A stretch of DNA of 64,000 nt from Heterodontus francisci (lineage: Eukaryota), in the NCBI RefSeq assembly GCF_036365525.1, contig NC_090390.1, positions 56,650,153 through 56,714,152 on the forward strand. Direction: 5' to 3'. The translations under genes were made by a program, and so were the position numbers. The notes under the pieces were generated by a model. The model saw only the letters and a program-made list of their open reading frames with translations. It searched no databases and had not been told where the DNA came from. Position 1 is the first letter of the stretch, and the number at the start of each line of letters is the position of its first letter. Of this stretch, positions 1 to 64,000 are shown in pieces.

Positions 1-112
1 TCAGCAGCAGGGTATAGAAGTGGGGCAAGGAACCCATTAGAGAAAAGTCGATCTTGGAGCTGACAAAGACATGACTGAAGTGGGCACAAGAGAGAAAGAC
101 AGACAGACAGAC

Positions 113-421
113 TTGGGTTTATGTAGCACCTTTCATGGCCACCAGACATTCCAAAGCACTTTACAACCAAGCACGTTTGAAATTCAGTCACTGTCGTAAA
201 GTAGGAAACTTGGCAGCTGAATTGCACAGAGCAAACTCCCACAAACAGCAATATGATAATGGCCAGATAATCTGTTTTTGTGATGTTGATTGTGGGATAA
301 ATATTGGCCAGGACACCAGGGATATTTCCTCTGCTCCTCTTCAAAACAGTGCCACGGGATCTTTTGCATCCGCTTGAGGCGGCAGACTGGTCTTCAGTTT
401 AACGTTGCATCCAAAAGACAG
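113..421 (-). mobile_element. DeuSINE (SacSINE1/AmnSINE1-like) fragment
   Basis: Reverse strand matches the recalled Deu-domain/3' tail text (GATCCCGTGGCACTGTTTTGAAGAGGAGCAG...GTCCTGGCCAATATTTATCCC...TTGCTGTTTGTGGGAG...AAAGTGCTTTGG); a second copy is at 13827-14185. Confidence 0.8.
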
Positions 422-429
422 AATTGACG

Positions 430-850
430 TGGAAATTGGAGAGGATATAGGGTGTGGAGTTCAGCTTCGAATTAAAATGCACAGAGTTTGGACTCTCAAG
501 TGATGGAACACAACAGCAGGACGCAGAGTTTACAGAAGCAGACTCCATGCTTGCGGGGCTCAACAAGGACAGCAAGCGAATTAGAAATGCAGCAAGGACG
601 AAACCCTGGGGAGCATCCTTGTGGCTGCAGGAAGAGAAGCCATGGCAGGAATTGTGCTAGTTATGCTGGAAAGAGGAGGGAATAAGAAGAGCACAGATCC
701 ACAGAACTGCACCAGCAGGAACAAATAATGCACCTTTTTTTGCAGTTGAGGGACTATCGTAGGTGACTTTACCCTCGCTAGGACGGTTGTATTTGAGGAT
801 GGAAACCAGGCTGAAGGATTTAAACAGTGAATTGTAAGCAGATCACTAGG
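430..850 (-). mobile_element. Degraded L2-like LINE RT fragment
   Basis: Minus-strand remnants LQPGF (L2 LQSGFR) and KVTYD (KVTND); boundaries approximate. Confidence 0.5.
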
Positions 851-1214
851 ATGTAGATAAGAGTAGAAAGTAATTTGAGAGACATCTCATGCCCTAATGA
901 GCCTACTCTATTTTATTTTTAAGTAATAAAACCTTACGTGGCAGTGTTGTAATTAATTTCAAAACCTGACTGGACAAAGAACTGAATTAAACCATCCATT
1001 TAGCGACTCCTGATTAGTCATTAGTTCACCTCATGCCTTTAGAGGTTTGTTTACTATGGCTCAAATATCTCTGAAATTACTCTTTACATGAAGCATAAAA
1101 ACCACACAATATTTAAGAAAATTAATGGAAAGGTAGCCTGCTGCCCTGATCTCCACTCCAACTATTGCCACTCTTAATAAATTTCTTTCTCTGCCCAAGA
1201 CATTGGCTGACAAA

Positions 1215-3520
1215 CTTTTTTTTATTGGCTCATGGGATGTGGGAGTTTATGGGTGGGCCAGCATTTACTGTCCATCCCTAACTGCCCTCGAGGTGGTGGT
1301 GGCAGCAAGTTGCCTTCTTGAACTGCTGCAGTCTTTGGGTGTAGGTACACCAACAGTGCTGTTAGGAAGGGAGTTCCAACATTTTGACCCAACGACAGTG
1401 AAGGAATGGCTAAAAAGTTCCAAGTCAGGATGGCGTGTGGCTTGGAAAGGAACTTGCAGGTGGCAGTATTCCCGTGCATCTGCTGCCCTTGTCCTTCTAG
1501 GTCGTAGAGGTCGTGGGTTTGGAAGTTGCTGTTGAAGCCAGAGAGGTCAGGAGCTGAGTGGCCCTGGCAGAACCCAAACCGAGCATCAGTGAGCAGGTTA
1601 TTGCTGAGCAAGTGCCACTTGATTACACTATCGACGACTCCTTCCATTACTTTGCTGATGATTGAAAATAGACTGATAGGGCGGTAATTGGCCGTGTTAC
1701 ACATGTCCTGCTTTTTGTGTACAGAACGTGTCTGGACAATTTTCCACACTGCCAGGTAGATGCCAGTGTATAGCTGTACTGGAACAGCTTGGTAGGGCGC
1801 AGCTAGTTCTGGAACACAGGTCTTCAGTACATTGCCAGAATGTTGTCAGGGCCCATAGCCTATGCAGTATCCAGTGCCTTCAGCCATTTCTTGATAGCAC
1901 ATGGAGTGAATCGGATTGGCGGAAGACTGACATCTGTGATGCTGGGGACTTCAGGAGGAGGCCGAAATGGATCAACAACTTGGCACTTCTGGCTGAAGAT
2001 GGATGCAAATGCTTCAGCCTTGTCTTTTGCAATGACGTGCTAGACTCCACTATCATGAGGATGGGCATATTTGTGGAGCCTCCTCCTCCTCCTGTTAGTT
2101 GTTTAATTGTCCATTACCATTCACAGCTAGATATGGCAGGACTGCAAAGCTTAGATCTGATCCATTGGTTGTGGGATCGCTCAGCCCCATCTACTGTATG
2201 CTGCTTCTGCTGTTTGGCATATAAGTAGCCCTGTGTTGTAGCTTCACCAGGCTGAGGCCTTGTTTTGAGCTATGCCTGGTGCTGCTCCTGGCATGCCCTC
2301 CTGCATTCTTCAAAAACCAGGGCTGGTCCCCCAGCTTGATGGTAATGGTAAAGTGGGGGATATGCCAGGCCATGAGTTTCCAGATTATGGTTGAATACAA
2401 TTCTGCTGCTGCTGACGGCCCTCATGGATGCCCAGATTTGAGTTGCTAGATCTGTTTGAAATCTATCCCATTTAGCATGGTGGAGATTTACTAGGATGTT
2501 GCCTGGTATGGAGGGAAGGTCTTACGAGGAAAGGCTGAGGGACTTGAGGTTGTTTTCGTTAGAGAGAAGGAGGAGGAGAGGTGACTTAATAGAGACATAT
2601 AAGATAATCAGAGGGTTAGATAGGGTGGATAGTGAGAGTCTTTTTCCTCGGATGGTGATGGCAAACACGAGGTGACATAGCTTTAAGTTGAGGGGTGATA
2701 GATATAGGACAGATGTCAGAGGTAGTTTCTTTACTCAGAGAGTAGGGGCATGGAACGCCCTGCCTGCAACAGTAGTAGACTCGCCAACTTTAAGGGCATT
2801 TAAATGGTCATTGGATAGACATATGGATGAAAATGGAGTAGTGTAGGTCAGATGGTTTCACAGGTCGGCGCAACATCGAGGGCCGAAGGGCCTGTACTGC
2901 GCTGTAATGTTCTATAATATGAAGGGGCTTCGTCTCCACAAGGACTGTGCGGTGGTCACTCCTACCAGTACTGTCATGGACAGAGGCATCTGCGACGGGT
3001 AGATTGGTGAGGTCGAGGTCAAGTAGGTTTTTCCCTTTTGTTGGTTCCCTCATCACCTGCCACAGACCCAGTCTAGTAGTTATGTCCTTTAGGACTTGGC
3101 CAGTAGTGGTGCTACCGAGCCCTACATTGAAGTCCCCCAGAGTACATTCTGTGCCCTTGCTACCCTCAGTGGTTCTTCCAATTGGTGTTCAACATGGAGA
3201 AATACTGACTCATCAGCCGGGGGTGGGGGGTGCAGTGGTAACCAGCAGGAGGTTTCTGTGCCCATATTTAGCCTGATGCTATGAGACTTCATGGGGTCCA
3301 GAGTCAATGTTGAAGACGCCCAGGGCAACTTCCTCCCAACTATATACCACTGTGCCGCCACCTCTGGTGAATCTGTCCTGACAGGACATACCCAGTGATG
3401 CTGATGGTGGTGTCTGGGATATTGTCTGTCATGTATAACTCTGAGTATGACAGTCAAGCTGTTACTTGACTAGTCTGTGAGACAGCTCTCCCAATTTTGA
3501 CACAAGCCCCAATATGTTAG
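1215..3520 (-). mobile_element. CR1-group non-LTR retrotransposon, decayed (endonuclease + RT start + 3' end, internal deletion near 1540)
   Basis: ORF remnants NYRPISLFSIISKVME...FGFCQGHS (RT), EPTKGKNLLDL..TN and SDH (APE endonuclease). Same family recurs at 58145-59560 and 63970-64000. Confidence 0.85.
2483..2918 (+). mobile_element. CR1/HER1-type LINE 3' fragment nested inside the older LINE
   Basis: RFTRMLPGMEGRSYEERLRDL.LFSLE.RR.RGDLIETYKI RT C-terminus and 3' tail GGGCCGAAGGGCCTGTACTGCGCTGT. Confidence 0.9.
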
Positions 3521-4342
3521 TAAGTTTCCTGCCACTACTGCTACCAGCCCCACATACCACCAGGAATCAGCAGACCCTCGGGTACTGGCGTCAAGCAAGT
3601 CCCGGAGAATAATGAAGAAACACAGCCTAGTAATGGGCTCCTCTCCACTGAGGCCCAGCGCTAAGGATTTACTCAGCTCATAGTGAGAATTCCTAGAACT
3701 TTTTATAAAAATCCTTCTTGAGCTTAGCTTCTCCACAAACAGTTCCTCCTCCTCCTTTGGTGTTGCAGTAGGTGCCCCACTGCAGCAGCACCAACTTGCA
3801 GCACCAGAATCCAATTTGGGAGGCAGAAACAGCACCAAGAGCCTTTCCTGAATGTATAAAAAGCCAGGAACGTGGGTTCGGATCAGAGGAAGGTGAACTC
3901 CCAAGCTGACCCCCTTCTGCAGGCAAAAATACCCTGAGGAAATTCCCAGCCACAGTAACTTGGGGTTCTCAAAATATCTACACAAAGTGAAAATTATGCT
4001 TCTGTCCTGACTGATATGGTAGTAGCAGTGGAAAAAAATAATGGAACAATTTCTTTGCCAAAAAGAAGCTGGAATGCAAGTTTTGCAAAGGACTCCTCAT
4101 GAATCTAAGGACCACCTGTCAGAATGTCATATCAAATACTCTCAGTCCAAAATAAGTACTTACAGTTCAATAGGTCTGTAAGCCAACATTAATGCTAACA
4201 GTGCAATCTTTCAGACAAGAAGATCCACATTACACAAAGACCTTCAAAGGATGGATATTTTAACTTCTGTAGCTGAAGCTCCCAGCTGGGAACTAATGAA
4301 AGTCTACCTGGGCATAGTTTCTAAATAATTTCAAATTCCTTC

Positions 4343-4538
4343 CCCAGGAAGGCTGCACGTCAAGTATATTCAAGGCAGAGAAGGATAGATTTTTGGATAG
4401 TAAAGGGAAATCAGGGATATGGGGATCATGCTGGAAGGTAGAGTTGAGGTAGATCAGCCATGGTCATACTGAATGCAGGGGCAGCCTCGAAGGGCCAAAA
4501 GGCTTACTCCTGCCCTATTATTTTTCATTATGTTCTTA
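4343..4538 (+). mobile_element. CR1 LINE 3' tail
   Basis: TTCAAGGCAGAG..GATAGATTTTTGG...GATCAGCCATG...TACTCCTGC..TATGTTCTTA, typical of shark CR1 3' ends. Confidence 0.75.
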
Positions 4539-7500
4539 AATAGCCTGCTTAAACTGGACATTAAGAGACAGTCCCCTAACAAATAAAGGTAATGAAAGAC
4601 CAAAATAGCCACAATATTCCAATTTAAACCTGGGTGTTAAAAATCAACTTCAAAAGTAAATGTCAGAGGTACTCTACATTGTGAATGGCAGCTGAGAAAG
4701 AACAAACTGACTTTGTAACTAATATTTCACATTTTTTATGTCATAGTGCACAACACACTTTATCTAATCCACATCTACCTTGCGCCAAATCATAACTTTA
4801 GATAAATCACACCTGAAGTTCATATGGAATAGCTGGCCACCATCCCTCCCCCGCCCCCTCCATTTAAGACAGGACAGTGGAATCATGAGATGCAAACCAT
4901 CTGCCCCTATGTAATCTACCTCAGCTAAGTGTTTGGTCCAAGAGTATTACCTCACAATCCCAGATTGAGGCATTGATATAAATGCAGCAGATGAACATTT
5001 ACCCATCGACATATCAATTTACCAAGAACAGCAAGTGCTCTACAGCCACTACAAGTGAATATTGAACTTTTCTTTTACCCATCTGCCTTGACGTGAACAC
5101 ATCTATTATTACAGCCAAACGTAGAGGTTCTCCTCTTAAGAGTTTTTCATCTTATCTTGGTCACTTCTTGGCCTCTAAGAAAGCAGTACTCTGTGGAACT
5201 ATTGATTGAGCACATTTGGTCAAAGTGATTCTCACATTCCCTACAAGCATACGAACTGGATTGCATCATCTCCTTTATCTACCTTCAGTTCTTCCTCCCC
5301 CCAGTTATTTAATGTCAACTACCAAGAGAACATTGACCTTCATACATTATCAAAGCATGATGTGCGAACTGCAGTCATTCAGCCGTAACAATTTTGTCTT
5401 TAAAACACAGTCAACCACTTTCAACTTGCACTTAAGAATTTTTATTCATTTTTTCTTCTTTTTGAATTATAGGACCTGGAATTTGGAAAGGACCAGCCTT
5501 TATGACATTGTCTCATTGGTGGATAATCCTAAATTAGTTAGTACCAGCAACTTGTGATAAATGCAACTTAATAGGAACCAAGTAAACTTTTATCTGTGGC
5601 CACAGACAAAAATTTTGGACAAGTTGCAGAGACCAACAAATCCTGATTTGTTCAGATTTAAAATTTGTCCACCTATGAGGCAAAAACATGAAAAACAGCC
5701 CTTTCCAAACTTTAACACCCACAACAGAATATACTAGTAAGTAAAAAACACCACGTAAAGACAACTGAATAGTCCAAGAATCAATTGACATAACCCAAGG
5801 GTTACATTTAGCCCATAATATACATCCTGATCTAGGTGACCAGTGTGTTTCATATCTCTCCCCGCCCCCCCCACCCAAAAGCATTAACATAATTCATAAA
5901 ACAAATCAATATTTTGTGAAAAATTACCATTCAATTGACAAGCAAATTATTCTCAAAGCCATGCAAGAGAATGTAATACATTGCATACTACATCAAGGGC
6001 ACTAGCATGCGCACATTTAAATTAAGTTCTTTAGTAAGAACTAATACCTCAAAGACTCCAACACTTGTTTAACATGGACACACACACACAAAAAAAATCA
6101 ATCATTCAAAACCAATTTTTAAAAATGGTCGCAAGTCCCAGAAACAAGATTCGACATTCCAATGGAAGCCCAAACTGCACTGGCTATTGTATTCTCTGCA
6201 GCATTACTTTTATCACTATGTACAGGTTATTAGATTCACAAAACCGAAGAATGTTTAAAGTAAACTAGACACAAAAGCAGTGAAGTGCAATTTAAAAAAA
6301 AAAGACTCAAAACAAGGGTTCACCCACTGACACACATTATTGAAATGAAACAGTGCAGATAAACCCTTTTAAGTACCGAATGTCTTTTGGAATTTGCAAG
6401 TTAGTTAACTGCCAAAAATTATTTTTATTTTTTGGTATTATACAGCAAAATCATGTTGAAAGTGTTATTTGGAAAGCTGAGATATTGGTTAGAAGTGTTA
6501 ATGAGGATGATAAAGATGATGGCCCAGATTTTGCGGACAGTTAAAAAGCAAGGGCGCTCCCTGCTGACCTCAAAGAAAGCCTCGCTGAGACACCTTGTGA
6601 TCTCTGTGGTAAGAAATTCACCTCTCCTGACGTGCAACTGATTGCAGGATTCTTTAGTGGGGATTCCCACTGTTGAGCTACAGTGATGTCACCAAGCTGT
6701 CCAAGCATCAATTCACATTAAAGAGTTCGCAAACAGCCAACCAGGAAATGAAAAGTACTAATAATCAAATTATGTTTTGAAAATTTTATACAGAGCAAAA
6801 TAAAGCTTGAAGCATACACATGGGGTTACGGTAGAAGCTGAAACATCATGATCTTTAAATTTTTCTCTAATTACTAGATTTAAAAAAATAATTTAATCAC
6901 AATGATGACATTTAACAATATTCCACAAATATAAAGCTATTGGTTCAGTCAAATTGGTTATTAGTTACTCTAAGCTCTACTAAAAAACCCAGATACCACA
7001 TTCAGCAAAGCTCAACTTTTTATGGGGCTCATAACAGCAATGAGAGCGGACAAAGGGGAGTTCTTGCGCAAGAAGCCCTGGTCTTTGGTATAAAATACAT
7101 CGTTAAGTGACAGAAACCGAAACCAGCACTGGTAATCTACTATATGCACAGCATATCTACTAGTCTCAATGCCTATTAGCAAATTTAGTCAGGTATTTGC
7201 ACTTACGTCCTGAAATTCTGCAGGAGTTTTCTCATGAAATAGCAATCTCAGCTATCTCATTCCCCGAGTGCACAATTAAAAACTTCATAAATATCTGACC
7301 TTTAATTACCTCCCTTCACTTTAGCTGCTTTTCAGATTCCCCTTTCTATGATCTCAAACATGCTTACATTGAGGCCTACCATCCAGACATAATAAATTTA
7401 AAAGTCTTATCACATTTTTCTGCTTGACTGCGAACCGCAACTATGCTTAAAAGTTTTTTTTTAAATGATAAACTGAAAGAAACAGTTATTTGATAATACA

Positions 7501-8644
7501 GATGCACTTCAGTTTCACAAACTAGGTGAACTGGTTTTTGTAACACATACATCTTTTTTCATAAGCCATCATACATATACACATATAAATACACACGATC
7601 TGGAATGAATTCAAGACTACCACATGTAGTAGTTAAGTCAATGTTCATCCATACATTCTCATAGGGAAAGCCCACAACTAAAGGTCTTTGATATGTTCGC
7701 ACAGGCATAAATAGTTTTTAAATTCTTTTTTGCTGAATTCAAGCTTGCAATTTGGATCAACAGTTTAAACAATAATACATGTGCTTCTTTAGAAATACTG
7801 GTCGTCAGGTACTTTTTGCACTGCGAGTGTGATCTTCCCAACTCCTAAGCGCTCATAAATCAAACGATAGAGCTGATGGGTCATGCAGATTCTGCCAGTC
7901 TACTCTGTGCACACATTCATCAGAAGAAGTATTACTCACTCAGATAAAAAACCTGATGCCATAATGAACCACAGTGAACCAATAAACAGCTCCATCGACA
8001 ACGCCTGTCTGTTCCACTCCATTCTGTCACAGATTCATCACTAGCTCTTGGAAGCTAATATGCTATAAATCATACCCTCATTCACCACAACCTATTTTCT
8101 CTAAACTAAGATCTTACTAAAAATTAGGCTAAGAGTAATGGGGTGGCTTCATGGCCACTTAGTAGATAATGTAGTAGATAATACACTAGTAATAGGGTGC
8201 TTAAGGTGAGTATTTAACTACCCAGGATTTAGTTATATTACCATATAAGCATTATAACTACAAGATCTGAACCTCATCTATATACTACAAATTGGGAAAC
8301 CGAAGGCTAAAATTACTTGGTCAAAGTTAAAGACCACTGAAAATGCAGCTCTATGCTGCTAACATCTTTTGTTCCATAATGAAAATGGCATTCTATTTTT
8401 CACAATTAGACCCCGTTTAAAAATTTCTTACCCAGATTTCAAAATAATGTAGCAACATATCTACATTCTCAGGTGCTTAGCAGTACATGATCTACTTAAA
8501 AAGACAGAAATTCTGCTTTGGGCTTAAGTTGAGCTTTTTCCCCTCAAAGCAAAGACATACATTTTCCTCAACTCATTAAAATGAGAATATGTAAAGAAAA
8601 AAAAGATACATTAACATTTCAGGTACAAGCTCCTCCCTCGGTGC

Positions 8645-8750
8645 TAAGGGTCTTACACCAAAAACATTAACTTATCTTTTCTCTATACAGATTCTGACTG
8701 ACTTGCAATGTATTTCCAGTATTTTCTGTTTTATTTCAAATTCCTAGCAT
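8645..8750 (+). mobile_element. Degenerate Penelope terminal-repeat (pLTR) fragment
   Basis: Similar to the better-preserved copies at 40400-40519 and 52260-52370 (ACAGAT...TATTTCCAG.ATTTTCTGTTTTATTTCA). Confidence 0.6.
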
Positions 8751-8967
8751 TTTCCCCTCATTTACAAAATTATTCAGTCCAAGACAACAGGACTTTATCC
8801 TATTCTGAAATAAATTTAGGTAAATAACTCTAAAACGTTGGTCTTTAACCAGATTCATATGGGAGTACAATTTCGTGGTACTTCACTGATCTGTATTTGA
8901 TATAAGCACTTGATACTTCCCAATATAGCGAAACAACGTATGTGATTTCACTAGTCAACATCACTTT

Positions 8968-9630
8968 ACATAGGAAGAGTAGGCCATTCAGCCTCTCAAG
9001 TCTGTTCTGTCATTCATCATGGATGCTGTTTCGTAACTCCATCTGCCTCCCCTGCTTCCGTAATCCTCAATACCTTGCTGTAGAGCACGGCTACCCAACC
9101 TGAACCCGACGACATATGTCAGGTTGGGCATTTGGGCTCGGGTTGGGTCGGACACAGTGGCAGTGCTGCCTTTTGTTCAGGGAGGGAAAGGGAAGTAACA
9201 GTAAGAGTCATTAATTTCTGGTAGTCGGGTCGGGCGTGGGGGAAAAAAACCAAAGGTCTCGGGCCTGGTTCGGGTTGGTTGCGGTCGGGTCGGGCCCAAG
9301 TCGGGTTTAAATTGTATACCCGAGCAGGCCGTTACCTTGCTGTATAAAAATGCATCAATTTCAAGTTCTGAAATTTTCAATTGACCCAGCCTCAGCTTTC
9401 TGAGAGGGTGGGGCATGGGAAAGAACAACTTTGCAGGATTTCCTCTGTCCTTTCTGTGAAGAAGTGTTTTATGGCATCAACTTGAACTGTCGCGCTCTAA
9501 TTTTAAGGTTATCCTCCAGTGATAAGACTACCGACTGGAGAAGATAATTTCTCTCTGTCCAGCCTATCAATTCATTTGATCAACTTAAACTTCTCAATCA
9601 GATCACCCCTTCATTTTCCATATTTAAGGG
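8968..9630 (-). mobile_element. Old CR1 3' fragment interrupted by a hAT MITE
   Basis: GAGTAGGCCATTCAGCC tail; CR1-like text resumes after 9342. Confidence 0.65.
9081..9334. mobile_element. hAT-superfamily non-autonomous element (MITE)
   Basis: 8-bp TSD CCTTGCTG at 9073-9080 and 9335-9342; TA...TA ends with degenerate terminal inverted repeats; many subterminal CCCGA/TCGGG repeats. Confidence 0.8.
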
Positions 9631-9838
9631 AATACAATACAATTCAAGTGATCACAACATAGTAACTTATAATAATTAATTACCCAATCCTAGCTTACTC
9701 TTCAAAAGGTAGGTCTTGTTAGCTTACAGGTAATATGGTGAATAATGCTAATAGCTTTTACAGAAATATATAACAGTATATTCGTTAACACCAGTCACAG
9801 TTTTTGAGCATCAATTTTCACACCATATTAACGCATAC

Positions 9839-9990
9839 CCTTTCTGGCTGTGCAAATGTTCCAGCATTGCAAGGCGTTCTAGGATCCCATAGCTTGACCG
9901 TTTGATCCCAACTTCCCGTGACCATTACATTCACTTCTGGACAGTATTCAACACAACGAATTGAAGCATCGTGCGAACCCACAATAGATT
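9839..9990 (-). CDS. BUB3: BUB3 coding exon (exon 4, 152 bp)
   Basis: (E)SIVGSHDASIRCVEYCPEVNVMVTGSWDQTVKLWDPRTPCNAGTFAQPER; acceptor TTTTTAATAG, donor GTATGC; phase matches exon 3. Confidence 0.97.
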
Positions 9991-10791
9991 CTATTAAAAA
10001 AAAGATAAAGTCAACTGAATTGTGCTTTACATCAAGGAAAAGCTCACTGTTTGTCACTCATAGGGAGTGAAGTGTGGCTTCTTTATTGTAAGAAGTGTAA
10101 GTTTTAACATCTCAGTTGTAGTAATACTACCAGTGGGAAGGTTCTTAGGATACACCCTTCAAAAAGAAGGCAAGTCCAGGGTGCTGTGTCCATTTTTCTA
10201 TTTCATAGGCCACACAGATGCGGACCATGGAATGTCAAAGGCCAGAAAAAATTTAAACTTTTAAAGATTTTCATCCATCTCAAACTGCTAGATACCAACA
10301 TGTTCATATTCTCATTCGTGATTTATCTAGCGACTCAAATGAGCCAACAAGAACCCTCACCAAGACTCAAAGCTCACATCAAATAGAACAAAGCAGTGAG
10401 TAAGAATTACAAGGGTAAATACAATGAAATCACTTTGGCTTTGAGGTTGCTATGTGGCTCATGAGCTGAATTTGGAATTCAACCCCCCGCCCCCAGCTCC
10501 CCCACCCAAAGTCCAAATTCTTCTTGCTTAAAGTACTGCTCTGTTTTTAATTAAAATTACAGAATAATCTTATCTGAAATGCAATTACTGAATTTATTTA
10601 AAAACAATGAATTTTGTTGCCCCTAGGTCACTTCAGTGACATCAATAATGGCGGGTCTAGTGTAAACCAGGGGCAGGGGTTAGAAAGAGGTTCAAACCAA
10701 TCTTAGGGCCATCCTGGTTTACCCTCTCCAAAGCACAATCCTCAAACTAGTATGAAGTCACGACACTGCCTCACCCTTCCAAATGTTTGCA

Positions 10792-11114
10792 GGACGGCAC
10801 AGTGGCTAGCACCGCAGCCTCACAGCTCCAGCGACCCGGGTTCAATTCTGGGTACTGCCCGTGTGGAGTTTGCAAGTTCTCCCTGTGTCTGCGTGGGTTT
10901 CCTCCAGATGCCAAAGACTTGCAGGTTGATAGGTAAATTGGCCATTATAAATTGCCCCTAGTATAGGTAGGTGGTAGGGAAATATAGGGACAGGTGGGGA
11001 TGTGGTAGGAATATGGGATTAGTGTAGGATTAGTATAAATGGGTGGTTGATGGTCGGCACAGATGGTGGGCCGAAGGGCCTGTTTCAGTGCTGTATCTCT
11101 AAACTAAACTAAAC
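10792..11114 (+). mobile_element. HE1-type tRNA-derived V-SINE
   Basis: tRNA-like head (CAGTGGCTAGCACC...GGGTTCAATTC), V domain GTGGAGTTTGCAAGTTCTCCCTGTGTCTGCGTGGGTTTCCTCC, CR1-shared tail GGGCCGAAGGGCCTGTTTCAGTGCTGTATCT, (CTAAA)n end. Confidence 0.9.
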
Positions 11115-11489
11115 GCAACCTATCTTTGACATACCAGGGTTTTCCCCTTAATAAGGTATGAATATTATTTAATAGAAAAAATGGTTTACCCCTCAACTTT
11201 ACTTCTCATTCAGCGTAATCTGACTAACCCCATATTATCATTCCCCTGTAGTTTTCCAGTCAGCATAGAAGACACTTGGGAAACCTGCCCATTAGGTTAA
11301 GAAAACCTTTAATCCTAGGAACACACAAAAGAACCTTTAATGAGTGGAATATTTGTATACCACTATAATTTTCCTCAATCTTTCAATACAAAAATCTTCC
11401 ATTACAAGTTCACCAAGGATTCCTAGACAAAATGAGGTGCATTTCTGAAGTGCAGTATGAAGCAGAGGCTACTGATCAAATTCTAAAGC

Positions 11490-11810
11490 AAAGCCAAGAG
11501 GAAATGCCAGAGGTGCTTAAAATTACGAAGGGATTGGATAGAGTCGATCAAGACAGACTGTTTACAGTGGTTGAGGAGCTTAGAACAATGGATGCAAATG
11601 AGTAAAGGTACGCAATTAGGAACAAAGAGAAGAGTTATGTTGCACAACCAGAGTTAGTGATTGAAGCAGAGACAATGTCAACATTTAAGAATAGGTTAGA
11701 CAGGCGGTTGAAGGAAAAGGAAATAAAGGGATTCTGGAACAGAATGGGCACAAGAGATTAGGACTACTGCTCATATGCAGCATAAACATCAACACAAACT
11801 CTTTGGGGCA
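11490..11810 (+). mobile_element. Old CR1 3' fragment
   Basis: EVLKITKGLDRVDQDRLF-like RT C-terminus and ACATTTAAGAATAGGTTAGAC tail. Confidence 0.65.
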
Positions 11811-12086
11811 AACAGAAATTAGAAAATATCAGGCTAGTTTAAAAGGAACAACAGGAAATATATTTTACCTTCCCTAGTTTAATATGATTTGCAGTCAGAC
11901 TTGGTAGACTAGTGAAACAGTCAGAGGGCAGATGCCTGCTCAGAAACAGATCCAATTAAATAATTTTTTTTTAGAGCTAAAGATGCTTTCACAAACTTGG
12001 GAGCATAATTTAGTTTATATATAAAAATGTGTTCAAGATTATCATGCACCTCCTTGCATAGCATTTTTAATACAAGCATTTCTCAC

Positions 12087-12156
12087 CCTGGTCTGTGTTT
12101 AAATCACGCATTTTCAATGAAAGGTCCAATCCGCCACTCCATGAATGAGTTGGATC
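12087..12156 (-). CDS. BUB3: BUB3 coding exon (exon 3, 70 bp; absent from the ORF track)
   Basis: DPTHSWSGGLDLSLKMRDLNTDQ+G; acceptor AAATAG, donor GTGAG; matches vertebrate BUB3 DPTHAWSGGLDHQLKMHDLNTDQ. Confidence 0.95.
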
Positions 12157-12924
12157 CTATTTATTGTGCGGGGGAGGTGAAGAAGGCATTGTCGTTGGGA
12201 GAGGGGAAAGAGAAGTAAACAATGTTAGTACATAATTTATAAATTACTTTGATAAAAATAAATATTGATCCAATGTTTAAATGTTTACAATGAAGTAGCA
12301 ACATCTGTGCTTCATTTCTCTTTTAAATGTTCTCCTGTACTTTTAAAAGTATGCTTCAAGAGAAATAATCCTTTGTGACTCTACTAAAACAATACAATAG
12401 TACAGAATAGCCACAAATTCTGTAAAGGATTCAATGAAAATCTGCACTTTACTTTTCAAAATTAGAACTGTGTGTAGCTCATTCCTAACCCATGAACAAG
12501 AATCCAAAAAACATGATTAATATAATTAAAATACTATCCCAAGTGCTGCATTCAAAATAACTGGCCAGGAAATACAAATGGCTCCATAATTTCCTGAAAT
12601 CATGTATCAAATTCAATGGCAATTCACTATTTAGTTCACATAATACTAAAGACTGTATGACCTGCTACAAGGTCTATTTCAGGGTCACACTAAAAAGTCA
12701 GCTGGAGGTGCACAAGAGCAGCCCAGGGATGAATTTAATTCCCTATGGGGATAAACATGCTAAAATAGACTTTGCAGCGCACAAGCGGAGTTTTAATACA
12801 TAATGGGGTGAAGAAAAAATGTGCAAACCTGTGGTATCCCAGAACTTAGAGTTTAACCTACGAACAGTTTGCCCCTTAACTAACTTATTCCACTCTTAGG
12901 GCAGATGCAGAGAACAGAGCAGCG

Positions 12925-13170
12925 GCTGGCTTCAGAGTAAGGAGTTGGCCATTTAGGATTGAGATGAGGAGAAATTTCTTCACTTAAAGGGTGTGAATCT
13001 TTGGAATTCTCTACTCCAGTCATTGAGTATATTGAAAACAAATGGTCGATAGATTTTTGGATACTAAGCAAATTAAGGGATAGCGCGGGAAGGTGGAATT
13101 GAGGTAGAGGATCAGCCATGATCATATGGAATAGTGGAGTGGGCTTGAAGGGCTCCCATTTCTTGTGTTC
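12925..13170 (+). mobile_element. CR1 LINE 3' tail
   Basis: GAGATGAGGAGAAATTTCTTCACT...TGGAATTCTCTAC...GATCAGCCATGATC. Confidence 0.8.
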
Positions 13171-13826
13171 TCAAACTGGCCACGTTTACATTCTATCTTT
13201 AAAAAATTGTATACGTAACCCATAAGACGAGCAAACCAAACAAGTTTGTCAATTTGCTGACAAAACAGAGAGATCAAATATGCAGTAAAAGAACTGCAGT
13301 AGTATTTAGACTGGCTTTTCAATTGGGAAGTAAACAGCAAATCACAATCAATATTTATAAATGTTTTGCACAACAGTTAAATGTTACACACCATAAATAA
13401 CTAGTGAACTAGCATGATACTGTATGTTGAACAGGATGATAGCAGACTGTTACAACATTCAGGCAATGCATCTAAGCACTTAGATATTAGCAGAATGCAA
13501 GAACAGTACAGTACAAATCTCCAGTTTATGCCAAGACTTTCTAGAGCATTAGTTAGAGCTCGAAAAAATATACTGCAGGCAATTCTGGTGACTTCATAAA
13601 CACATACATGCTTTGGAGGTGGTGAACAAATATGCGTCTTGCAGCTGTAACCAAGTCATGAATGGTACATTGCTTCCTAGGTTCCAGTGTAAAAATAGAA
13701 TGGAGTGCAAAAGATTTGAGATGGTAGAGGAACAACCAGAGTTTTGATTCATATTGGAACCCTTACACACAGGAAACAGAATTGAGGCCCTGGAAAGGGA
13801 ATTAGAGCAATTACAAAAGCACGATG

Positions 13827-14185
13827 TGCATTTATCTAACGTTTTTCACAACCTCAGAACTCCCAAAGCACTTTGCAGCCAATGTAGTACTTTCTTTTTT
13901 CGAAGTGTAGTCATTGTTGTAATGTAGGAAACATGACAGCCGATTTGCACACAGCAAGTTCCCACAAACAGCAATGCAATAATGACCAGAAATGTTTTTA
14001 GTGATGCTAACTGAGGGATAAATATTGATCTGGACACCATGCCATGGGATCATTTATATCTAAGAAACAGAGTGGACCGAGCCTCGATTTAATCTCTCAT
14101 CCAAAAGGCAGCCCCTCCAACAGTGAAGCACTTGCTCAGTACTACACTGGAGTATCAGGCTAGATTTTTGTGCTCAACTCTCTGG
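13827..14185 (-). mobile_element. DeuSINE (SacSINE1-like)
   Basis: Homologous to 113-421 and extends further into the Deu domain (CCAGTGTAGTACTGAG...GCTGCCTTTTGGATGAGA). Confidence 0.8.
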
Positions 14186-14349
14186 CAAGATGGATGAAAG
14201 ATCAAGATCCCAAGGGTATTAAATCTTGAATATCATGTGTATCAGGAGTAATCTATATCGGAAAAATAAAATAAAAGGAGTTAAAATTTTTGGCTACACA
14301 AATTGAAGGCAAGGAAAGAAAAGGTTTGGATTCTTCAAACATTGTCATA

Positions 14350-14640
14350 GCGATGGCCTGGATTGGAATGACAAAGCTGGGACCAACATCCTCAAACTTG
14401 ACGTGCAACCAATGATCTGGAGAGGGATTAAACTAAAGTGGCAAGAGAAAGGAAAACACAAGGAAGCAAAAAAGTAGACGGTATGAGAAAAACAAGAACA
14501 AACTAGAAAGGAGGGGTGGATTAAAATGAATAGGATTACCAAACAGAGATCACATTTGAGTTTAATGTATATAAATGCACAAATTATTGCGAATCAAACT
14601 GGGGTGCTCTAGGCATAAAATGCTATGTGGGGTATGATAT
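14350..14640 (+). mobile_element. CR1 ORF1-end/ORF2-start fragment
   Basis: DGL.....AGTNIL...GEGLN* esterase-like ORF1 end followed by a Y.NA..I endonuclease start. Confidence 0.55.
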
Positions 14641-14765
14641 TAACAGATGTGGCTTAGGCTAACTGGAAGTATTACTCACTACTCAAAACATATCCATGGA
14701 GCGACTACGTAAAATGTTTTTCAACTCTGAATCATAATTCAGTGTCAAAATAAATCGCTTCTTAC

Positions 14766-14960
14766 ATGAAAAGCGCAGTCCAGGACAGCTGCTGAATGCT
14801 GGTACTTCAGGCGCATGTTATTTGATGTGATATCATACAAACGGACAGTGCAGTCCCAAGATGACACCAATAGGAACTGAGAGGTGTTTGGGCTGAACTT
14901 AATGGCAGAGATCCCATCTTCAGGGCACTGGTTGAGTTTGAATTCATTTGAGCCAGTCAT
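14766..14960 (-). CDS. BUB3: BUB3 first coding exon (exon 2, 195 bp), mitotic checkpoint WD40 protein
   Basis: MTGSNEFKLNQCPEDGISAIKFSPNTSQFLLVSSWDCTVRLYD...AVLDCAFH; acceptor TTCTTTTCAG directly before the ATG; donor GTAAG. Confidence 0.97.
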
Positions 14961-16369
14961 CTGAAAAGAAGCAATACAATATTTCAGTAAGATCTGTACT
15001 AACCATTGACAAACTTAAAACACAGGTTAGAGAGCTAGTAGAGGGGATTGATTTATTACAACTACCAATAAAGATTACTGGCCTAATGTAAATATCACTC
15101 AGTACTTTGGAGGAAAAGGAAGGATGAAGCATGCAATCAATTCAACCAAGTACACCAGAGCTTATTGTTCTCTCTGATTACTGTATCAACTGCATTGACC
15201 ACTCTCTTCCTTAAACATGACAGAATGAACGAGGGAAAAATTAACCAGTTACAAGAGTGATCAGAAGAGTCTACTGGGTCCTCTTTCTTCCAAAAATAAT
15301 AAAATCCAGAACTGACTTACTGAAAATGGTTCCCTCGCAACTGTCAGTGCACAAGGAAAAATAAAAGCTGAATCATACTTTTTTCATAATAATTGTCGAT
15401 TCCAATGGAAGATGAAATTATCAATGTTGCGAAAATGCAAAACAATAGGGCCACCACCCATATCTGTTCAATGCAGCGGTCAGACTATTACAATAGAAGT
15501 AGCATCGGCTTATAGTCAAGTATTTATGACTTTAGGCCTTGGCGACCTGAAGGGCACTGCAGTATCAATTGGCTCATGTGCAGCATAAACACTGGCATGG
15601 ACGTGTTGAGCTGAATGGCCTATTTCTGTGCTCTAAATAATTTGTAATCAATCCTGTAACATGTTATGCAGGCAAATTAAAGCAGCTGTTTTGGTCAATT
15701 TGTTCAAACATTGAGAAATGAACAAAATGCAACTTATTTTCCTCTTTAAATTAGATGATTTTTAAAATTTTACCTAAAATGACTGGAAGCATTCTCATCA
15801 ATGCTCATGTCCTGTGCTTTGTCCCTTGACCTGCTACACTGTTCCAATGAAGTTCAATGCAAACTCAAAGTACAGTCCCTCAACTTTCTACTAGACACTT
15901 TATGTTCCAGCCTTAACATTACATCTTAACCACTGCTCCCATTTTCTCTCAGCCAGCAGGTGCCAGCTCTTGAAGTGCTGGTTGGTGCGAAAGATGGGTT
16001 CACATGTGGGTAGGGACCTCCAACAGCAGTGGGAAAATCTGCACTTCTGGGGTCGACCTGCCTTTCCCAGGTCAAGGAAACCCCTTGGCATTGATAGATT
16101 TCTCATGTTTTGTCACCTACCTACTGTTATCATTTATACCTATTCTGGATTCATCTTTTATTTCTATACTCGCCCCTTTATTACTCCCTTTGGCCTTGGA
16201 CCATCGCCCCTTCGTCACTGAATTACTGCTGCCCTCCAACCTATAACAGATCTTTCCCTAGATTAAACTTATTAGCAAAATGTGAGATTTCAGACAAATT
16301 TCTCTTAAAGCAGTTCACTGGAAAGAAGCAGTCACCTATTTTTTGGAGTGTTAATGACAAGTTATAGTA

Positions 16370-17090
16370 CCATCTCCATCTAAGCTCCCCTACCCATAAT
16401 CACAGCTACCTCCTCAACCTCACCGGTTCCCATAACCTCTCTGCTCCAATATTCCTTCAAGTAAAAGCTGCACCAGTATCTGGAATAGGTAATAACTTCA
16501 ATATCCTAGTCAATACTCATCAGAGCATTTGACCCCATAACTTATCATAAAGACCACCTGCTGCATCACCCACCTCCCTCCCTACATTAGACAATTTGCT
16601 ATTGAAACGCTCATTCAGGGCTTTATCGCCAGTTCCAATGTTCTCTTGGGCTGCTTTCTCCCTCTGTATACCACAGCTCATCAAAAACTTTGGTGCTCAT
16701 ATCCTATCCCACACCAAGTCCCACTTGCCCATCACCTCGATCCTTACTGACCTACATTGTCTTCCAGTGCGACATTTCCCAAAAACCTAATTTAAAATCC
16801 TCATCCCTCTATCCAGAACAACCCACAGTCTCACCTCTCCTCATCTCTTTCTCCAAACCTACACCCCCTCCAAAGCCTCCATTTATCCTTCCCGCCATTG
16901 GCAGCAATGTCTTCAGCTATCCAAGTCATCCTTTCATCTCTTTCCTCCTCTAAAACCCACCTCTCACCAGTTTTTTTTGGTCACCTCTTCTAATAACCCC
17001 CTCCCCCTTTTGCTTGGTGTACATGTTTTGCCCTGCACCTTTGTGTAACAGATTGGGAGATTTTTCTACGTGATATAAATGAGAGTTGTC
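16370..17090 (+). mobile_element. L2 LINE 3' fragment
   Basis: QLIKNFGAHILSHTKSHLPITSILTDLHCLPV..FKILI, matching the L2 RT C-terminus (LQ..QN.AAR...ITP.L..LHWLP). Confidence 0.8.
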
Positions 17091-17559
17091 AAATCTATTT
17101 GCTTAGTTATTTGGGCCCACGTCTCTCCAGGTCAAAGGGTACAGTGGATATTCTTAGGCTAACGTAACAGTCATTGTTCCAGATTGTCTGGGAAACAAGC
17201 AGGGGTGCTGTCTGCCCATAAAATGGTGTCAGTGACAGAAGAGAAATATTTATGCACTGTTGCAGGCTTCACTTTTATTAGATATATACAATTTTAGCAA
17301 ATTATTGGTGAATCAGCCATATGATCGCTAGCAAAAGCTACGGATCGATACAGCAACTTAAAACATTTAAGTATAAAACTATTAACGAGATTGCTGCTTG
17401 AAGAAAGGTATTAATAATTGGGAACTGAATTTCAACGGTGCCGCACAAATAAAATGGCCGCCATACTGAACTAATGTGCATGCTGGCACTTAATTTCCGA
17501 CCGGATTTCAAACTCAAAAACAAATCCCCTTCACTTTGATGACTATTAAAAGGCATTTA

Positions 17560-18200
17560 TTTGACGGAAGCGCAACAAGGGATCGCATCGCACGGGCTGT
17601 GTTGAAGATGTTAAAACTCCACATACTCTCCCTGTCAACAGAGTCCGGCCGGACTCCCATTGAAACTGAACCACATGCCCCACCTCAGGCCTGCGGCCTA
17701 CCCGCAGCCGGCCGACCGGTGGTGATTCGCTGAACGGAGCGACGTGGCCCCAGCCTCCAAAACAGACAGTGAGGGAAGGGAGATCGCGCCGGTGGTAACC
17801 AGGAGGAAAGCCGCCTGTGATGCGGCCTACTACCACCAGCAGCCCGGCCTACACGACAGCCGCTGTCCCCGTCACCTACCTCCCGCCTCTCCTGTTTTCT
17901 GTCCCTTTTGACGGAATAACTGAATTTAAACCAACACTGATTTCCACTTCGATTGTTCCAGAACGCGCGCTGCTGCTTCACTCGCGCGCCGCCCGCCGTC
18001 ACCGGTCACAATCCTTTTTCCTGATTGGTCGGTTTGAATCCGAACCACTTTGGCGCGCCTCGTATGACCCCTTGCCTAATCCCCGCCCCCCGGGCCCAAT
18101 GTAGCTCACGTGACTGCGCTCCACGCTGATTCATTCCTTCAAGCTGCAAGATCCCAACTTCAACTTGAACCAGTATGGTCCGCTTTAAGCGGGAAATTGC
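17560..18200 (-). promoter_or_regulatory. BUB3 CpG-island promoter with cell-cycle motifs
   Basis: CCAAT boxes 18024-18028 and 18096-18100, CHR-like TTTGAA 18033-18038, E2F TTTGGCGCG 18049-18057 and GCGGGAAA 18189-18196, GC box 18081-18089, E-box TCACGTGA 18106-18113. Confidence 0.8.
17880..17990 (-). other. BUB3: Probable BUB3 non-coding exon 1 (transcription start approximate)
   Basis: Strong donor GAG|GTAGGT at 17880/17879 inside a CpG island; exon 2 starts at its ATG, so an upstream UTR exon is required. Confidence 0.7.
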
Positions 18201-21200
18201 AAATCAGGAGACTGCACTGAAACGCGTGTTTTGTTTTAACAAAGGGAAAGTCCTGTAAAGGGAACATCAGTCAACAATTTTGTTTGCAGGTTTTCGTAAA
18301 GGGCAAGAACGCGACTTTGTAATGTTTGCGACTTTAAAAAACGCTAACAGTTCAACTCCTTTGGAAGCGTTACATTTGCAGACATAAAATAGTAACGTAA
18401 ATGTTAAAATATTGTAAACCACTATATTAAATTGAACCATTACGGTTTCGATTTTCAACCACGGAGGAAGTAACTCCTGGTTTTAATGACAATGCAATGC
18501 AGTAACGTGAATGCATACGTTGAGGGTATCAGTAGTATTAAAGTAATTAAGATATAACGTGTATACATAATAGATGAATGTTACCTTAGTGGTTAGTTAT
18601 CTAGTGCTTTCCGGACATTCAATACCATGAGTTAATGTGCATTTATTATCCATGCATGTTATTCAGACTTATTATTAATACTATTAAGCTATGACTATAA
18701 ATAGTCATATACATTTGCATTAGTATTGTTAACATTTAATATCTGTACTTTCATTTAGTGTACATCATTTTTCCGTAATTCAATTTGTGATACTTATATC
18801 ATATTTGATAATGTACTTGTAGGTTCTCCTGTTATTTCTGTAAAAAATGCGATTTTCTCCCAAATGATCCAACGAATGAATGCTAATGAAGATTTTCGAT
18901 TTGTCCTCAGTTCGTTATAATGATTTTCTTGTTCCAGGACGTCCCATATTTGCAAAGCATTATTTACAAACGCCATGTTTCTGGATAATATCAGTTCTGG
19001 TTGAGCATTCTTATTTAAATTCCAAAAGTATTATATAAAGATGTCTTAGTATATTGCGTTTAAGTAAAGTTTGACTCTAGTGCGGAGCCCACTTTCAGTG
19101 TTTATGATTAGTAATCCACATATATGCAGACACAAAGTACGTTAGATTTGAATAAAAATATTTGAATGAAAATAGCGCAAACTTCCCTTTGTCATGTATC
19201 ATATTACATAGATGTTACCATCTTTAAACATAATTTATTTAATTAAAATCATAGTTTTCATGTATTGCTACTTTTAACTTTTTTCTGACAGATCTGGTAC
19301 ATGCTTTAATACCCTGTGTTTTCGCAGACCGTAAATTAAGTTCCCAAATACGGTCTAATATTCTACTAAAATGTTCAAATGCAAATTAATCAAATTACGT
19401 CCTGTTGTTTTGAACTGCGCTGTTATGCAACATGTGGGTGGAAGTTCACACTACATATTTACAGCACTAACAATAAGAAATCCTATGCACCCTTCAAATA
19501 CAGGAACTTACTGTTATTATCTTAGTTAATGTTCAATATAGTAGAAATAAACGTAGATGTAGTATTTCGTAATGAAGGTGAGCATTTAGTAGAAGAAATA
19601 TGTTACTCTGTCCAAGTTTTGATAAAAGGTTAGAGAAAAACAAATTGTTAGTTGCAGTTCGTTCTTCTGAGCTGTTGATTAAACGATGTTACATTTAATT
19701 TAAACAATAAATATTGTGGCAGTTTGCATTAATGCTGATAGATACTATATATTTATATGTTCAACTGAAGGGCGTGCAAAAATGTGGAATTTCAAACTGG
19801 AGATAAGGGCTATATACCACATTATTAAAGGATCATGCACGTTGATCGCCAGTTAATTTCAACAATAGTTGAAGGTATTGATCGTTTCTTTTAGAAACGT
19901 TTAAGTAAAATATCTGTGTTAACTAAGGAGAAATGTCAACGTACGCTTTGTAAAGCGGCGCATGACCGTAATAATAATACACGTGCACCATATCTATGTT
20001 AGTTTTCCAGCTTTTCGTATTCTTGATTATTTGTTGCATCAAAAATTTATAAATGCGCCTAAACTGTTATACACTTGAAGTTTTTTTTTTAAGAGGCGTA
20101 CTATGCTATCTTGTCTCTGTTAAAGGTAATTTTCGACCACGGCCCTCTACACAGTTACTTCAAAAATGCAGTTTGCCCTTTTCTATTATTTAAGACTGTC
20201 ATTCTGTTGGAGTGAATAAAGAAATACGTTTTAACGTTTTTGCAACCGAGGTGAATAGTGCGAAAAGGTGCTTTCACATATTATTTAAATTAAAAATACT
20301 GCATCCCAAGATTTTAATTAAATGCTCTGAAGTAATCTTTGCCTAATGCATTACTCTGAAAATGCGAATCTAAATTTATTCCTCATATCAAAGGTACTAC
20401 ATTTAATAAGCAAAATATTTGAAATGTCCATTATTGTACGCTTTAATTGCATTGTTATCTTTTCTGTAAGGTTTGTATGTTAATTGTAATAAGTCATAAG
20501 ATTTGGAAGTGCTATTTGTGAGAATTGCCAACTTATAATTTACACAGTAAATTTCACCGTTGAGCTAATAGCAACACATTCAGATTGCTTTTCGGCAACA
20601 TTACACGCAACGTTCTACATATTTCTTTTCTGTTTCAGGTTTTAATTTTATTAATTTATCATATGAACAAAATATCCTTAAATTATGTTCGACATGTCAT
20701 ACACATCTGTCTGCATTTCATTTGTAAGTGCCATTATGTCAGTGTTGCTTTCGGTGCCGTGAGTGAAATAGCTCTCAATGTAAAAAATAAACCAAACTAT
20801 GCGAATGGTAAACATGTATATTGTTCCTTTTGTCATTGTTAACTATTAATTTTCCTTGTCAAAAATTAATTGGAATTCCTTTTTGACAAAATAGCAATCA
20901 CCAAAGTTGAACAATATCCTCAGATCAGATGTATATTTTATGGTTTCCTGTTAGTTATCAAGAAATATTCTTAAATTCGGTACAGTACATCATTTTCTTC
21001 GTGTGTTTTTTAATATTCTGAAATATCTATTTTGATGTGAACATTTTTAGCACAATGCACCCATCTGCAATTGGAATTAAATAAGAATTATCAAATAAGA
21101 AACTGCAAAATAATCCATATATACACTGTATATTTAATACAATTTATAGAGAAGCACATTGTCTTTATAATTATGCAAGTGGCTGCATATAAGAAAGATA

Positions 21201-21282
21201 TATTTTAAACAGATACGGATATTATATATAAATATACAATTTAATTGTTAAACAATTATAAAGAGACGTGGAGCAGAAAATG

Positions 21283-21824
21283 TCAGTATTCGATTTTGTT
21301 GTAGAGATTGTAGAAGGGAAGAGCTGTAAGGTTGTTGCCCGGGTAGTACAAAGGAGCTGGGAACGCAATTGATCTGGGGACTGGAACCCTCAAAAGGGAA
21401 TTGTCTCTGAAAACTAGAGGCATTCCTACTAGAGTCTGCGCTGACGCGTGGGCCATGTTGGCCGCCTCGAGTTCTGCTGAGAGCTGTCGCTTCCACTTGT
21501 TCCTGCGGTTCTGAAACCAGGTTTTGACCTGGGTCTCTGTGAGCTGGAGGCTGGTCGCGAGGCAAGCTCTTTCCGAGCTGCTCAGGTAACGTTTCATGTC
21601 GAAGGTGGATTCCAGTTGGTAGACTTGGCTCCGAGAGAAAACCGTACGAGTCTTCTTCTTGGTCGCATTCCCTTGTCTGTCTCCCTCCCTCTGTCTGTCT
21701 GTCGATGTCTGCATGCAATTTTTTTCCTTCTCTTCCTTGTAAACCTGACCATCTTGCGACAGGTACTGCTGCTGCCTTCTCTCAGTACTTTCCTGCCCAG
21801 CGGTGCCGACTCCTTTAGAATTAC
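21283..21824 (-). CDS. HMX2: HMX2 (Nkx5-2) exon 2, homeodomain
   Basis: [78 protein letters not shown]...YNLYNKIEY*; acceptor TTTTAG, phase 1. Confidence 0.97.
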
Positions 21825-22909
21825 CTAAAAAGCAGAAAAACAAGGCATGTCTCAGATATATTCTTCGTTAGCTTTGTAGTCCTCATCTTTTTACTACATC
21901 TCTCCCTTTATGTATTAAAAGAAAACTCACGCGATGTCTATACGCCAAGAATAACTGACCGACACATACAGTTCACATTCATTTTGATATTTTTTTTCTG
22001 GTCTAAAGTGGAGGCATGCATGACATGTATCACTGTTTGAAAACTTGATACGTGAAACAGCCTTTAAATATAATTCAGTTTATAAGGGTTCAATGGGCAG
22101 CAAGAGAATGAAGTTTTTAAGATTGGGTGAAAAGGAAACGTGTTTTTCCAACTCTGTAGCTATCTATTTACTGAATTCGCAAACAATCCTTAATATGCTC
22201 CACCTGTACTTTCTTAATTTACTATTTTCCTACATGCCGCTGCTTGACTCCGTTATTCAGGCTTTGTAAACGCTTAAAGATGCCCAATTTGTATTGTAAT
22301 TTACGATATTAAATTTGATTAAAATAAGTAGTCATGTAAGTACATTATAACCCAGAACCAATGTGGTGTGAATGATGGCAGGGGCAGGACAGCTATCGTA
22401 GTCTCTTACAAGGGGCTTCCAGTCATAAGGTAACCGTCAAACTTCAATCCTTGAATTCTATTTACGAAATGGCTGTGCCATTTTATGAAATGCTAAATTG
22501 CTGGTGTCGAAAGAAAATCGTGCCCGTTTTTTCTGTCCGCAGTAAAATATGAAATGTCCTTCACCGACTAAATCCATCCAAAGTATTAGAGTCCACAGCT
22601 GTCTGATCTGCTGAGAGTTTCTAGCATTTTCGGTTTTTATTGTGAGTCACTGTTGACTTGAAATGGGTGGAAAATGTTGATGTATGCTTGGGCGTTAGCG
22701 ACAGTCGAGTAAAACTATGGGTAATTACAGAACAATTTATATATATATATAGCTATAAATAAAAACCGTTTCAATCTAATTTAAAGTTAACATGATAATA
22801 AGAGCAAGCGCATTATGTTTCTCAAATAAAATAATTTTTCCAAACTATGCACAAAAAGGAGTTGAGAATAATGGTGCACGGTAAATATAAAGGATTCTGC
22901 TTTACTTAC

Positions 22910-23174
22910 TCACACAAGTGTAGCTGATAGTCTGGTGTCTGCGACAGGGCTGTGTGGGACCAGAGTCAGAACAGAAGCAGGCTAGGTCTTTGTATCCTTC
23001 CTCAGTTAACTCTTCGTCGGAGGAGTCGGATAAACAGCGCTTCCTGGCATTTACTTTTGCATTGTCTTTGCAACCTGTGCGTTCTTCCTCCGACGAGGTC
23101 CCAAGTATGGACTGTATCGTAAAGCTGGAGATCGGGGCTGGAGAACACTTTGTGATGTCGTCTTTGCTGCTCAT
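22910..23174 (-). CDS. HMX2: HMX2 exon 1 (coding part)
   Basis: MSSKDD...SSFTIQSILG (eh1 motif)...ARKRCLS.SS.EE...ACFC; donor A|GTAAGT phase 1; 265+542 nt gives 268 aa. Confidence 0.95.
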
Positions 23175-23329
23175 TCTGCGTTCATAAAAAAGGAAAATAA
23201 ACTTACTTACAACCGCTTGCAGAAGTGTTAGACGGCGTATATTGTTGTGGCTTTGTTCTGCAGTCGTTTTCCCTGAGCATGCACGGGCTGAATGCATTCT
23301 CTGCGTCCCGTAAACCTGTATTGATCTGC

Positions 23330-23420
23330 TGCCTAGTCAGTGGCGTTGGCTGATTTGCATGTAGGTTTGAGTTGCTGCAGCCAATCAAAAACAGCAGTCA
23401 GTCCCGGAAATTTTGAACTT
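23330..23420 (-). promoter_or_regulatory. Putative HMX2 proximal promoter
   Basis: Octamer ATTTGCAT 23353-23360, CCAAT 23381-23385 and an ETS-like CCGGAA, ~180-230 bp upstream of the ATG. Confidence 0.5.
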
Positions 23421-26400
23421 TACACAAGCTGAGGGATGATTATGTTAACCCAAGAATTTGATTGATTGTTGATGTTTATGATGTTAAAACACATTCTTGC
23501 TTTGGAGGAAGATGATGCAATACGGTGTGACAATAGAAGTGGCCCCAAGATGAGCACGTGGTGACACGGATTTGTTTGGTTGTTTTAAGTTTTAATGAAC
23601 AATAGGTTGCGGTAAAGGTCACTTAACAGTGTGACCGTCTGGCTAGATACTAGGCTCAAAGGAGGCTGATTATTGCTCAGCGGAAATCAGGAAAAGGGGC
23701 TTCTAATAATTATAAAATGAGTTAGATTAAGTTGGCAAATGCTTTGTACCTGAGTTCCGGTGGTGTTGCTGTTCTCGGGCCCAGGTAATGGGGGAATAGC
23801 CATGAATCCGATTTTTCACATTTATAAAATGTTAGGAGAGAATTTAACAGTAAAGAATAATCTTGAAATTGGAAATAAATAGAAACAAACATTGTATTTG
23901 TCTAGAAAATATGAAAATGGTGAATAATTCTTCATTCCATTATGACAGATTTTCCCGGTTTGGGAATGGAGTTGTAAAGATTGGGATGGCATGGGCAGTG
24001 ACTGGAGCAGCTAGCGATACCTTGATATTAGCTAAATGTTGGATTCTGTTTCAATTGTGGAACTAATTTATGGAACATTCATTTCTGCGGCTGCTGTTGA
24101 GTTTTATTGTGTTTAGCACAGAGGGGTGATCATAATCTCTCATGGAGCCTTGTAACACTCGTGGAAGTTGGTAACAGATTCAGCAAATAACAAAAGGCAT
24201 TCAATATTTGGAATGAGTTTGGTTTTGTGTCTGAGGTTAATGTACTGTGGCTGCAGATGGAGATCGAGACTGGCTGGTATTTTGGATTAAATCTGGTTAC
24301 TGGTCTGTAGAAGATTGAACGGTTTTGTTTGGGTCGCAAACCGGCTTAAACTTTGATCGATTTTGGATGGTGATGGTTTCTGGTTGCTAACGGTACATTT
24401 GGTTGCTAACGCAGCTTATCTACTTACCTCCGAGCTGTGCTTTTTCCTTAACTGAAGGCTGAAGCAGTTTGGTTACTTAACTACGATCAAGTTCAGTATT
24501 GTAACTAAAAAAATGTGCTACTATTGATCACGCTGGGTTGAGGTTGGATTATCCAAACTTTACCAGAATCTGAATGTTGACTGGAGGGTGATGGTAAACC
24601 TGGTTACCAATCTGTGCTATGATTATAGCTGGTTACAAGACGCAACTGCTGCTGGAGGCTGATTTGAGCAACTGAAGGTTGCTTCTCTTTTGTGGTGGGT
24701 TTAACACTAGAGTTGTGTTAGCACATGACTGAATATATGAACAGTTGATTTTGTAGTTTTAAACTGACTAAAAGCTAAGGTTAAGTGCAGTTAGATGAGT
24801 CATGCACCAGGTACAGCAATTACATTGGATGCACATTTCTTGGCGTCAGGCATCATGGCGACGCTGGGAAAGATGCAATACGAGATCGCAGCAGACATTC
24901 AACAAATTATTGATACGACAGGAGGGAAAATAAGATAAACAACTTAGTAAACGGAATTAATGTCAGTATTTTAAAAACTCGTTATTACTATTCAATTGGA
25001 CTGCGATTATCTGTGCCCAGATACAGTTACTTGCTTTTCCTATTGGAATGGACGACATTGAATAATTTATGTTAAATGAACCCTCTTTTATGCTTGGATC
25101 GATCGTTAATTCGCCACTGAGATTATAGCGTTTTAGCCACTTCGGTTTTATATTCTTGAGATCAGGGACAGAGACAAACTGATTGGAATTAAGTTTGCGG
25201 AAGTTGTGTTCCATAAGAGCATTTGAAGATATGTCTGGTTGTAGAAATAAAATTCCAGACGTACGATCAATTGAATGGAGAGGTACAGCTGGATATTTCT
25301 TGAGTTGCATCCAATGAGTGCATATTTTACTTAATTTATCAAGGTAGAATTAAGGCATAGAAGCATTCAAGCACAGAAAATACATATTTTTAATTATCCA
25401 TATATAATGACAGTCTTAAACACAATTCATTGCGCTGTAAATGCTGCTGAGACTATGCAATAGATTTGATAGACAGCGAAGTAGCGCGATATGCACAGTT
25501 GTTGTCCGAAACATTTCAAACCTCTACAATTTATTTACTATTAGCAACAGATATGCAAGCGTAACACACAACGTATTTAGTGCTCATTGGACCGTCCGTT
25601 GATTAATGAATAAATTAATCAGTTGATCGATGACAAAATCTCTAACACCGCAGCTAGATTAGTTGAGGTAGATGTACCATTAAGAAATGGATTAATTTAT
25701 GACAGTCTAATTGAATCCTAGGTTTAATTAAGGAACTCGCTGGTTAGCCGGTTGATCGAAGTGAGATGCACCCATCCCGTAATCTGAGTATTTCATGGTG
25801 TGTAGATATGTGAACCATTAAAATAACGCATTAACCGTGCTGATCAGTCAGAGTTTGTAGGATGATCTGATTTTGATAAATGATGATAATAGCTGATTAA
25901 TAAACACAAAGCTAGAAATTTGCTGACTAGATTCAAGTCGCTTTCTAGGTACACTAATTCCCCAAAATATCGCATTCCTGATTTGACTGACAGTTCCAGT
26001 TTCCCCATCAAGTTGGTAGATTGTCGAAAGATTGGCATGATCCCTTCTATTGATTACATGGTGGAGCCTTGTAAGCATAAGATCAGTTGGAACCAACTTT
26101 TCAGAGCGTAGTAATTATCAAATACATAAAAACTCACTGATCTGATTTTTATGATAAGCAGAACTTTGCCACTCATCCCATTTACATTCACTTCACTAAT
26201 CAGTTACATACCTCAGCTGTCCTGATTCTTAAGAGTGGCAAAAAAGCAGCCCGATTCACAAATACAGTTCGATTGACACATATAGGGCCTTGTTTCAAAA
26301 ACATTTTTTTACATTATTATTAATTCAAATACAATTTTTAAAATCCATCTCTAATAAGATTACTTCTTCATATATACGCTGTTATCCAATTAAACATCAC

Positions 26401-29400
26401 CCCGCTAATACTTTGTTTTTAAATTGAAGCTTTCAGTAGCAAAGCTGAATCGACCTTATTGGAGTTCGACTTTGTTTACTTGATTATTGTGCTGGCTGCT
26501 GAAAGCTGACTGCGGAAAGGGCCTGGTTAATTGATTGATTGACAGGGGCTGCGCTCTTGTCCTGCTCTGGGCGGCAGGTGTGAAAGTCCTGCTCCGTTCT
26601 ACCACATTAACCTTTTCATGCTTTCACGGGGTCGCGACACATTACAAATGGTCAGCTTTAATCATTGTGTCAGCTCGTTAACGTGGCGCGCCCCTGCAAA
26701 CAGCGCAGAATGATCAGTCTTCATTCCGCTCTCAGTCAAGCTCTGGGGCTGCTGCCAGTATTTAAACTACAAACAGAAACTGTAGCAGTCCCAGAAAGTT
26801 ACAAAACCGGGCGTAATTATCCACTGTGGTCTTAAAGTAGACACTAAACATAGATGTGATCCAACTTGTTGGGAGATCACACACACTACTGCAATTGAAT
26901 TTAATCAATTTGGAATTTTTGAACAGTTCATCAAAAATCTAGTTCCATATTTTCCAGATCATAAAGATTCATTTGCTGCAAATGTTTTACTGGAAGTGAA
27001 GTTACCATGACTCACTTGCGATAGTAAGGTGCTCAAATTATATTTTAAAAATGTACATACACCGTGTATAATTCCTGATAATTAAGTTTCTCTTTAAGTT
27101 ACTCAACTAAAATTCAAATTCATTAGCCATATGTGCACATGAGCAAACATTTTACTATGTGATATATTGCCTACAGCTAAGCAGGGATCCGTGTTTGAAT
27201 GGAGTTTGGAGGTAATAAAGATAAGGCGTGAAATCTACATTGACATATTAAATAGGCACATTTTGTGAACCTTAACTATTTAAAAGCCTGTTAAATGCGC
27301 GCATCTGCTTAAAGAGAGCGCTTAAAATTACATTTTAAAACGGGTTCGTCCGAAGCCGCCTCTGCTGTCTTTCGTCATACAGCTTGTGTCTGTAGCTTTT
27401 TGAGGTTTTTTCCACAGTATTTTCTTTTGTAAAGTGGCCAGAGGAAACGTACCTAAAATAGACCTGATCTGTAATCACTGCTACTGTATCACGCCTGTTA
27501 GTGCTTTAAGCAGAGATTGCAAGAGCGCAGAAAATGGAATCCTCCTTCCTCCCTCCCCATCCCCAAAAAAAAGTATAGAGGATGTCAGGCGCGCATTGTC
27601 GCTAATGAAAATTGATCTTTAGTAGGTTTATGCTGCTGGAAAATAGCCTCCTGACCGCCTATAATATTGCAAAGGTTCCACCTGCAGTGACAGATGAAGT
27701 CATAAACAAGTTTGATCTGCGAATCAAGCTTCGATAAATATTAAACACAGTCCTTTACACGTGTGTATTATGATGTATGGCGCGTCGAACTTTAAAATAA
27801 GGAAATTACCGAAGAAAATGATATCAATAAATTTTCTAAGTATAAACGTTGATTATGTTTCGATTTTCATTCAAAAGCTTGCTGTTCCTGGTACAAATGA
27901 CATCTCACAACGGGCTGCAAAAAGGCTCCCTATTCCACGGGAGCCTGGAGGTGTACAATTTATGTAATCGGGGCTGGAAAATGAATTGTGTAATTTATTG
28001 GAAAACAGAAGTCATCGAGATTAGATCAGCATAGCCTATCAAAGGGCTACAATCCATCAAGTTCCAATTAACAACCTAAGACGCGTAAACCATAGAGCGT
28101 TAATGGGTTTCCAATCTACTGGACTGATAGACTCATCAATTCCTCGGGGATGAATTAAGAAAATCGACCGCCCCGTAGCGTGTAGTGTCATTCTTTTCAG
28201 CAACTATATGTCAAATTAAAAACACAATTAAAATTTAAACTGTTTCAATCAGAGGTGCCCTGCAACCTATGTTTCACTTAATAGAACTTTGATGAAAATC
28301 TGATGGTTACACTCCATCATTGAGGCGAATGGGACTCGGAGGTGCAAAGGATTCTTTAAACTGCGTTTCTAAAAACATAATAATGGACCCGGGTGATGTT
28401 CAGTAGGGCTCACACTTACACCAGGTAGAGCAAGGGGCTGGTTCCCAACTGAGCAGTAGGTGCTTCAAATCTGGTACTTATTTTGTATATCTGATGAAGT
28501 TGTCCTGCAGAATAAAAATTCGGGCTCGATTAGGAAGCGCGGAATCACGGTTGATTACTGAGTAAACCTATTGGAGAGATGCCTTTACAAGAGACAAGAG
28601 TACGAAATGCATACAGAGAATGAAGACATTTAGCAGCAGCAGCTGAACTGCATTTGGACTTTCCCTTTTCCACATATGATGAGTATCACAATATATTTAG
28701 AGTTTCGAGATGAAGTTTGAAGACATCCTGGATATCGCGTGCTAATTTTGACTACCTTTTCCCCTCTATGCCAACAAAATCAAGGTCACAACATTCCAGG
28801 AGCGTACGATGAACAATGTAGCTCATTGAAACAATATTTTACAGACATTTTGCGATCAATACGAACTAAAGCATAATGCTATGCCAATCTATTAATGCAC
28901 TTTAATGGCCCCTCGCTGAGTTTGCATCGCACAAGTCGATACGGGAACGTGATTATCTCGAAGATGCTTTATATCTCGTCCCTTTTCATAAAATAAACAC
29001 AATTTAGGCACAAAGGAATTTGGTAAACAAAACGTACTAACCTATCAAATGCCACCGTTTCCCCCCGGAAAGTCGCTAGGTATATCTGAGAGATAGGCAG
29101 AAAGAGTAATGCCGCAGTTAAACAGATATTTTGGAGAGTTCGACGCAAATTAGTGCAGTTGTTAAACTATAAAATACCCGCAGGCCGCTGAAGCTGAACT
29201 GAGCTCCCTCACAAATGATCTGCATGGTGCTTCTGAAGACTGTACTGGGGAGTGATGGAAAGGTTATATCTGTTCGGAATGATTGTAGTGTTTGCTATAC
29301 AAAAGTTTCCTGTATTTTGCACCAAATAAAAGAAATACATGTTTGTGTAAGGTACAAACATCTTAGCGGCATACATGCAGCCATATTTACAGAAATGAGC

Positions 29401-32400
29401 AGGGATCACGTTGTATCAAACAAAAGCAGAGATTTGGAAACCGAAACGTTTAAATGCTAAGCAGGAGCTGTTCCCATTTCTGATTTGTCTTTGTACTAAT
29501 AGCGCCTCTTATTTCTGAGACACCACTCTGTGTAACAAAAGCAATCCTTTCTCTGTCCTGTATGCAACCGCGTGTTCTGCAAGTACGGCTTTTAAACCAA
29601 AATGTTGTTAGTCTTTCAAAAAATATATATAATTTGTGTAGACTTTTCCATTATAATGATGATTGTGTACATACGGACTCAGTAATTATTCACATGCTTA
29701 ATGGATCTGAAACAAGCCAGCATGCATCCTTAAGTTTTATTTTTTGTTGTTTTAAATGAAGTTTTGTTGAATTACGTGAAGGATAAACTGCTTATATAAA
29801 AGGGTTTCTTAGATGAATATTGTGGTAAAGATGTAAAGTCTCCTGAGCTACATGTTCTGAGTAGGAATCATTTTATTTAGGCAGGTTTGTGGAAGTGACT
29901 TTCAGAAACTATTTTACAATGCAATTCTCTCTTAACAGTTCTGTCTGCCAATTAATTCAGCCATTGAGCGAGAAAATTATTTATGTGTGGGAATGGGTGA
30001 CGAGTAAAATTGGTGGCTGAGATAGCTATGTTGAGGAGGAAAAATAACGTAAAACCAAAGGATGAATGATAGAAAATCGAGAACAATAAATCAGCCTACA
30101 TTTTTTCTCAAATATTTTATTTGGGTCCGTAACTATTATATTACCATGAGCATAAGGACGCAGGCTGATTTTTTTAACCTACATTGTATAGAAAATTTAA
30201 AGAAACGCCAGTGAATAAAACCTGGAAAACTGCGATGCACTCGAATGGAAGAACTCAGTAACAGTGAAGCATGCAAAATTACTAAAAAAAAACATATGGA
30301 ATGGGAGGATTACTGCAATCGTAAATCTTCAAAATGGAATTATATTTAAATGGTTTGCATGTATTTGAAATGGTTCCCATTTTCAAAAGTATGATTACAT
30401 TTCATTATATCACCATATTATCTGAATTAACAAACTAATTGAGTTCTAAATCTTATTATTTTAATAAATACACATTTGATTTGCAAATGTAGAATCTAAT
30501 GAAAGGAGGCGGGGGGCAGGGGGGGGGGGTGCGGTGGGTTGGTGGGGGGAGAGGCGATCACACAAAGCCATAAGATCCAAAAACTGACACTAAACCGCAT
30601 TTCTATTTTCTTTTATGTAACGCTGAATTGATTATTGGGGTGAGATAGATTTCCACAGGTTGATAATGAATCCGATACAACATAATTACTGTTTCAGTAA
30701 AGCTGTATCAGTAACAGGGCACCACGTATTTTTTTGTGCAAGCGTCTTTTAGTTAGAAAACGTTTTACAACTTGGTCAATTTTAAAATGTTATCAAAGTG
30801 CAAAATATTAAGTATAACCTCATTTTTATTGGACCGGCCAGTTCTTGATAGAGTGTAGATTAGGTCAGAAAAGGTACTTTTAGGACACTCAATACAAAAT
30901 AAAAGTACTTTTTCATATTTGTAGTCGCTGTTTTCTGTTGAATAAACTGTTGAGTGTTTGCTATATAAACGTCTTAAAAGTTTATGCTGACACTGTTGTC
31001 ATAAAGTTTAGTACCGTCAACAATACAAGGCACCATTTTGTTGTTACTTCACACAAGGGGCAACATATTTTGACTTCTGTGTTGTGTTTATTTTCAGCCA
31101 CGACCGATAACAAATTAAAACACAATCAAAGGCACAGAGCCACAAATTTAGCGCCCTGTCGCTTGTGAATCATCTGACAGAACTGTTGACAGCTTTCACG
31201 CGATAAACTAACAGCAATGCTATCTGAAAATCAGAATCTGGTTTCTTGGACGTCAACCATAAAAATACACACGGAATAACCTAGAGTCGTTCGTCTGTAA
31301 AGGACTTTAACCGTGACCTTCTGCAAAAGTAGGAATGGTTAAAATATATTTTCAGTATACAAGCACCGGCACATATCTGTGCATTCAAGGGATTACTAAA
31401 CTCGGTTGGTCTGTACTTGATCCAGCAACGCCACCCGACTGGTTTGCGGCTCCCGTTTAAATATCACACTAATCTCAGCATCGAAACTGCCCACTTACTT
31501 GCAGGAGCTCCATTTTTAAAATAAAAAAGAGCTGTCACTTAATATAAAGGTAGTTGTTTAATCCATAAATAAATATATTCATATCCTGCGTGTGTACAGA
31601 TATTTGCCAGGTGAAGTGTACTGTGACTGACCCTTCCAGCTATTGCGAAATACGTCTACAGGTTATACTGACAACTGTAAATAGTTACCGTTCCGCAAAC
31701 TCTTGGAGAATCAATCAGTTCTCCCAATATTCTTCAATACAAATTGGAAGAACTTTTGAAAAATAAAGCTTTGATTGAAAAAAAGCCATACAGATCAACC
31801 ATCGCTTTCATTGCAATTTCCTAACCTGTATTACAGTTATTTTAATTAACCACTGTCTGGGGTTTCAATACTAATGCTGTGAAGGGAGACATCAGATGTG
31901 ACCGTAATACAAAATGTGACTCATTAAATAAACACGAACCTCACTACACTGAACATAAAATACAATACACCACGTATCAGGTAATATTTGACTAAGAATA
32001 AGTCAGAATAATTATATAAAAACTGAGGTGCCTTTTCCTTTACTAGATAGAATAACGTATTCCTCCAGATTAGATACACTAATGCATAGTGCAAAATACC
32101 AATCCAGCTAGTTTCCCAGTAAATAATGATGTCCTTAAGCATGGAAACCATGAAATTTTCGGCCTACCAACTGATCGTGATTCGGTATCTGCAAATAGCG
32201 TGTCGTTTTTGGCCACAGATGGTATTTTTACACTTTATTGGCGAAACAGCAGTTTTAGTGTTTCTTGAGCTAGTGTTTGTATGAAACTACACAGTTGAGT
32301 AACAAAGGATGATTACATTTTATTTTAGTTCACAACAAGTCTGCTCAACAAAATTCGGCATTACAATATCAAAAAACGCCAATATTTTATTTCTTTTTTT

Positions 32401-32581
32401 TGCTAAAACATACAGAACACCCATTATTCTCGCAGTAAATAACTTACATCTGGGGAAATCATCAGAAATAATAAACACAAAGTATTGTCTGAAAAACATT
32501 AGAAACTTTATCTTATGACCTCTGTCAATAAATTTACAATCCAGCTAAATTAAAATACGTCGTCACCACGTAAACAGTACA

Positions 32582-32587
32582 TTTATT
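32582..32587 (-). terminator. Candidate HMX3 polyadenylation signal (AATAAA); further candidates at 32386-32391 and 32234-32239
   Basis: Minus-strand AATAAA ~500 nt after the stop codon in an AU-rich UTR. Confidence 0.45.
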
Positions 32588-33093
32588 AAATAAATAAACA
32601 GAACTTTAAATATTTTTCTGATTGTCCTTCAGTTAAAGCGCCTTGACATTAGAAACTTGATAATGTTCAGAATCGCCACACACTAATCGTCACACGTTAT
32701 TCCAGTTTAGTCCAATATAAGTGGGATTTCAACTTGCAATGAATTTCCTCTATAATCCAAAACAGTGCTTTAACTTCTTTAGTACAATATTGCACAGATA
32801 CGTGAAACAATAGTAAAGAACAACATTTTCACCACTCCTTTTAGTACTTACAAAAAAGACATTTATAGCAGATCCTCTCAAAACTACATGGCTTAATCTT
32901 ACAAAACAAAAATCGTCAAATTAAAATGAGAACAAATTGAGAAACCCAGTCTGGCCTTAAAGGGGTACAGATGAGGCTAGAGGATGTGAGCAATGTAGAA
33001 ATTTACAGTTGATCTTCTTGTGGATCGTTGCTTCAAAACTACAAGGTATAATCTTACAAAAAAAAGTAATGCAAGTTAAATATTAAAATAAAA

Positions 33094-33762
<669 letters not shown>

Positions 33763-33795
33763 TTAGAAAGGATAATGTGCTTAAAGATCCCTTAC

Positions 33796-34090
33796 CTTCT
33801 GTCCTTGGAAGATGAACCCCCGATGACAGCGTGCAGGGGTACCACCAGGCGGGGGACCTCTCCAGGTAATGCGCCGGGAGCGCAAACCTCTGTGCCGGGA
33901 TTTCAAACCTTGGGAAGCCGGGCTCCCTGCAGTGAGGTAAGGAAAAAGTAGCGCCTTCAACCACCCCTTTCACCGCCGAAAGCAAAGTCTTAGGCTTCGA
34001 AGGCTTTCGATCACAGTTCAGCAGGTTTTTGATGGAGAAGGAGGACTCTTTGGGCGCAATGGGACTCTCCTGTGCTGCTGTCTCGGGCAT
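33796..34090 (-). CDS. HMX3: HMX3 exon 1 (coding part)
   Basis: Kozak GCCACCATG; [12 protein letters not shown] (eh1), [27 protein letters not shown]; donor G|GTAAG; 295+605 nt gives 299 aa. Confidence 0.97.
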
Positions 34091-34429
34091 GGTGGCCTGA
34101 CTCGGATCATAAACTGAAGGAATCGTGCAGTCTGATCGGAAAGCAGACGGCGTTGATCAGAATCCCGGGAGTTCAGAAAAACGCACCAAACTTTTGCATG
34201 TGGGTACAGTGGAAATCCACAGCAATTTGGAAGAGAGTAGGAGGCATTCAGCGTCAATCTGGCGCCAGATGATAATGATGAAATAAAAATGTCATACAAG
34301 TTAAATGCAGAAAGTATACGGCGATTGGGCACGCACAATGGCAAATGGGATTACCGAAGGAAAAAAAGAATGGCATGTAATGAGTCCACCTCCCTATACT
34401 TTGCGCTTCGCTTAAGGCTATAAGAGCTC

Positions 34430-34560
34430 GCCTGTTATTGGCTTTATATAGTCCAATTAGGCAGCAAATGAGGACGAGACTAATACCACAAAAGAAACTC
34501 GTCCTGTAAACCACCACTAGACGAGCAGTAGGCAAATGACTTACTCTTGTCCATTGGCAC
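34430..34560 (-). promoter_or_regulatory. Putative HMX3 core promoter
   Basis: Minus-strand TATATAAA at 34443-34450 with an adjacent CCAAT (34453-34457) and a further ATTGG near 34553. Confidence 0.55.
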
Positions 34561-37500
34561 AAAATGCTGCTTCATTTCCATCTGTAGGGGAAATTTGTTT
34601 AAAGTGCCCAGGCTTTTGCTGCTCTGTCATTTTGAGCGCCTCAACACTCTGGCTGCCCATTGAGGCAACACATTTTACAATGAGAAAACAAAACAACCTT
34701 GTTTCTATAAATTGGTTATTTTCCAGGCTTTGGCTTTTGAAAGTTCAGTTTCTATCTGGGCTGCGTGGTGCAGTACAGAAAATAAAAGCTTCTCCGCGTT
34801 TAAAGCAGCCAGATTCAAAAAGAGACGTCTGCAGTGTTTTAAACAGAGACGTTCAATTTGTGAGGTTTTCGTGATAAAGTATTATATGCCAGGGATATAT
34901 GGCACATTAAAGCGCGATTTTATGAAGTGTAGCACTGCAAGAAATAGCAATAATTTTATTATGGAAGCAAGCCCAATTTGTATATGAAGATTTATAAGTA
35001 GAACGGATATGCTGTGATTTCGCATATGTCATTTTAATGTACTGTATTTCTCATGAGTTCATTTAATAGAGACGAACCATTTTGACTGTTTGCCTGACGA
35101 ATTTAACCTTCCCCCAAACAAAAGTCGCGAACCGCTTGCGCACTTTGCTTTATAAAAGAAAAGCGCAGACGTATCTAATGTTTCCAAATATTATTTTAGT
35201 TAAAGTCTATGATAATACAAATAATACAGTTTAAACACTTGCAAAATGTTACAGCACTAATTTAATAGAACGAGAATTGAGGAAGAGGAGATAATTATTC
35301 TGTAAACGAGAACAATTTTATATTAAAATATCACTTGAATATATTCACTTGGTTTTGATAAATGTCAACTGAGGACTGATTTTTTGACTATTATTATTCC
35401 AATTTATACTGCAGCAAATCTCACGACAGACCTTTTTATTCTACGCACCTCGCCAGCTCAGTTTAGCAAACGACATAACGACACGGTAATTTGATTACAT
35501 TTGTTTTGGAAGCTTTAATTAAGGTTTACATTTAGTTTATTTTCATATGACAAATGTGTTTCCTTTACGCTGCAGCTGAACATAACACATTGTATTACTT
35601 CTATATTTACATAATGTTCCAGAATTGTAATCAGATAGAAAGCGTCAATTTGCTGTTTGGTCTTACAGTACATAATAGGCAATGATGGCAACAGCCCAGC
35701 TCTTATCTATAATGCAGATAATTTATAGCACTAAGGAACAGGTCAACATTTGGATGAATGTGCGTGAAAATTGAAACACCCATCTTCATTCCCTGTACAT
35801 TATTTGCTACCTATGGCCTTTGCTGTTTATCCAATGTTATCTTTCGTTTCATTCAGTTGAATGACAACATTCACACCTGAGTGCCATTCCACGAAGATAC
35901 TAGGCTCACTCTTAGTGTAAACGACCAGGCTAATGGACCAGGTATTTTCCGTTGACACTTAGCAAAATGATTATTGGTGTACACATCTGAATTATCATTC
36001 AGCACATATTACAATTGTATTATTGTCCATTCTAATGTTTGCAAATTAAGGAATACTACGCGCCGTGACATCCAAAAAAGCATTTATTCAAATCTATGGG
36101 GAAAATGAGTCATGGGTGCAAAACTTTATACATAAAGATACATGTTAACTATTACACAGGGCAGTAAAAGGTAGCTACTGCAAAGATAATTACAACTACA
36201 ATGCATTTCCCTACAGGCTGCAGATTAATTCATCATTTGCATCTGCAATTAATTTGTCTTTCAAAAAGAAAATCACCTGCATGCACAAAAGGACTAAGTC
36301 GTGTTTATAGTCATTATAAAGGGGACTGGACTTACTTCCAAAGTTCCATCCCCATTACGCCAACGCTATAAAGCTCTTTTGTTCTACAGCTTCACGTATT
36401 TGCCTGCTGAACTGAACCATAGTCAAGGAGACTGAGTGCGATTGTTTGCGAGATTATATACAGGGGAAAAAAACATCAGGCATCAGTCAGTTATTTAAAG
36501 GCACCTGCTGAATGAATGGATAAATATGTGTAATATGCATAGATGGTCAGATGGAAAAGTTCTTTTCAACAGTTTAAACAAGTCTAAATTCTGCATCTTT
36601 TAAAGGGAAGCGCAGCGAACAAAGTGGTAGATTGATCCAAATAATTTTAGATTTGGGAATATGACTTCTTTTAAATGAAGTGCGGATATTTTAGGAGGTT
36701 GGGTTTCTTCTGGTTGTTGCCTCACTAGAGTGCCAGCCGGTTAGAACTACTGAAAACTGCGAGTTACTCATTCACAAGCGGTCGGTGAAACAATTACCGA
36801 AAACGTTTGACATCAAAACATGAATCTCAGTTTCTGTAGGCACATGTGAGCAGCTTAGGGAGGGATTCATTAGAACCACTACTTAACTAGTTTAACCTTT
36901 ATTATCCTTAAGAACTTTTCCATAGTCTATTTACATTCTGATTGAATTAGCTTATCATTACAATAGGAAGTAGCAACATCAGTTATATTCACATTAATAT
37001 AGACAATTGCTACAATTATGTAGAATACCTAGAAATCCTGAAAAGAAAATAACAGTGTCCCTATGTGTAGTGAATGTTGTAATTTAGATTCTATTCTTTA
37101 AGAAATACCAGCTTTTGCAGACCAACAAGCAATTCTTTATTTTTTTAAGTTCAAGTAGGTCTAGCAATTTTATTGCCTGGAGGTGCTGAAGATTATTTTA
37201 AAATCTATTGTATGATCATGTAATTTACCCTGGTTTCACTCTTTGAGATTACATGCGTTCATTGTTCAAACTTTCTTTAATACTTACAGTGTATTATTAA
37301 GGAACTATCTCTAGTTATTTTGAATGGTACGACGGTATCAGATATAAAATATACAGTATATAATAGTTTTATACTTATAAAAGGACAATAACTACGACAG
37401 AAAGCTTCTCTTTATCAGTATGGCGTAGGTAAACAGAAGTTAACACAGATGTAACTAATACAGATTCTTTATGTACTGTTGAAGATACATATATACGTTA

Positions 37501-40315
37501 TTATAGATTGATGCTTGAGGTAAAAGGCTACTATGAAAGGACATGTAAACGTTTATTTATGATACCTTGTTTCTGATTTGAATTACCCCGACTCCTGGAT
37601 TCTTTTTCATGCATCATTTTACGCAGCTTTTCTTCCATTATATGTTGCTTTAAGGAATTTGTCCCCTTCTAGATTGAGTAAAGCAGTATTTACATATAAA
37701 GAGCAATGCAAAGTTCTCAAATCAGTCCAGAGTCATATCTTTGAAAACAAGGGTTCATACATGCTAGCGATTAAGTCACAATAGCTTAAAGTGTATATCA
37801 GAATTATGCAATCGCCGGTATACTGTAAGAAAGTTAAGCATAATTGATTGTGAATTCTATGAGAACTTGGTAAAACATTAATCTGGTGTTCACTTATAAA
37901 ATCTTGAACCGAACCAAAGAGAATTAACTGGATATTTATTATTAAATGTTATACAAATGCTACAGCAGCACTCAAACAATAAATTAAATAATTATGCTTA
38001 AAAACATTATTAACAGACTTTGATTCGGCTCCTTCTTTGAATGCGGCAATTAGCGGTTAGAAAGAAACCATTACACATCTAAATTGGACAGTGATTTTTA
38101 AGCAGCCACCTTCTTATTAATTACATGACTTTCACTAAAGGAATGCATTGTTCTCTCTGATGTTGCTTGGAGATCACGTTCGTCCCTCTACTGTGTAACA
38201 AACTGATTTTTTTTTGCTAATTATTTGCCTTCAGGTTATGGGCAGATAGATCAGAGAGGTACACCTTTCGAGGTCTTAAAACAACCCCTGAGGAGAAGAC
38301 ATCAGAAACCGCGAACATGTCCATCAGGGCAGTCAATCTCTCTGACAGCAGATACTTATCATCAGGGAGCTCCTTTGTAATATGAAGTCTTGAAACAAGA
38401 GATAAACGAGCTGCTTGATACTTTAGGTGTTGTCCCTGAATGTTGAAGGCTTATATCGTTTTAGGGAATGATTTTTTTCCCCTTCTGTTTCTTTTCAGGT
38501 TCTTTTTAAAGAGATGACAATCACGTCACTAGACAGAAACAGAAGTATGCCAAGGGCAATTAACCTTTTGCCTGCTGCAGTGAGAGTTTGAAACCACACC
38601 TCGGAATTCTATTTTTCTTCGGTGTTCTGTAAGCAGAGAGTTGTCTCAGAGAAGATCTGTTCGTTTGGCATAATCATTCTCTCACAATTCGGGATAACTT
38701 ACTTTGTTTAGTCGGCAGAAAAGCGGTTTGGGGAAAAACACATAATTAGTTCTCACAGTTAAAGTAACGTTAAGAATGGTAAACCCTTCGCTTTTCTCAG
38801 CTTTTCTCAGAAACCATTCATAAACGTTGTGTTCAGGAGCAAGTTGCTCGATCACTTCTGACCGAAGAAATACTACAGATGGGAGTGGTTGAATGATTCA
38901 TAATTAACTTAGGGTTGTGTGCCGAACGTTTCCTGTACAGCACCCCCTGTCGATATATATTTTATCACCATTTCTTCAAGCAATGTACAGGTCAACAGCA
39001 CGCATTTCTGCATTTTTATTGCAACAGCAAAACCTGGCATAAATTCATTTTTTGTTTTTGTTGGGAACAACATAGCAAAAACATATATCCAGTATTAACC
39101 GAAAGAAAACTTTCAGATTCACACAACAAATCGTATCGGAGCACAAAAAAATGTATAATTCTGCGATGGCTGCTTTTATGAGACTGGAGGGTATTGGATT
39201 TGTCAATCTTCAGGCCTGTATTGGATTTGTTATTTTTATCATTCTATTTCTTTATGTTACATTCGGGTTAATTCCAAGACGCCAAAACAAGAGAGTAATC
39301 ACTCTGTATTCAGCGCTGATTTAAAAAAAACATCATTCTGTTAAATTCTTAATATACACGAATTGACGATGACAATTACAAGTGCTCGGAGACGATCACG
39401 ACAGAAATTGGAACCCCGCTTTCCAACTTAATATTATGTATGAACGAAAATGAGGCCTGCATTATTAAACTTCTGAATCATTTTATAACACCTGTAATTA
39501 AAAAGAGGGAGAACTAGCATCCATTTATATAATTCCTCAGATGGTGTTATCTACCTCTAGATTGTTTTTAAGCAGGTGTCGGGAAATTAGTTAGTAAAAA
39601 GAAATACATCAGATTTTAACGCCAGGAGCCAACAGTCTGTTTTCAACATCATAATTTTAAGAATGAAAGCAAGATGGGATGTACACGCAAAGCTGAAACA
39701 AACTCAGCTAGCGAATGACTAAATTGCAATCTGCGTTAGTAATATTTCAGTTCAGATACATTAAAAGCAAGCTGGTTTGAGTGAAGGAAAGAAACAAGGC
39801 TGAAACAAAGCCCAGCCTCTTCAGAATGTTTTTGGAAAGTCGGGGTCTTATTTTTCTAAGCAAACATATCAGTAAACCTGATAAATTACACAGAAGTGTT
39901 TGTTTATACAAGTCTGGTATTAAGAACCCGCTAGAGAGAGACTTGTGCCCTTTCTGACTGCTTGATAAAGTTGTTGGAAATCAAGCTACAATTGATGCTA
40001 GAAATGGGGAAAAAACACCGCGGATCTGAAATATAAACAGGAACTGCCGGAAATCCATCGCAAGCCTGTCTGGGTTACAGACTACATTTATAGCAGTTTC
40101 TGATTTTGTTACAGTAGATGTCATGCTGTACCAATCTTAACCACTGGACGTATCATCAGTGGGATCTACATTGCACTCAAATATAGTTTACTGTCTTACA
40201 CGTTTTGTTTCAAATGCAGAAGCTATTATGGTTTAAACTGCTGGTGTGAATGTTGTCAAATTTTCAGACCAGCCAGGTACCAGTACCCGATGACTGTGGC
40301 AGTAACTTTTTAGTA

Positions 40316-40519
40316 TAATAAAAACAAGAAATGCTGGAACCACTCAGCAGGTCTGGCAGCATCTGTGGAAAGAGAAGCAGAGTTAACGTTTCGGGTCACT
40401 GACCCGAAACGTTAACTCTGCTTCTCTTTCCACAGATGCTGCCAGACCTGCTGAGTGGTTCCAGCATTTCTTGTTTTTATTTCAGATTTCCAGCATCCGC
40501 AGTATTTTGCTTTTGTTTT
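40316..40519. mobile_element. Young Penelope pLTR-derived insertion forming a perfect 165-bp palindrome
   Basis: Arms 40317-40398 and 40400-40481 are exact reverse complements; 15-bp TSD AGTAACTTTTTAGTA at 40301-40315 and 40520-40534; sequence matches the pLTRs of the GIY-YIG elements at 44 kb and 50-52 kb. Confidence 0.92.
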
Positions 40520-43304
40520 AGTAACTTTTTAGTACTTTGTCAAATTGATCTGATACCATCTATTTAACATTTCCAACGATTCTGTTCTGTTAATATTAAA
40601 CGCTGCGTGCAGGCACGAGTGTTCAGTTGAAACAACAGCAACACAACTTTTATCTCTCCTGAATTTTCTGCTCATTTTAAACATTCACAGAAAAAGACCT
40701 ACCAGTTTTGGAAGACAAGGCAGAATTGCGAAGACGTATTTTGTCAATAATAACGTGCCAGCATCTGCACAGTTAAATATGAACGATTCCAAGCTATAAT
40801 ATTCATCATCATAATTATGAAAGGTTCAGGAATGCTGTTGATAACCATGTCATAATTCCTTTATCCGCAAAAAAGCAATATCCGACCAAAACAATTTTCA
40901 GACTGTGTGAATTATTAAATATTATTGCATTATCATGCTCGGTCATGATGAATGCTCCAAATGAAAGCTTTGAATCATTGTATAGTGGGCGAATGTGTAA
41001 CGGAGAGAATGCTAACCTTGATATAATTCTAGATAATTTATCCAAGTCCAAACGTTCGGTAGCACAATGGCATCAAACATTGGACGGTAGATGGGCTCTT
41101 TGTTCATTGTTACAGAGTAGTTTGCACCAGAAAGTAAACAATCCTGACTTCGTCAGTGACAGTAGCAAAATATACGCTCTCTGAAATATTATTGATGTGA
41201 GATTTGTTCATTTAGTGTTGGTAGCCCAAGAGACCGCTCCCCAAAACGCTACCGTAAATGTGACGCATAGCTTGTGACAATAAGCTGCGCCAATACATAT
41301 GGTGCGTATAATTTCTGGCTCGATTTATAGTGGAATCGCCCACAACATGGTACCAATATTTAGTGGGGAAACAGTGTTTTCTCTTTTGTCCCTCTTTGGT
41401 TGTACTTGTACACGTCAGTTTGGCTCGTTTGACTTTCATTGTTTTGAAGTTCCCTCAAATGTATGATTAAACTTTTATTCAGGATTGGAAAGGACTGTTA
41501 TAAAAGTATACAATAAGAAAGATGCTTGTCTTCAAACATATATTAGAGCGCAGTGGTTCTCTTTACCTCGGCACATGCATCTATTGCTCGGTCTGTCCAA
41601 TCTGTTGATACCCAGACATTTGCCAAACACTTAATACATGTCATTAATATCTTACTCGTGAGCTTTCTCTTAATGAGAAATCAAACCAGACCCTGCTCTG
41701 GCCTCAATTCTGTAAATCGAAAGGTTGGTCCTGTACCCAGTGACCTGCTTCCAGGGGCACTTATTGACGAATCTTTAAAAGGATTTAGAAAAAGATACAA
41801 TTTGGAAAGCAATGAATCTCGGATTGTATTAAAACTGGAGGTGTATAAACCGGGCCATTATCTTGACACTCTAGCTTAAATCCAGCTGTCTATAAAAGGT
41901 GTAGTGTAAAGCTGGCTGAGTAAGTGTTTAGGTCTCAAATCGTTTTTGTGACGGAGGTGCAATGAAAAACCAACAGCTCGAACGCAGGACGCACTAATCA
42001 CTGTTAAATGCTGATTGCCATACTAGGTAACACGTCCTAAACGTTGCTTTAGTCCAGATTTGTACCATTTTATATTCGGTTAGGTAGGTAAATTAATACA
42101 ACCCAGTTGCATATGATTTATTGCATAAAGCACGTAATTTTAAAAGTATAAAATATTTAACTAAAGTTAAATGGAACATTTACTCTATTTAATTATAGAA
42201 CCGCGGCCTCTCTTCCGCTATTCACATTCGAATACTGAGAACAGACAAGCTGTTCGTAATTTCGGAAATTTGCCTGTTTAATATTGAGTTCTGCATAAAT
42301 TCAATAGTAAATATTTGTTCGTTGTATTACATTGTGTTTAGGAAGAGATTGCTTGTAACACGTTTCGTGTAATATGCATTCCTGATATCTGTACTCTTTA
42401 ATATAACACCAGTTTATTAAACAGTGCAATATCTTATCAAATGTTTCATGTGTAGCTTATGATCTCGCGGCCTTCTCAGAAACCTTCACCCCAATCTGAG
42501 CAATTATTCAGAGTTACCAGAATAATAAGCATAGTTCTTACAGCCTGTATGGAGTCTGTGGTAACACCGTTCTGACTATTATGGAACCTAGAGTACTTTG
42601 CAATATATTCTGCCATGAAAATTGCAAGGGATAAAGCGTCGAGATAGAAAGGAAGGATACAACACTACAATAATGGATCAACATGTTTCTTTCAATTTAA
42701 CTTGCCTGCGTTTTAATCAATGTTTTTAACCACAACAAACGTGAATTCCACAAATCATCAAACTGGTTTACAAACAAGGAAAGTGTATGCTGTTTTCAGA
42801 ATTCATTGGGAAACGGTAAGAAAAGCACTGTGAGTGACACTCAGTACTTCTGAAAATATATAAATGGTCCACTGGCACCAGTTGATGGCGCTACAATTCA
42901 CTGCACCAGGTTGAACCTTATTTGCATGATTTTATCTTCCGCACGAACATTTAAAAGTATATAAATTAATTTGGGAAACTTCATTCATAGGATTGTCATT
43001 CACAATGATTGTTTGGTATCTAGTCCAATACACCATATCCCTCTTGACTGTACATACAGATTTCTAATTGAACTGGAACTTAAAATATGTCTTATGAAGT
43101 GTCACTGTTATTGACTCCTCCATCAAGCTGTCGCCTAAAATTATCATTATCTATTAGTTTATTCCTGTCTTTTATGCTGCTTTTTGCTTGGTGGTTGCTG
43201 GTGATGGGGAACTGGCTAAGCGATGGCTCTGACCCATAAAAATGAGGGAGATAAGTGAATACGAATAGTGGAAGCTGAGGCCCTGGTGGATTCATGGTTA
43301 CCCA

Positions 43305-43690
43305 TTGAACATAAGAACATAAGAAATAGGAGCAGGAGTAGACCTATGGCTCATCGAGCCTGCTCTGCCAATCAGCCCGATCATGGCTGATCTTCGGTTT
43401 CAACTCCACTTTCTCGCCCACTCTCCATATCCCTTGATTCCCCGAGAGACCAAAAATCTGAATATCTCAGTCTTAAATATACTCAACAATGGAGCATCCA
43501 CAACCCTCTGGTGTAGAGAATTCCAAAGATTCACAATCCTTTGAGTGCAGAAATTTCTCCTCATCTCAATCCTTAAATGATCGGCCCCTTATCCTGAGAC
43601 TGTGCCTCCATATTCCAGATTCCCCAGGCAGAGAAAAAACTTCTCAGTGCCTACCCTGTCAAGCTCAGAATCTTGTATGTTTCCTTGACA
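43305..43690 (-). mobile_element. CR1 LINE 3' fragment
   Basis: (GAACATAA)2 GAAATAGGAGCAGGAGTAG terminal repeat and RT C-terminus on the minus strand. Confidence 0.85.
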
Positions 43691-43969
43691 TTAAATCAAC
43701 TCTTTCACGTGTACAATCAGTTACTCCTTCCAGAGATTTGTCAAATAAATCCATCAGTGATCATTATTTAACCAAAAAATGAAACAAACAGAAAAAGGAG
43801 ATTTTTGACAACCTTTTATTGTTTTCTTTTTAAATGTAGTTTTCAGTCCCTACTTCTCTCTCCAAAGGCAGTGACCCATGTGCTATACATCAATGAACAG
43901 CTCTGGTCCTTCAGCTCTTCACCCAAATAGCCAGTGGCCATTCTTCCATGTCTGGGAAGTGAATTAAAA

Positions 43970-45155
43970 ATAGAAAACAAAAGCAAAATATTGCAGATGC
44001 TGGAAATCTGAAGCAAAAACAGAAAATGCTGGAAATACTCATCTTGTCAGGCAGCATCCGTGGAGAGAAAAATAGAGTTAATGTTTCAGGTCGATGAACT
44101 TTCATTAGAACTGGCAAATGTTAGGAATGCAATAGGTTTTGAGCAAGTGAAAGGGGAGAGGGGGAAAGAAGAATGAAAGGGAAGGTCTGTGTTAGGGTGG
44201 ATGGTGGGAGAGATTAAATGACAAAAGGATTTATGGTACAAAGCCAAGTAAAGAAACAAAAGATGTGTCTAGATGAGGTGTAAATGGCAAAGCAGCTGTC
44301 TGAACACAAAGTAAAGGGATTAAGAAAGAAACAAGGAGGGAAAAAACAAAAAGGAAAAAAAGCAGTAAAAAAGAAAAAAATGGGGACAGAGGTTGTGATC
44401 TAAAATTATTGAGCTCAATGTTGAGTTTCGAAGGCTGTAAAGTGCCCAGTCGATAGATGAGCTGCTGTTCCTTGAGCTTGCGTTGAACTTCATTGGAATA
44501 CTGCAGGACAGAAAAGTCAGAATGGGAGAAAGGTGGAGAATTAAAATGACAAGCAACAAGAAAATCGGGGTTGCGCTTGTGGACAGAACAGAGATGTTCA
44601 CAAAGCAATCACCCAGTCTATGTTTAGTCTCCCCAATGTAGAGGAGACCACACTGTGAGCAGCGAATACAGTATACTAAATTGAAAGAAATACAAGTAAT
44701 TGCTGTTTCACTTGGAAGGACTATTTGGGGCCCTGGGCAGTAGGAAGGGAGGAGGTAAAAGGGCTGGTGTTGCATCTCCTGCACTTGCATGCAAAAGTGC
44801 CGTAGGAAAGGGGGGAGGTGTTGGGGGTGACTGAGGAGTGGACCACGGTGTCGCAGAGGGAATGGTCCCTTCGGATTGCTGAAAGGGGAGGGGAAGATGG
44901 AGGTGGCAGAAATGGGAGAGGATGAAAAACAGAAAATGCTGAAATACTCAGCAAGTCTGGCAGCATCTGTAGAGAGAGAAACAAAGTTAACATTTCAGAT
45001 CGATGACCTTTCACCAGATTGGGAAAAGTTAGAGATGTAATAGGATTAAAGCAAGTTAAAGGGGGAAGAGTGAGAAAAAGGACAAAATGAAAGGTTGGGA
45101 AAAGGGTGAAGGCAAGAAAGATTAAATGACAAAAAAGTTTGTGGTGCAAAGGCCA
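43970..45155 (-). mobile_element. Penelope-like element, 5'-truncated, GIY-YIG remnant between two direct pLTR copies
   Basis: NLVYCIRCSQCGLLYIGETKHRLGD (GIY-YIG); pLTR at 43975-44240 repeated at 44925-45155. Confidence 0.9.
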
Positions 45156-46149
45156 AGTCTGGAAAGTGAATACCTATTTTACTGTAGAGGCATCCCAGTG
45201 GAGCCAGATCCTGTTATTGACCAGTGTGAACACTGAGCAAAGACAAAAATTTCTCTGTGATGCCCTGCAGTATATATGAGTATCCAAAATAAGTGGAGAA
45301 AAAAAAGAACTTTTCATATGTTGCTTAAAACATTTGCAAAAAACATCACCACGCATTATCTTTCAGTTTCTTTCATTGTTAGTGCAAGCTTACTAATATT
45401 ACTAATTTTTGAATGTGGAAATCATGACCATTTTTTTCACAGAAAAGGTATATTTTTAATAGTCTTTGTACTGAATGGACAGACCTTTATAGAGACAGGA
45501 ATGATTTAAAAAATATACCAAGATATGCTGTGCAGATGCACTAGTCTTGAATTAATATTTAATTTTGAAATGAAATTCATTGCTGTGTTTTAAAAAAGAC
45601 ATTATTGCAATTGGGTAAGGATAGTAGCATACTCTTCTAATGAACTGTATTTTTTTAAACCGAACTTTCATTATAACAATTGCCTAAGGCCTATTGAAAC
45701 AGTGTCTAAGTTATATGTGTTAGAGTAGAACACATCTGTGGACTAATTTAAGGAAATGTAATACTATTTCCTTTAAAATACTGGCCATTAGAATGTATTG
45801 AGAAAAGTGAATGAGAAAAAGGGAATTACACAATAACATCAGGGGGAGAAATGACCGGGCAGGCGCTAATTCTTAACACTGAGCAGCAGTGCAGCCAAGC
45901 ATCCTGGTACAGCCCCAGAACTGATTCCAGGAAAGCAGCCAAGGGAGGAACTTTGGACAGTTCTGTGGCACATTTAACATTAAAATACTGAAAAGATTAT
46001 GTAAGTTGGGCAATGCCTTGATAAGCAGGAAGTGGTGTATTAGTGTTCATCTTTGGAATTCTTAAAAAGAGCTTGGTGCCTCTGTTGAACAGCATCCAAG
46101 ATAACCCAATGACAAAGAGACCCTATTACAGATGTAGGAGTAATATTCA

Positions 46150-46352
46150 AAGAACAAAGAACAGTACAGCACAGGAACAGGCCATTCGGCCCTCCAAGCC
46201 TGCGCCGATCTTGATGCCTGCCTAAACTAAAACCTTCTGCACTTCCGGGGTCCGTATGCCTCTATTCCCATCCTATTCATGTATTTGTCAAGATGCCTCT
46301 TAAACGTCTCTATGGTACCTGCTTCCACCACCTCCCCCGGCAACAAGTTCCA
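46150..46352 (-). mobile_element. CR1 3' tail
   Basis: AAGAACAAAGAACAGTACAGCACAGGAACAGGCCATTCGGCCC end motif. Confidence 0.85.
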
Positions 46353-47559
46353 GATGTATAAAGTTAGTACTAAACCATAAGATGATTGCTTTTCAGTTAT
46401 GATGATTTAATCATATACTGTCAGGAATATCCTTCCTTTCTGGGGTTCTGCCTGATAATTGATTGTAATAAGTGCTCGAATATTTTCTATTTTTGTAACT
46501 GGTAACTTCAGTAAGTACCGCATTAGATCTAATATTAGAGATTAATATCAACAACATAATTGGATAATACAGCATTTTCAACACTCCTACTGACTCTTAC
46601 TGACTGAGATTACCGTATAATGATTAATTGTGCTGGTGTAACTAAGGATTGCTGCAGATTCAAATGGCATTTAAAGCTGTATTACATTAAAAGTGCTATA
46701 TAAATGTAAGTGTTTGTAAGAATATCTGCTTCTTATATGCAATGCATTGGATAAATTAAATTTTATAAATACACTTTATTTTTCATTTACATCTTATTTC
46801 AATAAACTGGACAAGACAGATTACAAATTGAAACAGGATAACTGGCAACCATTTAACTGGAATTAATGGTAACAATGTATTTGTACCATAGTAAGCATTA
46901 GCATGCTGAAAAATCCTGATAGATATATGTCTTTAAGTTTCTTGTTGTCTAAATGTATAGAAAACATGTGTCAGTATTAAGAATCTTGGGTAGTAGTGCA
47001 CAGCCACCCCTAACGGGTAACCTTCTTTCAATAGCTTGCTGCAGATTAGAAACTCATTAAATTAGGAATGGTGGGCAGAAACTGATGACCCTGGACTCTC
47101 AGTGTAGCTGAAACTAGGAAATTGTAGGTGGCTTGTTTTCTTATGAATCCTTGTGTCCCTAATGGTATCTGAGAGGGTCAGAAAGTATTTAGCCAGCGAG
47201 CTTCTTGACAGAGAGGTAGAATTCTGCAAATTAGTTTTCTAATTCAGGTAAACCTATGCCAGATGGCATTATTTCTGTGACCTCTTTTACAGGAGTTAAA
47301 TTTTGTGCTCATTGCAGTGAAGGATTTCAGTGCTGTGTTGGGAGTGGAATACTATTGTCATCCAATGTTAGCATCAAACACTCCCCAATCAGGTATAGCA
47401 TAATTAGCTGATGCAACTTTACCTTGGCCCCAACATTGAAAGAGCACCCCTATTACAACAGTATGAGTTTTTTCTCTTCATACCCCTGCCATCATATGGC
47501 CTCTGGAGGTCAGTGCTAACTTAGTGCCATTTAATACAGAATTATAGGCAGTTTGTGTT

Positions 47560-48520
47560 AAGTTCACACCGAGCCACCTACGGAGATATTAGGGCAGATG
47601 ACCAAAAGCTTGATAAAGAGGTCGGCTTTAAGAAGCTTCTTGAAAGAGGAAATATAGGGAGAGAGAGAGGGAGAGGTTTAGGGAAAGAATTCCAGTGATT
47701 ACGGTCTTGGCAGCTAAAGGCACAGCAGCCAATGGTGCAGGAATTAAAATCAGGGATGGTCAAGAGGCCAGAATTGGAGGGGAGTGGATATCTTGGAGGG
47801 TTTTAGGGTTGGAGGAGCTAACAGAGATAGCGAGGATAAGACCATGGAGGCATTTGAAAACAAGGATAAGAATTTTAAAATTGAGGCATTGCTTAAACGG
47901 GAGCCAATGTAGGGGGGATGGGTGAACAGGAGTTGGTGTGAATTAGGGCATGGGCAGCAGAGTTTTGGATGACCTCAAGTTTATGGAGTATAATAAATGG
48001 GAAGCTGGCTAGGAATGCATTGGAATAGTCAAATATAGAAGTAACAAAGGCATAGATAAGAGTTTCAGCTGCAGATGAGCTGAGGCATGGCTGGAGTCGG
48101 GCAATGCTACAGAGTTGGAAATAGGCAGCCTTGTGATGGCGCTATATGTGGTCAGAAGCTCATCTCAGTGCCAAAAATTACACCAAAGTTGCAAATCGTT
48201 TGGTTCAGCCTCAGGCAGTTGCCAGGGAGAAGGATGGAGTCAGAGTCAGATGGAAACAATGTTTGTGGCGGGCACCAAAGAAAATGGGCTCGGTCTTCCC
48301 ATTATTTAGTTGGCGGAAATTTCTGTTCATTCAGTACTGGATGTTGGACAAGCAGTCTGAGAGTTTAGAGACAGTGGAGGGTTCGAGAGAGATGGTTTTG
48401 AGGTAGAGCTAGGTGTCATACACGTGTGTACATATGGAAACTGAATCTGTGTTTTCAGATGATGTCACCAAAAGGCAACATGTAATTGAAAAATAGGAGG
48501 GGGCCAAGAATAGATCCAGC
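47560..48520 (-). mobile_element. L2 LINE 3' part
   Basis: GSILGPLLF...MLPFGDII (RT) and AFS...HWNS.P C-terminus on the minus strand. Confidence 0.8.
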
Positions 48521-48566
48521 AGTCTGGGCTGGATTCAGACTTGGGCCTGAAATATTCAGGGGCTGT

Positions 48567-49335
48567 GGGCTGGATTTTGTGGTGCTGGCATGGATGGCTT
48601 CCAGAGCTGAGCCAAAAAGGCTAGGGGAACCCCGCCACGGCCATTCCAAGGCCTCCGATGCAATCTTACGTTGCTCTGACACTTAAGTGGCTAGTGTAGG
48701 ATAACCATCCCTTTAAAGACACACATCCTGCCTCCAAGAGCTTCCTGCCAATCACAGGGCTGGCAGCTCAGCAGTATCGGCAGCACCACCAGGAATGCTG
48801 GCCACTGCTGGTACTGCAGAGACCATGGATCCAGGTTCAGCACTGGAGACCCGCTCCTCAGATAAATGAGGTAGGGTCGCCAGGGCCAGTCCGGAAGCTC
48901 CTGGTGAGGGGGGTGGTGGAAGGCTAGGCGTTGTGCAGGTAGAGGGGGATCCACGGAGGTGCAGTTTTTCCAAGCAGGTGTCCTTCGTGGGCCACAGACT
49001 GACCACAGAGGATGGACCCCCTCCCCAAGACGGCAGGGAGGGCACCCTGTATTATTGGGTTACCTCCCAATGTGGCAGAGGCACCCCCGCAACTAGTTAA
49101 ATCCCAGCGGCATGGGGAAGAGGCCCTTGAGTGGTCATTAATAGGCCACTTTCGGGCCTCAACTGGCCTCTGGGCGGAAAGACCATCATTGGCCAATCCC
49201 GCCCCTGTCAAAATCACTTGGTGACAGGGAGGCGACGGGCCCTCCATGCTCCACCTCCCGTTGCAATTCTATGGGCCCACCCCCTTCCCCAGCCTCTGAA
49301 ACCGTCTTGGGGGGGGGACGAATAAATTCCAGCCC
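48567..49335. mobile_element. GC-rich MITE, probably PIF/Harbinger-related
   Basis: Terminal inverted repeats GGGCTGGATTTT / AAATTCCAGCCC; internal CCACTT.AGGGCC motifs shared with 56000-56230 and 62867-63515. Confidence 0.7.
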
Positions 49336-49879
49336 TGGTTAGTTCATTGTATCACCCAAATTCCTAGACACCATTCTCAGAAAGCAAGCTATCTAATTTC
49401 AGGCCTTTGCCAATGGCTGGATAATAGATTCATGAAAGCAGCACAGGTTTGCTTGCTGTCTGCTTTTCCCTCCTTTCCATAGGAGAAAACACCCTCACTG
49501 TTACTGGGTGCCTGCTCATGATAGCTTATTTAGATTGGAGACTCACCATGTAGGGAATTATAAGTACAAACCTATATCCTTTGATGCTAGGGTGGCCACT
49601 GGCAGAGGCCAGGAATACTGGACACAAAAACTGCCCTCGGCCCCTCAACCCCTGCGTATGCACACACGCAAAAATAGATGCAAGCTTAAGACCTGCATCC
49701 TGCCGATATAATTAATTAAAATGAGTATGGAGCATTGCAATTGTATTTTTTGTGCCCTGAATGAGCTTTATTGATTAACTTCAAAATACCGGACCTAAGG
49801 GAGTCTGGTACCTGAATGGGGCCAGATGGACTGAAATTGAACTATTCGGTACAAAATCAGACAAATGGCCACCCTATTT

Positions 49880-52370
49880 GATTCTGTGGAGAAACAGAGT
49901 TAACATTTCAAGTCTGTAACCTTTCATCAGAACTGGGAAAAGTTAGAACTGTAATAGGTTTTGAGCAAGTGAAAGCGGGGGCGGGGGAGGGTGGGAAGAA
50001 GAACAAACGGGAAGGTCTGTGATAGGTTGGAGGGCAGAAGAATTTAAATAACAAAAGGTTTCATGGTGCAAGGCCAAAGGGAATGGTAATGGAACAAGTA
50101 AAGAACTGAAGGTAGCAGCACAGGTAGATAAGGTGGTTAGGAAGGCTATGGGATACTTGCCTTTATTAGTTGAAGGATAGAATATAAGAGCAGGGAGGAT
50201 ATGATGGAGCTGTATAAAATGCTGGTTATGCCACAGCTGGAGTACTGTGTACGGTTCTGGTCAACACACTATAGGAAGAATGAGATTGCAATGGAGAGGG
50301 TGCAGAAGAGATTCACCAGGATGTTGCCTGGGCTGGAGAATTTCAGTTATGAAGATAGGCTGGGGTTGTTTTCCTTGGAGCGGAGAAGGCTGAGGGGGGG
50401 GCCTGATAGAGGTATAAAAAATTATGAGGGGCATTGATAGGATTGATAGGAAGAAATTTTTTCTCTTAGCGGAGAGGTCAATACATAAGGGGCATAGATT
50501 TAAGGTAAGGGGCAGGCGGTTTAGAGGGGAGTTGAGGAAGAATTTTTTCACCCAGGGGGTGGTTGGAATCTGGAACACACTGCCTGAAGGGGTGGTAGAG
50601 GCAGGAACACTCACGACATTCAAGAAGTATTTAGATGAGCACTTGAAACGCTAAGCGCGGGGAAACGGGATTAGCTAGGACGGGTGCTTGATGGTCGGCG
50701 CAGGTGCATTGGGCCGAAGGGCCTGTTTCTGTGCTGTAAAACTCTATGACTCTATAAAAGATGTGTCTAGAGGAGGTGTGAATGGCAGGATCCTGACTAG
50801 CTGCTGTCCAAAAGCAAAGTAAAGGAAATAAGAAAGAAATGAGAGAAGAAACAAACCAGCAAAGAAAAATGAAACAAAATGAGGGCAGAGGTTACAATCT
50901 AAACTTGTTGAATACAAGGTTCAGCTTCATTGGAATACTGCAGCAGGCCAAGAACAGAAAGATCAGAGTGGGAGCAAGGTGGAGAATTAAAATGACAAGT
51001 GACTTAAGCTCTGGGTCATGCTTGCAAACTGAAGAAAGGTGTTCCACAAAGCGGTCACCCAATCTGCTTTTGGTTTCCCTGGTGTAAAGGAGACCACATT
51101 GTGAGCAGTGAATACAGTATACTAAATTGAAAGAAGTACATGTAAATCGTTGTTTCACCTGGGAGGAATGTCGGGGCCTTGGACAGTGAGAAGGGAGGAG
51201 GCAAAAGAACAGATGTTGCATCTCCTGCGCTTGCATGGAAAAGTGACGTAGGAAAGAGAGGGAGTGTTGAGGGCCACTGAGGAGTGGAACATGGTATTGT
51301 GGAGGAAATGGTACCTTTGGAATGCTGAAAGGGGAGGGGAGGGTAAGGTGGTGGCTTCACGCTGGAGGTGACACAAATGGTGGAGGATGAGCCATTGAAA
51401 ATGTAGGCTGGTGGAGTGGATGGTGAGGACAAGGGGAACCTTATCGTGGTTCTGGGAAGAAGGGGAAGAGGTGAGAGCAGAAGTGCGGGAAATGGGACAG
51501 ACATGGTCGAGGGCCAGGTCAACCATGGTGGAGGGGACTCCTTGGTTGAGGAAAAAGGATGACATATCGGAAGTGCAAGTACAGAAGGTTGCATCGTCTG
51601 AACAGATGGGAGGGAACTGGGGAAACTGGGAGAATGGAATAGAGTCCTTACAAGAAGCAGGGTAGGAGGAAGTGTAGTCAATGTAGCTGTGGGAGTCAGT
51701 GGGCTTATAATGAATATTAGTTGATAGGCTATCCCCAGAAATGGAGACAGAGAAATCAAGGAATTGAAGGTAAGATAGAGCATGTGAAGGTTGAAATTGG
51801 AAGCAAAGTCAGTGAAATTTTCCAGTTGACGGTAGGAAAGTAGGGAACGGCACTGATACAGTCATCAATGTACCAGAAGAATTGGTGAGGGAGGGGACAC
51901 AACTAGGACTGGAAAAAAGAATGTTCCACATATCCCACAAAAAGACAGGCATAGCTAGGACCCATAAGGGTATCCATAGTAGCATCTTTTATTTGGAGGA
52001 AGTTAGCGGAGTTGAAGGAGAAGTTGTTCAATGTGAGACCAAGTTCAGCCAGGTGGAGGAGGGTGGTGGTGGATGGGGAGTGGTTGGGCCTCCATTCAAA
52101 GAAGAAGTGGAGAGCCCTCTGGCTGTCCTGATGGAGGGTGGAGGTGTCGAGGAATTGGACATCCATTGATCTTCTTCCCACCCTTCCCTCTTTCACTTGC
52201 TCAAAACCTATTACATTTCTAACTTTTCCCGGTTCTGATGAAAGGTCACTGATCTGAAACAATAACTCTGTTTCTAACTTTACAGATGATGCCAGATTTG
52301 CTGAGCATTGCCAGGGTTTTCTGTTTTTATTTCAGATTTCCAGCATCTGCAGTATTTTGCTTCTGTTTTG
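49880..52370 (-). mobile_element. Penelope-like element (RT + GIY-YIG remnants) with 3' pLTR and an inverted pLTR at the truncated 5' end
   Basis: MGPSYACLFVG, YIDD at 51861-51872, PTDSHSY.DY, NLVYCIHCSQCGLLY..ETK; plus-strand pLTR at 52170-52370. Confidence 0.9.
50106..50756 (+). mobile_element. CR1 3' fragment inserted into the Penelope 3' region
   Basis: LYKMLVMPQLEYCVRFWS...ERVQKRFTRMLPGL...FFTQGVVGIWNTLP; flanks AAAGAA / AAAAGATGTG are nearly contiguous in the uninterrupted copy near 44250. Confidence 0.9.
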
Positions 52371-53439
52371 TGTTCCTTTGATTCTGTGTTGGCACTGTGC
52401 CACATGGCTGTCTTAAAATTAATTCATATTGGTGAAATATATACAAAATAAAGTCTGTTGGCCTCAGCTGCAGCGTGATTATATAGTATCCTGATTCATC
52501 AGTTATAAATAAAACCATAGTATAGTGCATTGACATTAATAGTAACTGCATATGGATGAGAAATAGAATAAGTCACAATAACTAAAAGGCTTACAGTGGA
52601 GACCATTTCCAGTTCACTTCTCACAGTCTATCATTACTACATTGAGGAATTCCCTGCATCTAACTGTGTGAAGAAATTCACTAAAAATAACTCAAAACAG
52701 CAGAACAATCACATCACTGCCAATGATGAAGAGAAAATCAAGACTTCCATTGTTTTTTTAAAGAGAGTCGGCGGAGGAGAGAAAATTCCACAGACTGGTT
52801 TATATTTGTGGTAAATTCTGTGGCCATGGAATCATGAAATTCTATAAGCCTTAAATTCAACAGTCATCTGACAGTTGTGATCAGTTAAGTTGTCCTGCAC
52901 TGGGCTGAACTTACAGGATGTTTAGGCCATGAAATTCAGCTCCTTGGCACTCACTTTGTTGGTGCTACAAGTGCCGTTTTGCCTCCAAAATGAAGTCTGT
53001 GTTGCATGTGTACACTTCTGGCGGGAGCTGTGCCAGACACCATTTTGAGGAGGGTATTAGCATGTGGCTGTGAATGTCCACCGAAAGTATGCAGATCAGG
53101 CAGATTGTGATGTCAATCAGTGTGTAAAGCTCAACACTCCAGCTAAATCCCTCTCTTAGCCTCACACAGCTGAAAGTGCATTCAGCAGCAAGGAGGACAT
53201 CACCCCACCTCCCACCGGCACTATTTAAAGGGATCATCAACTATTTGCAGGTTAGTTGCTGATTGATTTCTACTGGTTGTTGTGATTGTTGACATTTTTG
53301 TTGGTTTCTCGAGTTGCTTAAAATTGTGAAAGTCTCCAGTGAGTGGTGAGGCATGTCCTGAAGGACTTTGTCCTGATTTCAAGTATTTTGCACAAACCAT
53401 TTGCTTCCAGTGGTTTGGATTACAGCGTGACAAGGATAA

Positions 53440-55150
53440 TGAGCAGGGGTGACACAGAGCAGGACAAGCTGCTGGACGAGAGAGGAGAAGGAGGGGGAGA
53501 AGGGCTCTCAGCAAGGGGCCATATCTGCCCAGCATGTTCAGGGAGTAATTCTCCTACCTGAGGAATAACGTGCTGATGTCTCCGCTTCACTAAGGACGTC
53601 CTCATTGAAATCTGTCACCTGCTGCAGCCACAACTGCAGCCTCAGAATAGGGCAAGAATGGCATTGCCTGTAGCTGTGAAGGAGACATGGCCATGAACAT
53701 TTATGTGTGTTGGAGAAAATCCAGATTATGCCCAATTATTCAACAAATTCTCCGGACTCAGACTTTGAGAATAAACACTTTATTTCATGATATCATGGAG
53801 AGCACACCTTACCTAAAAGCGGTCCAGTGCTACTCCACAGAACAAAGGAAATCCACAACGGATATACAGTTACTCAGCCCATCCCGGCTGGACACAATCC
53901 AATCAGAACGGTTATTGATTACATACATTACACATAGTACCAATTAGATTACTGATTAGGCATCATGTGGCAACATGATCAGCTTATGCCGGCCCTGATC
54001 ATCAATTGATGAGCTCAGGTCCCATCCATTATCCTGAAGTCTTCCAACTGTCACTTTTAATTGGGCCTGCATTCCTGAGTGCTTCGTGCAATCTGCAGTT
54101 ACACTGATAAGAGGGGCCCTCTTATTGTCTGTGCCATGCTGTACCAAGCTCCAACTGTGAACTAACTAATCTGTCCCACAATGCCTCGGTCGAAAACTCC
54201 ATTTTGTATCAATATGTGGCTATACTTTCAACTCATATATGAAAGAATATATGTATACGTATTCACTAGGATTATATTAATCTACTTACAAAATAATAGT
54301 TATAGAAGCAAAACTCAGCAAAATTGCTCCCACAATGTGGCTTGCTCCTTCCAGGCTGGAGAAGGCGTTATTTGCAACATCTCCTGGTTTGAGTCCACTG
54401 TTGCATAAGGGAGGTCACTGAGGCTCTGTATTCCAAGACGGCTGAATACATTACATGTTCTTTTGCCAGAGGGAAGCAGGAGGAGTGAGAACACTGTTTT
54501 GTGAGGATTGCCGGTTGCACCATGGTGCAAGGCGCCATTAACTGCACACAAGTTGCTTTGCGGGCAGCACATGCCAGCTCTGGGTTGTATTGCAAAGGAA
54601 AGGGATTCCATTCCTTCAATGTCCAACTGGTGTGTGACCATACACAGTGACTCATGCAGGCCAATGTCCGATATGCTGGCAGCAGTCATGATGCCTTCAT
54701 TCTGTAGCAGTCCATTGTGCCATCTGCATTTGAGCCATTATGACAAATCAGAGCATGGCTACTGAGTGACAAGGTCCACCTCTGATGACATGGCTTGTGA
54801 CTCTGGTGTGCAAACCCATGCACACGTGGGTAGCATACATACAATGAAACCTATGCTGCCACACAAGATATGATTAAGCAGACCATTAGGGTGCTTAAAC
54901 AACACATTTGGTCCCTGGACGCTCTGGAAGAGCCCTGCAGGACTCAGCAGAGCAGATATCAAGATTCACGGTGGTCTGCTATATGCTGCAGAATCTCGTC
55001 ATCATAAGTGCACTGTCCTTGCCACCAGGTGTACAGCAACCAGCTGAGAAGCAGGAGGTGGAAGAGGAAGAGGGAAGGCAACCAACACGGACCCATTCTG
55101 GCGGTGTTGTCCACAATTGACTCATCCAGCTGCAACAGCAGTAAACACAA
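53440..55150 (+). pseudogene. Harbinger (HARBI1-like) DDE transposase pseudogene
   Basis: RLRFTKDVLIEICHLLQPQL...LPVAVK..MNIYVACSFQAG...VQGAINCTQ...KGFHSFNVQLVCDH...GSSHDAFIL...IKQTIRVLKQ...CYMLQNL, with stops and frameshifts. Confidence 0.88.
53708..54334 (-). mobile_element. Solo LTR (627 bp) inserted in the Harbinger transposase
   Basis: TG...CA ends with imperfect inverted termini; 5-bp TSD ATGTG at 53703-53707 and 54335-54339; minus-strand AATAAA at ~53779; excision restores the transposase frame. Confidence 0.88.
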
Positions 55151-56232
55151 CCTTAATTCCCATTCGCCAACAGTCAGTCTCACCTTCCCTCTGCTACTGA
55201 CCATCACAGCATCTGCAAAATAAATGCAAAATGCAAAATTAAAAGCCACTATAAAATAGATATTCCAAAGCAAATTTATAAATTAAACATTGCCATATTG
55301 CATACAAACATCAACTAATCATCCCTTAGTGCCTGTCTTCCTGTGCCTTTGCCTATTCTAGTGCTCCTACACAGTGTTATCCCAGTGGCTGCAGCATGAC
55401 TGGTGGAAGGCTGTTGACTTTCAATGGGGAGGACTGCAGATGGTCTTGCAGGATGACTTCGAGATCTCATGCCCTAGAATGCCCAGCTTTGGCTGCACCA
55501 TCTTGGTATGGGCAGCAGCAGTCTGGGCTGGCTGGTTGACAGGCAACAACAAAGGTGGCAGTAATGGGAGGATGTACGCTGTCATCTTGAGAGATAACAG
55601 CAGGTTTGTGCTCCGTGGAACCACTGCCACTCCCCATGTTGTGGTGCCTCAACAAGCTCCTTTGAACACTGGATTTCACAGCATGATGGCAGCAATCTGA
55701 GCTTCCATGGCAGCAAGCTGACCTTGCATGAAAGTAGTCTGAGATTCCACTGCAGCACCTAATGTTGGGTGGCTTCTCTTGTGCTGCAATGGAAGCTGAG
55801 ACATCGAACATCAAATGCTGCATCATAATTGGCCATCACTTCCATGCTGGAAAGGATAGGCTCCAAGCTCAGTGCAAACCCCTGTGCCAAGTGGCATCAG
55901 ACTGCACCATGCTCCTTGACATTAACTGCAGCCTTTCTGGCAGGCCTGCCAATGCTCCAAACATTTCATTATTCATACCGAACAGCCTTCTTCTGTAGGT
56001 CCCTTTGAAATTCTTATTTGGCAGTGGTGGGAGGAGGCTCTTAAGTGGCAATTAATTGACCACTTAAGGGCCACAATTGGCCTGGGACAGCTGGGCCATT
56101 TTCCACCTCCCCCACCGCTGGTAAAATAGCAGCGTGGTTGGGTAGGCGACGGGCTTGGCACATCCCAACTCCCTCTTGATTTTACACCCACCTGCCTCCC
56201 AGCCTGCTCCTGGGAGACGTAACATTCTGGCC

Positions 56233-56665
56233 AGTGTTTCATCAGCTAAAGTACTCTTAACCACTCTTTCTATTTTCTTAGCTTGCCAAGCTAAAGGACA
56301 ACATTTACCATTTTCACCCATAAGAAATATAATGAAAAGAGCTGCAACTAGAATACCCATGTGGAGATTATCATGTAAAGCATCGATAAAAATGACTAGC
56401 TTCATATTCTTTGAGTCACCTAAGGATGGGAACTTAAGTGCACATTTCTCCAGATTAAATTTTTTAAATGTTTTATTTGCCCTTAAAACGTTCTCGACTT
56501 TAGGGTGTTTCTTCGTAGCATTTAACTCAAACATATCAAAACTAGCATCTGGTCAGTTCAACTGACCAATCAAGCTTCACAATTGCTTTGCCTCTTCTTT
56601 GGATATAGCACCATCTTTCATGAGAACCCAGTATGATTAACTGGGATGGAATTAACACCCTTTAA
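56233..56665 (-). mobile_element. Ty1/Copia RT-RNase H fragment
   Basis: KLVIFIDA.H.NL...FIIFLMGENGKCCPLAWQAKKIERVVKSTLA.ETLA. Confidence 0.85.
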
Positions 56666-56669
56666 ACAT

Positions 56670-57320
56670 TCTATTTGCCTTCCTAATTACTTGCTGTACC
56701 TGCAAGTTTTGTGATTCATGTACGAGGACATCCAGATCCCTCTGTACGGCAGCATTCTGTAGTTCTCTCCATTCAAATAATATTCTGCTTTTCTCTTCTT
56801 CCCACCAAAGTGGACAACCTCACATTTTCCCACATTATATCCCATCTGCCAATTTTTTACCCACTCATTTGAACTATCTATGTTCCTTTGCGGACTCTTT
56901 GTGTCCTCCAAGTTATAACTTGCTTTCCCACCTATCTTTATATTGCCATCACATTTGATTACAGTACACTTGGACCCTTCATCCAAGTCATTGATGTAGA
57001 TTATAAATAGTTGAGGCCCCAGCACTTATCTCTGTGGCATCCACTGGTTACAGTTTGCCAACCTGACAATGCCCCATTTATCCCGACTCTCTGTTTCCTG
57101 TTAGTTAGCCAATCCTCTATCCATGCTAATATATCACCCCAACACCATGAGCGCCTATCTTGTGTAGTAACCTCATCGAATGCCTTTTGGAAATCCAAAT
57201 GCACTACATCTCCTGGTTTCCCTTTATTCATCCTGCTCATTACATCCTTTATTGAATAGGGGCATTACATTTGCAGTTTTCCAATCAGGTGGGACCTTTC
57301 CAGAATCGAGGGAATTCCCT
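56670..57320 (-). mobile_element. CR1 RT fragment nested in Copia pol
   Basis: DVVHLDFQKAFD, LGPQLFIIYINDLDEG, WQMGYNVGKCEVVHFG. Confidence 0.88.
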
Positions 57321-57324
57321 ATGA

Positions 57325-58142
57325 CTCTCTCTTTTATAACACACCAAATCTCCTGAATTAAATTCTGTCTTAGATGGTCTTGATGGTCAATTCCTCAATG
57401 TTCTTAAATTTGTTCTGAGACCTCAGCCTTGATGAAAGCTATTTCCCTGCATGTAAAGCATTCAAATGTGCAGAAAAAATGGAACTAATTGTAGTACCTT
57501 CTCGCTCAGGACAACCATCACACAGCACTGAAGGCAATTTGCGATTTCACCCATGGACTAATTGATAGGGATTGTATCCTCCAACCATCTGGAGTGAATT
57601 CTTTGCATGAAACGTCCATGCAGGAGCAATTGTCAACTTGCAGTCTGGTTGATCAGCTAAAATTTTATGCAGCATTTCATCAATCACCACACGATTCCTT
57701 TCACAGAGCCCATTGCCAAAAGGACTTTCAGCTGCAGTATTCATGACCATATTGTTCATGCTTTCACACATGTCTCTGAATTTGTTAATGGCAAATTCCC
57801 CTCCATTATCAGTCAAAAACTTCGCTGGTGCCCATGTCCGGTCCCTATCCATTTCTCCACAATTTTGTCCTTCATAACCAATCTGATCTCCAGGTCTACA
57901 AAATGTAGAATGCAAATATTTCTGTCTTTGTCCCTTAACTTTAGATCCATGAAAACTACTTTGTTAAAGTCACATGCCAGTGGAAGCCTTACAATATTAA
58001 TTGGCAATGTCCTCCGATACTTTTTACAGATTTCACTCTTCTCTCTAATCTCTTCTTTAAACTCACATACTCTTTTTGCATCTTTTAGCAGGATTTTTTA
58101 ACCTTTGACAAGTAGGGTGGGAAAATTGTCTACGTAATTGTC
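57325..58142 (-). mobile_element. Ty1/Copia integrase fragment
   Basis: QFSHP (pre-integrase), VFMDLK, FLTDNGGEF...NTAAESPFGNGLCERN. Confidence 0.88.
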
Positions 58143-58144
58143 TC

Positions 58145-59560
58145 CTGCTGATTACCACCTACCGCCCTCCCTCAACTGATGAATCAATACTCCCCCATGT
58201 TCAACACCATTTGGAAGAAGCACTGAGTGTAGCAAGGGCACAGAATGTATTGGGTGGGGGACTTCAATGTCCACCACCAAGAGTGGCTTGTTACCACCAC
58301 TACTGACCAAGAAAGACATATCTGCCAGACTGAGCCTGTGGCGGACGGTGAGAGAACCAACAAGAGAGAAAAACCTACTTGACCTTGTCCTCACAAATCT
58401 GCCTGTCACGGATGCATCTGTCCATGACAGTATTGTAGGAGTGATCACCAAACAGTCCTTTCGGAAACAAAGTCCCGTCTTCACGCTGAGGACATCCTCC
58501 ATTGTGTTATGTGGCACTACCACCATGCTAAATAGGATATACTCAGAACAGATCTAGTAGCTCAAAACTAGGCATCCATGAAGCGGTGTGGGCCATCAGC
58601 AGCAGCAGAACTGTATTCCATCACAATCTGTAACCTCATGGTCCGGCATATCCCTCATTCTATCATTACCATCAAGTCAGGGAACCAACCCTGGTTCTAT
58701 GAAGAGTGTATGAGAGCATGCCAGGAGCAGCACCAGGCATACCTAAAAATGAAGTGCCAACCCAGTGAAGCTACAACACAGGAATACATGCATGCTAAAC
58801 AACGGAAGCAGAATGTTATGGACCTGATAACCATCAGATCAGATCAAAGCTCTGCAATCCTGCCACATCCAGTCATGAATGGTGGTGGACAATTAAACAA
58901 CTAACCAGAAGAGGAGGCTCCAAAAACGTCCCCATCCTCAATGGTGACGAAGCCCAGCATGTCAGTGCAAAAGACAAGGCTGAAGCATTTGCAACCATCT
59001 TCAGCCAGAAGTGCTGAGTGGATAATCCATCTCAGCCGACTGAGATACACACCATCATAGATGCCAGTCTTCAGAAAATTCGATTCATGTCACGTGATAT
59101 CAAGAAATGGCTGAAGACACTGGATAGAGCAAAGGCTATGGGCCCTGGCATCATCCCAGCTGTAGTGCTGGACCTGTGCTGCAGAACTAGCCCCACCCTT
59201 AGCCAAGCTGTTCCAGTATAGCTACAACACAGGCATCTACTCAACACTGTGGAAAACTGTCCAGGTATGTCCTGTCCACAAAAAGCAGGACAAATCCAAT
59301 CCAACCATTTATCCCCTATCAGTCTACTCTCAATCGTCAGCAAAGTGATGGAAGGTGTTGTCAACAGTGCTATCAAGTGTCACTTACTCAGCAACAACCT
59401 GCTCCCTGATCCTCAGTTTGATTTCCACCAGGACCACTCAGCACTAGACTTTATTATAGCCTTGGTGAGGTGAGAATGTTCACCCTTGACTTCAACACAG
59501 CATGTGACCGAGTGTGGCATCAAGGAGCCCTTGCAAAATTGAAGTCAATGAGAATCGGGG
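58145..59560 (+). mobile_element. CR1-group LINE fragment (same family as 1215-3520)
   Basis: TTYRPPS.DES...GDFNVHH endonuclease; PISLLSIVSKVMEG...; RVWHQGAL.KL. Confidence 0.88.
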
Positions 59561-59720
59561 CCAATCAATCAGCACTCTCGTCTCATGCAGTATAAGTTGT
59601 TGTTTTCCCTTACATTGGTTATTCTAGTGTATTGTCCTGATAAGTGCAAGATGAAAAGCTTCGACAACATGTCTCTATTTTCAGCAATTCTCAAGTTCTG
59701 TACTACCAAACAACTACTTT
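59560..59720 (+). mobile_element. Short repeat carrying CCAAT/TATA motifs and a minimal hammerhead-like motif
   Basis: CCAATCA at ~59561, TATAA at ~59591, TTGTC-CTGATAA-GTGCAAGAT-GAAA-AGCT-TC-GACAA at 59632-59667. Confidence 0.6.
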
Positions 59721-60222
59721 TATATTCCTTAACCTTATATTGATTCTCACTACATAGTGAATCAAGATTACATTCTAACCAACCTGTTCCACATACTGTT
59801 GAAGTACAAGCACTATCTAGTATGCACGGTTAAGGGAGTCTGTGACTAACACATTCATCACAGGATTAAAATTCTTTGTGACCAGTATAATTTGTTTGGA
59901 TGCATTATTATCTTCATCCTCTTCCTCAGAATTCTTTTCATCATGTGTCATTATGAGGGTCCTGTCTCTCTGCTTTGGGCAGTTCACCAGGTAATAATAC
60001 TTTGAGTCACACCTGAAGCACCTATTAACTGTTCCTTGGATATTCCTGGGATTTATTTGGCCATTATTGCCGTTCCAATTCTGTCTTCTACTGTAATAGC
60101 CAAATCTGCTAAAGGTGTTTTCATCCTATTCTGCCTGTCTTTAATCCCTCCATTGTACTGATGCCCGCATCCAGTATCCAGACCATTTTGAAATCTGGCA
60201 ATCATTGAGTCTTCAATTCTTT
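59720..60222 (-). mobile_element. Ty1/Copia gag zinc knuckle and protease fragment
   Basis: RCFRCDSKYYYLVNCP (CCHC with H>Y) and LDSACTSTVCG (59788-59820). Confidence 0.85.
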
Positions 60223-60224
60223 GT

Positions 60225-62350
60225 CATAGAGTCATGGAGCCATTACAGCACAGAAGGAGGCCATTCAGTGCATCAGTTCCATGTCAGCTCTCTGTGTGGC
60301 AATCCAGTCAGTCCCAGTCCCCTGCTCTGTCCCCATAGTCCTGCAAGTTTATTTCCTTCAAGTGCCCAACCAATTTACTTTTGAAATCATTGATCAGCTG
60401 CACTTCATCACCCTCATAGGCAGTGAGTTCCAGGGCATTACCTCTTTCTGCGTAAAAAAAGTGCTTCCTCACATCTCCCCATATCTTTTGCCCAAAACAT
60501 TAAATGTGGGCCCCCTAGTCCTTGTGTGATCAGCTAATGGGAACAACTTTTCTTTGTCTCCCTTATCTAAAACTGTCTTAATCTTGTCCCCTCAATCTTC
60601 TTTGCTCCAAGGAGAACAACTCCAGCTTTTCCAACCTAATCTTGTAGCTAAAATCCCTCAACCCTGAAACCATTCTGGTAAATTTCCTCTGTGCCCTGTC
60701 AAGGACCCTCACATACTTCTTAAAATGTGGTGATCAGAAATGGATGCAATGCTCTAGTTGTGGCCTAACCAGAGATTTATAAAGGTTCAGCATAACTTCC
60801 CTGCTTTTGTACTCAATACCGCTATTTATGAAGCCCAAGATGCTTTGCTAACTAGTCTCTCAATATGTTCTTCCCCCTTCAAATGAACCCATGAACCCCC
60901 AGGTTCCTCTGTTCCTGCACACACTTTAGAACAATGCCATTTAGTCGATATTGTCTTTTCCTATCCCTTCTGCCAAAATGCATCACCTCACACTTCTCTG
61001 GAGTAAATTCCATCTGCCATTTCTCTCGCCATTCTGCTAGCACATCTATGTCCTGTTGCAGTTGATTGGTATCATCCACACTGTTATCACACCTCGAAGT
61101 TTGCTATCATTTGCAAATTTTGACATTTTACTCTGTATTTCAATATCTAAGTTATTTATACCTATCAAAAAACAAGTAGTCCTAGCACTGACCCTGGGAG
61201 AACACCACTACTGTCTGAAAAACAACCATGTACAACTCGCTGTTTTCTGTCCTTAAGCCAATTTTTTATCCAAGTTGTCATTGGCCCTCCTATTCCCTGA
61301 GCCTCAGTTTGATTAACCAGCCTTTTCCGTGGTACTTTGTTAAACATTTTCTTAACATCCATATAGACAACATCTATTGCATTCCTTTCATTAACCTTTG
61401 TTACTTCATCAAAAAAATCAATTAGATTAGTCAAACATGATTTGACTTTTACAAATCCATACTGGCTATCCTTAATTAACTCAAACCTCTCCAAGTGCCT
61501 GTTAATCTTTTCCATGATTATTGTTTCTAAATCCTTACCCACCACTGATGTTGAATTAACTGGCCTGTAGTTGTTAGGACTATCTTTAAACCTTTTCTTG
61601 AATAGGGGTGCCGCATTTGTCACTTTCCAATCCTCTGGCGCCTCCCCCATATCTAGGGAAGATTGGAAAATTATGGCAAGCCCTTCTGTTATCTCCACCC
61701 TCACTTCTCTTAGCAACCTGGGATGCAGGCCATCTGAACCAGGTGACTTATCCACTCTAAACATAGCCAGCCTTTCCAGTACATCCTGCCTGTCAATTTC
61801 ATCCCATCCATTACCTCTACCATCTCTGCTTCTACTGATATGTTGTTCCCATCATCTTCCTTAGTAAACATTGATACAATGTACTCAATAAATATTCTAG
61901 CCTTGCCCTGCGCCTCTAAGCCTCTTTTGTCCCTAATAGGCCTCAGCCCACCTCATACCACCCACTTACTGTTTACATACCGGTCAAAGATTTTTGACAC
62001 TAATACAACAGCAAAATATTGCAGATGTTGAAATCTGATGAAAGGCCATTGAGCTGGAACATTAACTCTGTTCTCTCTCCACAGATGCTGCCAGACTTGC
62101 TGAGCATTTCCAGCACTTTTTGTTTTTAATTATAGAAGATTTTTGAGCCCTTTTATGTTAACTGCCATTCTATTCTCATATTCTCTCATTACCAGTCTTA
62201 TTTTCCTCTTTACTTCCCCTCTCAACTTATTGTATTTGGCCTGCTTCTTGCTTTACGGATTCACATGACATGCATCATACACCTGCTTTCCTTGTTTCAT
62301 ATTCTCTATCTCGCTCATCATCCAAGCAGCCCTGGCTTTGGTTGCCCTAC
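60225..62350 (-). mobile_element. CR1 LINE (RT and 3' end) nested in Copia gag
   Basis: KSPGSDGLHPRLLRE...PEDWK...NYRPV...QYGFVK.KSCLTNL; (ATAGAGTC) tail at 60225. Confidence 0.9.
61998..62135 (+). mobile_element. Penelope pLTR mini-insertion with a short inverted 5' piece
   Basis: 11-bp TSD AAGATTTTTGA at 61987-61997 and 62136-62146; inverted pLTR end joined at TCTGA to a decayed hammerhead. Confidence 0.75.
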
Positions 62351-62379
62351 TTTTACCTCTTGCTGGAATGCACCTGTCC

Positions 62380-62846
62380 ATATGAGACATTTAGCACAAT
62401 ACAGCAATTTAAATGTGAAATGTTTAAATGTTAGCACTGATCCAGGAATCCACAAATTGAATTTCATCAATCTTTTATACATCTGGTAAAGTCCATGATA
62501 TATTCTTCCACGGAATGACCATCCATTTTCCGAAATCTATCAAATTCTGACCATGCCACACAGGCATTTAACAGATCATCTTTCTTGTAAATTTCATTCA
62601 AGAACTCTAATAGAAGGTCCAAATTTTCATCACTATCCAACTGGCAGGTATCCAGCTCAGAAAATACTTTATTTCTGATCTTACTTCTTTACTACAAGGC
62701 CTTTTTTGGTCGGGACGCAACCTGTGTCCACATGTCTATTTCATTCTTACACTGGTCATATGGTTCAGACTCCAAGAACATTGAAGGGTAACCATACCCT
62801 GACAATTTACTCTTGCTTTCTGCCATTTTTCACAATGGTTACCAGG
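62380..62846 (-). mobile_element. Ty1/Copia gag N-terminal fragment (ATG at 62826)
   Basis: MAESKSKLSGYGYPSMFLESEPYDQCKNEIDMWTQV...AWSEFDRFRK, collinear with the downstream gag-pol pieces. Confidence 0.7.
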
Positions 62847-62847
62847 G

Positions 62848-63860
62848 TAGAGTCATAGAGTCATCAATGGAATTTTACGCTCCCCGCAGGAGCGGTCTGG
62901 AGGCAAGGGGGGAGGGGGCGTGTTGTTCCCATCACCTTCTTGCCCCCATTGCAATTTTACGAGCCTTGGCAGAGATGACAAATGACCCACCCACCTCAGG
63001 CCAATTGAGGCCCTTAAATTGCCACTTAAGGGCCTCCTCCCACCGCAGGTGGTTCAGTAGCTCAGAAGGCCGGCCAGTAAAACCTGGTGCCCTTCAAGCG
63101 GCTCTGGGAGGGCCCTCCTGATCGGACACCCTGTGCCTGATGGCAGGTACCCCCGTGACACAAGCCACCCCACTGGAGCACCTCCCCCACCTCGAGCAAC
63201 CACTCCCTGCCTCCCTGGGGCCCAGCTGATTGTCCCTGGTGAGGCCCTAACACTTACCTGCATTCAGGGACCTCATCCATGTTGCTGGTCCTGGCTGGGT
63301 GTAGTCTGGGACCGAAGAGCTGCTGGCCCACTGATTGGCCGGCAACTCTTGGAGGCGGAACTTCCTGCCTCAGAGGGACGGAAGTCCCACCCAAGGCCAA
63401 TTAAGGGCTTGGGCCACATAAAATCATGGCATGGCTTCCAGGCTGGCGGAGGCGGGCTTGCCACCGACTTTGTCTGCTGGTGGGTGGGGCCTCTGGCCCA
63501 ATGTATTATTCCAGACACAGAGTCATTTTACGGCACAAAAGGAGACCATTTGGCCCATCGAGTCCATGCCAGCTCCCCACGGAGCTGTGCAGTCAGTCCC
63601 ACTGTCCGGCTCAATCCCCGTAGCTTTGCAAGTCTATTTCTCTCAGGTGGCCATCCAATTTCCTCTTGAAGTCATTGATCGTCTCTGCTTCCACCACCCT
63701 TGTGGGCAGCTAGTTCCAGGTCATTACCACCCACTGCATAAAAAAGTGTTTCCTCATATCCCTCTGCATCTTTTGCCCAAAACGTTCAATGTGTGTCCCC
63801 TAGCCCTTGTACCATTTATTAATGGGAACAGTTTTTCCTTGTCTAACTTGTTGTTATCCC
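62848..63860 (-). mobile_element. CR1 3' tail, itself split by a MITE
   Basis: TAGAGTCATAGAGTCAT tail at 62848 resumes as AGAGTCAT..GGCACAAAAGGAGACCATTTGGCCC after 63515. Confidence 0.75.
62867..63515. mobile_element. GC-rich Harbinger-related MITE
   Basis: TGGAATTTT...TATTCCAG ends; GCCAATTGAGGCCCTTAA..GCCACTTAAGGGCC motifs as in 48567-49335. Confidence 0.65.
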
Positions 63861-63902
63861 CCTGAAAAATGTTTTCTTAGTTTCCAACATTCACCTTTAG
63901 GC

Positions 63903-63920
63903 AACCGTCCTCTGCTACCA
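63903..63920 (-). other. Primer-binding site complementary to the initiator tRNA-Met 3' end
   Basis: Minus strand TGGTAGCAGAGGACGGTT; 17/18 match to the complement of the recalled tRNA-iMet end AACCAUCCUCUGCUACCA; upstream of and on the same strand as Copia gag. Confidence 0.85.
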
Positions 63921-63969
63921 TATTATATTCCAGAAATCCAGTTGATGAAGGATCGAACTGGAGCCAATA

Positions 63970-64000
63970 ATTTTTTTTTTATTCGTTTGTGGGATGTGGG
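63970..64000 (-). mobile_element. 3' end of another CR1-group LINE copy (runs off window)
   Basis: TTTTTATTCGTTTGTGGGATGTGGG matches the terminus at ~1216-1243. Confidence 0.65.

What the first reader, a model, noticed from the sequence alone, without database searches (positions are those of the whole stretch)
40301..40534. Perfect 165-bp palindrome whose axis is a hammerhead-ribozyme stem-II loop
Seen: two 82-bp arms are exact reverse complements around one C (40399), bounded by a 15-bp TSD, so this is a single, apparently recent insertion ~6 kb upstream of HMX3. The centre GGGTC-ACT-GACCC-GAAACGTTAACT equals stem II, GAAA and the cleavage segment of the hammerhead motif in the other pLTR copies; the CUGANGA half has been replaced by the mirror arm. 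Established: Penelope-like elements carry minimal hammerheads in their pLTRs and often have inverted 5' ends. Inference: the cDNA stopped at stem II, folded back on that hairpin and self-primed, so the ribozyme structure set the inversion point. The product could extrude a cruciform or give an 82-bp dsRNA hairpin (Dicer/ADAR substrate) within a developmental locus.
Basis: partly seen in the sequence, partly recalled or inferred. Interest (0 to 1): 0.7.

Follow-up and report, generated by a model that had tools for sequence, protein, structure and literature searches.

The report
Twin-primed Penelope hairpin stub, shark
This perfect 165-base DNA palindrome is one of over 13,000 head-to-head stubs of a Penelope jumping gene in this genome, at least 434 of them with the same centre; it was likely built from two DNA copies, started one from each cut strand and joined at the ribozyme's small hairpin, rather than from one copy folding back.

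Summary
Real but common. The arms (82 bp, 1-nt centre), the 15-bp TSD and the minimal-hammerhead stem II at the axis are confirmed; only the right arm carries the 38-nt Penelope tail. The parent is a 3.29-kb RT/GIY-YIG Penelope-like element. The genome holds 13,245 such head-to-head insertions, 434 with this exact centre; those examined have their own target sites, so this is a recurrent event, not a MITE or an artefact. Stem II is a hotspot but not the main one. In 41 of 49 sampled junctions an arm stops at the 5' edge of helix I, likely the RNA start, and a run-off junction (520 loci) outnumbers this one. There the tail sits on the shorter arm in 57 of 68 cases, which one cDNA folding back cannot give. 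Best reading: two cDNAs, primed at the two tail-bounding start sites and joined through stem-II microhomology. Fold-back is not excluded for this centre class. Duplicated copies show the centre flipping after insertion (2 of 4 pairs). No evidence of an effect on the HMX gene. The layout is published; the scan reached a twin-priming reading before on other DNA.

The parts
40301..40315 (+). left target-site duplication, 15 bp
   Evidence: D4, 100% identical
40317..40398 (-). inverted, tail-less arm (element positions +20 to +101; +1 = A of TCAGTT); its outer end lies at the upstream 3'-end site of the family
   Evidence: 40316 is one extra base
40393..40405 (+). hammerhead stem II (6-bp inverted repeat with a 1-nt centre at 40399): the junction, shared by both arms
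40399..40481 (+). direct arm (+19 to +101) with GAAA (40406-40409), the palindromic ACGT and GUU triad (40409-40413) and the helix-I 3' strand AACT (40414-40417)
   Evidence: min-HHR features from PMC4209133
40482..40519 (+). 38-nt Penelope tail, on one arm only; the first bases of the right TSD (AGT) continue the element sequence (3-nt microhomology)
40520..40534 (+). right target-site duplication
33094..34090 (-). neighbouring HMX-type homeobox gene (two coding exons; HMX3 by recall); context only, start codon 6.2 kb from the insertion

Best explanation
This is a young, dead-end insertion of an abundant Neptune-like Penelope element, likely made by twin priming: both strands of a staggered cut were likely extended on the start of one element RNA, and the two cDNAs were likely joined head to head through the self-complementary stem II of the hammerhead. 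Steps. (1, shown) The element is a 3,290-bp RT/GIY-YIG unit whose hammerhead and tail lie just 5' of the ORF of the next unit. (2, inferred) The RNA begins at about +1, the 5' edge of helix I, so priming at either end of the tail gives short cDNAs that run off there. (3, inferred; the in vitro precedent is a different element) The staggered cut, which becomes the roughly 14-bp TSD, gives two 3' ends: one primes at the tail end (about +135 to +142), the other about 38 nt upstream (about +100). (4, inferred from polarity) The upstream-primed cDNA usually leads and reaches the RNA end, while the tail-primed cDNA trails. (5, inferred) Two cDNAs of the same sense can anneal only through inverted-repeat sequence. 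Stem II is the longest such sequence near the RNA start, so it acts as DNA microhomology and not as a ribozyme. (6, shown in 2 duplicate pairs) The centre can invert later.
For: Known layout with a tail on one arm only: 45 of 49 sequentially sampled junctions and 50 of 50 loci with this centre. Tail-less ends also terminate insertions with no mapped inverted arm: 22 of 61 rows end at +97..+109, and 7 of 18 tested have a TSD. PMC11167929 reports two RT start sites bounding the tail, and extension of both strands, for an anole Poseidon element (parts 1-2 of 4 read). Run-off: 41 of 49 junctions have an arm ending at -3..+8, and 13 of 49 have both arms there, only 3 of these with 4 nt or more of overlap; 23 of 61 simple rows also stop there. 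Polarity: in junction B (520 loci) the tail is on the shorter arm in 57 of 68 classified loci (70 examined; p 1.3e-8 against 50:50). Later flipping can only move polarity toward 50:50. L103 has a tail arm of +97..+141 and an inverted arm of +4..+102 with a 15-bp TSD; L130 has a tail arm to -37 and a tail-less arm to -837. In 4 of 109 scorable insertions the arms differ at two subfamily-diagnostic sites. Loop-less centres, which offer no hairpin loop to fold back on, also occur (49 and 17 loci).
Against: For this centre class the loop base is on the tail arm in 26 of 50 loci. That is uninformative, because centres flip after insertion. At this locus it is on the tail arm, as fold-back predicts. 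A cDNA ending at +13 is predicted to close the stem-II hairpin at its 3' end. The arms share the subfamily haplotype in 101 of 109 insertions, which fold-back also predicts. Polarity is not significant in the mixed sample (20 against 11, p 0.15) or in junction C (12 against 5, p 0.14). The RNA start is not shown: the site TCAG|TT is both initiator-like and 3'-splice-site-like. PMC8557442 ascribes the tail to EN-mediated resolution, and PMC3846280 reads junction palindromes as self-priming (passages read). Pfam RT and GIY-YIG scores are below the curated cut-offs.
Confidence: 0.68

Rival explanations
1. Fold-back self-priming: the tail-primed cDNA stops at stem II, folds on the 5-6-bp hairpin and copies itself. 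It would operate for this centre class alongside twin priming elsewhere, and later centre flipping would erase the polarity.
For: Stem II is strongly preferred among symmetric centres (434 against 49 and 17). The cDNA hairpin is predicted. The arms mostly share a haplotype. The loop is on the tail arm at this locus. 20 of 49 junctions have an arm ending in stem II. L070 and L082 carry a few extra bases that could be a short self-copy at stem II.
Against: It predicts the loop on the tail arm always; observed 26 of 50, so it needs near-complete flipping in young loci. The tail-less arms of this class mostly end at the same site (about +100) as insertions with no inverted arm. L192, of this class, has arms of two different haplotypes. 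It cannot explain junction B polarity, L103 or L130.
Confidence: 0.17
2. Post-insertion collapse: the insertion began as a longer twin-primed palindrome. The two copies of self-complementary stem II form 13-nt direct repeats, and a later deletion between them left this centre.
For: It predicts either centre base at equal frequency (26:24). These palindromes do rearrange in place. Longer double-run-off palindromes exist as precursors (13 of 49).
Against: Loci with this centre do not look older: 28 unshared rare variants in 42 insertions against 22 in 24 for junction B. By eye, 1 of 100 listed matches is of the older TG-type on both arms, against about 15 of 100 for junction B. No duplicate pair with one long and one collapsed centre was seen among 4 pairs.
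Confidence: 0.11
3. A ready-made palindromic non-autonomous element (MITE-like) amplified as a unit, or an assembly fold-back artefact.
For: 434 loci share the exact centre, and palindromes are prone to assembly error.
Against: Outer ends, TSDs, subfamily haplotypes and centre orientation differ from locus to locus. The arms carry unshared mutations. Junctions form a continuum. Short-read contigs, probably of the source sample, cross both insertion boundaries here.
Confidence: 0.03

Closest known systems
Typical EN+ Penelope-like insertion with inverted 5'-truncated pLTR, one-sided 30-40-bp tail and TSD (Pen2a_Av, PMC3846280; PMC8557442 Fig. 2 legend; passages read)
   Same: Head-to-head arms, a tail on one end, a TSD, and a palindrome at the inverted junction.
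   Different: Here both arms are minimal stubs with no ORF. The copy number (13,245) allows junction statistics, and these favour two cDNAs over the self-priming proposed in PMC3846280.
Poseidon element of Anolis in vitro (PMC11167929; parts 1-2 of 4 read)
   Same: Two RT start sites bounding the tail, extension of both target strands, a predicted dimer, and HHR cleavage not needed for insertion.
   Different: A different clade; in the parts read, inverted products and how they are joined are not described.
Minimal type-I hammerheads of metazoan PLEs (PMC4209133; parts 1-2 of 4 read)
   Same: Short helix I, an extra nucleotide before stem II, G10.1-C11.1, palindromic 15.2-16.2; motifs in opposite strands 100-700 bp apart were already noted there.
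   Different: The young subfamily has CCGAAGA (U4C) and a GUU triad. This locus lacks the 5' core half, so it cannot form a ribozyme.
L1 twin priming (recalled, not read)
   Same: A second target strand primes on the RNA and gives an inverted 5' segment joined by microhomology.
   Different: In L1 the segments do not overlap. Here the arms usually copy the same region, from two fixed start sites.
Template-switch spacer inversion between inverted repeats (PMC8604942, abstract)
   Same: Centre inversion in place (L161/L162, L221/L222).
   Different: Arm homogenisation is not evident here: rare variants are mostly unshared.

Membership tests
EN+ Penelope-like element | Single ORF with RT and C-terminal GIY-YIG endonuclease in the parent | tested here: met
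   Open frame of 924 codons stop to stop in L296; RVT_1 E 6.4e-6 and GIY-YIG E 0.0018, both below the gathering cut-offs
EN+ Penelope-like element | Tandem or partial-tandem units forming pLTRs | tested here: met
   Tandem units of 3,290 bp (L296) and 3,296 bp (L295)
EN+ Penelope-like element | Inverted 5'-truncated copy, one-sided 30-40-bp tail, TSD | tested here: met
   This locus; 45 of 49 sampled junctions
Neptune clade | CX2-5CxxC linker between RT and EN | tested here: met
   CNRRRCNTC in the ORF; criterion from PMC8557442 passages, where a similar linker is also given for Nematis
Neptune clade | Phylogenetic placement of the RT | not tested
   No reference set at hand; no tree built
Minimal hammerhead ribozyme (parent pLTR) | Helix I 4-5 bp, extra nt before stem II, G10.1-C11.1, GAAA, palindromic 15.2-16.2, NUH | tested here: met
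   AGTT/AACT, A, stem II, GAAA, ACGT, GUU (criteria)
Minimal hammerhead ribozyme (parent pLTR) | CUGANGA core | tested here: inconclusive
   40 of 58 copies read CCGAAGA and 12 read CTGANGA; no Rfam match; the monomer MFE fold is not the hammerhead
Minimal hammerhead ribozyme (this locus) | Complete core on one strand | tested here: not met
   The 5' core half and the helix-I 5' strand are absent on both strands
Minimal hammerhead ribozyme (parent pLTR) | Self-cleavage activity | not testable with these tools
   No genomic footprint of cleavage: 2 of 49 junctions at +33..+37 and 1 of 61 simple rows at +30..+38
MITE | Fixed termini and uniform copies amplified as a unit | tested here: not met
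   Variable outer ends, haplotypes and junctions
miRNA precursor | Rfam gathering score; processed small RNA | tested here: not met
   Best hit mir-3202 at 63 bits against a cut-off of 90; small-RNA reads not available

The most novel reading that the evidence does not exclude
These stubs record a polarised, overlapping twin-priming reaction. Two RT subunits start 38 nt apart on one capped RNA; the upstream one runs off the 5' end while the tail-primed one follows by displacement; and the hammerhead's conserved stems, uncleaved, supply the microhomologies that join them. That would explain the inverted pLTR and the one-sided tail of Penelope-like elements in one step. It would also make this element a factory of thousands of palindromes whose centres keep flipping in place.
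Probability: 0.45. Interest if true: 0.6.

Novelty: new member of a known kind. Interest (0 to 1): 0.36.

Why it matters
The locus itself is ordinary: about one such inverted insertion per 450 kb, so lying 6 kb from a gene needs no explanation. The family matters more. How Penelope-like elements make inverted 5' ends with a one-sided tail is unresolved, and the published suggestion is self-priming at junction palindromes. Thousands of young copies make this countable, and the tail polarity of junction B argues for two cDNAs with a leader and a trailer. The duplicate pairs show that centre orientation cannot be read as a record of the insertion, and they offer a natural assay of spacer inversion in a vertebrate germline.

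Tried and rejected
Loop orientation as proof against fold-back (15:15, then 26:24): dropped once duplicates showed post-insertion flipping. Apparent non-overlapping L1-type inversions (L032, L051, L130): these were BLAST splits at a low-complexity stretch, and the arms overlap; for the same reason the long 5' breaks are not true positions. The first automated junction mapping over-extended several arms and was replaced; one duplicate, L162, was dropped from the 50. Apparent duplicates L336/L347/L209/L206 were not counted as flips; they look like separate insertions in one host repeat. Hammerhead cleavage at an upstream GUC as the source of the +1 end: the triad is absent in several copies and the pairing is weak. 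Untemplated G as a cap signature: seen in a few copies (L086, L090) but mostly confounded with TSD microhomology. Empty site: none among the listed joints of runs X1 and X4 (115 joints not shown); X9 and X10 do not cover the flanks. Expression: no RNA holder listed; contigs of runs guessed to be RNA cannot show starts, and one joint ending at +1 could not be interpreted. Wholesale gene conversion between arms: rare variants are mostly unshared. Paper searches that found no description of twin priming in Penelope elements: by listing; one search found no shark study. The library lacks most subscription papers, and no supplements were read, which may bear on the in vitro paper's inverted products.
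Full report
Observation. The palindrome is as described: 82-nt arms at 40317-40398 and 40400-40481, one central C, and a 15-bp direct repeat at 40301-40315 and 40520-40534. It is the only perfect palindrome with arms of 12 bp or more in the window. The insert is 204 bp and asymmetric, because the right arm continues into a 38-nt tail. Older copies in the window show the full motif: helix-I strand, CTGATGA, an extra A, stem II, GAAA, CGTT and AACT. This matches the minimal hammerhead described for Penelope pLTRs (PMC4209133, parts 1-2 read). The axis is the stem-II loop. The young subfamily mostly has CCGAAGA (40 of 58 copies). Rfam finds no hammerhead. A homeobox gene starts 6.2 kb away; HMX3 is my recalled label.

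Parent element. Long copies carry an RT and GIY-YIG ORF with a CNRRRCNTC linker. Tandem units of 3,290 bp have a 924-codon open frame, with the hammerhead and tail just 5' of the start codon. The Pfam scores are below the curated cut-offs. The linker is Neptune-like by the criterion in PMC8557442 (passages); no tree was built. The genome is 6.0 Gb; 'shark' is my inference from the repeat sequence. I number positions with +1 at the A of TCAGTT, just before the hammerhead core.

How common. One 29-mer from the arm has 23,352 exact matches. Head-to-head pairs with a gap of 150 nt or less number 13,245. The exact centre of this locus occurs 434 times. The 30 loci printed have different flanks and outer ends, most with a TSD of about 14 bp; all 50 classified have a tail on one arm only. 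This excludes a MITE and makes an artefact very unlikely. Short-read contigs, probably from the source sample, cross both boundaries here, though none spans the centre. The layout (inverted truncated pLTR, one-sided tail, TSD) is the published typical one (PMC3846280 and PMC8557442, passages).

Where junctions fall. I took the first 50 head-to-head insertions on contig C1 (49 after dropping one duplicate; long-armed cases are excluded by the search). In 41 an arm ends at -3..+8, and in 13 both do. In 20 an arm ends within stem II, 3 have this exact centre, and 2 end at the cleavage site region. Among 61 rows with no mapped inverted arm, 23 break at -3..+8 and 2 in stem II. Exact genome-wide counts, from patterns of similar length but not identical stringency: run-off joined to the 3' half of stem II, 520 (junction B); stem-II loop, 434; run-off joined to helix I, 80 (junction C); loop-less 6-mers, 49 and 17. 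These are the longest inverted repeats of the region. So the main determinant is a stop at the 5' edge of helix I, which I infer to be the RNA 5' end, and stem II is the strongest secondary hotspot. The RNA start could not be shown, and the site also resembles a splice acceptor.

Fold-back or two cDNAs. A fold-back copy cannot contain what its template lacks, so the arm reaching further 5' must carry the tail. In junction B the tail is on the shorter arm in 23 of 28 and 34 of 40 loci: 57 of 68 classified, of 70 examined out of 520, p 1.3e-8. The 70 were the first 30 listed, 20 picked as near neighbours and 20 more in order. Junction C goes the same way without significance (12 of 17), as does the mixed sample (20 against 11). 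L103 has arms of +97..+141 and +4..+102, and L130 has a tail arm to -37 and a tail-less arm to -837, both with TSDs. Tail-less ends also close insertions without an inverted arm (22 of 61 rows; TSD found in 7 of 18). This matches the two RT start sites and the extension of both strands reported in vitro for an anole element (PMC11167929, parts 1-2). The arms share a haplotype in 101 of 109 insertions, suggesting one RNA or one source locus; 4 differ at two diagnostic sites. Rare variants are mostly unshared, so the arms are not being homogenised.

A caveat found on the way. Duplicates L161/L162 differ in the centre base. L221/L222, identical at 2,917 of 3,021 columns, differ by an inverted spacer. 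Two other pairs are not flipped. Spacer inversion by template switching is known (PMC8604942, abstract). The 26:24 loop orientation of this centre class therefore cannot decide the mechanism. Fold-back, or a later deletion between the two stem-II copies, remains possible for this class and this locus. Flipping cannot create the reversed polarity of junction B.

Consequences. The locus cannot form a ribozyme, as the 5' core half is missing. A transcript would fold into a very stable hairpin (-158 kcal/mol predicted), but no expression evidence was obtained. With one such insertion per roughly 450 kb, nearness to the homeobox gene is unremarkable. No empty allele was among the listed joints.

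Novelty. Self-priming at junction palindromes is the published suggestion. My searches found no paper on twin priming in these elements, in an incomplete library and without supplements. I held the twin-priming reading before consulting the scan. The scan's unchecked notes reached it repeatedly on other DNA and gave the lead to PMC3846280. None of the notes returned described centre flipping in these elements. Verdict: a real, young and ordinary member of a known insertion type. Interest 0.36.

Noticed in passing
L161/L162 (G000:C1:20052912 and 20061486); L221/L222 (G000:C1:226570747 and 228997269): Duplicated copies of one insertion differ by an inverted centre (1 nt, and about 17 nt) while flanks and arm-specific mutations stay in place; two other pairs (L225/L226, L254/L255) are not flipped.
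   Followed up: yes
L147 and L150; L070 and L082; L061 and L100: The same complex junction with a short templated-looking insert recurs at unrelated loci, suggesting RT slippage at the RNA end.
   Followed up: partly
element position -2 to +4 (L080:3939-3945): The run-off site is both initiator-like and 3'-splice-site-like; in D. virilis the intron end maps to the 5' end of helix I (PMC4209133).
   Followed up: partly
L080:3262-3942: A joint ending exactly at +1 appears at high depth in contigs of three runs guessed to be RNA and is not listed for the DNA run; it may be one expressed genomic copy.
   Followed up: no
L295, L296: Tandem full-length units; L296 has an uninterrupted ORF, so the family is probably still or recently active.
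   Followed up: partly
window 61999-62131: An older head-to-head copy of the same kind (short tail arm, tail-less direct arm) lies in this window; older copies with ORF remnants lie near 44-45 kb and 50.9-52.4 kb.
   Followed up: partly
and listings: Stem-II-centred perfect palindromes are almost all of the young subfamily (1 of 100 old-type) unlike junction B (about 15 of 100); perfect palindromes may be lost with age.
   Followed up: no
L336, L209, L347: Independent-looking insertions at nearly the same position of another abundant repeat suggest a target-site preference.
   Followed up: no
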